From Candidatus Margulisiibacteriota bacterium (GTDB lineage Bacteria; Margulisbacteria; WOR-1; O2-12-FULL-45-9), in the NCBI GenBank assembly GCA_034723395.1, contig JAYEOW010000007.1, forward strand, positions 38,605-102,604: 64,000 nt of DNA, read 5' to 3'. The position numbers and the translations under genes are program-made. This document shows positions 1 through 64,000 of the stretch, piece by piece (the first letter of the stretch is position 1; each line of letters opens with the position of its first letter). Under the pieces are notes generated by a model. It was not told the origin of the DNA, searched no databases, and worked only from the letters and a program-made list of their open reading frames with translations.

Positions 1-2
1 CT

Positions 3-800
3 GTTCTTGGCAAAGCAAATGAAGAAGCTTCAGGAGGGAAAGTTGAAGCGTACATTTACGAAAAGTTAACGAGACGTTTTGAAACTTTAAATAGCATAGT
101 CAGTTATGTTTTTCACGCTAAACCAAGCACTTTCAATTTGTCGGAACTTATAAAGAAATTTACATCTGAGCCTGGTTTGAAAAGAAGTATAGATAAATGC
201 TATGAGATAATCGCTTATGCATTGTTTAATGCTCTTATTGTTTTCCTTGAGGCAATGGCTACATTAGAAATCCCAACAAAAAACCGGAAATTACTTAGTG
301 AATTCGAGGATTTTGCTAAAACTGTTTTGAATTTATCAGTTGATCAGCCTTCCATTAGCGTTCCTGCATGTGTTTACCGCACTGGCGTTACAAATGCTGC
401 TGATAGGGGACTAGATATTTGGTCAAATTTTGGTCCAGCAATACAAATAAAACATGTGACTTTGGATGAAGAGTCAGCTACAGGCATTGCTTGCCAAGTT
501 GCTGAGAATGCTAAAATAATTGTTGTTTGTAAAAAGACAGATCGCAAGACCATTCACAGTTTACTTAGTCAACTTGGCCTATCAAAAAAGATACAAGGAG
601 TGGTCACTCAAAATGACTTGGAGGATTGGTATAATAAGTGTCTAAAAGGCAAATATGCCGACACAATAGGCCGTGAGGTTCTGCAGATATTAAAAGCTGA
701 ATTTATATTAGAGTTTCCTTCTACCGGCAACGCCCTAACGGCTCTTATAAAAGAGCGTAAATATGACAAGATAAAACTTCAGGTTCCTTGGCGTGTTTGA
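3..800 (+). CDS. HaeII-family type II restriction endonuclease (5' partial)
   Basis: Frame is open from position 3 (VLGKANEE...), so the gene starts before the window. YRTGVTNAADRGLDIWSNFGPAIQIKH resembles the HaeII family; adjacent to vsr. Confidence 0.75.
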   Translation, partial: VLGKANEEASGGKVEAYIYEKLTRRFETLNSIVSYVFHAKPSTFNLSELIKKFTSEPGLKRSIDKCYEIIAYALFNALIVFLEAMATLEIPTKNRKLLSEFEDFAKTVLNLSVDQPSISVPACVYRTGVTNAADRGLDIWSNFGPAIQIKHVTLDEESATGIACQVAENAKIIVVCKKTDRKTIHSLLSQLGLSKKIQGVVTQNDLEDWYNKCLKGKYADTIGREVLQILKAEFILEFPSTGNALTALIKERKYDKIKLQVPWRV

Positions 801-1213
801 TGGTGGACACATTCAGTAAGAAAAAACGATCTTCTATTATGCGAGCGGTCCGGTCCCGCGGGAATAAATCCACTGAACTTAAATTTAAGAAAGCTTTAAG
901 AAAAGCAAGTATAAAAGGATGGCGAAGTCATCCTAAATTGAGTTGTGCTCCAGATTTTGCTTTTCAAAATGGGAAAATAGCTATATTTATTGATGGGTGT
1001 TTTTGGCATGGGTGTAAAAAGCATCTTAGACTTCCAAAGTCCAATGTCTCTTATTGGAAAGCTAAAATCAGTAGAAATATTAATAGGGATAAGATTGCTA
1101 GCAAAACTTTAAGGGGACAAGGATGGAAAGTGTTAAGAATATGGGAACATACGGTTAATAGTAATAAAGCTTTGCAGAAGTGGCTAGATAAAAATAGAAC
1201 GATTTTACGATAA
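800..1213 (+). CDS. vsr: Very short patch repair endonuclease Vsr
   Basis: MVDTFSKKKRSSIMRAVRSRGNKSTE, PDF, FIDGCFWHGC, YWKAKISRNINRD, GWKVLRIWEH. ATG at 800 overlaps the upstream TGA. Confidence 0.95.
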   Translation: MVDTFSKKKRSSIMRAVRSRGNKSTELKFKKALRKASIKGWRSHPKLSCAPDFAFQNGKIAIFIDGCFWHGCKKHLRLPKSNVSYWKAKISRNINRDKIASKTLRGQGWKVLRIWEHTVNSNKALQKWLDKNRTILR

Positions 1214-1232
1214 TTTTATTTGCCCCTATTTT

Positions 1233-1910
1233 TTATCCCGCCTTATGGTTTTTTTGAATGTTTTTGATTGTTCTAGTAGATTCCCGATCAGCGCGCGCTA
1301 TTAATTTATTTGCAAGACTTTCATTTTTTTTGTCCGCGCTTGCATAGATAAGAATAAAGTTATTAGGCAAAAAGAAATCGTCAAAAAGTGGAATTTGTTG
1401 AGTATTATAACTTTCAATTTTATCATAATTGCTATCAACAATAAGAGCAACTTTTGATCCTTTTTTGAATTCTGGGTATTTTAGTAGCAAGTCAATCCAT
1501 GCTTTCCAGCCAAAAATCTCTGCATTTTTCTTTGCGTTTTTGAATGTGCAACTTGCAAATGGTCTATATTCAGCGATATTTTCATTTATTATACATTGAA
1601 TAACACTTGTTACGGATATGTGTTCATTCCCAATGGTTTGAGTATTAGTATCAACTGCAAATATGTAATCAAAACTCAATAAATTTATTACCGCGTTAAA
1701 ATCAATGATATTATTTGAAGAAATTTTAAAAAGGGTCTTGGGAGATTTTTTTCTTTTATGCTGGCTGCTCACGGTCATTTTTTTAAAGGGAATTTTCTCC
1801 CCATCGTGAAAAGCTTCGATGATTCCGGTTTTTTTGTTTACTCTTATTCCATTAATTATCGTTTTTGCTTCAAGATTAAATTCAATTTTTAATTGTCTTT
1901 CTTTTTTCAC
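1233..1910 (-). CDS. Hypothetical protein, possible RNase H-like nuclease fold
   Basis: 225-aa AT-rich ORF; acidic motifs IFAVDTN, NAEIFGW, LIVDS, IARAD. Fold is inference only. Confidence 0.55.
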   Translation of the reverse strand: MKKERQLKIEFNLEAKTIINGIRVNKKTGIIEAFHDGEKIPFKKMTVSSQHKRKKSPKTLFKISSNNIIDFNAVINLLSFDYIFAVDTNTQTIGNEHISVTSVIQCIINENIAEYRPFASCTFKNAKKNAEIFGWKAWIDLLLKYPEFKKGSKVALIVDSNYDKIESYNTQQIPLFDDFFLPNNFILIYASADKKNESLANKLIARADRESTRTIKNIQKNHKAG

Positions 1911-1985
1911 TTATATATGCTCACAATTCCTATTTTGTAAATTATATTTATAAATAGAAAATCCGCTCCCAGCTTTCCCATTTTA

Positions 1986-2015
1986 GCCCTTCGACTCGCT
2001 ACGCTCGCTCAGGAC
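1986..2015. repeat. REP-like palindrome, family CC(T)TCGACTC..GCTC(A/G)GG
   Basis: gcccttcgactcgctacgctcgctcaggac; related copies at 24969, 36644 and (reverse) 61210. Confidence 0.7.
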
Positions 2016-2138
2016 ATGCATTTTTTCGCCTATTCCTGCTTTGTCAGCTGAAAGCGGACTGCAGTTTTTTGCGTTGTCATACAAATGGTCGAAAACCGCT
2101 GAGCGTATGGTAACTCTATTTAAGAAAGCTCATTGTTT

Positions 2139-2180
2139 TTACACTACAAATATGTTAAAATCTGGATTTGTAGTGTAAGA
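2139..2180. promoter_or_regulatory. 13-bp inverted repeat TTACACTACAAAT/ATTTGTAGTGTAA enclosing an extended -10 (TGtTAAAAT); left boundary site of the NTase cassette
   Basis: Arms 2139-2151 and 2166-2178; second copy at 3160-3200. Confidence 0.8.
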
Positions 2181-2192
2181 TGGGAGGTTGAA

Positions 2193-2498
2193 ATGAAAGT
2201 TCTAAAGGGAATTTTAAAAGAGAGTAGGGAATACTATAAACAAACGGAAGCCGAAATAGTGAGAAGGCTATCTCATTTGCCAAAGGGGAGCATAAAGCGA
2301 CGTAAGATAAACCAACGCGTCTATTATTATCTTCAGTACAGGAAAGGACCTAAGGTTGTCCATAAATACCTTGGTAAGAATAAACCTCTTGATCTAGCCA
2401 GGAGATTAAAAGAACGTTCCAGCTTGGAAAAGGAGCTTAAAAAAGTAAGGAGCTCATTAGAATTACTGAAAAGGACAAAGAGAAGAAAAAGGCAATGA
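2193..2498 (+). CDS. Small basic protein (DUF6788-like), putative antitoxin/DNA-binding partner
   Basis: SD GGAGG then ATG 2193; LPKGSIKRRKINQRVYYYLQYRKGPKVVHKYLGK; ATGA-coupled to the next gene. Confidence 0.65.
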   Translation: MKVLKGILKESREYYKQTEAEIVRRLSHLPKGSIKRRKINQRVYYYLQYRKGPKVVHKYLGKNKPLDLARRLKERSSLEKELKKVRSSLELLKRTKRRKRQ

Positions 2499-3178
2499 TA
2501 GAGATTGTAAAAAAGATTCTGAAAGTCTTTGATGAAAACCATTTATGGGATAGAGGTATTGAGCTAATCGGTAGTTGGTGTTTTATTTTATATCAGAAGC
2601 ATTTTGGAGTAAAACCCTTCCCTTTGAGAACAGTTGATATTGATTTTCTTATTCCTCTGCCTTATAAAGCTAAAGAGAAAATAGATTTAATCGGTTTGCT
2701 TGAACCGCTCGGTTTTAAAACCGGCTTCAATTCTGATGGTTCGATATATCTTTGGAGTGCTGATCTTAAAATAGAATTTTTGACTGCTGAAAGAGGCAGA
2801 GGCACAGATAAGGCTAAAGAAATTAAGAATCTTTCTCTAAAAGCGATTCCTTTAAGATTTGTTGATATGCTATTCAAAAATCCGGTCCTGGTTAAAGAAG
2901 AAGGCGTTAAGATCTCAATTCCAAATCCCGCGGTCTTTGCTGTACATAAAATCTTGATCTCTGATAGAAGAAAGAAGCCAGAAAAGAAGCATAAAGATTT
3001 AGAACAAGCATTACATGTCTTAGAAGCAATAGACTTAGATGACGTCAAACATATTTATCATACGTTTCCTAAAACTTGGAGGAAATCGATCCTGGACTCT
3101 TTGCAAAATAGCGTTCGGATATTTCCTTTAAGAAAAGAGCTTATTCAAAAAGTGCTCTCTACACTACAACATGAATAA
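2495..3178 (+). CDS. GSU2403-family nucleotidyltransferase-fold protein
   Basis: LIGSW..Y, LRTVDIDF, IEFLT, IPNPAVFAVHKILIS, KKHKDLEQA motifs. Confidence 0.8.
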   Translation: MIEIVKKILKVFDENHLWDRGIELIGSWCFILYQKHFGVKPFPLRTVDIDFLIPLPYKAKEKIDLIGLLEPLGFKTGFNSDGSIYLWSADLKIEFLTAERGRGTDKAKEIKNLSLKAIPLRFVDMLFKNPVLVKEEGVKISIPNPAVFAVHKILISDRRKKPEKKHKDLEQALHVLEAIDLDDVKHIYHTFPKTWRKSILDSLQNSVRIFPLRKELIQKVLSTLQHE

Positions 3179-3200
3179 ATCTTGCCAATGTAGTGTAAGA
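3160..3200. repeat. Second copy of TACACTACA-N20-TGTAGTGTAAGA; right boundary of the NTase cassette
   Basis: Arms 3160-3168 and 3189-3197, same 20-nt spacing as 2140-2177. Confidence 0.8.
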
Positions 3201-3222
3201 ATTCATTAAAGGAAAGGAAAAT

Positions 3223-4239
3223 ATGCTCCGCTATTTCATTAAAACTTACGGATGTCAAATGAATAAAAGTGATAGCGAGATTTACGCGTCGATCTTGAGC
3301 CAGGCTGGTTATGCTCAGGCTAAATCTGAGAAAGACGCGGATTTGATCCTGGTTAATACTTGTGCGGTTAGGCAAACCGCGGAAGACCGGGCGCTCTGGT
3401 ACCTTACCTCGCAAAAAAACCGCAAGGCTAAAATAATTTTTGCCGGTTGTATCGCCGCGCTCGAAAACTTTCCCAAAGAAGACTATCCGCATGTCGATCT
3501 CTTTATGAATCCGCGCGAGTTTGATCGATTAGCATTGTTTTTAGGGCTAAACCGATTTGAGTTCAGCCCCCTCCGGACCGAAAAGGATGTCGCCTGGGTG
3601 GCGGCGATCGAGGGATGCAATAATTTCTGCTCATATTGTATCGTCCCTTATGTTCGCGGAAGGGAGAGGAGCCGGCCACTGCCCGAAATAATAGAGGAGA
3701 TCAGGAAGATCGATAAGAATAAGTATTCGGAAGTGGTTTTACTTGGCCAGAATATCAACGCCTACGCGGAGGGGCTTTCTAAGCTGCTTAAGGAAGTTTC
3801 AAAAATAGACGGGATCGAAAAGATCCGTTTCCTGACCGCCCATCCGCGCGATTTTTCGGATGATATTATCTATGCGGTAAGGGACCTGCCGAAAGTCGTC
3901 CCTGAATTCCACCTGCCGATCCAGCATGGGGATGACGAGATCCTGGAAAAGATGAACCGCGGATACACTGTTGAATATTACTTAAATTTGATCGCAAAAA
4001 TTAAAAAAGAAGTTCCGGAGGCTCGCTTTTCGACCGATCTGATCGTCGGTTTTCCCGGGGAGACCGAAGAGCAATTTCAAAATTCTCTTTCGGTCATTAA
4101 AAAAGTAAAATTTTATCATGTTAACATGGCGGCTTATTCAGAAAGGACCGGGACTAAGGCCGCGGAGATGAAAGATATGCTGCCTCAAGAAGTCAGGCAG
4201 GAGCGTTTGCAAAGGATAATTGCAGTAGTAAAAGGTTAG
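3223..4239 (+). CDS. miaB: tRNA methylthiotransferase MiaB-like, lacking the C-terminal TRAM domain
   Basis: TYGCQMN, NTCAVR, AGC, GCNNFCSYCIVPYVRGRERSR, DLIVGFPGET; only 338 aa. Confidence 0.85.
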   Translation: MLRYFIKTYGCQMNKSDSEIYASILSQAGYAQAKSEKDADLILVNTCAVRQTAEDRALWYLTSQKNRKAKIIFAGCIAALENFPKEDYPHVDLFMNPREFDRLALFLGLNRFEFSPLRTEKDVAWVAAIEGCNNFCSYCIVPYVRGRERSRPLPEIIEEIRKIDKNKYSEVVLLGQNINAYAEGLSKLLKEVSKIDGIEKIRFLTAHPRDFSDDIIYAVRDLPKVVPEFHLPIQHGDDEILEKMNRGYTVEYYLNLIAKIKKEVPEARFSTDLIVGFPGETEEQFQNSLSVIKKVKFYHVNMAAYSERTGTKAAEMKDMLPQEVRQERLQRIIAVVKG

Positions 4240-4289
4240 TGTTAGAATAACTTTGTCTAAAAGCCCGGTCCTTAAAGGAGAATGAATTA

Positions 4290-5234
4290 ATGGCAAATTC
4301 TGAGTTGCGTGTTTTCTACGGTAATTCCCATCCTGAAATAGGGGAGAAGATTATTAAATATCTCAAACTTAATCCGGGCAAGATCAAGGTTTCACGTTTT
4401 GCCGGTGGAGAGATCTACACCCGACTCCTCGAAAATATCCGGGGGCAAAGCTGCGTTATCGTCCAGACCTGCACCGAGAAAGTAAACGAGGACCTGATCG
4501 AACTTTTTATTGTTATCGACGCGATGAAGCGGGCTTCGGCCAAGACCATTACCGTCGTTATTCCTCATTTTGGCTACGCAAGGCAGGACCGGAAGGCCGC
4601 CTCGCGGGAGCCGATCTCGGCCAGGTTGATCGCCAATTTATTAGAAACTGCCGGAGCTGACCGGGTGGTTACCGTCGACCTGCACTCCGACCAGATCCAG
4701 GGATTTTTTAATATCCCGGTCGATACCCTTACCGCGATGCCCCTTTTTGAAGACTATATAAATTTAAAAAGCCTGGATGATATTGTTGTGGTCGCGCCGG
4801 ATACCGGCCGGGCTAAGGTTGCAAAAAAACTGGCCGATCGGATCGGCGCTGAACTGGCGATCTTGCATAAAGTCCGTGCCGAACACCATAAATCGGCGGT
4901 TACCCACGTGGTCGGTGACGTCAAAGGAAAAACCGTAGTTATTACTGACGATATGATCGATACCGCGGGAACGATAACTAATGGGGTGGATGCATTGCGC
5001 AAAGAGGGCTGCAATAAAGATATTTATGTGATGGCAACCCACGCGCTTTTGAACGGTCCGGCGGTCGAGCGGATGAAAAAAGCGAACTTTAAAGAGGTCG
5101 TCGTTACCAATTCGGTGCCAATCCCAAAGGAGAAGCAGTTTAAGGGATTAACGGTCCTTCCCGCTGAAGAGCTCTTGGGTGAAGCGATCCAGCGCAACTA
5201 CGGGAACAAGTCGATCTCATCCCTTTTTGACTAG
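4290..5234 (+). CDS. prs: Ribose-phosphate pyrophosphokinase
   Basis: FGYARQDRK, DLHSDQIQGFF, DDMIDTAGT. Confidence 0.97.
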   Translation: MANSELRVFYGNSHPEIGEKIIKYLKLNPGKIKVSRFAGGEIYTRLLENIRGQSCVIVQTCTEKVNEDLIELFIVIDAMKRASAKTITVVIPHFGYARQDRKAASREPISARLIANLLETAGADRVVTVDLHSDQIQGFFNIPVDTLTAMPLFEDYINLKSLDDIVVVAPDTGRAKVAKKLADRIGAELAILHKVRAEHHKSAVTHVVGDVKGKTVVITDDMIDTAGTITNGVDALRKEGCNKDIYVMATHALLNGPAVERMKKANFKEVVVTNSVPIPKEKQFKGLTVLPAEELLGEAIQRNYGNKSISSLFD

Positions 5235-5235
5235 C

Positions 5236-6486
5236 ATGGTGAAAAAGATACAAATCGGCGTAATTGGTCTTGGGAATATCGGATCTTCGGTGGCGGAAGT
5301 GTTGCGGAAGAACCGGAACACAATCCTCGAAGGATCCGGAGTAGACCTTAAAATTAAAAAGGTTTGCGATTCCCGCCGAATAAAAACTTCACTCCCTTTT
5401 ACCACTGACGCAAATGCGGTCATTAATGATCCCGATATTTCGGTCGTAGTTGAAACGATCGGCGGGACAAAACCGGCGCTTAAATTCATTTTAGCCGCTT
5501 TGAACAAAGGCAAACATGTTGTTACTCCAAATAAAGAGGTAATCGCAAAACATATGCCGGAGATCCTGGCGGCTGCCCGGAAAAACCGGGTCAAAGTTAT
5601 GTTCGAAGGGGCGGTTGGTGGCGGGATTCCGATCATCCAGCCACTTAAAGAAAGTTTGTCAGCTAATCAAATCTCCGAAGTTTACGGGATCGTAAACGGG
5701 ACGACAAATTATATCCTTTCTAAAATGGATGAAGAAGGGATGGAGTTCTCCGAAGCCCTGAAAAAGGCGCAGGAGAAGGGTTATGCCGAACCGGACCCTA
5801 CTGCTGATATTCAAGGCTATGACGCTTTATATAAGACGGTGATCCTTGCGTCGCTCGCTTTTGGCGTTAAAGTTAGTTGCAAAGATGTTTATTGTGAAGG
5901 GATTACAAAGATATCGCAGGAAGATCTTCAATATGCGAAGGATATCGGATATTCGGTTAAATTGCTGTCGATCTCCAGAATAGTCGATGGTCGAATTGAA
6001 CTTAGGGTTCATCCTGCGCTGATTTCCAAGGATCATCCTTTGTCGGCAGTATCGGAAAACTTTAATGCGATTTGCGTAAAAGGAAAACCGATCGGACAGG
6101 TCATGTTTTACGGTCCGGGCGCCGGTGGCGGGCCGACTGCTTCGGCGATAATCTCTGATATTATCCATATTGCGAAAAGACCAAAGACCCAAGACCGAAG
6201 GCTAAAGGCCGCAAAGATAAGAAAGATCGGTGATATCGCGAGCCGTTACTATATCCGGATGCAGGTTGCCGATAAATTCGGGGTATTGGCGATAATCTCC
6301 AGGATATTTGCCCGGAAAAAGGTGAGTATCGATGCGGTGATCCAAAAAGAGACCACCGGGAATGTCGCCACATTGGTAGTCCTGGCGCATAAGGTCGCGG
6401 AAAAGAATATTAAAGCTGCGTTAAAATTAATCGAAAAACTCTCGGTGGTAAAGAAAGTATGCAACGTAATTCGAATAGTTTCATAA
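5236..6486 (+). CDS. hom: Homoserine dehydrogenase with C-terminal ACT domain
   Basis: GLGNIG, FEGAVGGGIPII, GIVNGTTNYIL, GYAEPDPTADI, YGPGAGGGPTASA. Confidence 0.96.
   Translation: MVKKIQIGVIGLGNIGSSVAEVLRKNRNTILEGSGVDLKIKKVCDSRRIKTSLPFTTDANAVINDPDISVVVETIGGTKPALKFILAALNKGKHVVTPNKEVIAKHMPEILAAARKNRVKVMFEGAVGGGIPIIQPLKESLSANQISEVYGIVNGTTNYILSKMDEEGMEFSEALKKAQEKGYAEPDPTADIQGYDALYKTVILASLAFGVKVSCKDVYCEGITKISQEDLQYAKDIGYSVKLLSISRIVDGRIELRVHPALISKDHPLSAVSENFNAICVKGKPIGQVMFYGPGAGGGPTASAIISDIIHIAKRPKTQDRRLKAAKIRKIGDIASRYYIRMQVADKFGVLAIISRIFARKKVSIDAVIQKETTGNVATLVVLAHKVAEKNIKAALKLIEKLSVVKKVCNVIRIVS
6176..6210 (+). repeat. Five degenerate 7-mer tandem repeats inside hom
   Basis: AAAGACC AAAGACC CAAGACC GAAGGCT AAAGGCC. 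Confidence 0.7.
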
Positions 6487-7184
6487 TTTTTTTCCTCTTC
6501 CTTTTCCTCTTCCTTTCCCCTGCCCATGCCCAAACTGTTTTCGGCAGAAAACTAACCATTGGCGGCCAGTACGCGGGCGGGAATACCCGCCTCAACTCGC
6601 TTCACTTCGAATATTATCTTAACCGAAACAGGAAGCTGACCGACGAACTGACCACCAAAGGGAGCCTCGACTACGAATCAAATGATGGGGTGGATACGGT
6701 TTTCAAAGCTTATACTTTCCTTCGCTATGCCTATTCGATGGGCGATGACCTTTATCATTTCTACAAGCTGGAGATGGAGCACGATCGTTTTCAGGATGTC
6801 GACCTGCGATTGATCCCGACGATCGGGATCGGTTATTGGTTCCGTAATGATGATACTTTCCGTTTCACGATCGAAGGGGCGATTGGTTACCAGAGGAATT
6901 ATCTGCTTAACAGCGTAGCGGATGAGATGGTCGTATTAAAGCTAAGCACGTTCTTTATGCTTTGGGCATTCTCGAACGATTTTGATGTTTTTGTCGATAC
7001 GGCGGACCTTAATAATTTCCGCTTTGTAAACGAGATGACCTATAAGATTAAATTAAACACCCATTACGCTTTTAAATGGATGTTTAAGAATGAGTTTAAT
7101 AACCGGCCGGCCGCGGGAATCCAGAAGAATGATCTTAGAACTACCCTTGGCCTCGAGTACGCGTTTAAGAAAACTGTCGAATAG
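6459..7184 (+). CDS. DUF481-family outer-membrane beta-barrel protein
   Basis: Signal peptide ending AHA; GGNT, EHDRFQDVDLR, GIGYW, NNRPAAGIQKND, LGLEYAF. Confidence 0.8.
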   Translation: MQRNSNSFIIFFLFLFLFLSPAHAQTVFGRKLTIGGQYAGGNTRLNSLHFEYYLNRNRKLTDELTTKGSLDYESNDGVDTVFKAYTFLRYAYSMGDDLYHFYKLEMEHDRFQDVDLRLIPTIGIGYWFRNDDTFRFTIEGAIGYQRNYLLNSVADEMVVLKLSTFFMLWAFSNDFDVFVDTADLNNFRFVNEMTYKIKLNTHYAFKWMFKNEFNNRPAAGIQKNDLRTTLGLEYAFKKTVE

Positions 7185-7224
7185 AGAGTTGAAATATTCT
7201 GTGATAAAAGCTATTATTTTCAGG

Positions 7225-9102
7225 ATGTATAGAAGATCCCTAGCGCTCTTTATCCTTATCTTGTTCAGCGCCATCGCCTTTGGTGATCTTAAGATTGCCA
7301 ACGACCCTGCCACTGTTGGTATTGGCGCCCGCGCTCTGGGGATGGGCGGGGTAATGCTTAATTTTTCCGATATCTCTTCTTTAATGGGTAATCCCGCGGC
7401 ATTAGCTGAAATAGACACTAGCCAATATACCATGATGGCGGGGAGATTTATCAATGATGTCGATTATTTAAGCGTTGGCGGGATAATCCCATCTCCCTGG
7501 GGTGTTGTGGGCGTTACCTATCTTAACAGCCAACTAACTTATACCGGACCAAGCGTGACTACCGAGGTTGTTGATGGGATAAGGATTCTTCCTTCGACCA
7601 CCGAAGTTTCAACCGATACATACCGTAATTCCGGTATTTACCTGTCGTTCAGTAAAGCGGCGGAAGAGTTGACCGATATCGATCTCCTGAAAAAGGTTTC
7701 ACTGGGCGGTACCTTGAAGATCTTTTCGCAGCAGATCGTCGCCCCCGGAGCGAACGGGGATGCGTCGGGTTATGAGATCGATCTGGGGATGCAGTACAAA
7801 GTAAATTCCTGGATGAAATACTCGTTGGTCGGGAAAAATGTCCTCCCGGCGGCGATGGGGGGGAAGCTTACCTGGTCAACCGGGAGAGAAGAATCCTATC
7901 CATACTATATCCGGACGGGGATCGAGATGGATTTTGGCCAGGACATAAAGATCGCAAATGTTGAGGCGAATTCTTTGTCGGTTGGAATGGAGTATGATTA
8001 TCGTCCGCAGGGGAATGCCCCGAATCTGCTGCACTATGGTTTGGAGTGGGGGATCGGGGATATTTTGGATATCAGGTTTGGGCAGGACCAGGGATACATT
8101 GGGCAGGGTGGGACTTCGGTCTTTGATGTGGCGAACAACTTGACCTACGGGGTTGGTGTAACCTACAAGGGTTGGAGATTTGATTATGCCTTCCACGAAT
8201 ACTATGATGACTCGGAAAATAATACCAGTTATTTTTCGCTTACTTATGGGATACCCTATGCCAAAAAACTAAAACCTTCGGAACGGATAAGATTCAGTCC
8301 GGGTGACAGATCGGTCGTTGATAAAGCCAGAGTAGATCTTATTGGGGTAATTATTGACAAAAATATTAAGCATGTTTTCATCAAAGATGAATATTTGGAT
8401 ATTGTCAAAGGTTCAGCGGTCGGAGAGCTCGAGCTGGAGCTCGGGAGGAACAGTTTTATTGTCCTGGGAATAGACGATAAGAGGAGAGAGATATTCAATC
8501 AAAAGCTCAGGATATTAAGATTGGTAGGGTTTAAAGATGTGGGGGAGGATTATTGGGCAAAGGATTCGATCGAACTGCTGGCTACTTTGGGATTGATCAA
8601 AGGTTACCCTGGTGATCTTTTTAAACCGGGAAAAGGGATTACTCGGGCTGAATTTGCAACCTTGCTTGCCAGGATTGCCGGCCGGGATAAATATAAACCA
8701 ACGGAAAAACTGCCATTCAAGGATTTGCCTGAAAAGCATTGGTCCTACAGTTCGGTTGCTTACGCGGTCGATGCCGGTTTGATGAAAGGATATCCGGAGG
8801 GGACGTTCAAGCCGAACAAAAAGATCTCCCGCGCGGAGGGGGTAGTGGTCATTGCCCGTTTTGCCGGGTTGGACCTAAACGCGGAAATTTATGAGATCCC
8901 TTTTAAGGATGTCCCGGGGCGCCACTGGGCGATCTACGGGATAAACGCGGCCAAGCTTGCGGGGCTATTAAGGCACCTTGAAGATAAATTTGAACCTAAG
9001 AAGGACCTTTCCAGGGCGGAAACCGCCGGGATCCTTTCGAATGTTGGCTTTATAAAAAAGAGGACCAGAGAACTTTTGGATTTTAATAAAGGATATAAGT
9101 AA
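7225..9102 (+). CDS. PorV/PorQ-like beta-barrel fused to an Ig-like linker and three SLH domains
   Basis: Signal peptide; GIGARALGMGG and NPAAL; barrel ends RFDYAF..YFSLTYG; SLH repeats FKDV..WA..GYPGDLFKP..ITRAE, GYPEGTFKP..ISRAE, LSRAE. Confidence 0.8.
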   Translation: MYRRSLALFILILFSAIAFGDLKIANDPATVGIGARALGMGGVMLNFSDISSLMGNPAALAEIDTSQYTMMAGRFINDVDYLSVGGIIPSPWGVVGVTYLNSQLTYTGPSVTTEVVDGIRILPSTTEVSTDTYRNSGIYLSFSKAAEELTDIDLLKKVSLGGTLKIFSQQIVAPGANGDASGYEIDLGMQYKVNSWMKYSLVGKNVLPAAMGGKLTWSTGREESYPYYIRTGIEMDFGQDIKIANVEANSLSVGMEYDYRPQGNAPNLLHYGLEWGIGDILDIRFGQDQGYIGQGGTSVFDVANNLTYGVGVTYKGWRFDYAFHEYYDDSENNTSYFSLTYGIPYAKKLKPSERIRFSPGDRSVVDKARVDLIGVIIDKNIKHVFIKDEYLDIVKGSAVGELELELGRNSFIVLGIDDKRREIFNQKLRILRLVGFKDVGEDYWAKDSIELLATLGLIKGYPGDLFKPGKGITRAEFATLLARIAGRDKYKPTEKLPFKDLPEKHWSYSSVAYAVDAGLMKGYPEGTFKPNKKISRAEGVVVIARFAGLDLNAEIYEIPFKDVPGRHWAIYGINAAKLAGLLRHLEDKFEPKKDLSRAETAGILSNVGFIKKRTRELLDFNKGYK

Positions 9103-9114
9103 AAGGGGGATAAA

Positions 9115-11721
9115 ATGAGAAAATTAGTATTGATATTTTTAATGGTCGGATTGATTGGAGTTTCTGGAGCTTTTGCGCAGTATAAGCCGATGCTGGCGAC
9201 GAATGGGGTGGCATTGTGCCCGATCGATTTTGACGGCGGGATCTATATAAACTTGGTCGGGAGCGCGGGGAATAAATTGCTCATGATGGTCTATAACAAA
9301 GAGATCACGGCAAAAATGATCGATAACGATGGCAACAGTTTATGGGAGGAACAGATAAGCTCAAATACAACCGATAAAAAAGAGGATCCCATGTTTGTTG
9401 AAACCAGCGATGGCAATATTATTTTTGCCTGGACAGATTATCGAAGAGGCGGTAGCTTGCCGGAAGTTGTGATGCGAAAATATGATATGAGCGGAACGCA
9501 GCTGTCCGCTGAGATAGAAAAGACCTATGGCGCAATAGTTAAAGATATAAAAATTGCCCCGGATGATAACGGCGGGTTTTATCTGGTTTATTTTTTTGGA
9601 GGATACAATTCATTCGCGATCGACCGTTATGATGGAAATATGACCAGTGTCTGGAGCAATCTCACACCGCTTGCCCTTAATGGGAGCACCGAAGATACCC
9701 GCTATGAGCTTGTCTCGGGGGGGAGCGGGGTCGATAACCGCGCTTTTGTGGTTTACAGCACGAATGAAGCGACTTCTGAAGCGGTCGCCGCGCTAGCCAG
9801 TACTGTATCGGGGAATGGCAAGATGCAGTATCAAATACTCGGGAACACGGTCGAGTTTTTCGATACGCTTGAGTTGGGCGGCAAATTCTTTGTTGTTCAG
9901 AATTCATCCACCGGCAATATCGTTGTACAAAGGCTGGGAAGAACAGTAACTGGGGTTTTCTCCATTGAAGTCTCCAAAGCTCAGGTTTGCTATGCCGCAG
10001 GCAGGCAGTCGATCCCTAAGATGGTGACTGATGGCTCAAGCCTGTGTATATGCTGGCTGGATGAGAGGAACTACAGCGAAGGGCAGGGGAATGATCTGGA
10101 CATCTACATCCAGAAGAGCACAAGCGACGGAGTGATGCAATGGCTGGCGGACGGACTGCCGGTAACGCACAGTGATCAGGGAGTTAAATCATATTCTCTG
10201 ATCAGCGCAAATAATGAGATATTGTGCAGCCAGCAGGCGATGGTTTACGGGGATGGCAGGGTGTACCTGGCCTGGCATGATTTTAGAATGGATCCCGATG
10301 TTTCCAAAGATGATCCTTTTTCCGCCATGATCGCTACCAAAGAAGCGGATATTTACATGCAGGCTGTAAATATTTCGGATGGAAGCATGCTGAATTCTGA
10401 TCTCCCGGTTTGTAGCGCGGTCAGTGCCCAGATTTTACCTTCGATCTTTGCCTCTTCACCCTTTGCGGCGTGGGTGGACCTGCGGGATTATCCTAATTTG
10501 GTTTCGGAAGAGGCCCAGAGAGCGGATAATATCTCAACCGCCATCACCAGCATTACAACCTCTCCGGCCAGCGCGAATATGGTAATTAATGGGGTGGGCT
10601 TTGGGGTTGATCCTAATGACTATGTTTATAGCGGGGTCACTTACGGCTCGGAATATAATTATGTGAGCGTAAATGGTTCTATCGTTGGTAGCCCCAGCTG
10701 GACGCCGACGGCAATTACCTTCGATAACTATACATATAACGATTTTCTGGCGGGGCCCGATAGTGATGTTATCGTTGAGGTAATGGCTTATGGTGACACC
10801 GATTCGATTACACTTTCAAAACCGAGCAGCATTATTATTTCCGATATTTATTTTGATGGGGACGCATATTCGACAAGCGGCCAGGTTATTAGTAAAAATG
10901 CCATTGTGACCGGAGAGATTACCAGCGTTCAGAGTATAACATCGTCGGCAATTAGCGTGGATGGGAGTGCGTCAACTTTAACTTTGACTAACGATGCTTT
11001 TTCTTATCCTCTTTCAAGCCTTTCATCAGGAGATCATGCCATAATTATCAGCGCGATCGATTCAAAGGGCGGGACGGGATCGACTACTTGTAACGTCTCG
11101 GTTTCCAGCGTAATAACGATCAGCGAGAGTTCTTTTAATGATAAGAGCTATCAAAGGAATGATTATGTAAACAGCAATACGAGTTTTAGGGGCAAAGTTA
11201 CAAGCGATTATTCGATCAGCGAATTAAAGTTATCGGTCGGGACCGGCAGCGGGGCCGAGATCGATGTCCTTTCAGATTACGATAACGGATATCTCGAGAT
11301 CGCAGATCTTGGCGTGCATATTAATTTGAGCGGCGATGTAATTTTTACATTGCGGGCAAAGGATAGCAACGGCAACGAAACTTCGCAGGTCTATTATGTG
11401 TCCGTCGCGGAACAGGCGGTGGCAAAAGATGTCGTGGCAACTGATGTGTCTGCCACCCAGGATGCCCGGATCGGATTTAACTACGGCGGGCAGTCGAGCT
11501 CTTCAGGTTCCGGAATCGGAGCAGCCGCGACCGGCGAGAGCGTAAAGATACTATTATACGGACCGTCGGGGAAACCGATCATGCTGCAGCAGGCGGTAAC
11601 GATCGGTTATAATGAAGTAACGTTATCCAAAGAGCTTTTTGACAGTAACGGGATCTACATCGTAAAAATCTACGATGGCAGCCGGGTGATCGGGAAAACC
11701 AGGATAGTGGTATTAAAATAG
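9115..11721 (+). CDS. Large secreted protein: repeat/propeller-like N-half, Ig-like repeats, T9SS type-A/FlgD-like C-terminal domain
   Basis: Signal peptide; repeated W.D.R...DIY.Q motifs; ends VKILLYGPSGK...NGIYIVKIYDGSRVIGKTRIVVLK. Confidence 0.7.
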   Translation: MRKLVLIFLMVGLIGVSGAFAQYKPMLATNGVALCPIDFDGGIYINLVGSAGNKLLMMVYNKEITAKMIDNDGNSLWEEQISSNTTDKKEDPMFVETSDGNIIFAWTDYRRGGSLPEVVMRKYDMSGTQLSAEIEKTYGAIVKDIKIAPDDNGGFYLVYFFGGYNSFAIDRYDGNMTSVWSNLTPLALNGSTEDTRYELVSGGSGVDNRAFVVYSTNEATSEAVAALASTVSGNGKMQYQILGNTVEFFDTLELGGKFFVVQNSSTGNIVVQRLGRTVTGVFSIEVSKAQVCYAAGRQSIPKMVTDGSSLCICWLDERNYSEGQGNDLDIYIQKSTSDGVMQWLADGLPVTHSDQGVKSYSLISANNEILCSQQAMVYGDGRVYLAWHDFRMDPDVSKDDPFSAMIATKEADIYMQAVNISDGSMLNSDLPVCSAVSAQILPSIFASSPFAAWVDLRDYPNLVSEEAQRADNISTAITSITTSPASANMVINGVGFGVDPNDYVYSGVTYGSEYNYVSVNGSIVGSPSWTPTAITFDNYTYNDFLAGPDSDVIVEVMAYGDTDSITLSKPSSIIISDIYFDGDAYSTSGQVISKNAIVTGEITSVQSITSSAISVDGSASTLTLTNDAFSYPLSSLSSGDHAIIISAIDSKGGTGSTTCNVSVSSVITISESSFNDKSYQRNDYVNSNTSFRGKVTSDYSISELKLSVGTGSGAEIDVLSDYDNGYLEIADLGVHINLSGDVIFTLRAKDSNGNETSQVYYVSVAEQAVAKDVVATDVSATQDARIGFNYGGQSSSSGSGIGAAATGESVKILLYGPSGKPIMLQQAVTIGYNEVTLSKELFDSNGIYIVKIYDGSRVIGKTRIVVLK

Positions 11722-12078
11722 ATCTTCTCGGGTAACCTTGCGAAGACGCTTTTTTCTGGCGCGGAGCTTTTTGCCTTGCAGCATTTTTTCCTTAGCGCGC
11801 TTAGATCGTTTCCTCTTTTGCCGGCGGATCTTTTCGATCTTTTTCTGCCGTGCGGTTTTGATTTTTAAAATTTTTTCGGTGATCTTTTCTTTTAAGATCC
11901 TCCAGGCCAAAAAGCGGTTAAGCGCCTGTGACCTTTCGCGTGATACCTTTACTTCGATCCCGGTCGGGATATGTTTCAGGTAAACACAAGTCGAAGATTT
12001 GTTGACCTTTTGCCCTCCCGGGCCGCCCGAGCGGATGAACTTTTCGATAACGTCTTTTTTGTTCAGAATATCGGCCAT
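11713..12078 (-). CDS. Stand-alone GGQ peptidyl-tRNA hydrolase (ArfB/release-factor-like)
   Basis: FIRSGGPGGQKVNK, HIPTGI, RERSQALNR, long basic tail. Confidence 0.88.
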   Translation of the reverse strand: MADILNKKDVIEKFIRSGGPGGQKVNKSSTCVYLKHIPTGIEVKVSRERSQALNRFLAWRILKEKITEKILKIKTARQKKIEKIRRQKRKRSKRAKEKMLQGKKLRARKKRLRKVTREDLF

Positions 12079-12108
12079 ACCGCATCATTATATTGCTCCC
12101 TGCCCAAC

Positions 12109-12136
12109 TTGACAAGCGATTCGCAAATGATATACT
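12109..12136 (+). promoter_or_regulatory. Sigma70-type promoter for the SLH-barrel gene
   Basis: TTGACA-N16-TATACT with TG extension. Confidence 0.75.
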
Positions 12137-12323
12137 TTTAGCCAGGTTTGGGCGGCTATAAAAAAGGAGGTGAAAACATACTTAGTCAACCGCCTGAACA
12201 GGATGGGTTTTAGCGTAAGATCCGGATATTTTGACGGATTAAAGGAAACATGGATACTTTGATCCCGGAAGAATGGAAGGATTTAAACTGAGGCCTGATC
12301 CGCATAGACTAAGGAGGTACTCA

Positions 12324-13736
12324 ATGAAAAAATGTTTAGTAATGTTCCTGGCATTTGCCTTAAGCATGACAATGGTTATGTCTGCTTCCGCGCAGATCAA
12401 ATTTAAAGATGTGCCGTCCAATCACTGGGCTGCATCTGCCGTTTACGATCTGGTAAAATTGGGAGTTACCAAGGGCTACCCCGATGGGACTTTCCGCGGT
12501 AAGAACAAGATCACCAGATACGAAACAGCCGTCTTCCTTTCAAAATTAGCCAAAGCTATCGGGGCTTCTTCAAATGTCACTTCTGATATCGCGGCGTTGA
12601 AAAGAGATATCACCGCGTTGAAGCGGCGCCCGGCTGGCGGAGGCGCAGGGATCACCGGATCATACAATGCGAATTGGATGTTCGGCAATCTCCTGGCTGA
12701 AGCGGGAGGCGTTCGCGGAGCGATCGCCGATTATCGACTGAAAGTTTCCTCTTCCCATAACCTGGGAGAGGGATCTGACGTCACGATTAACCTGGATACC
12801 ATGGACTACGGTTACATGAACGATGGCGCGACCATCACCGGCGGGGTTCTGACTACCGAATTGCTGGATATCGAGTCAAATCTAAAACTCGACCTGGCAG
12901 CTTTAGGCCTGGCCAATCCAGTCGATCTCAAGTTGACCTATGGTCCTGGCAACAAGGTACACGCTGATCCAACGGGGAGCTTTCCGAGCGAGATCGGGGT
13001 AACCTATATGCGACCGGACACCGCTATTATGGCGGCTACTTCCCTTTGGGGAGCGGATGTTTCCGGCGGTTACATCGCCCTGGCACACAGTGCTTCCGGG
13101 AAAGTGGACACCAGTCAGGTAACCGGAACGGTTGGAATGGATTTCGCGGATGTTCCGCTGCTCAATTCTTTAAGAGTTGACGCAACCGGAGACTATGTCT
13201 CTGACGGAATGCTCTCTTCCGACAACCGTGACCTGCGCGCGTCACTGGCGGTTGCCGCACCACTCGCCGACAAAGTTAAGGCTTCTGGAACTTTCGGCAT
13301 GGGCGGGTCCGAACAGAAAAAGTGGATGGTTAAAGGTGAAGTTGCCTTAGACGATCTCTGGGAAACAGGGACCGTCGCCACTATTCGCGGTTCTAAGGTT
13401 GGTTCCGAATTCATTACTCCTGCTTTCGCAGGAGCTGAATGGGACTTTGCCGGGTTCGATTCTTTCGACCGGGCATTGGCCGCAGGAACTGTTAACCTTG
13501 GTGGTGAATTGGTCCAAGACGTCTCTGATGATATCAAACTGGTCGGTAAAGGAGACCTTCGTCTGAACAGCGACTATAAATATGAAGCACCTAACGGCAG
13601 ATTAACTGCTCAAGGGGGCATTTCATACTCTATAGCTCCTAATACCACCCTGGATGCGATGTATCGTATCTTCCAGGACAAGGTGACCAATGATACTTCA
13701 GACGTTGCAGCTGTAGGACTTTTGTACGAGTTCTAA
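12324..13736 (+). CDS. SLH-domain outer-membrane porin/tether (OmpM/SomA-like)
   Basis: SD AAGGAGG; signal peptide; FKDVPSNHWA..GYPDGTFRG..ITRYE; short coiled coil; beta-rich region ending YEF. Confidence 0.85.
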   Translation: MKKCLVMFLAFALSMTMVMSASAQIKFKDVPSNHWAASAVYDLVKLGVTKGYPDGTFRGKNKITRYETAVFLSKLAKAIGASSNVTSDIAALKRDITALKRRPAGGGAGITGSYNANWMFGNLLAEAGGVRGAIADYRLKVSSSHNLGEGSDVTINLDTMDYGYMNDGATITGGVLTTELLDIESNLKLDLAALGLANPVDLKLTYGPGNKVHADPTGSFPSEIGVTYMRPDTAIMAATSLWGADVSGGYIALAHSASGKVDTSQVTGTVGMDFADVPLLNSLRVDATGDYVSDGMLSSDNRDLRASLAVAAPLADKVKASGTFGMGGSEQKKWMVKGEVALDDLWETGTVATIRGSKVGSEFITPAFAGAEWDFAGFDSFDRALAAGTVNLGGELVQDVSDDIKLVGKGDLRLNSDYKYEAPNGRLTAQGGISYSIAPNTTLDAMYRIFQDKVTNDTSDVAAVGLLYEF

Positions 13737-13761
13737 ACTAGCTGTTAGTTGTTTTTTAAGG

Positions 13762-13795
13762 AAGGCCCTTGTTTTTACAAGGGCCTTTTCCTTTT
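13762..13795 (+). terminator. Intrinsic terminator
   Basis: AAGGCCCTTGT-tttt-ACAAGGGCCTT followed by a T-rich tract. Confidence 0.8.
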
Positions 13796-13874
13796 CCTCA
13801 CCCCCTCCCTCGCTGCGCTCGGGTTTCCCTCTCTCCATCGGAGATGGAGAGAGGGACGGAAGGGGGTGAGGAAA
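13793..13874. repeat. REP/MITE-like nested palindrome (CCTCACCC...CCCTCTC-hairpin...GGGTGAGG)
   Basis: 14-bp outer IR (13793-13806/13861-13874); 14-bp inner stem (13826-13856). Confidence 0.85.
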
Positions 13875-14407
13875 TGAAAAAGATAATTTACCATAATGAG
13901 ATAGACTCAACCAACGACGAAGCCAGGCGTCTGATTAAAAAGGGGGCTTCGGAAGGGATGGTCATCGTCGCAGGGACACAAGCCAAGGGGAGAGGTAAGC
14001 CGGGGAGCGGATGGTTTTCCCCGCCGGATGTTGGAATATATCTTTCCGTTATTCTAAAACCATTTAAGAACCCAAACGACCTGTCTTCGATCACGATCAT
14101 CGGAGCGAGGGCTGTTATAAAAGCGATAAAAAATGTTTCTGATCTTGCGGCCGAGATAAAACTGCCTAACGATGTGTTGATCAATGGTAAAAAGATCGCC
14201 GGAATATTGACCGAACGGGATTCCTCGGGCAACCTAATTATCGGGATCGGTATCAATATTAATAATCCAACCGATTCTTTTCCGGACGATATTGCGGCTA
14301 CCTCACTTAAAATAGAAACCAAGAAAGAATATGGCATTAAGGGGTTTATAGATTCATTATTGGCCGAACTTGATCGGGAATATCTTGCTTATTTAGGCAA
14401 AATTTGA
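13874..14407 (+). CDS. birA: Biotin-protein ligase without HTH
   Basis: IDSTND, QAKGRGK, KLPNDV, KKIAGILTE, GIGIN. Confidence 0.92.
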   Translation: MKKIIYHNEIDSTNDEARRLIKKGASEGMVIVAGTQAKGRGKPGSGWFSPPDVGIYLSVILKPFKNPNDLSSITIIGARAVIKAIKNVSDLAAEIKLPNDVLINGKKIAGILTERDSSGNLIIGIGININNPTDSFPDDIAATSLKIETKKEYGIKGFIDSLLAELDREYLAYLGKI

Positions 14408-14420
14408 TACCATCTTGAAC

Positions 14421-14771
14421 ATGCAAGTCCGGGGAATACGCGGGGCGATTACCGTAAAAAACAACGATAAAAAGGATATTCTCGCCGCGACAAAAGAGCT
14501 GCTGGCTGAGATCATCAAGGGCAATCAGGTAAAAGTTGAGGATATCGCGTCGGTAATTTTTTCCGCGACCAAAGATCTCGACGCGGAGTTTCCGGCGTTG
14601 GCGGCCAGAGAGATGGGCTGGAGTGAGACCCCGCTGCTTTGTACCAAGGAGATCGATGTCCCGGGAAGCCTGGAAAAGTGTATACGGGTATTAATCCTGG
14701 TAAATTTGGATAAGACCCAAAAAGAGATCAGGAATATCTATTTAAAAGATGCGGTAAATCTTCGGAGGTAA
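14421..14771 (+). CDS. aroH: Chorismate mutase, AroH class
   Basis: VRGIRGAITV, DLDAEFPALAAR, CIRVL, YLKDAVNLR. Confidence 0.95.
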   Translation: MQVRGIRGAITVKNNDKKDILAATKELLAEIIKGNQVKVEDIASVIFSATKDLDAEFPALAAREMGWSETPLLCTKEIDVPGSLEKCIRVLILVNLDKTQKEIRNIYLKDAVNLRR

Positions 14772-14776
14772 ATTAA

Positions 14777-15796
14777 ATGATCATTATTATGGGCCCGGAT
14801 TCGACCGATGAACAGATCAACCATGTGGTTGAGAAATTAAAACAGCACGGTTTCGGGATCCATCTTTCTAAGGGTGTGGAACGCACCGTTATCGGCGCGA
14901 TCGGGGACAAGACCGCGATCGAACTGGAATCGATCCAGATGCTCCCCGGAGTCTCGGAGATCGTCCCGATCAGGAAGCCGTACAAGCTGGTCAGCCGTGA
15001 ATTTAAACACAGTGATAGTATCGTAAAGGTATCAAAGTCGCTTTCGATCGGCGCAAGTAAAAAGATCGCGGTCATTGCCGGCCCTTGTTCTGTAGAGAGT
15101 AAGGAGGGGCTGCTGGAGATCGCCAAAGAGGTGAAAAAGGGCGGGGCGAGCGCGCTGCGCGGAGGGGCCTTTAAACCAAGGACATCTCCCTACAGCTTCC
15201 AGGGATTAGGCAAGAAGGGATTGGAGATATTAAAACTGGCGAGGGAAAAGACCGGCCTTCCTGTCGTGACCGAAGCACTTGATCCGCGCGATGTCCCGCT
15301 GGTCGAAAAATATACGGATGTGATCCAGATAGGCGCGCGTAATATGCAAAATTTTACCCTATTAAAAGAGGTCGGTAAAACAAAAAAACCGGTCCTTTTA
15401 AAACGGGGTCCGGCGGCCAAGGTGGAAGATCTTCTGATGTCGGCGGAATACGTAATGTCCGAAGGGAACCATGATGTTATCCTTTGCGAAAGAGGGATTA
15501 CGACCTTTGAGACCTATACCCGCAACACGCTGGACCTTTCTGTTGTTCCGGCGATAAAAAAACTTAGCCATTTGCCGGTAGTAGTTGACCCGAGCCATGG
15601 GACCGGTAAATGGGATATGGTGGCGGCGATGTCAAAAGCTGCGGTGGCTGCCGGAGCGGACGGGCTAATAATCGAGGTCCATACTCATCCGGATGAAGCG
15701 CTTTCGGACGGGCCGCAATCGTTGAAGCCGGACACCTTCGAGGAACTGGTCAAGGAGCTAAAGGTTATCGCCCAGGCGGTGGGAAGAAAACTTTAG
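14777..15796 (+). CDS. aroF: DAHP synthase type I-beta with N-terminal regulatory domain
   Basis: [41 protein letters not shown]. Confidence 0.95.
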
Positions 15797-16859
15797 TAAT
15801 CTCTTCCTTAAGTTCTGTCAACCCTTGTTGCTTCAGGGCGGAGATTAATAACGCCGGAGCGTATTTATCGATTAATTTTCCCGATGCTTTTTTGCCAACC
15901 AGGTCGATCTTGTTAAAAACGGTGATTACCGGCTTGGCCGCGCATTTCAATTCTTCAAGCACCCGGTAAACCGATCCGATCTGGTCTTCAAAATAAGGGT
16001 TTGAGAAATCAACTACATGGATAAGCAGGTCTGCTTCGCTCACCTCTTCTAAAGTTGCTTTAAAAGCGGCGATCAACTGGTGGGGAAGGTTGTTTATAAA
16101 CCCGACCGTATCGGTAAAAAGGATAGTTTTTCCCGGCGACAGGTTAAATCTCCTGGTAGTCGTATCAACTGTGGCAAATAATTTGTCTTCCACCAGGACC
16201 CCCGCGTCAGTTAATGTGTTTAGAAGGGTCGATTTTCCCGAGTTAGTATAGCCGACCAGGGAGATAAGAGGTAGATTGCTCTTTTTACGCTTTTCCCGGC
16301 GCAGCGACCTTTCCCTCCTTAATTTTTCGATCTCTTTTTTCAGGTCGGCGATCTTTTTTCGGATGCGGCGGCGGTCATGTTCCAGTTTTGTTTCCCCCGG
16401 GCCCCGCGTCCCGATCCCCCCGCCGGGCCGTGACATATCTACGCCATAGCCGGTCAGCCTGGTCAAGCGAAAAGTTGACTGGGCAAGCTCTACCTGGAGG
16501 TTCCCTTCCCTGCTTTTCGCGTGCTGGGCGAATATGTCGAGGATCAATTCGGTATAATCGACTACTTTTACTCCCAGGGCGGTTTCGAGGTTCCGACACT
16601 GCGAAGGGGAGAGGGATACGTTAAAAATAGCTAGATCCGCCTCTTTTGCCGCGATCATGGACCTGATTTCTTCAATTTTTCCTGAACCGATAAAATACCT
16701 TGGATCGGGCCGGTCTTTTTTCTGCGAGACCTTGCCAGCTGTTATCGCCCCCGCGGTGTCGGCCAGCCTTTCGAGCTCGATAAAAGTCTCTTTCAACGGC
16801 TCATTTTTCTGATAGCCGGTTTTTACTCCGATTAAAACAGCTTTTTCCGGATTATACAT
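15765..16859 (-). CDS. hflX: GTPase HflX
   Basis: GTRGPGETKLE, GYTNSGKST, DTVGF, NKID. Confidence 0.96.
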   Translation of the reverse strand: MYNPEKAVLIGVKTGYQKNEPLKETFIELERLADTAGAITAGKVSQKKDRPDPRYFIGSGKIEEIRSMIAAKEADLAIFNVSLSPSQCRNLETALGVKVVDYTELILDIFAQHAKSREGNLQVELAQSTFRLTRLTGYGVDMSRPGGGIGTRGPGETKLEHDRRRIRKKIADLKKEIEKLRRERSLRREKRKKSNLPLISLVGYTNSGKSTLLNTLTDAGVLVEDKLFATVDTTTRRFNLSPGKTILFTDTVGFINNLPHQLIAAFKATLEEVSEADLLIHVVDFSNPYFEDQIGSVYRVLEELKCAAKPVITVFNKIDLVGKKASGKLIDKYAPALLISALKQQGLTELKEEITKVFFPPPGR

Positions 16860-16914
16860 GTAAAAATTCCCTTACAAAAGTATAGCACATATGCTATAAT
16901 CACACGGGTTTATA

Positions 16915-17859
16915 ATGGGTAATAAGAAGATTTTGGTTGCGGACAATAATATCCAATCATTGCAGACGCCACTGAAAAAGCTGCGTGAGAATAATTATGA
17001 TATCGTCACCGCCTATGATGGCATTCAAGTAGTAAAGCTCTCCCATGCCCACAGCCCCAGCCTGGTCATATTAAGTGTTAACATGCCCGGGGGGGGGTTA
17101 GCTATCTTTGAGAACCTGAAATTTTCTGTAGAGACCTCGGTCATCCCGGTTATCCTCTTAACTGAGAAAATCGATACCGACGCAAGGCAGGAATTGATCG
17201 AAAAAGGGGCGCGCGAAGTTATTGTTAAACCGATCGAATCGAATGAATTGTTGAGCGTAGTGAATAAGATTATCGGATCGGACAAAAAGGCCAAGCCCTC
17301 ATCCCCGGTTGCTAAAGAGGGGTTCCCGACGGAAACTCCAGTAAAAGCCCCGCTGGAAACAGCCATTCCCGCTAAAGGGATAGAAGAGACCGAGATGTAT
17401 AAAGAAGACATAAAGACATTGTATGAGGAGATAAAATCCAAGGAATCGGCCAAACCCGCGGAATCCGCAAAAAAAATCAAGCGGGACCAAAAGATGGTAT
17501 TGGTAGTTGATGATGAGCCGGATGTGAATTCGCTCTTGGCCCTTTTATTAAAATCCCAAGGTTATCAGGTGATCTCCGCAGTTGACGGACAGCAGGGATT
17601 GGAGATGGCCAGGAAAGAAAATCCCGACCTGATCCTGCTGGATATTATGCTCCCCAAATTGGATGGTTATAAAATCGCGAGAATGCTGAAATTCGATGAG
17701 CAGTTTAGGCATATCCCGATCATAATGCTTACCGCAAAGATCCAGGATAAAGATCGGGATACCGGGTTGGAGATGGGGGCGAATGAATATATAACCAAGC
17801 CTTTTGATACAAAAATTGTGTTGGCCAAGATTAAAGAGATGTTGGCGAAAGAAGAATAA
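16915..17859 (+). CDS. Tandem receiver-domain response regulator
   Basis: Two REC domains; first lacks the acceptor Asp (VILSVNMP), second is canonical (LILLDIMLP). Confidence 0.88.
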   Translation: MGNKKILVADNNIQSLQTPLKKLRENNYDIVTAYDGIQVVKLSHAHSPSLVILSVNMPGGGLAIFENLKFSVETSVIPVILLTEKIDTDARQELIEKGAREVIVKPIESNELLSVVNKIIGSDKKAKPSSPVAKEGFPTETPVKAPLETAIPAKGIEETEMYKEDIKTLYEEIKSKESAKPAESAKKIKRDQKMVLVVDDEPDVNSLLALLLKSQGYQVISAVDGQQGLEMARKENPDLILLDIMLPKLDGYKIARMLKFDEQFRHIPIIMLTAKIQDKDRDTGLEMGANEYITKPFDTKIVLAKIKEMLAKEE

Positions 17860-17875
17860 AACCGGGGGTGAAGCG

Positions 17876-19549
17876 TTGGTTGATAGAAGCAGATCATTGC
17901 GCGAAAGTTTAGTAAAGTCCCAAATCTTAACTGAAGAACAGATCAAAATAGCGATTGAGAAGGGGCGGAAGACCGGAGATACATTGATTAAGAGCATCCT
18001 GAGCAACCGGTTGGTCGATGAAAATACATTAATATCCTTCCTCGAAAGGGAGATGGATATCCCCCGGGTTGACCTTTCCAGTTATATTATCGATCAAAAG
18101 GCGTTAGCTCTTGTCCCATACGCAGTAGCGAGAAAATACAGGTGCCTTCCTCTTTTTAAGGTTGGGGACATCTTGACTGTTGCCATGGTTGATCCGTTCG
18201 ACGTCATGGCCTTAGACGAAGTCCGGGCCAAAACCAAGTGTGAAGTGGAGCCGATGGTTGCTACCGCCGAGGAGATAGATTCGGCGATCAACCAATATTA
18301 CGGAGTTTCCGGATCGGTTGCGGACCTGGTCAAGGGTTTAGAGCCGGAAGAAAAAGATGTTCAGGGGGGGATGATAGCCGGGTTAGCGGAGGAAAGCCCT
18401 GTTGCGAAACTTGTCACCCTGTTGATCTTGCGGGCGGTTGGAGAAAAGGCGTCCGATGTCCACATTGAACCGACCTCCAAGGATGTGCGTATCCGCTATC
18501 GTGTAGATGGTATTATGCATGATGTTTCAAGCGCCCCGGGATATTTGAACTCGTCAATCGTAACCCGGATCAAGGTCATGGCAAAGATGGATATTGCCGA
18601 ATCGCGAGTACCGCAAGATGGAAGGTTCGAGCTAAAGAGCGAGGGGAGAGCGGTCGATGTCCGCGTCTCTTCATTCCCCACTATCCATGGCGAATGCCTG
18701 GTTTTAAGGTTATTGGATAAGAAAAGTATTTTATTAAGCCTGACCGATCTGGGATTTTCAAAAGAAAATTTAATAAAGTTTGAGGAGCTGGTCAAGAAAC
18801 CGTATGGGATTATTCTGGTCACCGGGCCGACCGGATCAGGGAAGACCACTACGCTTTACGCGACGTTAAATCATATTGTTACTCCGGAAAAAAATATTAT
18901 GACCATTGAAGATCCGGTCGAATACGAGCTTGCCGGTATCCGCCAGACCCCGATCAATCCTAAGGCCGGCCTCGATTTTGCAAATTCACTCAGGTCGATC
19001 GTCCGCCAGGACCCGGATGTAATCCTGGTTGGTGAGGTTCGCGACCTCGAAACAGCAAAGGTTGCTATCCAATCTGCGCTGACCGGCCATCTGGTTTTTT
19101 CTACCCTGCATACCAATGACGCGGCGGGGACCCTTACCCGCCTGATCGAAATGGGGATCGAACCTTTCTTATGCGCTTCATCGGTTGATGCCGCTGTCGC
19201 GCAAAGATTAGTGAGAAATATCTGCACAAAATGCAAAGAGGAATATTTTCCTCCGAAGGAGCTTATTGCCAAGGTCGGATTAGATCCTGATAAGGATATA
19301 AAATTTTACCGCGGGAAAGGGTGTAAGAGTTGCCGGGGGACGGGCTATGCGGGGCGAACCGGTATCTATGAATTCTTATTGATGGATGACGCGATCCGCG
19401 ATCTGGTTTTAAAACGGGCTTCATCGGTAGATATAAAAGAGGCTGCCATGAAAGCGGGGATGAGGACATTGCGGGACGATGGCCTGCTTAAGGTATTAGA
19501 CGGTATAACGACCATTGAAGAAGTAATAAGGGTGACACAACTTGAATAA
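17876..19549 (+). CDS. PilB/GspE secretion ATPase
   Basis: ASDVHIEP, GPTGSGKTTT, EDPVEY, RQDPDVILVGEVRD, CTKC/CKSC; start approximate. Confidence 0.93.
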   Translation: MVDRSRSLRESLVKSQILTEEQIKIAIEKGRKTGDTLIKSILSNRLVDENTLISFLEREMDIPRVDLSSYIIDQKALALVPYAVARKYRCLPLFKVGDILTVAMVDPFDVMALDEVRAKTKCEVEPMVATAEEIDSAINQYYGVSGSVADLVKGLEPEEKDVQGGMIAGLAEESPVAKLVTLLILRAVGEKASDVHIEPTSKDVRIRYRVDGIMHDVSSAPGYLNSSIVTRIKVMAKMDIAESRVPQDGRFELKSEGRAVDVRVSSFPTIHGECLVLRLLDKKSILLSLTDLGFSKENLIKFEELVKKPYGIILVTGPTGSGKTTTLYATLNHIVTPEKNIMTIEDPVEYELAGIRQTPINPKAGLDFANSLRSIVRQDPDVILVGEVRDLETAKVAIQSALTGHLVFSTLHTNDAAGTLTRLIEMGIEPFLCASSVDAAVAQRLVRNICTKCKEEYFPPKELIAKVGLDPDKDIKFYRGKGCKSCRGTGYAGRTGIYEFLLMDDAIRDLVLKRASSVDIKEAAMKAGMRTLRDDGLLKVLDGITTIEEVIRVTQLE

Positions 19550-20768
19550 TTACAACTATAAAGCGCGCGATAGATACGGGGTCTTGACTACCGGGATAAT
19601 TGATGCGGAAAACTCCAAAGAGGTCGCGCTTCAGTTGGAGAGGAGGCATTATACCCCGGTTTCAATCGAGGCGGTGGAAGAAGAGGGGGTTGCGGGAAAA
19701 CTGAGCGTTTTTTTTAACTCTTTCCAAAAGGTAAGCCCGGACGAATTGGTGGTCTTTACCCGCCAGCTCGCCTCAATTTTAGAAGCAGGCGTCCCTTTAA
19801 CCGATGGCTTGGATGCCCTGCAGGAACAGCTGAAAAACAAGGGGTTCCAGAAGGTTGTTCTGCAGGTTAAAAGGGAAATCGAGGGAGGAGCCTCTTTTTC
19901 GGACGCGCTGGAAAAACATGAGAAGATATTCTCTAAACTGGTCATTAATATGGTCAGGGCGGGGGAACGGGCAGGGATATTGGACGAAGTTTTGGAAACT
20001 GTTTCGACCTTGCTTGATAAAGAAATCGAAACGGCTGGCCGCGTAAAAAGCGCCACCCGCTATCCCCTGATTGTTTCTATCACTATGATTATCGCCTTTA
20101 TGGTGTTGACCACTTTTATTATCCCAAAGTTTGCCAAATTCTTTGCCGCTTTCAAGACGGAGCTCCCTTTGCCTACCCGAATATTAATTTGGTTCAATAA
20201 CGTCCTGGTTAATTATTGGTTCATCATTTTGGGAGTATTTTTTTTGGCGATTTATGTAATTAAAAGAGTCCTTGATACCGATAAGGGGAGATATGCCTGG
20301 GACCGGTTGATGCTTTCGACCCCAATTTTCGGGCCGCTCTTTTCAAAGATATACCTTTCCCGTTTTTCGCGGATGCTGGCGGCGATGATCCGCAGCGGGA
20401 TCCCTATTTTACAGGCCTTGGAAATTACCTCGGCAACCGTGGAAAACAAGGTGATTTCTAAAGTTATATTGGATGTGCGCGATAAGGTTTCTCAAGGCAA
20501 AAGCCTGGCAGAACCGATGAAGGGGAGCAAGATTTTTCCGCCAATTGCGATCTCCATGGTGGCAATTGGTGAGCGGGCGGGAAGCTTGGAAAAAATGTTA
20601 AATAAGGTCTCTGATTATTTTGACCGGGAGTCGGACTATACGGTTAAGAACCTTACTCCGCTTTTAGAGCCGATATTAATTTTTGGTTTAGGGATGATGA
20701 TGCTGGTCTTTGCGCTTGGTATCTTTCTGCCGATGTGGGATTTGGTAAAAGTATATCGTAATTATTAA
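19542..20768 (+). CDS. PilC/GspF platform protein
   Basis: YNYKARD, FTRQLA, AGERAG, LPLPT, LLEP. Confidence 0.93.
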   Translation: MNNYNYKARDRYGVLTTGIIDAENSKEVALQLERRHYTPVSIEAVEEEGVAGKLSVFFNSFQKVSPDELVVFTRQLASILEAGVPLTDGLDALQEQLKNKGFQKVVLQVKREIEGGASFSDALEKHEKIFSKLVINMVRAGERAGILDEVLETVSTLLDKEIETAGRVKSATRYPLIVSITMIIAFMVLTTFIIPKFAKFFAAFKTELPLPTRILIWFNNVLVNYWFIILGVFFLAIYVIKRVLDTDKGRYAWDRLMLSTPIFGPLFSKIYLSRFSRMLAAMIRSGIPILQALEITSATVENKVISKVILDVRDKVSQGKSLAEPMKGSKIFPPIAISMVAIGERAGSLEKMLNKVSDYFDRESDYTVKNLTPLLEPILIFGLGMMMLVFALGIFLPMWDLVKVYRNY

Positions 20769-20790
20769 TCAATATAAGGTAATTTCGGGC

Positions 20791-20818
20791 TTGACACTAA
20801 AAAGGTGTATGATAGAAT
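20791..20818 (+). promoter_or_regulatory. Sigma70-type promoter for the pilin gene
   Basis: TTGACA-N16-TAGAAT with TG extension. Confidence 0.75.
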
Positions 20819-20846
20819 CTAGCCAAAGAGGAGGTGGAGAACAAAT

Positions 20847-21221
20847 ATGCGACGAGGTTTTACATTAATCGAATTGATCATGGTTATCGTTATCTTGGGG
20901 ATTCTAGCAGCTACCGCATTGCCTAGGTTTATCGACCTTTCGACCCAAGCGACAGAGAGCGCCGCGCGCGGGACTTTGGGAGCAATGAGAGCCGCAGTAG
21001 CGATCCAGTACGCCAGTAACGCGGCGTCGGGAAGCCCGGGCATGCCGGCGTCAATTGAGGTTTCCATGTTCCATGATAGTCAGATACCGGAAGAGCCATT
21101 TTCGGACAGCAGTGCTGTTACGCTTAATAACAGTGCGCCAAGTACTGACGGTGTTGGTTGGAGATATGACAGTGTTAATGGACGCGTCTGGATAAACGAC
21201 AGCGATTATTCAGACTACTAA
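20847..21221 (+). CDS. Type IV major pilin-like (MshA-like)
   Basis: RRG|FTLIELIMVIVILGILAATALPRF prepilin motif; own promoter, SD and terminator. Confidence 0.9.
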   Translation: MRRGFTLIELIMVIVILGILAATALPRFIDLSTQATESAARGTLGAMRAAVAIQYASNAASGSPGMPASIEVSMFHDSQIPEEPFSDSSAVTLNNSAPSTDGVGWRYDSVNGRVWINDSDYSDY

Positions 21222-21238
21222 TTAGTAGTTTCAATAGG

Positions 21239-21274
21239 GCAAAGGCTCCGATATTCCGGGGCCTTTGCTTTTTT
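21239..21274 (+). terminator. Intrinsic terminator
   Basis: GCAAAGGCTCCG-atattc-CGGGGCCTTTGC-TTTTTT. Confidence 0.85.
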
Positions 21275-21276
21275 CT

Positions 21277-22089
21277 ATGCATATTATTAAAGCATTTATA
21301 CTTTTTTTGCTAATTGTCAATATTTTTGGTTGCAGCCGGGAGCCGCAGCAACCCAAACTATTGAAATCGATGGCTGAGCTTGACCAAATATATGTTCCCG
21401 CTTTGATATTTACCGATCTAAAGCGGCAGCGGGCCTCAGAAATATCATTGGACAAGCTTCGTTTTGAATGGAATAAATTTCACAACCATTTTTATAATTT
21501 AAAGTTTGAATATGGGGTGGATATTGTCGATAAGTTCTGGAAGGAAGATTTTGATCGGATCGAAGATCTGATTTCATCGGCGGAAGCCCTGGTCATGGAT
21601 AATAAGCTGGAGGAGGCCTTTCAGAAATTAGAAGAGATTAGATCGATCTTTAAGGAGCTGCGGCACCGTAATGGTTTGCCCTATTTCTTGGATGGGATGA
21701 CCGATTTTCACCAAACGATGGATGAGATCCTTGCTTATTTAAGAGGGAAGGGCGAGCTAAAAGATAAAGATTTAAAAAAAATGGGTAAATTATCTGTCGA
21801 AGCGGCATTAAAGTGGCAAAAAGTATCCCAGGCAAAGATTGATGGCCAGGTCTACGGTTTTGATGATGCGAAGATCAAAGCTATCAGGCAGAGGATCAGT
21901 TTTGAGGCGGAAAGCGTGGAGGCTTTTAAGGCGGCAGTTGAATCGGGAGATGAAAATGCTATTTTCCAGTCGGCCCAGGATATAAAACCAAACTATATTG
22001 TCCTATATAAGGCGTTTGGCGATTTTAAACCGATCTTTGATGAAGTAAAAAAGGAAAAATCTTCTAGTCTGCCGGAAAATAGTATATAA
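21277..22089 (+). CDS. Hypothetical helical lipoprotein
   Basis: Hydrophobic N-terminus with lipobox IFGC. Confidence 0.7.
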   Translation: MHIIKAFILFLLIVNIFGCSREPQQPKLLKSMAELDQIYVPALIFTDLKRQRASEISLDKLRFEWNKFHNHFYNLKFEYGVDIVDKFWKEDFDRIEDLISSAEALVMDNKLEEAFQKLEEIRSIFKELRHRNGLPYFLDGMTDFHQTMDEILAYLRGKGELKDKDLKKMGKLSVEAALKWQKVSQAKIDGQVYGFDDAKIKAIRQRISFEAESVEAFKAAVESGDENAIFQSAQDIKPNYIVLYKAFGDFKPIFDEVKKEKSSSLPENSI

Positions 22090-22098
22090 TCATTGATA

Positions 22099-22830
22099 AT
22101 GATCGACAGAATAACCGACTGGGTAAAGCAACAAGTTGAAGGGGCTGGCGCAAAGGGATGTGTATTCGGCCTTTCCGGCGGTTTGGATTCTTCAGTTGTT
22201 GGAGCTTTATGTAAGAAGGCTTTTCCGGAGAGTTCCTTGGGACTGCTTTTGCCGTGCTTTAGCCGCGGAGAAGACCTTAAACATGCCCGTAAGGTCGCGG
22301 AGGCATTTTTCATTAAAACAAAGCTTATCGATCTGGGGCCCGCTTTTGACCAGTTTTATATCCAATTAGAAGGTAAGGTGTACGATAAAAAGGATATGAA
22401 TTTAGCGATCGCGAACTTAAAACCGCGATTAAGAATGATCTCGCTTTACTACCAGGCGAACAAGTTTAATTATTTGGTAGTGGGGACCGGGAACCGGTCG
22501 GAGGCGGCTATGGGATATTGTACAAAATATGGGGATGCCGGAGTGGACCTGCTGCCGCTGGCGCATTTACTGAAAAGCCAGGTAAGGGAGTTGGCCAGGG
22601 AGCTTAACGTTCCGGCCGGGATCATCAAAAAACCGCCATCCGCGGGGCTTTGGAGCGGCCAGACCGATGAAGATGAGATGGGGATAACATATAACGATCT
22701 TGATAAGATCATAATCGGCTTGGAGAATAATGAACTAAAGGGATTAGATCCGAGACTGGTAGAAAAGGTTAAAAAAACTATGGCCGCCAGCCGGCATAAG
22801 CGCTGTGTTCCACCCGCTTTTAAGCCCTAG
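22099..22830 (+). CDS. nadE: NH3-dependent NAD synthetase
   Basis: GLSGGLDS, NLKPRLRM, GTGNRSE, TKYGD, PSAGLWSGQTDE. Confidence 0.95.
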   Translation: MIDRITDWVKQQVEGAGAKGCVFGLSGGLDSSVVGALCKKAFPESSLGLLLPCFSRGEDLKHARKVAEAFFIKTKLIDLGPAFDQFYIQLEGKVYDKKDMNLAIANLKPRLRMISLYYQANKFNYLVVGTGNRSEAAMGYCTKYGDAGVDLLPLAHLLKSQVRELARELNVPAGIIKKPPSAGLWSGQTDEDEMGITYNDLDKIIIGLENNELKGLDPRLVEKVKKTMAASRHKRCVPPAFKP

Positions 22831-22875
22831 ACATTCAATTTGTCTTTTTCCCTCTAATATGCTATATTTGCAGGC

Positions 22876-23793
22876 ATGAAAGACCTTGTTTCTATCCACG
22901 ATCTCTCTTCTCAAGAGATTCAAAAAATATTTAACCTGGCATCTAAACTTAAAGGTAAGCCCGAAAGTTCGCTGCTCAAAGGGAAGAGCCTGGCCCTTAT
23001 TTTTGAGAAGCCCTCGACCCGTACCCGGGTCTCTTTTGAGGTAGGGATGTACCAACTTGGCGGCAAAACTGTCCACCTTTCACCACGGGCGGTCCAGCTG
23101 GGGGAGCGGGAGGCGATCTCCGATGTTGCGCGCACTCTTTCGCGGTATGTAAATGGGGTAATGCTGCGGACCTTTTCCCACAAGAATCTGGTTGAATACG
23201 CAAAATATTCCGATGTTCCGGTGATCAACGGACTTTCGGACCTGCTGCATCCCTGCCAGGCGCTAGCCGATATTTTTACGGTGCTCGAAAAGAAAAAGAG
23301 CTTAAAGGAAATAAAATTCGCCTACATCGGCGATGGGAATAATGTCTGCAACTCACTTATGTTCGCGGCGGCAAAGACGGGGATGGACCTGACGGTTGCC
23401 ACTCCCAGGGGGTTTGAGCCCAGGGAGAGGGTTACGGAGCTGGTTTTTCAAGACGCCAAAAAGACCGGCTGTGAAATCGATATCCTAAACGACCCGGTGA
23501 TCGCGGCCAGGGATGCGGATGTTATCTATACCGATGTCTGGGCGTCGATGGGGCAGGAGAAGGAGAGTAAAAACCGGAAGAAAAAATTCAACAAGTTCCA
23601 GGTGAACGCCCAATTACTTGCTTTGGCAAAGAAGGACACAATTATTATGCATTGCCTGCCGGCCCACCGCGGGGAGGAGATCACGGACAAAGTGTTGGAA
23701 TCAAAGAGTTCCGTAGTCTTTGACCAGGCGGAGAACCGGCTGCACGTCCAAAAAGCGGTATTGGCAATACTCTTAGGAGGGAAAAATGATTAA
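22876..23793 (+). CDS. argF: Ornithine carbamoyltransferase
   Basis: STRTR, HPCQ, HCLP, QAENR. Confidence 0.97.
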
Positions 23794-25003
23794 CAAGGTG
23801 GTTTTGGCATATTCTGGGGGGTTGGATACCTCAGTAATGATCCCATGGCTTAAGGAGAATTATGGCTGTGAGGTTATCGCTTTTGCCGCCGACCTGGGAC
23901 AGGCGGAAGAGCTAAAGGGATTAAAACAGAAGGCGATCAGGACCGGAGCCTCGAAGATCTATATCGAAGACCTGCGGGAAGAATTTGCTGACGATTTTAT
24001 ATTTCCTATGCTTAAGTCGGGCGCGATTTACGAAGGAGAATATCTTTTGGGGACCTCGATTGCCCGTCCGCTGATTGCAAAGCGCCAGGTAGAGATCGCA
24101 AAGAAAGAGAAAGCAGATGCCGTTTCCCACGGGGCGACCGGAAAAGGGAACGATCAGGTCCGTTTTGAATTAACCTACAAGGCGCTTGCCCCCGATCTAA
24201 AGATCGTTGTTCCCTGGAGGGAATGGGACCTTAAAGGGCGCGAAGAAGAGATAGAATATGCTAAAAAACGCGGGATCCCGGTACCGGTTTCAAAGCGTAA
24301 ACCGTATTCCTCTGACCGGAATCTATGGCACATTAGTTATGAAGGCGGGGTCTTAGAAGATCCATGGTATGAGCCCAGGGAGGATATGTTCATTTTGACC
24401 CGTTCGCCGGAGAAAGCTCCGAACCGGCCGACTTACGTCGAGATCGAGCTTGAAAAAGGGATCCCGGTAAAAGTGAACGGCAAAAGCTATAAAGGATACA
24501 GGCTGATCGAAAAACTAAATGAGATCGGCGGCAAAAACGGGATCGGGCGGGTCGATATCGTAGAGAATCGTTTAGTCGGAATAAAATCCCGCGGAGTTTA
24601 CGAAACTCCGGGAGGGACGATCCTCTACCTGGCGCACCAGGCGCTCGAGTCGATCACGCTGGACCGTGACACGCTGCATTATAAGCAGCAAGTTGCTTTG
24701 CGTTATGCCGAATTAGTTTATTACGGCCAATGGTACTCGCCGCTGCGCGAATCATTGGATGCTTTTATTGATAAAACACAGCAAGTGGTTGGCGGGACGG
24801 TTCATTTGAAATTATATAAAGGGAACTGCACGGTTGTCGGCAGGAGATCGAAGTATTCGCTGTATCAGACTGACCTGGCGACCTTTGAAAAAGAAGAGGT
24901 CTATAACCAGAAAGACGCGGAGGGCTTCATTAATCTCTTCGGTCTCCCCATGAAGGTCCAAGCTAAGCGTCCCTCGATCCGTCTCGGGACAAGGAGGAAA
25001 TAG
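23786..25003 (+). CDS. argG: Argininosuccinate synthase
   Basis: [34 protein letters not shown]. Confidence 0.98.
24969..24990. repeat. REP-like hairpin encoding part of the ArgG C-terminus
   Basis: gtccctcgatccgtctcgggac, similar to 36644-36673. Confidence 0.55.
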
Positions 25004-25004
25004 A

Positions 25005-26405
25005 ATGGTAAAAAAGAAATCCAATAAAGCGTGGGCAGGGAGATTTACCCAGCCGCTGGCAAAATCGGTGGAAGAGTTCTCTGCTTCGGTCCATTATGAT
25101 GTGCGGTTGTACAAACAGGATATTAAGCAGAGCATCGCCTATTCCAAAGCTTTAGTAAAAGCGAGAGTTATTTCCACTGCGGAGTCAAAAAAGATCATCA
25201 AGGGGCTTGAAGCGATCTTAAGAGGGATCAAGAGCAAAAAAATAAAGCTTCGCCAGGAGTTGGAAGATGTGCACATGAATATCGAATCGCTCCTGATCGA
25301 AAAGGTCGGTGAAGTGGGGAAGAAGCTCCATTCTGGCCGTTCGCGCAATGACCAGGTTTCTACCGATTTGCGCATGTATTTAAAAGAAGAAGCCTCTGCA
25401 GTCATTGCTTTGATCAAAGATCTGCAAAAAACCTTGTTGGATATAGCCGAGAAAAACATAAAAGTGATCATGCCGGGATATACCCACCTGCAGCGCGCCC
25501 AACCGATCCTTTTTTCGCATCATCTGATGGCTTATTATGAAATGTTAAAAAGGGACAAGAAGAGGTTTAACAATTGTATTGTCCAGGCCGATGTCATGCC
25601 GCTCGGGTCAGGAGCGTTGGCGGGGACAAATTTTCGGATCGACCGGGAAGCATTGGCTAAGGACCTTGGATTTTCTGCGATCTCAAAGAATAGTATGGAC
25701 GGGGTGTCGGACCGTGATTTTGTGGTAGATTTTATTGCCGCTTGTTCGGTTTGCATGATGCATCTTTCAAGATTTTCGGAAGAGCTGGTCATCTGGTCGA
25801 GCTACGAGTTCAGCTTCATCGCATTATCCGACCAGTATGCGACCGGGTCGTCGATCATGCCGCAGAAAAAAAATCCGGATATTCCAGAACTTATCCGCGG
25901 GAAAACAGGGAGGGTTTATGGGGATTTGTTGGGACTGCTAACCCTGATGAAAGGACTGCCGCTAGCCTATAACCGCGATTTGCAGGAAGATAAAGAGGCG
26001 GTTTTTGATGCCTTGGATACTTTAAAAGGGTCATTGAGTATTTTCGAAGAGATGATCGCCGCCACCAAGATTTTGCCGGAAGAGATGACCAAAGCGGCCA
26101 AGAAAGGTTATCTTACCGCTACCGATCTCGCTTTTTATCTGGTAAATCGCGGCGTTCCATTTCGTGAGGCCCATAAAATAGTCGGGAAGATCGTCGCTTA
26201 TTGCGAGGATTCCAACATGGAGCTTGAGTATCTTTCGCTGAAGCAGCTAAAGCAATTTTCAAAAGATTTTACTTATGACGCAACCCGGATATTATCGGCG
26301 GTCAGTTCGGTTGCCAGTAAGGATCTCCCGGGCGGTACCGCTACTAAAAGAGTAAAGGAAGCAATTAAACGTGCAAGAGCAAAGCTACTTCATGATAAAA
26401 CCTGA
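25005..26405 (+). CDS. argH: Argininosuccinate lyase
   Basis: GRSRNDQ, MPGYTHLQRAQP, GSSIMPQKKNPD. Confidence 0.98.
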   Translation: MVKKKSNKAWAGRFTQPLAKSVEEFSASVHYDVRLYKQDIKQSIAYSKALVKARVISTAESKKIIKGLEAILRGIKSKKIKLRQELEDVHMNIESLLIEKVGEVGKKLHSGRSRNDQVSTDLRMYLKEEASAVIALIKDLQKTLLDIAEKNIKVIMPGYTHLQRAQPILFSHHLMAYYEMLKRDKKRFNNCIVQADVMPLGSGALAGTNFRIDREALAKDLGFSAISKNSMDGVSDRDFVVDFIAACSVCMMHLSRFSEELVIWSSYEFSFIALSDQYATGSSIMPQKKNPDIPELIRGKTGRVYGDLLGLLTLMKGLPLAYNRDLQEDKEAVFDALDTLKGSLSIFEEMIAATKILPEEMTKAAKKGYLTATDLAFYLVNRGVPFREAHKIVGKIVAYCEDSNMELEYLSLKQLKQFSKDFTYDATRILSAVSSVASKDLPGGTATKRVKEAIKRARAKLLHDKT

Positions 26406-26805
26406 CGGGGTTTCCCGCGGGCTTTCCGATGAGATAATTAAGAGAGTAGAAGAGAGCGGCCTAAAGGTCGCGAGAAAATATCAGCAACAGATGCAAAAGG
26501 ATACCGCGGCTGAGCTCTATTCCATCCATCAGGGGAAACCTTTCTACAACGGCCTGATGAAATTTATAACCTCCGGACCGGTTATTTGCACTATTGTCGA
26601 GGGGGAGGATGCTATCGTTAAACTTCGGGAAATAATGGGGGCGACCGATCCGAGAGCGGCGGCGGCAGGGACGATCCGCGGGGACCTAAAGGAAGCGGAC
26701 ATATTTACCGCAGATAAAACGATCAAGAATCTGGTCCACGGATCAGACAGCTCCGAATCTGCCGGGCGCGAAATGGCAATTTTCTTCAAGGAGGGAATTA
26801 AATGA
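26371..26805 (+). CDS. ndk: Nucleoside diphosphate kinase
   Basis: IKPDG, GTIRGD, NLVHGSDS. Confidence 0.96.
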   Translation: MQEQSYFMIKPDGVSRGLSDEIIKRVEESGLKVARKYQQQMQKDTAAELYSIHQGKPFYNGLMKFITSGPVICTIVEGEDAIVKLREIMGATDPRAAAAGTIRGDLKEADIFTADKTIKNLVHGSDSSESAGREMAIFFKEGIK

Positions 26806-28280
26806 AAGTATCAGTGCAAAATATCTCCCTGACTAAATTTAAATGCGATCTTCTGGTCGTGAACATATTTGAGAAGGTTAAGAAACCCGGTGGGGCGACG
26901 GGGGTTATTGATGATTCCATGGAAAACCACATAACCAAACTTATTAGTTCAGGAGAGATCGAAGGTAAACTAGGAGAGAAAACGCTAATTCATACTTTTG
27001 AGGGGCTCCCGGCATGCAGGGTAGTGGTTATAGGATTGGGGAAGAGGGAAGATTTTGGCCTGGATAAGGCAAGGGTTGCTTCTGCTGCGGGGATCAGGGT
27101 AGGCAAGCAGGTGAAGGCGAAGAAAGTTGCAACGATTATCCATGGAGCCGGGTTTGGCGGATTTGATATAGCGGATGCCGCCCAGGCAACGGTTGAAGGT
27201 GCGATCTTGGGAGCGTATGAATTCGACGGTAATAAAACTGAAAAAGCTCCGCATCAAGTAAAAGATCTGGTTTTGGTTGAGAAAGACAGGCGAAAGGTTA
27301 AACTAATAAAAATTGGAGCGAGGATCGGAGAGATCGTTGCCAACGCCGAAAATAACGCCCGTGACCTGGTAAATTCCCCATCGAATAAAGTGACCCCGAC
27401 TTATTTTGCCAAATATGCGCAGAAGATGGCCAAAGCAGCCGGTTTAAAATGCACGGTGCTGGATCCAAAAAAGAGAGGGATGGCGGCGATCCATGCGATT
27501 GCTAAGGGGAGCAAAGAGCCGGCAAAAATGGTTGTGCTTCAAACCCGGGCATCGACACGAGGTCCGCGGGTTGCGTTGATCGGCAAAGGGGTCACCTTTG
27601 ATGCAGGGGGGATCTCCCTTAAACCATCCAAAAAGTTATGGGAGATGAAAATCGATATGGCAGGGGCGGCGGCAGTGGCTGAGGTTATGCGGGCGATCAG
27701 CCAGTTGAAACTTAAAAAGGACGTGATCGCGGTTATACCATTAACAGAAAATATGCCGGGGGGAGGGGCGTTGAAGCCTGGAGATGTTGTTTCGAGCCTG
27801 TCCGGGATTACGACCGAAATAATCTCTACCGATGCCGAAGGACGGATGATCCTGGCGGATGCAATAACTTATGCGAAAAGGTTAGGGGCCAAAATAATTG
27901 TTGATTGCGCAACCTTGACCGGAGGGTGCATAACGGCTTTAGGGGAGACCGCTTCCGGGATAATGGGGAACAGCGATAAATTGATCGAAGATTTTAAAGC
28001 GGCGGCGGAAAGGACCGGGGAGAAGGTTTGGCCTCTCCCGTTATTTAAAGAGTATAAAAAATATCTTAGAAGTACAGTTGCCGATCAGAAAAATTGTACC
28101 GAAGGGATGGGTGCTTCCCCGTCGGTGGGGGGGACTTTTCTACATAAATTTGCCGGCAATACCCCGTGGGTCCATCTTGATATAGCGGGGACCGCAAACA
28201 TATCGATTGCCAAAGGATACCTTAAAAAGGGGGCAACCGGAGTGCCGGTACGGACCCTGGTTGAGTTTATAAAATCCTAA
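26802..28280 (+). CDS. pepA: Leucyl aminopeptidase (M17)
   Basis: GKGVTFDAGG, MKIDMAG, TDAEGR, HLDIAG. Confidence 0.95.
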   Translation: MKVSVQNISLTKFKCDLLVVNIFEKVKKPGGATGVIDDSMENHITKLISSGEIEGKLGEKTLIHTFEGLPACRVVVIGLGKREDFGLDKARVASAAGIRVGKQVKAKKVATIIHGAGFGGFDIADAAQATVEGAILGAYEFDGNKTEKAPHQVKDLVLVEKDRRKVKLIKIGARIGEIVANAENNARDLVNSPSNKVTPTYFAKYAQKMAKAAGLKCTVLDPKKRGMAAIHAIAKGSKEPAKMVVLQTRASTRGPRVALIGKGVTFDAGGISLKPSKKLWEMKIDMAGAAAVAEVMRAISQLKLKKDVIAVIPLTENMPGGGALKPGDVVSSLSGITTEIISTDAEGRMILADAITYAKRLGAKIIVDCATLTGGCITALGETASGIMGNSDKLIEDFKAAAERTGEKVWPLPLFKEYKKYLRSTVADQKNCTEGMGASPSVGGTFLHKFAGNTPWVHLDIAGTANISIAKGYLKKGATGVPVRTLVEFIKS

Positions 28281-29446
28281 TGGCCAAAGCCCAGATCCCA
28301 ATATTGAATATTTCCATTTTAGTTATCTTTTTCATGGTTGGGATTGCTGGCGCTACGACTCTCGATAGAGGTATCTCTCCTCAAATAGAAACAGAAAACA
28401 GCGCAGAGTATGAAGAGATCTATCGGATAAAGATCGATAATCGGGTTGGCGGGGTGGTTGAAGTTAGTGGTGATAAAGGGAAGGTTTGGGAGCCGTCCGG
28501 TAAAGTGGTTTATCCGACGGCTAGGGTTAGCAAGACCGGTTATTCGGCAGCCAAATGGGTAGCTCCAGGCGAAGTTGCGGCGGCGGCAGTTAATTCGATC
28601 CATATCAAGACCGGGTCGATCGAGACCGAGCGAACGATCTTTTCAATTCTCCCGAAAGAATTTATTCTTCCTCCAAAAAAATACCGTTCGTTCTTAAGTC
28701 CAAATTCTTCGATTTATACTGATATTAAAGCGGGCACATCTATTTTTGGCGGAGGTTTTTCACCCTTTGTTGGGAATGTGGTCATGCTCTCCGAGTGGGG
28801 GAAAAAGAAAGTCCAACTCCCGGAAAAATATGTTCCAAAGGTCGGGGATGAGTTTTATATTATCGTAACCAGGCCAAAGCGGCTGCCAAAGGAGATCATT
28901 TTTGAGAACCGCTTTGGCGGAGCAATTACGATTAGATATTATTCTGGAGACCGACGGGTGATCGGAGAGGTCTTACGCCCGGTTTCCGGGGTCGGCCGTT
29001 TCGAAGGGAGTCGTTATGTCGATCCTGGCCGTATCCGTGCCAATCATGCAGGAGTAATTGATATCTCGGTCTCCCCAAAAGGGAGTTTAGGGGGATTTCA
29101 GATCGTTCCTGCACTCCACGGGCAGAATATGAATTATGTAAAAAAGATGACCCAATGGATGGTGATCGGTCCCAAAGATGTAACTGATCCGTCGCTTGAG
29201 GGGATCGCCCCATTTTTTAGAGGATATATCCATCCGCAATACTCAGCAGATGATCTGGAGGCTAAAGATTGGGAAGAGAAGCTCCTTTCGCGATATTTAG
29301 TCGAAGTCAGGTATGATGGTGAAGACACGTGGGGGCCGATGCCGATCTATTCACTTAAGCGCAGGTGGCCGCTGCCGAAGTGGTCTAATAGTGTGTTTGA
29401 CTATGTCAGTCATTTTAGGATATTCTTTCCTATTGAAGAGAAATGA
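28280..29446 (+). CDS. Hypothetical exported protein with internal two-fold repeat
   Basis: Signal-like N-terminus; IDNRVGG..GKVVYP echoed by FENRFGG..GEVLRP. Confidence 0.7.
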   Translation: MAKAQIPILNISILVIFFMVGIAGATTLDRGISPQIETENSAEYEEIYRIKIDNRVGGVVEVSGDKGKVWEPSGKVVYPTARVSKTGYSAAKWVAPGEVAAAAVNSIHIKTGSIETERTIFSILPKEFILPPKKYRSFLSPNSSIYTDIKAGTSIFGGGFSPFVGNVVMLSEWGKKKVQLPEKYVPKVGDEFYIIVTRPKRLPKEIIFENRFGGAITIRYYSGDRRVIGEVLRPVSGVGRFEGSRYVDPGRIRANHAGVIDISVSPKGSLGGFQIVPALHGQNMNYVKKMTQWMVIGPKDVTDPSLEGIAPFFRGYIHPQYSADDLEAKDWEEKLLSRYLVEVRYDGEDTWGPMPIYSLKRRWPLPKWSNSVFDYVSHFRIFFPIEEK

Positions 29447-30936
29447 GCAATAAGTTCTACTTAACTACACCGATCTATTACGTGAACGATGTCCCACATA
29501 TCGGGCATGCGTATACAACGATTGCGGCCGACGTTTTGGCGCGTTATAAACGGCAAACCGGCCACGACGTCTATCTCCTGACCGGGAGCGATGAGCATGG
29601 GCAAAAGATCTGGCACGCGGCGCAGGAGAAGAAAGAAGATACGCAAAAGTTTGTTGATCAACTAGCGGAAAGATTTAAGGCAGCGTGGAAGGTGCTAGAG
29701 ATAACCAATGACGATTTTATCCGTACTACTGAAAAACGGCACGTTGAAGTCGTCCAAAATATCTTCGGTAAGCTTTTAAAACAGGGAGATATCTATAAGG
29801 GGGAGTACGAAGGTTGGTATTGTGTCCCTTGCGAGTCTTACTGGTCCGAATTAGACCTTAAAGAGGACCCTGAGGGGAGAAAGCTCTGTCCCGATTGTGG
29901 AAGGGCGACCGATCTTTTAAAAGAAGAGAGCTATTTCTTTAAGCTTTCGAAATATCAGGATAAATTGAAGGAGCATATTGATAAGCACCCAGATTTTATT
30001 CAACCAACCTCGCGAAGAAATGAAGTTTTACAGTTTATTAAGCAAGGGCTGAAGGACCTTTCGGTCACCCGGACCGCTTTTCCCTGGGGGATCGAGGTTC
30101 CCGGCGACCCGAAACATGTGGTCTACGTCTGGTTTGACGCGCTGATCAATTATATCTCTGCGCTTGGCTATCCCGATGGCAAAGAATTCAAAAAATACTG
30201 GCCGGCAGACGTTCACTTAATGGGGAAAGAGATCGTCCGCTTCCACGCGGTGATCTGGCCATGTTTATTAATGGCATCAGGGATTCCACTTCCAAAGAAA
30301 GTTTTCGGTCACGGTTGGTGGACGGTTGATGGGAAAAAGATGAGTAAGTCGAAGGGGAATGTGGTCGATCCTTTAGCCTTAAGTAAAGAGTATGGAGTCG
30401 ATGCAGTTAGATATTTTCTTTTGCGCGAAGTTCCTTTTGGTGTAGACGGAGATTTTTCGATGCAGGCGTTTATCAAACGCTTTAATTCGGATCTGGCGAA
30501 TGATTTAGGCAACCTTTTAAGTCGCACCCTAACTATGGTTGAGAAGTATTTTAATGGGGTTATTCCAAATGGAATATCTGACAATGAAAAATATGGTGTG
30601 GCTGGTGAGACTCATGCACATATGGATTCTTTAGACTTTTCTATTGCGTTAGAGACTATTTGGGAGAAATTGATTAAACCGGCTAATAAATATATTGAAA
30701 TGCAAGCCCCATGGAAACTCTCCAGGGCTGGCGATAATGATAAGCTTGCCGCTGTTATGTTTAATTTATGCGATGTATTAAAGACCACCGCCTTCCTGGT
30801 CTCTCCATTTATCCCCGCGACTGCCGAAAAGATGTGGAAACAGCTCGGGCTGACCGAAGAAATTTCCCTGGATACCAAACTCGATGGAGTTAAGGTAGCC
30901 AAAGGGGCGCCGATGTTCCCGCGGATACAGAAATAA
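29443..30936 (+). CDS. metG: Methionyl-tRNA synthetase, short form
   Basis: YLTTPIYY, HIGH, CVPC/CPDC, YVWFDAL, KMSKS. Confidence 0.97.
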   Translation: MSNKFYLTTPIYYVNDVPHIGHAYTTIAADVLARYKRQTGHDVYLLTGSDEHGQKIWHAAQEKKEDTQKFVDQLAERFKAAWKVLEITNDDFIRTTEKRHVEVVQNIFGKLLKQGDIYKGEYEGWYCVPCESYWSELDLKEDPEGRKLCPDCGRATDLLKEESYFFKLSKYQDKLKEHIDKHPDFIQPTSRRNEVLQFIKQGLKDLSVTRTAFPWGIEVPGDPKHVVYVWFDALINYISALGYPDGKEFKKYWPADVHLMGKEIVRFHAVIWPCLLMASGIPLPKKVFGHGWWTVDGKKMSKSKGNVVDPLALSKEYGVDAVRYFLLREVPFGVDGDFSMQAFIKRFNSDLANDLGNLLSRTLTMVEKYFNGVIPNGISDNEKYGVAGETHAHMDSLDFSIALETIWEKLIKPANKYIEMQAPWKLSRAGDNDKLAAVMFNLCDVLKTTAFLVSPFIPATAEKMWKQLGLTEEISLDTKLDGVKVAKGAPMFPRIQK

Positions 30937-31015
30937 GACGCCGACCGTTATAATTTCGTCACTTTTCCTTCCTAAACCCCCAATAATTAGCTGGTAATAA
31001 AGTTGCTATCTATCA

Positions 31016-31072
31016 TGGTATCGCAATCTGCGATACCAAAGAAAAGGTCAAGCTGGTCGCAAATTGCGACCA
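31016..31072. promoter_or_regulatory. Two TCGCA-N3-TGCGA palindromes upstream of the ORF6N gene
   Basis: TGGTATCGCA-atc-TGCGATACCA (31016-31038); TGGTCGCAA-a-TTGCGACCA (31054-31072). Confidence 0.75.
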
Positions 31073-31090
31073 CCTCAGAGGGGGATAGAT

Positions 31091-31645
31091 ATGAAAAAGG
31101 CGAATTTGGTTGGTATTTCTGAAATTAAGGAGATGATTATTGAGTTTAGGGGGAAAAGGGTGATTCTAGATAGCGATTTAGCAATGCTTTATCAGGTGCC
31201 TACGAAAAGATTGATAGAGCAGGTGAAACGGAATATAGATAGATTTCCGTCTGATTTTATGTTCAAGTTAACTAGAGAAGAATGGGGATTTCTAAGGTCG
31301 CAATTTGCGACCTTTGGCAGAAAGCTCTATCTAAAGAGGTATTTGCCATACGTTTTTACCCGTAATGGCGCAAACATGGTTAGTGCAATTCTTAAATCTT
31401 CGATTGCTGTACAACGTTCTATTCAGATAATACGAGCTTTTACAGCATTAGAAGGGGTGCTAGGAATTGCAAAAGGTAAACTTACTGAAAGTCCAGATGT
31501 ACTAAATAAGCTATCTGTTCATTCGAGGGCGATCATGCAGCTTTTTCAAAAAGATAAGATGAAAAATAAGGAGATTAAAAAAGTTAGGAAAGTATTAAAT
31601 GAAATGATCGACATGCTTAAAAAGAAAGTATTTGAGGAATTATGA
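31091..31645 (+). CDS. ORF6N-domain DNA-binding protein
   Basis: RGKRVILDSDLAMLYQV, VKRNIDRFPSDFMFKLT, LRSQFAT, PYVFTRNG. Confidence 0.9.
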   Translation: MKKANLVGISEIKEMIIEFRGKRVILDSDLAMLYQVPTKRLIEQVKRNIDRFPSDFMFKLTREEWGFLRSQFATFGRKLYLKRYLPYVFTRNGANMVSAILKSSIAVQRSIQIIRAFTALEGVLGIAKGKLTESPDVLNKLSVHSRAIMQLFQKDKMKNKEIKKVRKVLNEMIDMLKKKVFEEL

Positions 31646-32097
31646 ATTATCAATTAATTCCCGCTTCGCGGGATCCCGGAGCATTATTTACATGTAGTAA
31701 CCGGGACAATGATGAAGAAAATCGCAAAAACCAATTTCCAAAGAAGAAATATGATCTTGAGGAACGAACTGCTCTGTTTGGTAGGAGAATCGTTCATTTT
31801 TCTAAGAAAATAAAGGAAACGTGGATAACCAGGTCTTTGATAAGCCAGTTAGTACGCGCCGGAACGAGCGTTGGGGCGAATTATTGTGAGGCGGATGATG
31901 CCCATTCAAAAAAGGATTTCATTCACAAAATAGGTTTATGTCGAAAAGAATCGAGGGAAACAAAACATTGGATAAAAATGATATTAGCAGCATGCCCTTC
32001 TCTGGGTGACGAGGCCCAATCTTTGTGGAAAGAAGCTCAGGAATTAAATTTAATATTCTCATCGATTATAAATAAAATAAGGAGTAAAACAAATTGA
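31642..32097 (+). CDS. Four-helix-bundle protein (23S rRNA IVP/bAvd-like)
   Basis: DLEERT, QLVRAGTSVGANYCEA, SKKDFIHK, KESRETKHW. Confidence 0.92.
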   Translation: MNYQLIPASRDPGALFTCSNRDNDEENRKNQFPKKKYDLEERTALFGRRIVHFSKKIKETWITRSLISQLVRAGTSVGANYCEADDAHSKKDFIHKIGLCRKESRETKHWIKMILAACPSLGDEAQSLWKEAQELNLIFSSIINKIRSKTN

Positions 32098-33155
32098 AAA
32101 TTGGTCATTTGAAGATGTTCATTTTTTCCTCATTCTGGTTTCTTAATTCATCATTTAAGAAGAAAAATGTTGAAAAGCGTGAGATCTCTCGCTTCTGCGG
32201 CCAGTTAAAAATGCTCCTATCCTCCGGCGTTCCTTTGTTACAGTCATTATCGATCGTTAGCAATATATTAAAGGGTAAGCAGTATGAAGAAATTATCCAG
32301 CGAATAACAGATGGTGAATCTTTGGCGGCGGCGATGAAGGAATCCTTTCCTCCAATGGTGGCGAGCTCGATCGAAGGAGCGGAAAGAGTAGGGAATCTGG
32401 AGGAAGTTTTGGGACGACTTACTAAATATTATGAAGACCGTGCGGAGAATGAAGATAAGATAAAAAGTTCGCTGATGTATCCGGCATTTGTAATATTGTT
32501 ATGTTTTCTTTCGCTAATTGTTCTATTTACCTTTGTCCTTCCCGGATTCAAAGGGATGTTTGCCGATCTTCAGATCGAACTCCCACTTTTTACTCGAATT
32601 ATTATTGGAACAGGGGATTTGTTTTCTTCGGCCTGGAAATCATTATTAATGGCCTTAATTTTATTCTTAGTTTTTGTTCTAAAATATAAAAAAACGGGTA
32701 AAATCGATGTTTGGTTGTTAAAGATAAACTTTATTTCTAAAGATCAGATTATCAATTCCTTTAGAATGCTTGGTTCGCTCCTGAACGGAGGGATATCTAT
32801 TCTCGATGCATTAAAGACAACTACGAATTCGATTAGAAATCGAGCTTTTAAACAAATTATTATAGATATTCAAGACGACGTAGAAAATGGGGAAAAAGTT
32901 AGCCAATCATTATTAAAAAATAATATTTTCCCTCAAGAAACGGTACAGATGATCGCGGTGGGGGAGAGCTCGGGTAAGCTAGGCGAGATGCTGCTAAATA
33001 TTTCGTCGTTTTACGAAAAGGAACGGGAACTGTTCATTAAGCGATTTACTTCGATGCTCGAGCCCGCGTTAACATTGTTTGTCGGTATTATTGTTGGCGT
33101 GATTGCTATTTCAATGTTTTTACCAATGATAAATATGATATCTAATCTTCAGTAG
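32094..33155 (+). CDS. Second PilC/GspF-family protein (short N-terminus, start uncertain)
   Basis: FCGQL..LLSSGVPL, YPAFV, LPLFT, VGESSGKL, MLEP. Confidence 0.88.
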   Translation: MKIGHLKMFIFSSFWFLNSSFKKKNVEKREISRFCGQLKMLLSSGVPLLQSLSIVSNILKGKQYEEIIQRITDGESLAAAMKESFPPMVASSIEGAERVGNLEEVLGRLTKYYEDRAENEDKIKSSLMYPAFVILLCFLSLIVLFTFVLPGFKGMFADLQIELPLFTRIIIGTGDLFSSAWKSLLMALILFLVFVLKYKKTGKIDVWLLKINFISKDQIINSFRMLGSLLNGGISILDALKTTTNSIRNRAFKQIIIDIQDDVENGEKVSQSLLKNNIFPQETVQMIAVGESSGKLGEMLLNISSFYEKERELFIKRFTSMLEPALTLFVGIIVGVIAISMFLPMINMISNLQ

Positions 33156-33177
33156 TGTTATAATAAAGGAGGTGAAT

Positions 33178-33594
33178 ATGATGATTAAAAGAAAAGGTTT
33201 TACTTTGATGGAGCTCCTGATTGTAATCGGGATTATCGGTCTTTTGGCCGTATTCCTGGTTCCAAACTTTCTCGGAGCGAAAGATCGTGCAAAGGAAGCT
33301 TCGGTAAAAGGGGTAATGCATTCGGTTCAGCTTGCCCTCGAAGCTTATGAAATGGAAAATCTGATTTATCCGTTAGATAATAATCTTCCTTTAGAAAGTT
33401 TGAGTAAAAACTATCTGATGCCGGGAGGTTATATCGCTTCGGTGCCGAAAAACCCATTTACCGGAGCTGAGTATAAGGACGCGGATGTCGCGGGTAAGGT
33501 AATTTATGATTTTAACCAGTTAAATAACAGGTACACATTAATTGGATTTAACCGCGCGGGGACAAAGAAGATACAAGAGCTGACCAATCTATGA
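33178..33594 (+). CDS. Type IV pilin/pseudopilin (GspG-like)
   Basis: KG|FTLMELLIVIGIIGLLA; SD AGGAGG. Confidence 0.88.
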   Translation: MMIKRKGFTLMELLIVIGIIGLLAVFLVPNFLGAKDRAKEASVKGVMHSVQLALEAYEMENLIYPLDNNLPLESLSKNYLMPGGYIASVPKNPFTGAEYKDADVAGKVIYDFNQLNNRYTLIGFNRAGTKKIQELTNL

Positions 33595-35171
33595 TCTTAA
33601 AACGGCTTGCCGCATTGATCGTTCTGGTTCTGTTGTTAGCCGGGTGTTCCGGTCCATCGAATGATAATAAAGCCAAGCCGATCCGGCTGCCGAAAAGATC
33701 TCAAGCCGACACCAATGGTAAATTAGTATTCAGCCTGGGTGGAGAGGTTTCTGTCTTGAATCCGATCCTCTCGACCGACACCTCTTCATCTGCGGTTGAA
33801 GGTTCGATATTTACCGGAATGACTAAGATTAATAAGCATCTGGAAGTTATTCCTGACTTAGCAAAGTCGTGGAAGGTATCAAAAGATGGTAAAGTTTGGA
33901 CCTTTAAACTTCGCAAAGATGTAAAATGGCACGACGGTTGTCCTTTTACCGCTCACGACGTAGTATTTACCTTTAATTCGATTCTTAATCCCAAAGTAAA
34001 TTCGGTCCGCCGGAGCGATTTTATAATCGACGGCGAGCCGATCAGGTTTAAAGCGTTGGATAACCATACGGTTCAGGCGATTTTGCCTAAACCGTTTGCC
34101 CCGTTCCTGGTTCGGTCAGGGATGAGCATCATCCCAAAGCATATTCTTTCCGGGACCGATATTAACACGGTAGAGTTCAACCGGAAGCCGATTGGTACCG
34201 GCCCGTTCAAGTTTAAAGAGTGGGTGACCGGCGACCATGTTTCGGTCGTCCGCAATCCCGATTATTATCTGGGAAAACCGCTGTTAGCGGGGATCATATA
34301 TAAGGTTATCCCGGATGCCAACACGCAGCTAGTGGCATTAGAAGCAGGGGAGATCGATGAATCGGGTATCCCGCCAAAGGATTACAAACGGATGAGGGCG
34401 ACTGAGGGGATAAACGTTTTTGAATTTGATTCGATGGTCTACACCTATCTAGGATTTAATTTGGCCAACCCAAAGTTTAAGGATAAAAGGGTAAGACAAG
34501 CATTAGCTTACGCTACAAATAAAAAACAGCTGGTCAGTCTATTATTTAAAGGGCTTGCTTCTCCTGCCTACGCGCCTTCAGCGCCGATCTCCTGGGCGTA
34601 TTCGGATAAGGTCGCGAAATTTAATTACGATCCCGCGAAAGCGAAGAGGCTTTTAAAAGAGGCGGGGGTAAACGATCTCGAATTCACGATCTTGGTCAAC
34701 CAGGGGAATAAAGAACGCGAGAAGGCGGCAGTGATTCTCCAGCAGCAGTTTAAAAAGGTCGGAGTAAAGGTTAAGGTCCGTGTCCTGGAATGGTCAGCCC
34801 TGCTTAAGGTCGTAAACGCGCCCAAGGGGCCGAAAGATTTTGACGCGGTGATCATGGGTTGGTCGCTCGGCCTTGATCCTGACGCGTATTCGATCTGGCA
34901 TTCGTCCCAATATCCGAAGGGATTTAATTTTATCGACTATAATAATTCTGTAGCGGATAAACTTCTCGAAGAGGGCCGGACGACGATGAGAAAGAGCAAG
35001 CGAAAAAAGATCTACGCTAAACTATGGGAAACAATCGCCGAAGATCAACCATATATATTTCTCTGGTACCCGAAAGCGATTTCCGGGGTGAGGGAGCGGG
35101 TAGGTGGGCTTTCTGAACCAGGGCCAGCGGGACTCTTTTTAAATATTGAGAAAGTGTTTGTGACTAAATAG
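33591..35171 (+). CDS. Peptide ABC transporter substrate-binding lipoprotein (OppA/AppA family)
   Basis: Lipobox LAGC; PDLAKSW, FTAHDVVFT, PIGTGPF. Confidence 0.93.
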   Translation: MILKRLAALIVLVLLLAGCSGPSNDNKAKPIRLPKRSQADTNGKLVFSLGGEVSVLNPILSTDTSSSAVEGSIFTGMTKINKHLEVIPDLAKSWKVSKDGKVWTFKLRKDVKWHDGCPFTAHDVVFTFNSILNPKVNSVRRSDFIIDGEPIRFKALDNHTVQAILPKPFAPFLVRSGMSIIPKHILSGTDINTVEFNRKPIGTGPFKFKEWVTGDHVSVVRNPDYYLGKPLLAGIIYKVIPDANTQLVALEAGEIDESGIPPKDYKRMRATEGINVFEFDSMVYTYLGFNLANPKFKDKRVRQALAYATNKKQLVSLLFKGLASPAYAPSAPISWAYSDKVAKFNYDPAKAKRLLKEAGVNDLEFTILVNQGNKEREKAAVILQQQFKKVGVKVKVRVLEWSALLKVVNAPKGPKDFDAVIMGWSLGLDPDAYSIWHSSQYPKGFNFIDYNNSVADKLLEEGRTTMRKSKRKKIYAKLWETIAEDQPYIFLWYPKAISGVRERVGGLSEPGPAGLFLNIEKVFVTK

Positions 35172-35436
35172 ATTTGTTTGATTTAATTTTCTGCCAGATG
35201 TCCTGGACGCCGATTTTTATCGCCCATTTATCAATATAGCATAAGTCCATGATCGATTTTGATATTTTTAACATCCCTTTTATATCTTCAATATGTTTTT
35301 CTGATACATCCATATCCAGGGTGAGGCGAGGTTCTCCGTAAGCAATCGCTGCTACTGATCCACCGATCATATAGGGGATTTTTGATCTTTCGAGGATATC
35401 TAAAACATGACCGAAGACATCCTGCTCGGAAGTTAT
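35164..35436 (-). pseudogene. Degraded nucleotidyltransferase (putative toxin)
   Basis: IPYMIGGSVAAIAYGEPRLTLDMD joined directly to SEKHIEDI (centre appears missing); expected start reads ATA. Confidence 0.7.
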
Positions 35437-35625
35437 CGGCTGTAAAATCTCTTTTGAACTAATTTACTCAGCTCAGCAGCTGAAATGTTGGGGTTTTGGC
35501 GCTTCACTCCGGCGACTCTGCTGCGGGCAAAATCATATAGTTCGAATGCGGATCTTAGTTTGTTGGCTATGGGTATTTTTTTGAAGGATATCAACGTACT
35601 TATTGTCATCTTCCTTTTGAAGCAT
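35433..35625 (-). pseudogene. Small partner gene (putative antitoxin), probably frameshifted
   Basis: ATG 35625 gives MLQKEDDNKYVDIL; another frame continues KKIPIANKLRSAFELYDFAR...RQNPNISAAEL to TAA 35433. Confidence 0.55.
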
Positions 35626-35665
35626 GTTTATATTATATCATATAATATAGTGTTATAATATTTGG

Positions 35666-36634
35666 GTGAGAAAGTTCATTGTTCGAAGGTTATTCCAACT
35701 AATTCCACTCTTAATCGGAGTATCTCTAATCTCTTTCTTCGTCATGCATCTGGCTCCCGGCGATCCGACCGCGTTATTTACCGATCCAAACATTGATCCG
35801 TCAGATCTGGCAAGGATCCGCGCTAACTGGGGATTAGACAAGCCGATCATTGTCCAATATTTCTACTGGCTGGGGAATGCGGTGCGTGGGGATTTTGGAA
35901 CGAGCTATACAACTGGCCGGCCGGTGATTTCTGAGGTTCTAGAACGTCTTCCAGCAACTCTTCTCTTGATGATCCCGTCATTTATAATTACTTTTATGAT
36001 CACTATTCCTCTCGGAGTGATCTCAGCCGTTAAAAAGGGTGGGTGGTTTGATAATTTTGTTACTGTTCTATCATTTGCCGGGATGGCGACCCCATCTTTT
36101 TGGCTTGGCTTGATGCTGATGCTTCTTTTTGCCGTCCATCTCGATTGGCTCCCCGCCGTCGGGATGTATGATCCTTTGTTAAAAGGTGGATGGGTAGCAA
36201 GGTGGTTAGATGTAGGGAGGCATATGATCCTTCCTCTAACCACGATGACCATTCTAAGTTTAGCGGGAATAACCAGATATCAGAGGGCCTCGATGCTGGA
36301 AGTTTTAAACCAGGATTACATTCGAACCGCTCGGGCGAAGGGATTGCCGGAGCGAATTGTGATCTATAAGCATGCGTTAAGGAATTCCTTGATCCCCATC
36401 GTGACGATTCTAGGGCTTTCACTCCCCGGGCTCTTTGGCGGCGCTTTTATTATCGAAACGATTTTTGCCTGGCCGGGGATGGGGAGGCTGGGGGTGATGG
36501 CGGTCTTCCAGCGGAACTATCCGCTGATCATGGGGATAGTTATTTTGTCTGCTATGCTGATCATGTTGGGGAATCTTTTTGCTGATCTGGGATACGCGTT
36601 GGTTGATCCGAGGATTAGATATGGCAAAAAATAA
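35666..36634 (+). CDS. Peptide ABC permease (OppB/DppB family)
   Basis: LAPGDP, RLPATL, QDYIRTARAKGL, ETIFAWPGMG, DPRIR. Confidence 0.95.
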   Translation: MRKFIVRRLFQLIPLLIGVSLISFFVMHLAPGDPTALFTDPNIDPSDLARIRANWGLDKPIIVQYFYWLGNAVRGDFGTSYTTGRPVISEVLERLPATLLLMIPSFIITFMITIPLGVISAVKKGGWFDNFVTVLSFAGMATPSFWLGLMLMLLFAVHLDWLPAVGMYDPLLKGGWVARWLDVGRHMILPLTTMTILSLAGITRYQRASMLEVLNQDYIRTARAKGLPERIVIYKHALRNSLIPIVTILGLSLPGLFGGAFIIETIFAWPGMGRLGVMAVFQRNYPLIMGIVILSAMLIMLGNLFADLGYALVDPRIRYGKK

Positions 36635-36774
36635 CCTCACCCCGTCCCTCGACTCGCTCCGCTCGCTCGGGACACCCCTCTCCATCGGAGATGGAGAGGG
36701 GAATGAATTGCGCCGGTTTATCCTCCGAAGCACGAAGTGCGAAGGAGGAAGGCGCAAGAAAGGGGTGAGGTTAT
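36631..36774. repeat. Composite REP/MITE-like element between the two peptide permease genes
   Basis: 13-bp IR ATAACCTCACCCC/GGGGTGAGGTTAT enclosing three sub-hairpins. Confidence 0.85.
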
Positions 36775-37573
36775 GAGAAGAAATAAGCTCGCTATTTTCG
36801 GTCTGATTGTCCTCTCCTTCTTTATCTTTGTCGCGATCTTTGCGCCGGTGATTGCACCGTATGATCCGGAAGAGATTGTGGAAATCGAACCTCTACCACC
36901 AAGCTTTAAACATTTCTTTGGGACTGATGATCTAGGCCGGGACCTCTTTAGCCGGGCGATCTATGGAGCAAGGATTTCTTTAACCGTCGGGATAGTTGCC
37001 GTAACAATCTCGATCTTGATCGGAACTTTACTCGGAGCGACTGCCGGTTATTTTGGCGGTCTGATCGATGGATTTATTATGCGCTTTGTCGATGTTATGC
37101 TATCTTTCCCTTCGATCTTTTTGATCTTAGCGATCCAGGCGATGTTAACGCCAAATATTTATAACGTGATGATCGTGATCGGGATAACTTCGTGGATGGG
37201 GGTGGCGCGATTAGTTCGCGGAGAGTATTTGAAAATTCGCGAACTCCAATATGTCGAAGCAGCGAAAGCGATCGGCTGTTCAAATTCGAGAATAATCTTC
37301 CGCCATATGCTTCCCAATGCACAAGCCCCGATTATTGTAGCGGCGACTTTAGGGATGGCGGGGGCGATCCTAACAGAGTCGGCATTATCATTCCTGGGGA
37401 TGGGGGTGCAGCCGCCAATGCCATCGTGGGGGAATATGCTGATGGATGCGCAAGCGTATATGCGAGATGCCCCCTGGATGGCAGTTATTCCCGGGCTCCT
37501 GATTTTAGTAACTGTCCTTTCGCTCTATTTTGTGGGAGAGGGATTGAGACAGGCGTTGAATCCTCGACAATGA
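36773..37573 (+). CDS. Peptide ABC permease (OppC/DppC family)
   Basis: FGTDDLGRD, GARISL, YVEAAKAIG, LSFLGMG, PSWG. Confidence 0.95.
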   Translation: MRRNKLAIFGLIVLSFFIFVAIFAPVIAPYDPEEIVEIEPLPPSFKHFFGTDDLGRDLFSRAIYGARISLTVGIVAVTISILIGTLLGATAGYFGGLIDGFIMRFVDVMLSFPSIFLILAIQAMLTPNIYNVMIVIGITSWMGVARLVRGEYLKIRELQYVEAAKAIGCSNSRIIFRHMLPNAQAPIIVAATLGMAGAILTESALSFLGMGVQPPMPSWGNMLMDAQAYMRDAPWMAVIPGLLILVTVLSLYFVGEGLRQALNPRQ

Positions 37574-38349
37574 AAGTAAATAATCTGACCACGATATATA
37601 AGGCCGATGAGGGGATCGTTAAAGCGGTCGATGATGTAAGCTTTGAGTTGGCTAAGGGAGAAGTGTTGGGCATCCTTGGTGAATCAGGATCAGGGAAGTC
37701 GACCATTGCCCATTCGATTATGCGGCTGATTTATCCGCCGGGGGAAATCGTTTCGGGCGAGATTATATTTGATAACAAGGAGCTTCTGAAACTTTCCGAA
37801 GCAGAGATGGTCAAGATACGCGGGGCAAAGATATCGATGATTTTCCAAGACCCTTTTACTTCGCTTAATCCGGTATATACGATCGGCGACCAGATCGCCG
37901 AGGCGATCTCGCTCCATCAAGGCTTAAATAGAAAGGATGCCTTTAGTAAAGCGGTCCAGATGTTAGAAACAGTGCATATTAAAGATCCGGAGAAAAGGGC
38001 CCATGATTACCCCCACCAGTTCTCGGGGGGGATGCGCCAGCGGGCGATGATCGCCATGGCTCTCGCTTGCCGGCCGGAGATATTGATAGCCGATGAGCCG
38101 ACCACCGCGCTGGACGTAACGATCCAGGCCGAGATATTAAAGCTGATCAAAGAGATCCAGGAGAAATTTAAACTTTCGGTATTGTACATTACCCATAATT
38201 TTGGGATAATCAAAGCGATCTGCCAAAAAGTGATGGTTCTTTATAAAGGAAAAGTGGTTGAAAGCGGGGATGTGGGTGTGGTATTATCCGCACAAAGAGA
38301 TCCTTATACTAAGAGACTGATCGAATGTCTTGAGGTATTAAAAAAATAA
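37570..38349 (+). CDS. Peptide ABC ATPase (OppD/DppD family)
   Basis: [34 protein letters not shown]. Confidence 0.95.
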
Positions 38350-38363
38350 AAGGAGTTGAGAAG

Positions 38364-38465
38364 ATGAGATTGACAGATAAACTGCCGAAAGCTTTGGATG
38401 TTGTAGCGGATATCTGTTTGATAATAATGACCGTTTTATTGGTTGTTATTATGTACCGGATCTAG
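38364..38465 (+). CDS. Putative 33-aa single-pass membrane protein
   Basis: SD AGGAG; MRLTDKLPKALDVVADICLIIMTVLLVVIMYRI; below the ORF-track cutoff. Confidence 0.55.
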   Translation: MRLTDKLPKALDVVADICLIIMTVLLVVIMYRI

Positions 38466-38466
38466 T

Positions 38467-39819
38467 TTAGTTTCCAAGTTTCATCCCGAGAGCTTTCATG
38501 CGCGAGATCAGAGAAGTTCTCGCTGTATTAAAGGCTTTAGCTGCTTGGCTGATGTTCATGCCGTGTTCAGCTAAAGCCTTTTTTATTTTATCTTTTTCAA
38601 AATGTTCGACCATCTCTTTTAAATTACCGGCAGGAGGGGTATCGCAACTGTTGATGATCGGGAGTTCGTTCCTTTCGACCGTCCCGCTGCTGGAGAGTAC
38701 CACTACCCGCTCGATCATGTTCTGGAATTCGCGGACATTTCCCTGCCAATCATGATTCATCAAGACCCGCATCGCCTCCGGGCTGAAGCCTTTTACCTTT
38801 TTGTTCAGTTGCTTATTGAATTTATCCAGAAAGTATTCGGCAAAAAGAGGGATATCCGCGCTTCTCTCCCTGAGCGGAGTAAGCGTGATCGGGATCACAT
38901 TCAAGCGGTAGTATAGATCATGCCGGAATTTACCTTCATCAATATATTTTTGAAAATCGATGTTGGTGGCGGAGATAATGCGCACATTTACCGAGATCCC
39001 TTTTTCACCGCCGACCCGTTCGATTACCCGGTCTTCGAGCACCCGTAAGAGTTTTGACTGCATTGCCGCCGGCATACAGCCAATTTCATCCAGGAAAAGC
39101 GTCCCCTGGTCGGCCAGCTCAAATTTGCCGAGTTTTCTTTCCAGCGCCCCGGTAAATGACCCCCGCTCATGGCCAAAGAGCTCTGATTCCAAAAGATTCT
39201 CGGGGATAGCGGCGCAGTTTACAATTACAAAGGGTTTTTTAGAGCGTTTACTTTTCTTGTGGAGGGCACGGGCTACCAGTTCCTTGCCGCTTCCCGACTC
39301 GCCTTTGATCAAAACCGTGCTGTCGGTTGGAGCAACTTTTTCTAAAGTTTCGTATAATTTTTTCATCGGAGGAGTTTTCCCGATCAGATCGAAATATGAG
39401 GTGATCTCTTTCAGGGATTCACGCAAATAGAGGTTCTCGCGGACAAGGGCCCTTTTTTCCAACCCCTTTTCGATCAATGCCTGAAGCTCTTTTACGTCGA
39501 ACGGTTTGGTTACATATTCGAGCGCGCCGAGTTTCATCGCCTTGACCGCTGAGGCAACGTCTTTTGAGGCAGAGACCATAATAACTTCCAGGTCAGGGTC
39601 TTGTGTTTTGATCCTTTGTAAAATTTCGATCCCGTCTTCACCCGGCATACGGATATCCAGCAATACTAAAGCGGGGGAATTTTCCTGGATCAGTTTTAAT
39701 CCTTCTTTCCCTGAAGAGGCAGCCAGCACATTATATTGTTTTTTGAGGACCGACTGGTAGGTCGCGAGCATGTCGGACTCGTCGTCAATTGCGAGGACAA
39801 TAGGCTTTAACTCTCCCAT
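38467..39819 (-). CDS. NtrC-family sigma54-dependent response regulator
   Basis: REC; GESGSGKE, ESELFGHERGSFTGA, DLYYRLNV; Fis-type HTH. Confidence 0.95.
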   Translation of the reverse strand: MGELKPIVLAIDDESDMLATYQSVLKKQYNVLAASSGKEGLKLIQENSPALVLLDIRMPGEDGIEILQRIKTQDPDLEVIMVSASKDVASAVKAMKLGALEYVTKPFDVKELQALIEKGLEKRALVRENLYLRESLKEITSYFDLIGKTPPMKKLYETLEKVAPTDSTVLIKGESGSGKELVARALHKKSKRSKKPFVIVNCAAIPENLLESELFGHERGSFTGALERKLGKFELADQGTLFLDEIGCMPAAMQSKLLRVLEDRVIERVGGEKGISVNVRIISATNIDFQKYIDEGKFRHDLYYRLNVIPITLTPLRERSADIPLFAEYFLDKFNKQLNKKVKGFSPEAMRVLMNHDWQGNVREFQNMIERVVVLSSSGTVERNELPIINSCDTPPAGNLKEMVEHFEKDKIKKALAEHGMNISQAAKAFNTARTSLISRMKALGMKLGN

Positions 39820-39888
39820 GATTTTGCAGTTTAACAGGGGTTTGAATGGTTGTCAAACCGGGGGAGAGAGTGCTAGAATCTAACCCAT

Positions 39889-41511
39889 ATGAGTTTTTAT
39901 TCGTGGTCGCTTCTCTTTACTTCTATAGCTTCTTTATCCCTCGGGATCTTTGTAGTTTTTAAAGGGAGAAAGCTCCAAAACACCACTCTGGGATGGTTGT
40001 CTTTTGCGATGGCTTTGTGGTGTTTTGGGCAATTTATGGGAGAGATAGCAGGGAACAAGGAATTGGTCCTTTTTTGGACCCGGGCAGGGGTGGGGGCGGC
40101 GGTCTTTATCCCGATCTTTTTCCTCCACTTCATCTTATCGTTGGTCGGAAAAGCCTTTGCCGAAAAAAGGACGATCGGCTTAGTTTACGGATTGGGGATC
40201 ATGTTTTTAGGATTGGATTTTACTGCATTTTTTGTGGCGGATATAGAGCCGGCGCTCGGTTTCCGCTATTACCCGAAACCGGGGGTGGTTTATCCATTTT
40301 TTGCGATCTTTATTTTTTCCTGTTTTGGCTACGGGTTGCTTCGTTTGTTCCTTGCCTATAGGGATGCTTATGGCGCCAGAAGGAACCAGCTGCTTTACGT
40401 ATTAGTAGCGGCGATCATCGGTTTTTCCGGGGGGGTCACCACTTTTTTCCCGATCTGGGGGATCAATTTTCCGATCCTTTCCCATTATTCCCTGCCGCTT
40501 TATCTGTTGATAACGGTCTATGCGATCGTAAAACACCGTCTGCTCGATATCTCGGTGATCATCCGCGAAAGTTTGATCTATTCGACCTTGACCCTTTTAT
40601 TTGCCGGATTTTATGCGCTGGCGGTGCTGGCCACAAATTATTTGCTTTTGAGATTTGTCGATTTTCCTCCCGTACTGACGGTGATTCTAGTCGTATTTGC
40701 TTCGGTCTTGGTCTTTCAACCGGTCCGCGAAAAGGTGCAAAGAGGGGTCGATCGGCTATTCTTCCGGGGAGAGTTTGGCTACCAGAAAACGATCGATGAT
40801 CTCTCGGCTGAGAATAAAAAGTTGTTTCAAAGCCTGCTGCGATCTGACAAGCTGGCGGCGTTGGGCACCCTTTCGGCAGGGATGGCGCATGAGATTAAAA
40901 ATCCTTTGGCTTCGATCAAGGGGATGACCCAGGTTTTGGATGAAAACCTTAACGATCCAGAATTTATTAAAAAATACCAGGAGCTAGTCTCCAGACAGAT
41001 TGATCGGATCAATAATCTGGTCGAGAAGTTATTGAAATTCGGACAGCCGCAAACCCTGGCACTTAAAGAATTCGATCTTTGCCAGGTAATCGAAGATGTT
41101 CTAAGTTTGTTGGAAAACCAATGCAAGAAAAAACAGGTTGAAGTTGTAAAGGAACTTAAGCATAGGCCAAAAATCGAGGGAGATGCGGAGCAGCTCTCCC
41201 AGGTTTTTATGAACTTTCTCCTGAATGCAATCCAGGCGATGGGGGATAGAGGGGAGTTATCGGTAAAATCTGCTCCGCGCGGCCCGAATTTTTTATGTAT
41301 AGAAGTCCGCGATACTGGAGCGGGGATCCCGACGGGTAAAATAGATAATATTTTTGATCCATTTTTTACGACCAGAGATAAGGGGACAGGAATGGGATTG
41401 GCGGTTGCTTATCGGATCGTAAAGGAGCATGGCGGAGAGATCAACGTTGAGAGCGAGATCGGTAGGGGGACCGAATTTAGAATATGGCTACCTATAAAAC
41501 AAAAGCGATAA
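39889..41511 (+). CDS. Multi-TM sensor histidine kinase
   Basis: Hydrophobic N-half; AHEIKNPL, NAIQA, DTGAG, GTGMGL. Confidence 0.93.
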   Translation: MSFYSWSLLFTSIASLSLGIFVVFKGRKLQNTTLGWLSFAMALWCFGQFMGEIAGNKELVLFWTRAGVGAAVFIPIFFLHFILSLVGKAFAEKRTIGLVYGLGIMFLGLDFTAFFVADIEPALGFRYYPKPGVVYPFFAIFIFSCFGYGLLRLFLAYRDAYGARRNQLLYVLVAAIIGFSGGVTTFFPIWGINFPILSHYSLPLYLLITVYAIVKHRLLDISVIIRESLIYSTLTLLFAGFYALAVLATNYLLLRFVDFPPVLTVILVVFASVLVFQPVREKVQRGVDRLFFRGEFGYQKTIDDLSAENKKLFQSLLRSDKLAALGTLSAGMAHEIKNPLASIKGMTQVLDENLNDPEFIKKYQELVSRQIDRINNLVEKLLKFGQPQTLALKEFDLCQVIEDVLSLLENQCKKKQVEVVKELKHRPKIEGDAEQLSQVFMNFLLNAIQAMGDRGELSVKSAPRGPNFLCIEVRDTGAGIPTGKIDNIFDPFFTTRDKGTGMGLAVAYRIVKEHGGEINVESEIGRGTEFRIWLPIKQKR

Positions 41512-41990
41512 GCCTAAGAGCGAAACCGTTTATGGAAGCGGATAAAATAGTGACCCTCTTTACCCGAGAGCGGGGAAAGATCAAAGCGATCGCCAAAGGG
41601 GCGCGGCGGGTGCCTTCCCGCCTGGGTGGAAGGGTAGAATCTCTTACTTATGGCGATTACTTTGTCGCCAAAGGGAGATCGCTCGACATAATTTCCCAAT
41701 GCCAAGTGATCGAAACCTTCCAGAAGTTAAGGGAAGGGGAATTGACCCTTCCGGCTGGCCTTTACATGATTAAAATGGTCGATTCGGCGACCTCGGAAGG
41801 ACAGCATTATCCGGAATTGTTCGACTTACTCCTAAAATACCTGTTAAAATTAAAAAGCGGTGATAATCCGAGACATCTGGCCAAGGGGTTTGAAAAAGAA
41901 TTTGTTATGCTTGAGGGGATTTATCGTGAGGGGGTCGATCCCCAATATTCGATGAGTGAACATATCGGAAGGGACCTTAGGAAATGGTAA
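41484..41990 (+). CDS. recO: DNA repair protein RecO (short)
   Basis: EADKIVTLFTRERGKIKAIAKGARR. Confidence 0.88.
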   Translation: MATYKTKAISLRAKPFMEADKIVTLFTRERGKIKAIAKGARRVPSRLGGRVESLTYGDYFVAKGRSLDIISQCQVIETFQKLREGELTLPAGLYMIKMVDSATSEGQHYPELFDLLLKYLLKLKSGDNPRHLAKGFEKEFVMLEGIYREGVDPQYSMSEHIGRDLRKW

Positions 41991-42060
41991 AAGGGATTGA
42001 TGCCGGTTTTGTCTTTCCGGTGATCGTGGCCGGGATATTTTTTCCGAAATTCCGTAAAGT

Positions 42061-42930
42061 ATGAATAAAACCTGCAACTATTATGTGACTTTTAAAACTA
42101 ACGACACCTGTGAATACAGCCATGTCTGGCAGGATGATAACCTTAAAAAAATCGAAGAAAAACCGTACGATTTATCCATTCTCAAAAAAGCCGGAGTAAA
42201 TGTTCTAAATATCACCGGCGGCGAGCCGCTTTTGAGAGAGGACCTTTCGGAAATACTAAAAAGAGCTAAAGAACTCGGACTTTTTATTAAATTATCAACG
42301 AACGGAATACTATATTCGGAGAAGGCGAGGTTGTTGGGCGGTTTAGTAGATAGGTTATTCTTTGCTCTCGATTATCCGATAGAGAGAGAACACGATCGCA
42401 GTCGCGGGCAGGAATGTTTTCATCAAGTGATAAGGGCGATCGAACTTGCCCGGGAACTGAAGCAAGGCCCGATCATCAAATTTACCATGACGCGCGACAG
42501 TATTCTCTACCTGCCCGAGATGATCGACCTGGCCGACCGTTTAAAGGTGTGGATCTATCTCAGGCCGGTCTATGATTTTTTCGGGTCGCAGGGATTTGAG
42601 CCGGCAACCCTTAATCATATCCGCTACTATGCGCAGAGGAAAAATGTTTTGGTCGATTATGCCGGATTAGAGTTCCTTAAGGAGGGGGGGAACAAAGTTA
42701 TATTTCCCCGCTGTAGGGCTAAAGAGACTACGATTACCATTTTTCCGGACGGAAAACGGGTCTCTCCCTGTTTTTTTAACCAGGAGGGGAGACAGGGGAG
42801 AGAGGATATTTGTTCTTCTTGCATGCGCTGGCCGTATATGTTACCATCCTTCACGATAGGTTTGGATAAGTATTATTTATTGAGCTTATACACAAAATAT
42901 GTGAATTGGAGAAAGGGAATAAAATTATGA
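42061..42930 (+). CDS. Radical-SAM-fold protein with degenerate cluster motif
   Basis: ITGGEPLLR, STNG, HDRSRG; TxxxCxxS in place of CxxxCxxC. Confidence 0.8.
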   Translation: MNKTCNYYVTFKTNDTCEYSHVWQDDNLKKIEEKPYDLSILKKAGVNVLNITGGEPLLREDLSEILKRAKELGLFIKLSTNGILYSEKARLLGGLVDRLFFALDYPIEREHDRSRGQECFHQVIRAIELARELKQGPIIKFTMTRDSILYLPEMIDLADRLKVWIYLRPVYDFFGSQGFEPATLNHIRYYAQRKNVLVDYAGLEFLKEGGNKVIFPRCRAKETTITIFPDGKRVSPCFFNQEGRQGREDICSSCMRWPYMLPSFTIGLDKYYLLSLYTKYVNWRKGIKL

Positions 42931-44084
42931 AGATCGCGATGCTGGTTCCGTTTTTCTATCCGCACACCGGAGGGACCGAAAAATATGTAAAGGACCTGTC
43001 GCTGGCGCTGACCCAAGCCGGCCATGAAGTGACGATCATCTCTAATAATCTTCCAAAGGAAAAGAACGCTCCGGCCGAAGAGATGATGGAGGGGGTAAAG
43101 ATAATTCGCCTCCCCGCGATGCTTCTCTTCTCTTATCTCCCGGTAAGTTTTGCCTTTAAACGAAAGGTGCTTGAGGGGTTTGATATTGTCCACGCCCATG
43201 TTCCCGCATATGGTTTTGCGCGCGCGGTAGCAGGAAAAGTTAAACAGCCGGTAGTGGTAACCTTCCATTGCGACATCACCGTTTTTGAAAAATATTTTGG
43301 GCTCCCGATGCCGAAGTGGTTTATTAAAGCAGTGGAATTTTTTGCTAACTGGTATGGCCGGCGAGTATTAAAACGGGCGGATATTGTTTATAATACGACC
43401 GAAACCTATGCAAAAACTTCCCCGGTAATGAAACATTTCCCGGTCCGGGCTATCCCGATCGGCTATTTCCATGACCGGGTTGACGAGATACAGAAAAAAC
43501 TCAATCTAACCCCGGATAAAAAGAAGAAGAACCAGATCCTTTTCCTCGGGCGCCTGGCCGGCAATAAGGGCTGCCACTACCTGGTTGAGGCGATGCCGAA
43601 GATCTTGGCAAAGCATCCGGACACTAAGCTGGTGATCTGCGGGGAGGGGAGCGAAAAGGCGGATATCTTGGCTTTAATGAAGAAGTACGGGATCGAAGGC
43701 TCGATCGATTGGCATGGGGTAGTTGATTTTACTAAACTGGTGGAGCTTTTCTATACTTCGCTAGTTTACGTTTTTCCGTCGATTGACCGTTTAGAAGCTT
43801 TTGGGATCGTCCAGCTTGAAGCGATGGCAAATTATACTGCGGTGGCGGCGTCAGATATCCCGGGGCCGAACGCGGTAATGGATATCGGAAAAAGCGGAGT
43901 GCTTTATCCAAAAATGAACCCGCAGGCGATCGCCGACGCGGTAAACGACCTTCTTTCTAACCCGGAGAAGGCGTTGGAGATGGGCAGAATAGGTCGCAAA
44001 CTGGTTGAGACTAAATATGACTGGAAAAATATCGCCCAACAAGTCGTCGATCTTTATAAAGAGGCGCAGGCGGAGAAGAGCTAG
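42927..44084 (+). CDS. GT4 glycosyltransferase
   Basis: PHTGGTE, FLGRL..KG, EAFGIVQLEAMA. Confidence 0.93.
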   Translation: MKIAMLVPFFYPHTGGTEKYVKDLSLALTQAGHEVTIISNNLPKEKNAPAEEMMEGVKIIRLPAMLLFSYLPVSFAFKRKVLEGFDIVHAHVPAYGFARAVAGKVKQPVVVTFHCDITVFEKYFGLPMPKWFIKAVEFFANWYGRRVLKRADIVYNTTETYAKTSPVMKHFPVRAIPIGYFHDRVDEIQKKLNLTPDKKKKNQILFLGRLAGNKGCHYLVEAMPKILAKHPDTKLVICGEGSEKADILALMKKYGIEGSIDWHGVVDFTKLVELFYTSLVYVFPSIDRLEAFGIVQLEAMANYTAVAASDIPGPNAVMDIGKSGVLYPKMNPQAIADAVNDLLSNPEKALEMGRIGRKLVETKYDWKNIAQQVVDLYKEAQAEKS

Positions 44085-44095
44085 CTTTATTTAGC

Positions 44096-45013
44096 ATGAA
44101 AATTTTAGTCACCGGCGGCGCTGGTTTTATTGGTTCGAACGTAGTAGATGCCTTTATTGACGCGGGGCATGAAGTCGCGGTCTTGGATAACTTGTCTACC
44201 GGGAAAAGAGAGAACTTAAATCCTAAGGCAAGGTTTTATGAGATCGACCTGAGGGACGAAAAACTATCAAATGTTGTTGCGGAATTTGCGCCGGACATCA
44301 TTAATCACCACGCGGCGCAGATCGATGTACGTAAATCGGTTTCCGACCCGATCTATAACGCTGAAGTAAATGATATCGGGGGGTTGAATCTCCTTGAAGC
44401 GGCAGTTAGTGGTAATGTGAAGAAGCTTGTCTTTGCTTCCACCGGCGGCGCGATCTACGGAGAGGTCGAAAAGAGGGGCGGGGCGGACGAAAAACATCTC
44501 CAGGAGCCGATCTCCCCTTATGCGATCACCAAAAGGACAACCGAACTTTATCTCCATGCCTATCGTGTTAACCGCGGATTAAAATTTACCGTCCTACGCT
44601 ATGGAAATGTTTATGGCCCCCGCCAGGATCCCCTGGGTGAAGCGGGGGTAATCGCTATTTTCTGCGGCAGAATGCTTGAAGGCAAGGAATGCACTATATA
44701 TGGAGACGGCAAACAGCTGCGCGATTATGTATATGTCGGCGATATAGCGGCGGCCAACCTGCTTGCTTTAGAGGGCGGAGATAACCAAATCTATAATGTC
44801 GGGACCGGTAGGGGGGTTTCGGTAAATGAGCTTTACGCAAACTTAAAAGCGTTAACCAGGTTTGATAAAGATGCAAAATATGTTCCTGCCAGGGCCGGGG
44901 AACTTTTTAGAAGCGTATTGAATTGTAGGAAAATCAAACAGGAAATTGGCTGGGAAGCTGAAAATAATATTGAGAAAGGGCTTAAGCAAACGCTTAAGTG
45001 GTACAAGCGATGA
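44096..45013 (+). CDS. UDP-glucose 4-epimerase-like NAD-dependent epimerase
   Basis: TGGAGFIGS, STGGAIYG, YAITK, LRYGNVYGPRQ. Confidence 0.9.
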   Translation: MKILVTGGAGFIGSNVVDAFIDAGHEVAVLDNLSTGKRENLNPKARFYEIDLRDEKLSNVVAEFAPDIINHHAAQIDVRKSVSDPIYNAEVNDIGGLNLLEAAVSGNVKKLVFASTGGAIYGEVEKRGGADEKHLQEPISPYAITKRTTELYLHAYRVNRGLKFTVLRYGNVYGPRQDPLGEAGVIAIFCGRMLEGKECTIYGDGKQLRDYVYVGDIAAANLLALEGGDNQIYNVGTGRGVSVNELYANLKALTRFDKDAKYVPARAGELFRSVLNCRKIKQEIGWEAENNIEKGLKQTLKWYKR

Positions 45014-46107
45014 AAAAGCGGATTCTCTATTTATACTCCGAGACCGGGGGGGGGCATCGGGCGGCGGCGACCGCGCTGACAGCCGCGGTTGATCTCGTGG
45101 GAAAGAAAGAATATTCCCAGCAGATGATCGATGTTTTTGCTTCGACATCTAATTTTCTGAATATTTTTGCCAAGATGTACGCGCCGGTCATAAAATACTC
45201 TCCAAAATTTTGGGGGATGCTCTATTACTGGCTAAACAGCCCGAGCAAGACAAAAAAACTGGAGCAGCTCGCCGATCCATTCGTCACAAAAAACCTTGCT
45301 AATATAATAAAGAAGGTTGATCCACATGTTATCGTCTCGGTCCACCCGCTGGTTAACCATTTAGCGATCAAGGCGATCAAGCAGAGCGGGAAAACCCCCC
45401 CCTTAGTTGTTATGGTGATGGATCCGGTTACTCTGCACCGTGCCTGGATCACTCCCGAAGCTGACAAAGTGGTCGTGGTAACTGCGGAGGCAAAAAAGCA
45501 TGCGGTCGAGTACGGAATGCCGGCCAAAAAAATTAAAATCATCGGCCTGCCGATCCATCCGAAGTTCTCCCTTGAGAAAAAAGCAAAAAAGAAGAATAAG
45601 CTGTTTACCATCCTTTTGATGGGGGGTGGAGAAGGGGCGGGGAAGATGGATGAGATCATCGAGGAGTTCAAAAAAAAGAAGATCAAGGCGAAAGTGATCG
45701 TTATTACGGGAAGGAACCAAAAGCTCGAAGAAAAATTAAAGAAGATGGTAGATGAGGTGGATTTCCCTATGCAGGTTTACGGCTTTACCGACCAGGTGCC
45801 AAAGATTATGTCCGAATCTGATTTGATCGTGACCAAGGCAGGGCCGGGGAGCATTGCCGAAGCGATGGCGATGGATTTGCCGATCATTATTACTTCCTGG
45901 CTGCCGGGACAGGAAGAGGGGAATGTCGAGTATGTGGTACGGGAAAAAGTGGGGAAGGTTAGCAAGGACCCAAAAAAAATTGTAAAACTGATCAAAGAGA
46001 TGATGAAGCCGGATAACTACAAAAAGATCATGAAGAATATTAAGCGCATTCGCCGACCCAAAGCGGCGATGCAAGTTGCAAAGGAGATCTTCAAGTTTAT
46101 TAAATGA
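45010..46107 (+). CDS. MGDG-synthase-like diacylglycerol glycosyltransferase (GT28)
   Basis: TGGGHRAA, SVHPL, LLMGGGEG, TKAGPGSIAEA, PGQEEGNV. Confidence 0.88.
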   Translation: MKKRILYLYSETGGGHRAAATALTAAVDLVGKKEYSQQMIDVFASTSNFLNIFAKMYAPVIKYSPKFWGMLYYWLNSPSKTKKLEQLADPFVTKNLANIIKKVDPHVIVSVHPLVNHLAIKAIKQSGKTPPLVVMVMDPVTLHRAWITPEADKVVVVTAEAKKHAVEYGMPAKKIKIIGLPIHPKFSLEKKAKKKNKLFTILLMGGGEGAGKMDEIIEEFKKKKIKAKVIVITGRNQKLEEKLKKMVDEVDFPMQVYGFTDQVPKIMSESDLIVTKAGPGSIAEAMAMDLPIIITSWLPGQEEGNVEYVVREKVGKVSKDPKKIVKLIKEMMKPDNYKKIMKNIKRIRRPKAAMQVAKEIFKFIK

Positions 46108-47597
46108 CAAAATTAAAGCGGCCCTCACCCAAGTATTTATTAACCGATGGTTTTTCTTCCACTCCCTCTCCCCGTGGGAGAGGGACGTTTCGGATGGTTG
46201 TGCGACAGAGAAGAAGTTGGGTGAGGGCCGCTTTAAGTTTTACTGTTTTCTTCATCGTTTTCGTTTTTCCATTTTCCATTTGTCATTCTGCCATTGCAGA
46301 AGAAGTGTTTTTGAGGGATGTCCCCGAAGGGCATTGGGCATCTGACGCTGTCTATGAGTTGATTAGAATGGGGGTCGCCGCCGGTTTTCCGGATGGGACC
46401 TTTCGCGGCAAAAAAGAGATCACCCGCTACGAAATGGCTTCTATGTTATCGCGTTTTGCCAACTCGTTTAATACTAGGGGTGGTAAAGAAGATAAATTGG
46501 TCGAAGAGTTAAAGAGCGAAGTTGCGCTGATCAAGTTCAAACGGAAGCAGGTGGCAGAGGGGACGCAAGTTTCGGGGATGTTTGAGTCCCGCGGCCGGTT
46601 AAAACCGGTCTCACCTTGCCAGGGTCGGTTGGACTACCGTTTAAGGCTTGCGATGAAGAAGGACTTCGGGTATGGGTCGAGTCTGCAGATGAGGCTGGAT
46701 ACGGTCGATGCCGGTTTTAATACGACAAACACCCGCGAATTCGCCGCCAGATTGATCGATATCGAAAGCCGCTTTAAACTAGGCGGGATCGATTATAAGG
46801 TTAATCTCGGCCCCGGCGTTGTTGTCCATACCGAATCACTCGATTTTGATCCGAGTGAAAACTATTACATATATATCCGGCCAAAGACCGCGATCACCGG
46901 CACTAAGAGGATAGACAAGATGACCGTTACCGGTTCCTATGTTACCCGCCAGGTCCAGACCTCCGGATCGATCGGGGTCCATGAGTTGTATGGAAAACTG
47001 AAGTATGATTTTGGAAAGATGTCCGTGTTCGTAAAACCACGCTATCTTTTTGTGATCGACGGCGCCCAGGATAAATTGATCGATCTTGGCGTGAATTATA
47101 ATGTAGTGAAGGGGTTAGATACCAGTTTGATGTTTTGTTGGGGGGACTTTTCCGCCGGGAGAAGCGGGATGTACGCAAAGTTCATCGGCCGGGCAAGAAA
47201 TAAGGGTACCGATGTTACCTTACGGATCGATAAGGTTGGGAGCAAGTATCGCCACGATATAGTTAATGAATACGAATTTATTTATCTGAATAATTTTGGG
47301 CGCTTAATCCTGGATGGAACGTTTGATTTAGGGGTAAAGATTAGACAAAAACTGAACAGCCGGTTTTCACTTGAGCTTAAGGGAGATTATGTAACTGACG
47401 GAAGCTTTCATTATGGTGAAAAATATCCGGGGACCTATCTGCTTTGGCAGGCCGGGGTAGAGTATAGTTTTTCAAAAGCAGTTAAAGCTCAAGCATATTA
47501 TAAAGCCTATGATGTGCCGAGCGGAACCGCACAGTTCGGCGATACGGTTGCAAAAACTTCCGATATTATCGGGGTGAAGGTATCACGCGCTTTCTAG
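46104..47597 (+). CDS. Second SLH-domain outer-membrane barrel, with an in-frame palindromic insertion in the signal peptide
   Basis: RDVPEGHWA..GFPDGTFRG..ITRYE; shares DYRL, LDT.D.G, DIES and LGPG motifs with 12324; ends in F. Confidence 0.82.
   Translation: MTKLKRPSPKYLLTDGFSSTPSPRGRGTFRMVVRQRRSWVRAALSFTVFFIVFVFPFSICHSAIAEEVFLRDVPEGHWASDAVYELIRMGVAAGFPDGTFRGKKEITRYEMASMLSRFANSFNTRGGKEDKLVEELKSEVALIKFKRKQVAEGTQVSGMFESRGRLKPVSPCQGRLDYRLRLAMKKDFGYGSSLQMRLDTVDAGFNTTNTREFAARLIDIESRFKLGGIDYKVNLGPGVVVHTESLDFDPSENYYIYIRPKTAITGTKRIDKMTVTGSYVTRQVQTSGSIGVHELYGKLKYDFGKMSVFVKPRYLFVIDGAQDKLIDLGVNYNVVKGLDTSLMFCWGDFSAGRSGMYAKFIGRARNKGTDVTLRIDKVGSKYRHDIVNEYEFIYLNNFGRLILDGTFDLGVKIRQKLNSRFSLELKGDYVTDGSFHYGEKYPGTYLLWQAGVEYSFSKAVKAQAYYKAYDVPSGTAQFGDTVAKTSDIIGVKVSRAF
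46113..46236. mobile_element. REP/MITE-like element, 20-bp perfect IR with terminal TTAA
   Basis: TTAAAGCGGCCCTCACCCAA/TTGGGTGAGGGCCGCTTTAA; inner TCCCTCTCCC-cgt-GGGAGAGGGA. Confidence 0.8.
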
Positions 47598-48772
47598 TTT
47601 TATTTTTAGCGCTTCTTCTTTCGGGATGTACTTCTCCGCAGCCAAAACTCCGGATTGTCATGGGATTGGGGGAGGCGGAGTGGAAGGTGATGAGGGAGGA
47701 TGTTTTCCCCCCGTTTGAAAAAATAAACGATATTAAGATCGAGCCGGTGCAGATGGAGGCGGCCGATCTTCCTCAGGTTTTAGAAGCCCAAATATCAGCC
47801 GGAAAGGTGAATATCGATCTTTTTGCGCAGGATAACATGCAGTTATCCTATCTGGCGTACAAAAACCTCCTCGAAGACCTTTCTCCTTATGAAGAAGAGA
47901 TCCCACAAACGGTGATTCCGGCATTGATCGAGGCGGGAAAGTTTAAAAATAAATTATTTTATATGCCTTACCGGCCAAATGTCCAGATAACTTACTATAA
48001 CGCCGAAAAATTTGATCAATATAAATTAAAACCGCCCAGGAATTGGGATGAGCTTCTAAAGGTCGCGAAGGTATTCAAGAAAAATGAGCGGACCGGTAAA
48101 ATTTTATTCAAAGCGCACGGTGGAGCGCCCACCGCGACTCAATTATACGAGTGGATTGTTTCTGCCGGCGGAGATCCTTTATCCATCAACGATTCCGGAT
48201 GTGTGAAAACGTTTACTTTTCTCAAAAAACTCTGGCCTTACTGCTCACCAGATTCCATTCGCGCAAAATTTGATACTTCAAACGAATATTTGGCGCGCGA
48301 TTCGGCTTATCTGACGCAGAACTGGCCGTTCGGGATCCGCATTATTGTTAAGGATTACAAAAAAGAGGGAATAAAAACCTATCACGGTTTTTCGGGGCCG
48401 GTTAAAGAGGCGCATGTGGTGGGGGGGGAAGTTCTCGGCATTCCCAAAGGATCGCCGAACAAAGAATTAGCGTTAAAGTTTATAAAATATTTGCAATCAA
48501 GAAAAGTTCAGGAGAAATTAGTCTCAAGATTGGGCTGGCCGAGCATTCGCACCGATGCATACGGCGCCGTTCCCGACTGGATGAAACCACATTTTCGATC
48601 GGTCAGCGGAGCATTAAAGTTCGGCATCTTTCGAAAGAACGTTTATTATTGGAATAGTTACGTAAAATATATTAATGAGGCATTTTCGGAGATCGTAGTG
48701 CGCGGGCAGCCGGTAAAACGGACCCTGGATTTTTATCGGAAGCAGTTGGATGCCTCCAAGCAAAGGATATGA
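47582..48772 (+). CDS. Sugar ABC transporter substrate-binding lipoprotein (putative ATC start)
   Basis: In-frame signal and lipobox ITRFLVLFLALLLSGC lie upstream of the first ATG (47660); PRNWDEL, NWPF, VGGEVLGI. Confidence 0.8.
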   Translation: MTRFLVLFLALLLSGCTSPQPKLRIVMGLGEAEWKVMREDVFPPFEKINDIKIEPVQMEAADLPQVLEAQISAGKVNIDLFAQDNMQLSYLAYKNLLEDLSPYEEEIPQTVIPALIEAGKFKNKLFYMPYRPNVQITYYNAEKFDQYKLKPPRNWDELLKVAKVFKKNERTGKILFKAHGGAPTATQLYEWIVSAGGDPLSINDSGCVKTFTFLKKLWPYCSPDSIRAKFDTSNEYLARDSAYLTQNWPFGIRIIVKDYKKEGIKTYHGFSGPVKEAHVVGGEVLGIPKGSPNKELALKFIKYLQSRKVQEKLVSRLGWPSIRTDAYGAVPDWMKPHFRSVSGALKFGIFRKNVYYWNSYVKYINEAFSEIVVRGQPVKRTLDFYRKQLDASKQRI

Positions 48773-49617
48773 TCAGGAAATATCGAACTGAAATTCTATT
48801 TCTCCTCCCGTTACTCATTTTCCTCCTCGGTTTCACTTTGATCCCGATAATTTATGCGACAATTTTAGCTTTTACTAACTATTTAACCAAAGGATTCCCT
48901 TCGCTGGCCAGTTTTAACTATATATTTTCGCACTTCCAGTTTAAAGAAGCGGTTTTCAACACATTATTTATTACGATTGTCGGACTTTCGTTCGAATTGC
49001 TTTTTGGATTGGGATTGGCGCTTTTATTGTTAGAAAAGTTTCGCGGGCGAAAGTTCTTCCGCGCGCTGATGCTTTTGCCGCTTGGGATACCGACGATCGT
49101 AGTCGCTTCGAACATGCGCTATCTGTTCGATACCAACGGTTTCCTGAATGAGATTCTCTATCGCTTAGGAATGATCGAAGTGCCGATCAACTGGATGGGT
49201 GGGGGGATTCATACATTGTTTTCCTTGGTTATTGCAGATATGTGGAAGGTTACCCCATTGGTAATGTTGATCCTTCTCGCGGGATTAGAAAGCATTCCAA
49301 AAGATATCCAGGAAGCGGCAGAGATCGATGGGGCGTCTTATTTAAAACGACTCCGTTACATTCTTCTTCCCCTGCTTAAACCTTTTATTACCATGGCGCT
49401 GATTATCCGCGGGATCGATGCCTTTCGGATCTTCGAACTCCCGCTTGCTTTGACCGGCAGGGTAGTGCGGGTGATGGCGACTTACTCATTTTTTGAATAT
49501 CGCGAGTATGGAAATCCTTATACTTCAGCCGCATCGGCGGCAATCTTGATGGTCATGATCTTGATCGCGATCGGAATTTATCTAAGAGTAGTTAAAGAGA
49601 GAGAAGTAATGCTGTGA
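48769..49617 (+). CDS. Carbohydrate ABC permease
   Basis: WKVTP, AGLESIP, EAAEIDGA. Confidence 0.93.
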   Translation: MIRKYRTEILFLLPLLIFLLGFTLIPIIYATILAFTNYLTKGFPSLASFNYIFSHFQFKEAVFNTLFITIVGLSFELLFGLGLALLLLEKFRGRKFFRALMLLPLGIPTIVVASNMRYLFDTNGFLNEILYRLGMIEVPINWMGGGIHTLFSLVIADMWKVTPLVMLILLAGLESIPKDIQEAAEIDGASYLKRLRYILLPLLKPFITMALIIRGIDAFRIFELPLALTGRVVRVMATYSFFEYREYGNPYTSAASAAILMVMILIAIGIYLRVVKEREVML

Positions 49618-50417
49618 AAAAAATAGCTTTTATTATTTTATTAGTTGTAGCGGTCCTTTTTATTCTTACCCCCGTATATCTAATGGTTAAGATCTCTTTT
49701 TCTCCTCCATCTGATTTGTTAAAAGAGCATCCAGTCCTGGGAATTCATGGTGTAACGCTCGATCATTGGAAAACTATCCTTTCGGCCGGGCAGATATGGG
49801 CGCCGCTTGTGAAAAGTTTGGCAGTCGCACTGATGAGTGTGATCTTTACTCTTTTGATCGCGGTTCCAGGTGCGTATGCCCTCGCTAGGTTGCCTTATAA
49901 GCTGACCAGTGCTGTTTTATTATTCATTTTTCTCTCACGAATGGTCCCGGAGATCGAAATTGCCCTGCCGATCAGTATTAGTTTTATAAAAATCGGTCTT
50001 TTAGATACTAATTTCGGATTAATGTTGGCCCATTCTTTAAGAATTCTTCCGATCGTTACCTGGATTCTAGTCAGCAGCTTCAAAACGATCCCAAAAGAAC
50101 TCGAAGATGCTGCTTTTGTCGACGGGTGCAGTAAGATTCGAAGTTTGCTGTCGATTATTATCCCATTGGCTCTTCCAGGAATCGCAGTAGCGGCAATTTT
50201 CGGATTTCTCGGCTCCTGGGATGAGTTTACTTACGCGGTCTATCTGGCGATCACGAAAAAGACGCTCCCGCTGATGGTTTATTATTATATTAACCGCGCC
50301 TCTTTCTTCCTCGCGTCATCTTACGCCACGATTATTACTATTCCGGTGATTATTGTTACTTATGCTCTGCAGAAGTACCTTAAAGCGGAGTATTTGGCCG
50401 GGGCGGTTAAGGGTTAG
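49614..50417 (+). CDS. Carbohydrate ABC permease
   Basis: GAYALAR, IPKELEDAAFVDGC, WDEF, GAVKG. Confidence 0.93.
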   Translation: MKKIAFIILLVVAVLFILTPVYLMVKISFSPPSDLLKEHPVLGIHGVTLDHWKTILSAGQIWAPLVKSLAVALMSVIFTLLIAVPGAYALARLPYKLTSAVLLFIFLSRMVPEIEIALPISISFIKIGLLDTNFGLMLAHSLRILPIVTWILVSSFKTIPKELEDAAFVDGCSKIRSLLSIIIPLALPGIAVAAIFGFLGSWDEFTYAVYLAITKKTLPLMVYYYINRASFFLASSYATIITIPVIIVTYALQKYLKAEYLAGAVKG

Positions 50418-50418
50418 G

Positions 50419-51729
50419 TTATATGGGGAGCCTCAGGATAAAAGTGGAGCCTTTTCCAATGCCGGCTGATTCGGCCCAAATGCGGCCGCCGAGTTTTTGC
50501 AGTATCCCCCTTGAATTGTGCAGTCCCCATCCCGAACCTTTTATTTCGGGATGGAACCTTTTCCCTCCGCAAAAGGCTTCTGCTGCCTGATTGGAGGTTA
50601 GTCCCAGGCCTTGATCAATGACCCTTATTTCGACCTGGTTATCAGTAACGGAAACATTTATGGTTATGGGAGAGCCGGGATCGCTGTATTTTTGCGCGTT
50701 TTCAACTAAACTAAAAATAACATCGGAAATTTTTTCGCGATCGCTTACGATCCTTTCGGGCACTTGTTCATCAACATTGACCGAAAAGCGGGGAAAATCG
50801 TTTAAGGGTTGAAGGATAAGCCTTAGTTCTGTTGGCCCCTTTTCGATTTTCATTTCCAACGAACCTTCTTTGATTGGGGCCAAATATTTTTCAAGATAAG
50901 CGTCTAAACCGCGGAGCCGGCGGGTTATTTTTTCTAAATATCCGTTTTGTTTGGGAGATAGACCACCCGTTCTCTTTAATAAATCGGTATAGCCTAGTGG
51001 AGGGGTCAATCTGCCGCCAACGGCGTGTTTAAACCCGCTAAGCAGGTTGAAAGCCCGATCATACATGGTTTGGACCTCTTTTTTTTCTTTAACCAGATCT
51101 CTCCTGATATTCAGTTCATCAAGGCTTTGGGCGGCCGAGTTGCTGACAATGGCAGAAATGCTTAAGAGATCTTCGGGCTCCATACCATTTTGAAGGACCG
51201 AGCGGCCCGAAGGGAAGGCATCGGCCTTAAATGCGCCAAATATACTATCCTGGACAGAAAGGCAGCCAAAAAGCATGTCCATGTTTTCACCGCTCTGTTC
51301 AAAATTTTCACCATATTGGCGAACGTAGCCGTCAATTACTGTTTCATTAAGATGATTGCCTTTGATTTGCATAAAGTTGCCGTGTTTGTCAGAAAGAAAA
51401 TATTGCTGTGGTTGTAGGATGGTTGGAACGTAAACAAAACCTTCGTACTCGATAACCGTGGCCAAAGGGCCTTCGGGCGCAATGTTTTGAACGTGGCTTT
51501 TCTCAATTACCCCTTGAGGAAAGCCGGTGTGGGCGTGCAGGTTGCCAAAGGGATCAAGGTGATAGAACGAAACACGGTCCGCGTAGTGCGCCTTGGCCAG
51601 GGCAGCGGCCATTGCGTTGATTACTTCCGCGTGGGAAGTTGTTTCCCGGGCCTTAGCACTAAAGCGGGCAGCCACACGAACTGCGCGGCTGATCAGTAAA
51701 TTATTACTTTGTGATATTCTAGAGCTCAT
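50419..51729 (-). CDS. Orphan soluble histidine-kinase-like protein with atypical H-box
   Basis: GAF-like N-half; FKHAVGGRLTP; ENAQKYS, DQGLG, GSGWGL, GKGSTF. Confidence 0.8.
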   Translation of the reverse strand: MSSRISQSNNLLISRAVRVAARFSAKARETTSHAEVINAMAAALAKAHYADRVSFYHLDPFGNLHAHTGFPQGVIEKSHVQNIAPEGPLATVIEYEGFVYVPTILQPQQYFLSDKHGNFMQIKGNHLNETVIDGYVRQYGENFEQSGENMDMLFGCLSVQDSIFGAFKADAFPSGRSVLQNGMEPEDLLSISAIVSNSAAQSLDELNIRRDLVKEKKEVQTMYDRAFNLLSGFKHAVGGRLTPPLGYTDLLKRTGGLSPKQNGYLEKITRRLRGLDAYLEKYLAPIKEGSLEMKIEKGPTELRLILQPLNDFPRFSVNVDEQVPERIVSDREKISDVIFSLVENAQKYSDPGSPITINVSVTDNQVEIRVIDQGLGLTSNQAAEAFCGGKRFHPEIKGSGWGLHNSRGILQKLGGRIWAESAGIGKGSTFILRLPI

Positions 51730-51738
51730 ACATGGTTG

Positions 51739-51765
51739 TATCGGTACTTATGCGGAATAATTTCA
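51739..51765 (-). promoter_or_regulatory. Putative alternative-sigma (sigma28-like) promoter TGAAAT-N16-CGATA
   Basis: Minus strand TGAAAT-TATTCCGCATAAGTAC-CGATA, 9 nt before the ATG. Confidence 0.55.
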
Positions 51766-51790
51766 TTTTTATTATGATATAATCGGGACA

Positions 51791-52486
51791 ATGTTTAAGC
51801 GGCCATTAATTATATTACTGCTTGGCTTTTTCTTTGCGGGGGTGGTATTTGCGGATGCTAAATTCCCTTCTTATTCCGGATATATAAATGATTTTGCCGG
51901 CGTTCTTTCGGCTTCTCAAAAACAGGAGCTGGGGAGCCTTTCCCGAAGCCTAAAGCAAAAGACAGGCGCAGAGCTTGCGGTTGCGATCGTTAAGTCTGTT
52001 GAGCCGCTCGGTCCAAAACTTTATGCGGTCAAACTCTTTGAAAAATGGGGAATAGGAGAAAAGGGGGAGGATAACGGGATCCTTATTTTCCTGGCAATGA
52101 AGGAGCGAAGGGTCGAGATCGAAGTCGGTTATGGGTTGGAAGGGGTCCTTCCGGACGCGAAGACGGGCGAGATACTCGATAATTATGCGGTCCCATATTT
52201 TAAACAGGGGAAGATGGGAGAAGGAGTATTGCGGACCGCGCGGGTAATTGCCAGGGTTGCTGCCGGAGAAGATATTGAAACCGCAGCTAAATCGTCTGAC
52301 GCTTTTTCGGATTGGCTAATACTTCTCGTTATTTTTTGTTTTATCGGATTAATTATTTTTTTATCAATTAAACATGGTGGTAAGGGTAGCCGGGGTGGAT
52401 GGAGCTCAGGAGGGTGGAGTTCGGGGAGAGGGAGTAGTTTTGGGGGTGGTAGTTCCGGTGGTGGCGGCGCGGGGCGGAGCTGGTAA
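51791..52486 (+). CDS. TPM-domain (YgcG-like) protein
   Basis: INDFAGVL, WGIG..DNG, IEVGYGLEG, FGGGSSGGGGAGRSW. Confidence 0.93.
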   Translation: MFKRPLIILLLGFFFAGVVFADAKFPSYSGYINDFAGVLSASQKQELGSLSRSLKQKTGAELAVAIVKSVEPLGPKLYAVKLFEKWGIGEKGEDNGILIFLAMKERRVEIEVGYGLEGVLPDAKTGEILDNYAVPYFKQGKMGEGVLRTARVIARVAAGEDIETAAKSSDAFSDWLILLVIFCFIGLIIFLSIKHGGKGSRGGWSSGGWSSGRGSSFGGGSSGGGGAGRSW

Positions 52487-52505
52487 AAAAAAAGGAGGAA
52501 AAAAC

Positions 52506-53063
52506 ATGCGTTCAATATGGATCGCGCTCGGGATCGTTGTTCTTATAGGTGTTTTTATGACGAGTATGTATAACGGGCTGGTTGGCCTGGACCAAAATGT
52601 TAAACAATTGTGGTCTCAGGTGGAAAATCAATTACAGAGAAGATATGATCTCATCCCGAATTTAGTGCGTACGGTCAAAGGTTATGCGGCCCATGAAAAA
52701 GAGATATTTATTGATGTAGCCGAGGCCCGTGCCAAGCTGGCTGGAGCGGCGACGATCAATCAGAAAGCGCAGGCAGCCAGTGGATTAGAAGGTGTTTTGG
52801 GCAGGTTATTGGCGATTGCCGAGAACTATCCTCAGCTTCAGGCATCCAAAAACTTCCGCGCGCTGCAGGATGAGCTTTCGGGGACCGAGAATCGCCTGGC
52901 GGTTGCCAGGATGCGCTATAACGAAGGTGTTGAAAATTATAACCGCCGCGCAAAAAGCATCCCAACCGTCATGTTCGTAGGGCTGTTCGGTTTTGATCGC
53001 GAAAAGGCGTATTTTCAGGTTGCAAACGATGCAGTTAAAAAGACACCAAAAGTTGAGTTTTAG
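52506..53063 (+). CDS. lemA: LemA family protein
   Basis: LQRRYDLIPNLV, ENYPQL, GTENR..AR..YN. Confidence 0.95.
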   Translation: MRSIWIALGIVVLIGVFMTSMYNGLVGLDQNVKQLWSQVENQLQRRYDLIPNLVRTVKGYAAHEKEIFIDVAEARAKLAGAATINQKAQAASGLEGVLGRLLAIAENYPQLQASKNFRALQDELSGTENRLAVARMRYNEGVENYNRRAKSIPTVMFVGLFGFDREKAYFQVANDAVKKTPKVEF

Positions 53064-53658
53064 CGTAAAACAAGCCAAAGCCTTCGATAAATATGCCCGG
53101 GAAAAATTGGGGATACCTTCTATTATTCTTATGGAAAACGCAGGGAGGGATGTTGCCGAAGAAGCGCTTAGAATGCTCGGCAAAAAGAAGCGCGTTACGG
53201 TTGTTTGCGGGGTGGGCAACAATGGCGGGGATGGATTTGTGGCGGCAAGACATCTTATCAATGCAGGGATTAAGGTTTCCATTCTCATCGTCGGTAAACT
53301 ATCCAAACTTAAACCGGGTCCGAAGACGAATTATAATATCCTCAAGAAAATGAAGGCCAAATTTACAAAAAAAATCGATGGCGATCTGATTATTGATGCA
53401 CTATTTGGGATCGGCCTTAATTCGAGCATTCGAGAGCCCTATATTCGGGTCATTAGGGCGATAAATAATTCGGGTATTCGAGTTTTAGCGGTTGATGTTC
53501 CTTCCGGCCTCGACGCGGATACCGGTAAACCACTAGAAATTGCTGTTAGAGCACGGAAAACGGTTACTTTTGTGGCTCCGAAGAAGGGATTTTCTAGGGC
53601 CGGGAAGTATTGCGGCAAGATTGTAACAAAAGATATCGGGATCACGACACGAAAATAA
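53053..53658 (+). CDS. nnrE: NAD(P)H-hydrate epimerase (stand-alone YjeF N-domain)
   Basis: LMENAG, GNNGGDG, DALFGIG, DVPSG; start approximate. Confidence 0.9.
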   Translation: MSFSVKQAKAFDKYAREKLGIPSIILMENAGRDVAEEALRMLGKKKRVTVVCGVGNNGGDGFVAARHLINAGIKVSILIVGKLSKLKPGPKTNYNILKKMKAKFTKKIDGDLIIDALFGIGLNSSIREPYIRVIRAINNSGIRVLAVDVPSGLDADTGKPLEIAVRARKTVTFVAPKKGFSRAGKYCGKIVTKDIGITTRK

Positions 53659-53662
53659 GCCA

Positions 53663-53690
53663 TTGACACCGCCTACTACAAGTCTAAAAT
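53663..53690 (+). promoter_or_regulatory. Sigma70-type promoter
   Basis: TTGACA-N16-TAAAAT. Confidence 0.65.
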
Positions 53691-53731
53691 ACATCTTAGG
53701 ATAGCGATAAATCGCAAATTGGAGGTTTTCT

Positions 53732-56005
53732 ATGGTCGAAATATCTGATAAGGAATATAAAGAACTAAAGGGACGCAAGCAGGCGGAGGAAAGGGTAAAA
53801 CAACTCAATCTTGTGTTGTGCTCCATACGGAAAGTAAACCAGCTAGTCATCAAGGAAAAAGATCGCGATAAAGTGATCAAGGGCGTTTGTGTCAACCTGG
53901 TCGAAACGCGCGGGTATCACAATGCCTGGATCGTCCTATTAGATGAATCCAACAGGGTTGCGGCAACCGCTGAATCAGGCTTAGGCAAGGCTTTCCTGCC
54001 CATGGCCGAGCAGTTGGAACGCGGCAAGCTGCCTGCTTGCGGGCGGAGGGCGTTGAAGGAAGCGGGCGTCATAGTTACCCCAGATCCCAGTTCATCTTGC
54101 ACAGACTGTCCTCTGGCGGCGAGTTACTATGGCCGCGCGGGAATGAGCGTCCGCCTGGAGTATGAAGGGAAGGTCTATGGCTTGTTGGCTGTCTCAACCT
54201 CCGCCAATTTTGTCGCCGACGATGAAGAACGCTCCTTGTTCCGGGAGGTTGCCGGAGACATTGCCTTCGCTTTGCGTAATATAAAATTGAATGAGGGACG
54301 CAAGCAGGCGGAAGATGCTGTAAAGGAAAGCCGACAGTTTTTATCAAATGTCTTTTTCAGTATTCAGGATGGCATCAGTGTTTTGGATAAGGAATTCAAC
54401 ATTGTGATGGTCAATGCGAAGATGGAAAAGTGGTACGCGCATGCTATGCCCCTTGTGGGCAAGAAATGTTACCAGGCCTATCAGGGCCGGAGTAAGCGCT
54501 GCGAAATTTGCCCAAGCTATGAATCTATGCGAACAGGAAAACTCGCGCGTGAGGTCGTCCCCATGCAAGGGCCCAAGGGCCGGGTCGTTGGCTGGATCGA
54601 GTTATTCGGTTTTCCGCTGATCGATGAAAAAACAGGTGAGCTGACCGGCGTGATCGAATATGTTCGCGACATCACCGAGCGCAGGAAGGTGGAGGATGAG
54701 TTGCGGCAAGTCGAGGAGAGGTACAGAACGGTTTTTGAAAATACCGGGAATGCTACACTTATCCTGGAAAAAGATCGTACGATATCGTTAGTAAACAGGG
54801 GCTTTGAGGTTTTGTCCGGATTTTCGCGGGAGGAGATTGAAGGGAAAAAGCGTTGGGAGGAATTTGTTGCTGAAGAAGACCTGGAGAAGATGAAGGAACA
54901 GCATGAGCTGAGAAGAAAAAAACCAGGATCAGCTATGAATGTGTATGAATTCAGGTTTGTTGATAGGAATGGGGTAGTTAAAGATATACTGCTTACCGTT
55001 GACATGATCCCCGGGACCATGAAGAGCGTGGCATCTCTTATGGACATCACCGGGCGCAAACGGGCGGAGGAAGCGCTAAAGAAAAGTGAAGAAAAATTCC
55101 GGATGATCAGTGAAAATACAAATGATGTAATTGGTTTAACTACCTTCAGCTTGGATCCGGTTTACACCTACCTAAGCCCCTCGGTCAAGGATGTGTTTGG
55201 TTATCAACCTGAGGAGCTGATCGGCAAATCCGCCCTTGATTATATCCATCCTGATGATAAGAAAAAGTTGCTTCCCCTGCTAAAAAAATACATAAGTATG
55301 AAGGTTAAAGGAGTTTTTGGGGCAGGCAACAAAAATATTGCTGAGATGATCGAATTTCGTTCTAAGGATAAATCAGGGAATTGGCATTGGGCGGAAAGCA
55401 GGGTAAACCTTATTGGGAAAGACTCTTTGGCGTATGTTGCGAGGGACATCACCGAGCGCAAGCGGGCGGAGGAGAAATTACAAGAGCGGATAAATGAGCT
55501 TAACTGTCTCTACAATATTTCTGTCCTTTTTGATAGGCGGAGATTGTCGGTGGATGAGATGCTTTATCAATCACTTGGGTTAATACGCTTTGCCTGGCGG
55601 CGCCCCGAGGCCGTCTGTGTCAGGATAAAACTGGACGGCAGAGAATTTAAGACCGATAACTTCCGGGAAACGGAGTGGAAGTTTTCGGTCGCTATTAAAG
55701 TGCATGGCAGTGACCTTGGCTCATTAACCGTCTGTTATCTGGGAAAAAGGTCGCGATCCGATGAGCCATTCCTTGAAGGAGAGAAAAAACTTATCCGTGT
55801 GATTGCCGAGTACCTGGGGCACGTTGTCCAGCACAGACTTACGGAGGAGGATACCTCAAACAGGAAGGAAGAGCTGGAGAAATTCTATAAGATCGCGATG
55901 GGGCGGGAGGACAGGGTACTCGAGCTGAAGAAGAAAGTTGAGGAGCTTGAGGACAGGATAATAGAATTAAAGAGAGAGCTTAAAGGGAAGCTGGGGAAAA
56001 TATGA
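53732..56005 (+). CDS. GAF plus 3xPAS sensor protein with no recognisable output domain
   Basis: Repeated DITERK/DITGRK linkers; C-terminal coiled coil [13 protein letters not shown]. Confidence 0.85.
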
Positions 56006-57876
56006 GCTATATACTTGCCCTAATATCGATGGCCGGTTTCATAATTGCCGGAGTTTGCGCGGTATTTGTCCTGACGCGCAACCCGAAAGAGCGGTTAAGC
56101 CGGATTTTCTTTGTTTTTTCGTCGGCTGTCGCCTTTTATTGTCTTTCTGATTTTTTATTAAAGATCACGGCTTTTGTATTGATGGCCAGGGTGTATTCTG
56201 CGTTCGCGCTTTTCTTCTGGCCGCTTATATTAGGTTCTTTACTGCATTTTACACTGGTGTTGGGGAAGAATAAGAAAATATTAGGCAGATGGTTGGGCTA
56301 TGCGCTGATCTATTTTCCTGTCCCGCTAATTTTTTATCTGCACGCGGTGCAAGGTGTTTTTTTCGCGGGATTTGAAATGTCTCCGCCCGCGAACATTGAG
56401 ATCCTCGGGAAATATTACTGGGTTCTGCTGGTTTATTCGAATATGTTTTTTATCGCGACGTTGTTATTTGCATGGCGGGCTTGGCGTCGCGCGCAAGAAA
56501 AAAAAGAGAAGAGCCAAAACGCGCTGGTCCTTACCGGTTTTGTGCTTGCTTATGCGATCGTCACTTTTTTTGAGCAGCTTTTACCAGCCTTTCATGGCCA
56601 CCCGATAATAATTGTCCCTTTTGCGTTATTGGTTATAGTATTATTTTTCGCTTATGCCGTAGTCAGGTATGAAATGCTCGTTGTGTCCCCAGCTACGGTG
56701 GCGCAGGATATTTTACGGACCATGCCTGAACTCCTGATAGTGGTAGATACCAAACGAAGGGTAATCCTGGTTAACCAGATAGCCATGGATGTTTTTGGTT
56801 ATTCTCATGAGGAGTTCATAAGCCTATCATGCCACGATCTCTACGTGAATAAGGGAGAGTGTGAAAAAATACATAAGGAGACTACCAAAAAAGGATATAT
56901 CAAAAATTGCCAGACCACTATTTTGGACAAAAACAGGAGGCCAGTGCCGGTAAACGCCAATATATCTATAGTCAAAGACCGGTTTGGAGGGGAGATAGGG
57001 AGGATCTTGGTTTTCCGCGATATTTCCGGGGAACAGAAGACTATAGCCGAATTGGAGAAAACCAGGAAAAGGATGCTCAGTATCCTGGAGGATACAACTG
57101 AGGCAAGGGATATGGCCAAGGAAGGTAAGGTTGAGATCGAGAAGCTTTATGAGGATTTAAAAGTTGTCGATCAGATGAAGACCGAGTTTTTGTCAATGGT
57201 TTCGCATGAACTGAGAACCCCGCTAACCCCGATAAAAGGATATTCGGCCATGCTTCTTGCCGGCGGGTTGGGAAAACTATCTTCCAGGCAAGAGCAGGTC
57301 ATCGGAGTCATAGAGAGGGAGGGCGACCATTTGTTGGAGTTGATCAACAGCATTCTGGATATAAGCCGGATAACCCGCGGGCGCACTCTTGACCTAATAA
57401 AAGAGCCGATATCGGTGAAAGCCCTGTTTGAAGACCTGGTCCTGGTCATGCGCCCTCAGACAGAAGAGAAGAATATTAATATCGAAATCGACCTGCCAAA
57501 AGATATCCCAACGATCGTCGGAGACTTGTACAAGATCAGGAGGGTGTTGACCAATCTGCTGGGGAATGCGATCAAGTTTACGCCTGAGGGGGGATCGATC
57601 AAGCTAAGCGGTGAAATAGAAGGCAAGCAGATAAGAATGTGCGTAAAGGATAACGGGATCGGGGTCGATAAGGATAAGACCGAAAAAATATTTGATAAAT
57701 TTTACCAGGTTGACAGCTCGTATACCCGCAAAGTAGGCGGGCTGGGGCTCGGTCTGGCGATCGCCCAGGATATCGTCGAAGCGCACGGAGGAAAGATTTG
57801 GGTGGAGTCGGAAGGGGTGGGAAGGGGAGCCAGGTTTTGTTTTACATTGCCTGTGGCGGAAGAAAAAAAAGCCTAA
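56002..57876 (+). CDS. 7TM-PAS sensor histidine kinase
   Basis: [26 protein letters not shown]. Confidence 0.94.
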
Positions 57877-57929
57877 CGCGGCGCCGGTCCTGGCGGACCG
57901 TAACATTTTCTGGAATGATGGGATGTAAG

Positions 57930-57956
57930 TGAAATTTACCTTCGTTTTTTGCGATA
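57930..57956 (+). promoter_or_regulatory. Putative alternative-sigma (sigma28-like) promoter TGAAAT-N16-CGATA
   Basis: TGAAAT-TTACCTTCGTTTTTTG-CGATA; same spacing as the site at 51739-51765. Confidence 0.55.
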
Positions 57957-57989
57957 ATAATCCAGTAGTTTATGATTTAAGGAGATTAA

Positions 57990-59000
57990 ATGAACGGAAT
58001 CGGTCCGATAAAAGGTAAGCCAATTGCCCGCATTCTCCCGAAACGGCCAACCCGTGCTGGAGGGTTGCGACGGGTGGGGATAAAGAGGGGGATGAGAGAG
58101 GATATTCCGCTCAGGGATTTTATTACTGAACTTGTCAGATCGTTCCAGCCGCAGGTGGAGCGGGAAGGGGCAATGTTTTTTGCGAATATAAGGGGGTTGG
58201 GAGAGGGCGATGGGATTAGGATGGTCTGTTCTGAGCTGGAGGATCTTTTACACAGTCTTATTTCGTGTGCCATAAAGGCTCTGGAAACAAAAGAGGGGAC
58301 GGGTAAGGCGATAAGCCTGGAGGTGAGGAGAAAAGGTGATTCTATAGAGATAACGTTGGAGCATAACGGTTGCGGGACCACGCTTGAGGAGCTTTCATCC
58401 CTTGGAGAAATAGTTGATAAAAACGGCGGGAAGATCAATATAGCGAACGATTTGGGGCAGGGGACCAAGCTTACCATTATCTTTCCCAGGCAGGGAGAGG
58501 CCAGGGCCAACAAAGGGGATAACGAGCTGGACGATAACCCGTTTCACCTGTTTATCCGCCATTTTATCCACGCGTGCAACAGTCCGATGACGGGTTTGAA
58601 CTACCTGCGCATGCCATCGGTGGATGGGGTGCGGCTTGCCCGACATTATTTTAGCAAAATGATCAATGATTTCAGGGCGATCGCCGACTTTATTGCCGAC
58701 GCGAGCGAGCCGGCCTTTGGGAGCCAACTGCTAAGTGAGACTTTCCTGCCGACCTCTACTATGAGCAATCGTGATGTTGTAAAGGCCTGGGGATCTGTGC
58801 CGGCCGGAGAGAGATATAAAATTGCTATTGTACTGCGGCTCTATTTTGAAAAAATTGACGATCACCTGGGAGGGATTAACCGTATTTTGAGCAGAATGAC
58901 GCTCACTCCCGGAAATATAGACGAAGTAATGGCTCTTCACGACAAAATAGTTAAGGTCAACAGGAGTATGAGCTCGGCCGAATATTATAGATCCCTATGA
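57990..59000 (+). CDS. Degenerate HATPase-domain protein with Arg-rich N-terminus
   Basis: LEHNGCG, GGKINIANDLGQGTKLTIIFP; N-box lost (ISCAIKA). Confidence 0.65.
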   Translation: MNGIGPIKGKPIARILPKRPTRAGGLRRVGIKRGMREDIPLRDFITELVRSFQPQVEREGAMFFANIRGLGEGDGIRMVCSELEDLLHSLISCAIKALETKEGTGKAISLEVRRKGDSIEITLEHNGCGTTLEELSSLGEIVDKNGGKINIANDLGQGTKLTIIFPRQGEARANKGDNELDDNPFHLFIRHFIHACNSPMTGLNYLRMPSVDGVRLARHYFSKMINDFRAIADFIADASEPAFGSQLLSETFLPTSTMSNRDVVKAWGSVPAGERYKIAIVLRLYFEKIDDHLGGINRILSRMTLTPGNIDEVMALHDKIVKVNRSMSSAEYYRSL

Positions 59001-59012
59001 CCCAAAATAGTG

Positions 59013-59041
59013 TTGACAAGTAGATGCCCACCTGCTAAAAT
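59013..59041 (+). promoter_or_regulatory. Sigma70-type promoter for extended glnA
   Basis: TTGACA-N17-TAAAAT with TG extension, 9 nt before ATG 59051. Confidence 0.75.
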
Positions 59042-59050
59042 GCTTCCACA

Positions 59051-60736
59051 ATGATCAATGAGCTCTTTTGCCCTAATCCAAATTGTCCGCTTTACCGCGT
59101 AGGCGGCGAGGATAATGTTGTAAAATTCGGTAGTTACCAGACCAAGGGTGAGGAGCGGGGGAGATATCGCTGCAACCGTTGCGGCGAAACGTTCTCTGAG
59201 CGTGCGATGACCGGATTATATGGTTTGCATGCTGATAAAAAAAAGGTCGATAAAGTAATAAAAAAAATCAAAGGAGGGGATTCACTTAGAAAAATTAGTA
59301 GAGAGATGGATATTAAACTGGATACGGTCCGCTATTGGCGCGATCGTTTTATTAATCACAATCGGCAAAAAGTCGAGAGGAGGCAAAGTAAAATGGGATT
59401 AGATTCAGCAAGTAAAGAGGTATTAGAAAGGGCAAAAAAGGAAGAGATCAAGTTTATTCAGCTGCAGTTTACCGATATTTTGGGGATGATGAAGTGTGTG
59501 ATCATCCCGCTGGCCAAGCTCCACGACGCGTTCGAGAAAGGGGTCTGGTTTGATGGTTCGTCGATCGAGGGATTTGTGAGGATCGCCGAGTCGGATATGA
59601 TCTTAAAACCCGATCCTTTGACCTACCAGGTTATTCCGTGGAAGGTTGAGGGGAGAAAATCGGCCCGCTTGATCTGTGATATCCATACGCCGGACGGAAA
59701 ACCGTTCGAAGGAGACCCGCGGTCGATCCTAAAGCGGGCCTTGGCCGAAGCAGGGAAGCTGGGCTATGAGTTTAACACCGGACCGGAGGTTGAATTCTAC
59801 CTGCTAAAGAAGGAGAACGGCAAGATCACGACCGTTCCCCACGATATCGGCGGATATTTTGATTATCCGTCAAGAGATTATGCCTCAGAGGTCCGCGAAG
59901 ATATTATTTTCGCCCTCGAAGCGATGGGGATGACCTCGGAGATGTCTCACCATGAGGTCGGACCAGGGCAACACGAGATCGATGTTAAATATTCGGACGC
60001 CCTGCGTTCGGCGGATAACACGATCACGCTGAAATACGTGATCAAATCGATCGCTTCCCAGCACGATCTCTACGCTTCCTTTATGCCCAAGCCACTATAC
60101 GGCGAAGCGGGGTCAGGAATGCATGTCCACCAATCGCTGTTTGATAAAAAGGGGAAGAATGTCTTCTATGATGCGAAGGATAAATACAAACTTTCGAAAA
60201 TTGCGCATCAATACCTGGCAGGACAGCTTTCCCACGCGAAAGCATTGACTGCGATTGTCGCGCCGACCGTAAATTCATATAAACGATTAGTCTCCGGCTA
60301 CGAAGCGCCGGTCTATATCTGCTGGGGGCAGGTTAATCGTTCAGCCTTGATCCGTATCCCGCGCTATTCGGCGGGTAGGGAGCAGTCGACCCGGATGGAA
60401 CTTCGTTGCCCTGATCCGTCTTGTAATCCATATCTGGCCTTTGCGGCGATGTTAACGGCTGGTTTAGATGGAATTAAAAAGAAGATGGAGGCGCCGGCGC
60501 CGGTAGAAGAGGATGTTTATAAATTAAATGCAGCAGAACTTAAAGCAAAGAAGATCGATATGCTTCCTTTCTCTATTAAACGTTCAATTGAGGAGCTGGA
60601 GAAGGACAAAGTGGTTAAAGATGCTTTAGGAAGTCATACTTTTGCTAACTTTTTTGAAGCGAAGACCAAGGAGTTTGACGATTACCGGATGCAGATCACT
60701 CCGTGGGAGCTTGATAAATATTTAGAAGCCTTATAA
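59051..60736 (+). CDS. glnA: Type I glutamine synthetase with N-terminal IS1/InsA-like Zn-ribbon-HTH extension; internal start at 59393
   Basis: GS: FDGSSIEGF, HHEVGPGQHE, FMPKP..GSGMH, GYEAP, NRSALIR, NPYLA. Extension: CPNPNC..RYRCNRC..TF..SLRKISR..TVRYW. Confidence 0.93.
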   Translation: MINELFCPNPNCPLYRVGGEDNVVKFGSYQTKGEERGRYRCNRCGETFSERAMTGLYGLHADKKKVDKVIKKIKGGDSLRKISREMDIKLDTVRYWRDRFINHNRQKVERRQSKMGLDSASKEVLERAKKEEIKFIQLQFTDILGMMKCVIIPLAKLHDAFEKGVWFDGSSIEGFVRIAESDMILKPDPLTYQVIPWKVEGRKSARLICDIHTPDGKPFEGDPRSILKRALAEAGKLGYEFNTGPEVEFYLLKKENGKITTVPHDIGGYFDYPSRDYASEVREDIIFALEAMGMTSEMSHHEVGPGQHEIDVKYSDALRSADNTITLKYVIKSIASQHDLYASFMPKPLYGEAGSGMHVHQSLFDKKGKNVFYDAKDKYKLSKIAHQYLAGQLSHAKALTAIVAPTVNSYKRLVSGYEAPVYICWGQVNRSALIRIPRYSAGREQSTRMELRCPDPSCNPYLAFAAMLTAGLDGIKKKMEAPAPVEEDVYKLNAAELKAKKIDMLPFSIKRSIEELEKDKVVKDALGSHTFANFFEAKTKEFDDYRMQITPWELDKYLEAL

Positions 60737-60737
60737 T

Positions 60738-60769
60738 AATTACGAATTACGAATGCCGAATTACGAATT
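60738..60769. repeat. AATTACG heptamer array
   Basis: AATTACG AATTACG AATGCCG AATTACG AATT. Confidence 0.85.
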
Positions 60770-60786
60770 GATGTTATAATTATTAT

Positions 60787-61158
60787 ATGAGGCAGGATAT
60801 AGATATACATGAAAGAGTTTTAAAGTTCGGTATTCGGATAGTGAAGTTCTGTAAGGTTCTATCCAAGAATATTGATAATAGGGCAATTGCGGATCAATTG
60901 ATCCGGTCGGGGACTTCGGTTGGCGCTAATATGCAGGAAGCCGATTCTGCTTCGTCAAAGAAGGATTTTATTAATAAAGTAACGATAGCAAAGAAAGAAA
61001 TACAAGAAACAAATTACTGGCTGAAAATAATTAAAGGTTCAGACTTGATCAATAATGAAAGGAATAAAGTGGAATTAATGGATTTACTGCGTGAAAGTGA
61101 CGAGCTAACAAGGATCATCGGTTCCATTTTGTCACGAACGAAAAGCAAACTAGGATAA
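60787..61158 (+). CDS. Four-helix-bundle protein (23S rRNA IVP/bAvd-like)
   Basis: QLIRSGTSVGANMQEA, SKKDFINK, KEIQETNYWL. Confidence 0.93.
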   Translation: MRQDIDIHERVLKFGIRIVKFCKVLSKNIDNRAIADQLIRSGTSVGANMQEADSASSKKDFINKVTIAKKEIQETNYWLKIIKGSDLINNERNKVELMDLLRESDELTRIIGSILSRTKSKLG

Positions 61159-61267
61159 ATTGCTAATTACGAATGAAGAATTACGAATTAATGTCATATT
61201 ATTTTAATATCCCGAGCGGAGTCGAGGGATACATTCATTCGTCATTAGTAATTAGGAATTCGTAATT
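61158..61267. repeat. Direct and inverted AATTACG arrays enclosing a REP hairpin
   Basis: 61158-61190 direct; 61240-61267 inverted; atcccgagcggagtcgagggat at 61209-61230. Confidence 0.85.
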
Positions 61268-61273
61268 ATGAAC

Positions 61274-61311
61274 AAAAAAGAAGCCCCCTGAGTTAAACTC
61301 AGAGGGCTTTT
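61274..61311. terminator. Probable bidirectional intrinsic terminator
   Basis: AAGCCCCCTGAGT-taa-ACTCAGAGGGCTT (one mismatch) with A and T tracts, between convergent genes. Confidence 0.8.
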
Positions 61312-61333
61312 AAGTCTTCAGTCTTTAGTCTGT

Positions 61334-62692
<1,359 letters not shown>

Positions 62693-62718
62693 TTACATTT
62701 TATTTAAGGCAGGGTAGT

Positions 62719-62748
62719 ATTATACGGCAACCAATTGCCGTATGTCAA
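62719..62748 (-). promoter_or_regulatory. gdhA promoter with a palindromic operator filling the spacer (candidate NrpR site)
   Basis: Minus strand TTGACA-N18-TATAAT; ATACGGCAA-ccaa-TTGCCGTAT at 62722-62743. Confidence 0.8.
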
Positions 62749-62768
62749 GGGGGTCTTGACCCGGACAG

Positions 62769-62926
62769 CCCTCACCCGACATATAGGCTAAAGTTTAGTT
62801 TATCTTAAGCTTCCCTCTCCCGGAGGGAGAGGGGGTGATATTAAGGGCGAATACCGGTCAGTCCCTCTCCTTGCGGGAGAGGGTTGTTAAAGAAATGTTG
62901 TCGATAGAGATAAGTTTGGGTGAGGG
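62769..62926. repeat. REP/MITE-like element upstream of nrpR
   Basis: CCCTCACCC/GGGTGAGGG outer IR; two CCCTCTCC hairpins at 62813-62833 and 62863-62883. Confidence 0.8.
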
Positions 62927-62928
62927 AT

Positions 62929-63900
62929 ATGCAAAAGAAACTTAATACTATATTAAAAATGATAGCCGAATCGAGAGAACCGATCGGTTCTAAAGAAATT
63001 TCGGTAAAACTTAAGGAGCTTGGGATCGAGATGAGTGAGCGGACGGTCCGTTATCATCTTAAACAGCTAAATGATAGAGGTCTGTTAAAGATTTTCTGGA
63101 AAGAGGGGCGGATGCTGACCAAAAAAGGGATAGAAGAGCTGGATAATTCTATGATCTCAGAGAAAATCGGTCTGGTCAGTTACAGGATTGAGTCATTATC
63201 TTTTAAAATGGGATTTGATCTGGCAAAACAACAGGGGAGCGTGATCTTTAACTTAACTTTATTTCATAGAATCGAGTTTAAAAAAGCACTCAAGATTATG
63301 GCGGAGGCATTTAAGAATAACTTGTGTATGGGCCAATTGGTCAAAGTATCCGGACCGGGCGAAGAAGTTGGTGGTTTAAAGGTGCCGGCCGGTAAAATTT
63401 GCTTCGGCACGATGTGTGCGACCAATCTTAACGGAATTCTTTTAAAGGCCGGTATTCCTGTTGAATCAAAGTTTGGCGGGATTTTACAGATCGAGGACGA
63501 CAAACCTTTACGCTTTACTGAGCTGGTCAGCTATTCAGGTTCGACTTTGGACCCCCATGAGATATTCATTAGAAGCAGGATGACTGATGTGCGGGGGGCA
63601 TGCAAAGGCTCGGGCAAGATCCTGGCTGGTTTGCGTGAGATCCCGGCGGCTTCAAAAGAGAAGGCCGAAGAGATCATTAAGCAGGCGGAAAAAGCCGGTT
63701 TTGGCGGCGCTATTTATATTGGTAAGCCGGGCCAGCCGGTCTTAGGTATGCCGGTAGGGGTCGATAGGGTCGGACTGGTCATCCCCGGCGGGCTTAATCC
63801 GGTGGCAGCTTGCGAAGAGTGGGGTATTGAGGCGGAGAGCCAGGCATTAAGTGCTTTAGTTGATTTCGACCGTTTGAAAAATTTTTATGACTACAGTTAG
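62929..63900 (+). CDS. nrpR: Nitrogen repressor NrpR (wHTH plus NRD/DUF128)
   Basis: IGSKEIS, SERTVRYHL, GTMC..LNGILL..GIP, RFTELVSYSGSTLDPHEIF, GGLNPVA. Confidence 0.9.
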   Translation: MQKKLNTILKMIAESREPIGSKEISVKLKELGIEMSERTVRYHLKQLNDRGLLKIFWKEGRMLTKKGIEELDNSMISEKIGLVSYRIESLSFKMGFDLAKQQGSVIFNLTLFHRIEFKKALKIMAEAFKNNLCMGQLVKVSGPGEEVGGLKVPAGKICFGTMCATNLNGILLKAGIPVESKFGGILQIEDDKPLRFTELVSYSGSTLDPHEIFIRSRMTDVRGACKGSGKILAGLREIPAASKEKAEEIIKQAEKAGFGGAIYIGKPGQPVLGMPVGVDRVGLVIPGGLNPVAACEEWGIEAESQALSALVDFDRLKNFYDYS

Positions 63901-64000
63901 TACTGGATTAACTGGGCTCGATGCGATCGTTCAGAACTTGCGGCTGGGTGACAATGTAGTGTGGCAGGTTGATGATCTCAAAGATTATAAACATTTTGTT
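63887..64000 (+). CDS. 5' end of a PEP/pyruvate-binding-domain (PPDK-like) protein, 3' partial
   Basis: MTTVSTGLTGLDAIVQNLRLGDNVVWQVDD resembles the N-terminus of the gdh-associated family. Confidence 0.6.
   Translation, partial: MTTVSTGLTGLDAIVQNLRLGDNVVWQVDDLKDYKHFV

Follow-up and report, generated by a model that had tools for sequence, protein, structure and literature searches.

The fused gene and its domains

The window (the whole 64 000-nt stretch of DNA analysed here) carries a single forward-strand open reading frame in which an extension of 114 codons (59051-59392) runs, without an intervening stop, into a glutamine synthetase (GS) that begins at ATG 59393 (Table 1). This agrees with the earlier note on this DNA, which had described a Zn-ribbon and helix-turn-helix (HTH) extension joined in frame to a complete type I GS. 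A second, plain GS is encoded elsewhere in the genome within an amtB-glnK-glnA-gltB cluster.

Table 1. Position of the features of the fusion locus within the window, with the basis or detail of each assignment.
Feature	Position	Strand	Detail
Conserved 21-nt element, candidate operator	58998..59018	+	Overlaps the -35; invariant columns in an alignment of 13 fused loci
Sigma-70-type promoter	59013..59041	+	-35 at 59013-59018, 17-nt spacer, extended -10 at 59036-59041
Start codon of the proposed long isoform	59051..59053	+	9 nt past the -10
Fusion open reading frame	59051..60736	+	561 aa; single open reading frame
Zn-ribbon	59069..59197	+	Cys7, Cys12, Cys41 and Cys44; strands at aa 23-30, 35-41 and 47-49
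Three-helix HTH	59237..59350	+	Helices at aa 63-74, 79-86 and 90-100; Pfam HTH_28/29/23 and AF2 model
Linker, variable, predicted disordered	59351..59392	+	Sequence alignment and AF2 models
Internal Shine-Dalgarno, AGGAGG	59378..59383	+	Two Arg codons; 9 nt before ATG 59393
Internal ATG, Met115	59393..59395	+	Start of the ancestral GS; the short isoform is proposed to begin here
Type I-alpha GS, complete	59393..60736	+	447 aa plus stop

All four cysteines of the Zn-ribbon are invariant or nearly so in the aligned fusion proteins, and this part of the extension gave a weak match to the NCBIfam model IS1_IS1595_Zn. The HTH was matched by Pfam HTH_28/29/23 with E about 1e-4, slightly below the cut-offs. 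The AF2 model of the extension (pLDDT 81.8) contained a Zn-ribbon followed by a three-helix HTH, and a structure search (VIA-align, wide), which barely covered the Zn-ribbon part, returned for residues 60-112 the HTH domains of resolvases, sigma region 4, LuxR and transposases at Z 5.5-6.9, a generic HTH likeness (Z below 7). Foldseek found no match to the extension in the PDB with E ≤ 0.001. The full-length model was poor (pLDDT 59.6) and uninformative on the placement or coupling of the domains, and the complex prediction for the extension against the GS body (score 0.00) weighs neither for nor against contact between them. The linker between the two is in its short form in the window, with 11 extra residues in most relatives.

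The GS part comprises Gln-synt_N (aa 133-214; PF03951, 100 bits) and Gln-synt_C (aa 221-557; PF00120, 449 bits), and scored 560.7 bits against TIGR00653 GlnA (cut-off 429.15), which identifies it as a type I GS. Among solved structures, its best matches are I-alpha enzymes of archaea and Firmicutes (8oow, 8tfb, 7tfa and 4lnf; E about 1e-141 to 1e-152). I-alpha structures scored 460-511 bits, against about 275 bits, in two stretches, for the enterobacterial and mycobacterial enzymes, which places the protein with I-alpha, nearer the archaeal and Firmicutes GS than the adenylylated I-beta type. Large conserved sequence blocks do not vary among 22 sequences and are common to the solved GS 8oow; we take them to contain the residues for catalysis and metal binding. 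The GS body of the fusion protein appears intact. With an enzyme and a DNA-binding-type domain within one conserved polypeptide, the protein has the composition of a trigger enzyme.

Conservation of the fusion and selection on the extension

The earlier note had proposed checking the sequence support across 59340-59395, searching related genomes for the same fusion and measuring selection on the extension, and on all three counts the fusion held. An independently assembled contig from the run that probably gave rise to this DNA matched the window over 58900-59700 with 0 differences and 0 gaps, and contigs from three other metagenome runs bridged the extension-GS junction in frame with a +33 nt variant of the linker. 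The extension plus GS was recovered as 22 protein clusters (extension identity 58-100%), in 9 of the 146 genomes of the phylum, belonging to four families (f1, f2, f4 and f10) of one Saganbacteria-like class, and at 9 further metagenome loci. No stop separates the domains in these relatives, and the frames of the 9 genomes are open and stop-free over 564-598 aa. Every fused relative that was examined shows this architecture, which is therefore not a product of chance.

Among 21 pairs of 7 genes, pN/pS was 0.30 (Zn-ribbon), 0.27 (HTH) and 0.15 (GS part), at a pS of about 0.83 that marks synonymous sites as saturated. These values indicate that the extension is under purifying selection and is not decaying. 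Fused and unfused GS are interleaved on the tree (7 changes by parsimony, at least 2 of them forced by well-supported branches), a pattern which indicates that the extension has been lost repeatedly and is therefore dispensable in many lineages. Taken at the level of sequence, this is a conserved and selected fusion GS of uncultured Saganbacteria.

An IS1-type module

The extension matched the NCBIfam IS1 transposase model (NF033558) with E 4.5e-6 and 26.7 bits over model positions 6-81, a score far under the whole-protein cut-off of 100 bits because only the N-terminal part is present. The same model was matched by 51 of the 54 family members (best E 7e-21), and a profile search with the extension collected 1487 relatives, the nearest non-fusion ones being the N-terminal DNA-binding parts of IS1-family (IS1-like) transposases. 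The extension is thus of the IS1-transposase Zn-ribbon and HTH type, as had been proposed from the window alone together with the lack of a transposase catalytic domain and of terminal repeats. No match to the DDE domain (DDE_Tnp_IS1) was found, the GS domain following directly on the HTH, no inverted repeats flank 59013-59392, and the extension itself is the single match in the genome. The proposal that the module is domesticated was likewise upheld, the extension being conserved, under purifying selection, in single copy and devoid of DDE domain and inverted repeats.

Promoter geometry and two candidate translation starts

Of the promoter-like sites in 58700-61300, the one immediately before the first ATG scores best: it agrees with the consensus at 11 of 12 positions and has the spacing listed in Table 1 and an extended TG, in keeping with the consensus promoter described in the earlier note. 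The short distance from the -10 leaves no space for a Shine-Dalgarno (SD) sequence, so that the mRNA is expected to be leaderless or nearly so. At each of the 15 fused loci for which upstream DNA was available, the -10 ends 6-9 nt before the start codon. This is the arrangement of leaderless genes, in which the start codon has no SD and follows the -10 by at most about 10 nt. Across the genome, leaderless-like geometry was enriched at first ATGs, with 21 of 1157 versus 5 of 7368 for internal ATGs.

The internal SD pointed out in the earlier note also lies where it had been placed, before the ATG at the normal GS start. An SD-like motif (≥ 5/6 match, 5-9 nt spacing) precedes the ancestral GS start in 15/15 fused loci, against a background of 21/454 (4.6%) for other ATG triplets in the same frames. 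Met115 is invariant in 22/22 proteins despite variable flanks, and the unfused orthologues start at the equivalent position with ATG (5/10) or GTG (5/10). The suggestion of two starts has therefore gained comparative support, from a promoter abutting the first start and from an SD-like motif with an invariant ATG at the second, each in every one of the 15 loci, while the long and short isoforms themselves remain predictions. Retention of the internal SD and of Met115 could have another reason, for example a basic K-R-R motif in the linker.

It is possible, if rather doubtful, that only the long isoform is made, every subunit carrying a DNA-binding module and the internal SD and Met115 persisting as pre-fusion remnants through protein constraint on a basic linker. 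The SD is indeed encoded by Lys/Arg codons and would be selectable as such a linker, and as SD and start were already present in the unfused ancestor, inheritance explains their origin. Their persistence is less readily accounted for in this way: the SD nucleotides are kept in 15/15 loci although synonymous sites are saturated, AGG makes up just 19% of the Arg codons in the fusion genes, Met115 stands invariant among variable neighbours, and in lineages G013 and G018 the peptide has changed at the SD while a GGAG-type core is still kept. These observations argue for two starts within one gene.

A 21-nt element at the promoter of fused genes

The element overlapping the -35 consists of two copies of one 5-nt word placed 16 nt apart, the second of which supplies bases 1-5 of the -35 hexamer, and is conserved over lineages whose synonymous sites are saturated. 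It was found at all fused loci, including 4 outside the set from which its profile was built, and the profile was absent from 10 unfused, 2 stand-alone and the IS1-like loci. Within the 1.68-Mb genome the element is unique (E 9e-6; next best E 1.5 at C46:2342). Weaker sites did not exceed chance in a genome scan that half-sites could escape. Co-occurrence of the element with the extension is also expected if promoter and extension were inherited as one block.

The earlier note had gone further and inferred that GS itself could be a nitrogen-sensing regulator in the glnA-gdhA-nrpR cluster. Control of the whole cluster found no support, as the sole conserved candidate operator lies at the promoter of the gene itself and no other copy was found near gdhA or nrpR or elsewhere in the genome; relatives without the extension show the glnA-gdhA-nrpR synteny just the same. 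As the element occurs once per genome, a regulon would comprise nothing but this gene, and that would be a modest function for a conserved domain to have. Nor was an origin of the element from an IS end apparent, either in the upstream regions of 15 IS1-like relatives, which showed no likeness to it, or in the profile scan of all loci. In 4 of 10 unfused glnA promoters the -35 is instead covered by a 17-bp palindrome, which was rejected as a regulon signal here, with one 1-mismatch site in the genome versus 2 per strand for a control pattern. The true ligand of the 21-nt element could be the nearby-encoded NrpR or another factor.

An unlikely alternative to autoregulation, somewhat below a long-only product in our estimation, is that the extension has a function other than transcriptional control of its own promoter. 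It might tether the enzyme to the nucleoid or some other DNA or RNA, promote higher-order assembly or modulate activity, and the 21-nt element would be left to NrpR, a sigma factor or a UP-like role. This would fit the presence of the -35 hexamer and of an A-rich stretch within the element, an NrpR gene 2 kb from the fusion locus, and a promoter and extension that may have been co-inherited. The element is nevertheless retained in lineages G013 and G143, where the -10 has shifted 17 nt closer, and a discrete site is therefore favoured over a mere UP element. Unfused orthologues with the same glnA-gdhA-nrpR synteny lack the element, which is therefore not linked to NrpR, and the NrpR operator, searched as a consensus pattern, had 0 matches in the window against 2.6 expected by chance. 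The domain family moreover acts in IS1 as a sequence-specific DNA-binding module (PMC12428005).

That the fused frame results from faulty assembly or a frameshift, or from an IS1 remnant in decay that reads into glnA by chance, is extremely improbable: four close stand-alone homologues of the extension (P0173, P0023, P0174 and P0024), each a singleton on a contig of < 3.2 kb with a C-terminal end reading like a shifted frame, might suggest it, against which stand the identical junction on the independent contig, the 22 clusters and 15 loci in which the fusion is intact, a pN/pS of about 0.3 and the lack of DDE domain, inverted repeats or any other copy.

A proposed self-regulating glutamine synthetase

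GS is among the most studied of regulated enzymes, and to our knowledge its links to transcription always run via separate proteins (GlnR, TnrA, PII, NtcA and NrpR). The fusion GS described here probably also acts as the switch of its own gene. With middling confidence we propose the fuller form of this reading: a GS of the trigger-enzyme kind, made as a long and a short isoform, would control its own promoter through predicted DNA binding. The strong promoter abutting the first ATG would yield a leaderless or near-leaderless mRNA, on which initiation at the 5'-terminal ATG would give the long, DNA-binding subunit, and ribosome loading at the retained SD would lead to a start at Met115 and hence to plain GS. 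By analogy with Escherichia coli GS, the two rings of the enzyme may carry the N-termini on their outer faces, in which case an oligomer would display several DNA-binding modules. We infer that these modules would bind the 21-nt element overlapping the -35 and so repress the gene, with a binding strength that may be set by the state of the GS, whether glutamine-bound or feedback-inhibited, or in a 2-oxoglutarate-dependent assembly. The two-protein GS-GlnR circuit of the Firmicutes would then have collapsed into one polypeptide with a transposase-derived part.

A bolder version, which we put forward only tentatively and regard as doubtful, makes the GS dodecamer a one-component nitrogen-sensing transcription factor whose number of DNA-binding arms per particle is set by leaderless initiation (long subunit) competing with SD-led initiation (short subunit) on one mRNA, and whose arm and operator both derive from an IS1-like transposase and its promoter-overlapping end. 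Were that so, the self-repression circuit of a selfish element would have been rewired into feedback control of central nitrogen assimilation.

At this locus, a DNA-binding domain of transposase origin has clearly been taken into core metabolism. If autoregulation is true, it would be the most direct coupling yet of the catalytic state of GS to gene expression, and a clean natural test of feedback-inhibited or assembly-state GS as the nitrogen signal. The fusion GS may also exemplify leaderless and SD-led initiation on one mRNA setting the ratio of two isoforms.

Comparison with known systems

One close comparison is with the unfused GlnA proteins of the same class (e.g. G011, G001 and G015; GS identity 72-86%, ten orthologues with DNA compared). 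They share with the fusion GS the start position, its SD and the glnA-gdhA-nrpR neighbourhood, but have neither the extension nor the leaderless-type promoter nor the 21-nt element.

PutA, BirA and NadR are trigger enzymes with a built-in DNA-binding domain. Like them, the fusion GS combines enzyme and DNA-binding domain in one polypeptide, and the proposed autoregulation of its own promoter would likewise be tied to the metabolic state of the enzyme. It differs from them in that its domain is transposase-derived and in the two isoforms proposed from one frame. Neither a GS with a fused DNA-binding domain nor a GS acting as a trigger enzyme with such a built-in domain was reported in the literature searched, which covered journals outside subscription and included passages from a 2025 GS review (PMC11800386) and a paper on Saganbacteria (PMC6349859).

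In the glnRA system of Bacillus and other Firmicutes, GS I-alpha, the class that the fusion GS most resembles, is the nitrogen sensor: its glutamine-bound form activates GlnR, a small HTH protein encoded directly upstream of glnA, which then represses the glnA promoter (PMC9249791 and PMC11800386). Unlike in GS-GlnR and GS-TnrA, the DNA-binding part of the fusion is covalently joined to the enzyme and is not a separate protein. GlnR and TnrA are of the MerR type with a GS-binding C-tail, whereas the extension is an IS1-type Zn-ribbon and HTH, and no MerR-family domain was matched in the fusion protein at E up to 1. In place of the GlnR/TnrA box, the candidate site is the unique 21-nt element.

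Another parallel is with the InsA and InsAB' proteins of IS1, whose Zn-finger and HTH module is homologous to that of the fusion GS. As described in PMC12428005, the Zn-finger and HTH of InsA are needed for DNA binding specific to the terminal inverted repeats, InsA represses the promoter of IS1 itself, which overlaps the left one (IRL), and translational control supplies two proteins with one common DNA-binding domain. The fusion locus differs from IS1 in its single copy and in having neither DDE domain nor terminal repeats, and its 21-nt element has no likeness to the DNA upstream of those IS1-like relatives that were compared. What the two proposed GS isoforms have in common is the enzyme and not a DNA-binding domain, and the control proposed is alternative initiation, not frameshifting.

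The fused gene and its parts

In the fused gene, 114 codons specifying a Zn-ribbon (four conserved cysteines as two CxxC-like pairs) and then a three-helix helix–turn–helix (HTH) run into a complete glutamine synthetase (GS) from Met115 onward (Pfam Gln-synt_N, aa 133–214; Gln-synt_C, aa 221–557). The protein scores 560.7 bits against the NCBIfam GlnA model (cut-off 429). The extension falls just short of threshold against generic HTH families and, at E 4.5e-6, matches the NCBIfam IS1 transposase model over its N-terminal 80 positions. No DDE domain was found in the fused protein by domain family scan, nor were inverted repeats found flanking the extension. In both respects, and in the reading frame, domains, promoter and internal Shine–Dalgarno (SD) and ATG, the earlier note had described the fusion correctly in every particular. 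Across 58900–59700 the window is identical to a contig assembled independently from the probable source run, and contigs from three marine runs span the junction in frame with a +33-nt linker. Two linker forms occur (alignment A1 columns 115–150; window 59351–59392), the indel being always in frame: a short one (window, proteins P0004, P0005 and P0007, loci L037 and L038) and one 11 residues longer, with further inserts in some (genome G004, protein P0010).

Features in and around the fused gene
Feature	Position	Strand	Remarks
Sensor-kinase-like ORF 1	starts 53732		757 aa; ORFs 25–27% identical to it lie near glnA at two unfused loci
Sensor-kinase-like gene 2			membrane histidine kinase, 624 aa; overlaps the 757-aa ORF by 4 nt
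Sensor-kinase-like gene 3			336 aa; HATPase_c is the sole domain
21-nt element	58998–59018	+	from upstream alignment of fused loci; overlaps −35
Promoter-like site	59013–59041	+	best within 58700–61300; 11/12 consensus positions, extended TG
Fused ORF	59051–60736	+	single ORF, 561 aa
AGGAGG (internal SD)	59378–59383	+	9 nt upstream of ATG 59393
41-nt direct repeats	60738–60778, 61158–61198		bracket the PF05635 gene
PF05635 gene	60787–61158		small, 23S-rRNA-intervening-sequence protein
39-nt inverted arm	61231–61269		
Inverted repeat upstream of gdhA (minus strand)	62688–62711		6-nt arms, 12-nt spacer; between −10-like hexamer and SD

Conservation and history of the fusion

A search with the extension among proteins of GS-fusion length returned 22 clusters (four cut at one end), all with GS domains and 58–100% identical in the extension. 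Within the phylum, 12 of 146 genomes, all of one class, hold a close homologue: nine have uninterrupted frames of 564–598 aa (families f1, f2, f4 and f10), one (G012) a fused frame cut by a contig end, and two (family f13) a stand-alone homologue of 172–192 aa. Genome G002 carries an additional fusion, cut by a contig start, and metagenome contigs hold nine further fused loci. The fusion is thus not unique, and no stop codon interrupts it in those nine genomes. Four other ‘stand-alone’ close homologues are singletons on contigs <3.2 kb, with ends reading like shifted frames, and are taken as errors or rare breaks, not the norm. Seven genes, compared in 21 pairs, had saturated synonymous sites (median pS about 0.83). 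Median pN for the Zn-ribbon, the HTH and GS was 0.25, 0.23 and 0.12, and pN/pS, at this saturated pS, was 0.30, 0.27 and 0.15, respectively. Purifying selection acts on the extension as a protein; it is no remnant in decay. The fusion is real and well conserved, and almost certainly a functional gene.

The GS orthogroup exists with and without the extension (64–86% identity). The GS parts of 27 fused and 10 unfused proteins were placed in a maximum-likelihood tree, the paralogue serving as outgroup; six further unfused orthologues, the truncated proteins P0018 and P0020, as well as P0004, P0005, P0007 and P0019, were omitted. Fused and unfused GS interleave in it: parsimony counts seven changes, at least two of which are required by well-supported branches. 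Homology of the extensions, together with the promoter they share, leads us to favour a single ancient fusion followed by repeated loss or exchange. Synteny of glnA-gdhA(-nrpR), found at 9/14 fused and 7/10 unfused loci, is common to both and therefore predates the extension.

Two proposed translation starts

Upstream DNA is available for 15 distinct fused loci; in every one, the first start codon (ATG in 14, GTG in one) follows the end of a −10-like hexamer by 6–9 nt (9 nt in the window), leaving no room for an SD-bearing leader. In the window's genome, long ORFs show the same strict geometry at their first ATG in 21 of 1157 cases, against 5 of 7368 for internal in-frame ATGs, so leaderless-type genes seem to exist there. 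At the ancestral GS start, AGGAGG is matched at ≥5/6 positions 5–9 nt upstream of the ATG in 15/15 fused loci (6/6 in twelve), against a background at other ATG triplets of the same ORFs of 21/454 (4.6%) and, for 6/6, 1/454; AGG makes up only 19% of Arg codons in fused genes. Met115 is invariant in 22/22 proteins, its neighbours being variable, and unfused orthologues start at the equivalent position (ATG in five of ten, GTG in five). This is good comparative evidence, short of proof, for use of the internal start, and it is more likely than not that two isoforms are made.

The upstream element as a candidate operator

The 21-nt element is almost invariant across lineages with saturated synonymous sites and occupies one site in the genome, both with up to 3 mismatches allowed and by profile search (E 9e-6 for this site, 1.5 for the runner-up). 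When all 70 collected loci were scanned with the profile, every fused locus with an upstream region scored, including four outside the profile-building set (L069, L070, L008 and L040), and no match was seen among the 10 unfused, two stand-alone and IS1-like loci. In genomes G013 and G143 the element is kept and its first repeat forms the −35, because the −10 sits 17 nt closer. We infer that the element is an operator, for which the extension would be the most economical candidate ligand because the two always travel together. Co-inheritance alone could also give this co-occurrence, and we regard binding of the fused GS to its own promoter as an evenly balanced proposition. The wider role suggested earlier, of the fused GS as governor of a glnA-gdhA-nrpR cluster, found no support: the element occurs once in the genome and the synteny extends to unfused loci.

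The stop codon of the upstream HATPase_c-only gene falls inside the element. Promoters of unfused glnA in 4/10 genomes (L014, L015, L016 and L020) carry a 17-bp AT-cored palindrome over −35, probably the operator of another regulator, and in fused loci L027 and L036 this palindrome recurs about 10 nt before the element; the window's genome has only one 1-mismatch site, at chance level.

Relatives of the extension

A profile from seven extensions retrieved 1487 proteins (E ≤ 0.001) among 1.84 billion representatives, mostly of 100–250 aa. The closest relatives outside the fusion run on into one further motif, which we take to be the opening of the IS1-type transposase catalytic domain; two of the longer ones gave weak DDE_Tnp_IS1 matches, and 51 of 54 sampled members matched the NCBIfam IS1 transposase model (best E 7e-21). 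The AF2 model (54-row alignment, pLDDT 81.8) has a three-stranded Zn-ribbon, three helices and a tail disordered from residue 105. Residues 60–112 resemble DNA-binding HTHs of resolvases, sigma region 4, LuxR-type regulators, terminases and transposases (Z 5.5–6.9, a level common for small HTH folds).

The module has been repeatedly recruited outside transposons. It is C-terminal in ~500-aa proteins starting with an XRE-type HTH (P0035, P0057, P0065, P0075, P0088, P0103 and P0147) and joined to protein-kinase (P0132) or MarR domains (P0077 and P0163). The f13 stand-alone homologues (L067 3061–3579; L068 3006–3584), about 50% identical to the extension and with a hydrophobic C-terminal part, adjoin isocitrate dehydrogenase, histidine kinase and sigma-54 activator genes; the kinase is 48% identical to that upstream of the window's fused gene, kinase adjacency being common to both.

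Genomic setting

Two GS genes are present in the window's genome, which is 97% complete at 1.68 Mb in 55 contigs: the fused one, adjoining gdhA and nrpR, and a plain one, a paralogue with 51% identity that belongs to an amtB-glnK-glnA-gltB cluster on a different contig (C26 of G000; L012 1–4002), so the fused GS is not the sole GS of the cell. Many relatives have both, often on the same contig. Three sensor-kinase-like genes (53732–59000) run straight into the fused gene. The PF05635 gene between glnA and gdhA lies in a region (60736–61269) like an inserted cassette, and a 75%-identical homologue follows fused glnA at metagenome locus L033. The inverted repeat upstream of gdhA, a possible repressor site, is unrelated in sequence to the 21-nt element.

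Comparison with known systems

No description of a GS with a fused DNA-binding domain was found in the literature searched. The best solved relatives of the GS part are type I-alpha enzymes from methanogens and Firmicutes (8oow, 8tfb, 7tfa and 4lnf). For this class, glutamine-bound GS is reported to activate GlnR (PMC9249791; PMC11800386) and 2-oxoglutarate to drive dodecamer assembly in Methanosarcina (PMC11957540). In Escherichia coli GS the N-terminal helix sits where dodecamers meet head to head (PMC11800386); by analogy, N-terminal additions should be solvent-exposed. In IS1, Zn-finger and HTH are needed to bind the terminal repeats, and InsA represses the promoter overlapping the left repeat (PMC12428005). 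Our preferred reading of the fused gene is a trigger enzyme, a GS bearing a DNA-binding arm of transposase origin that is probably autoregulatory.
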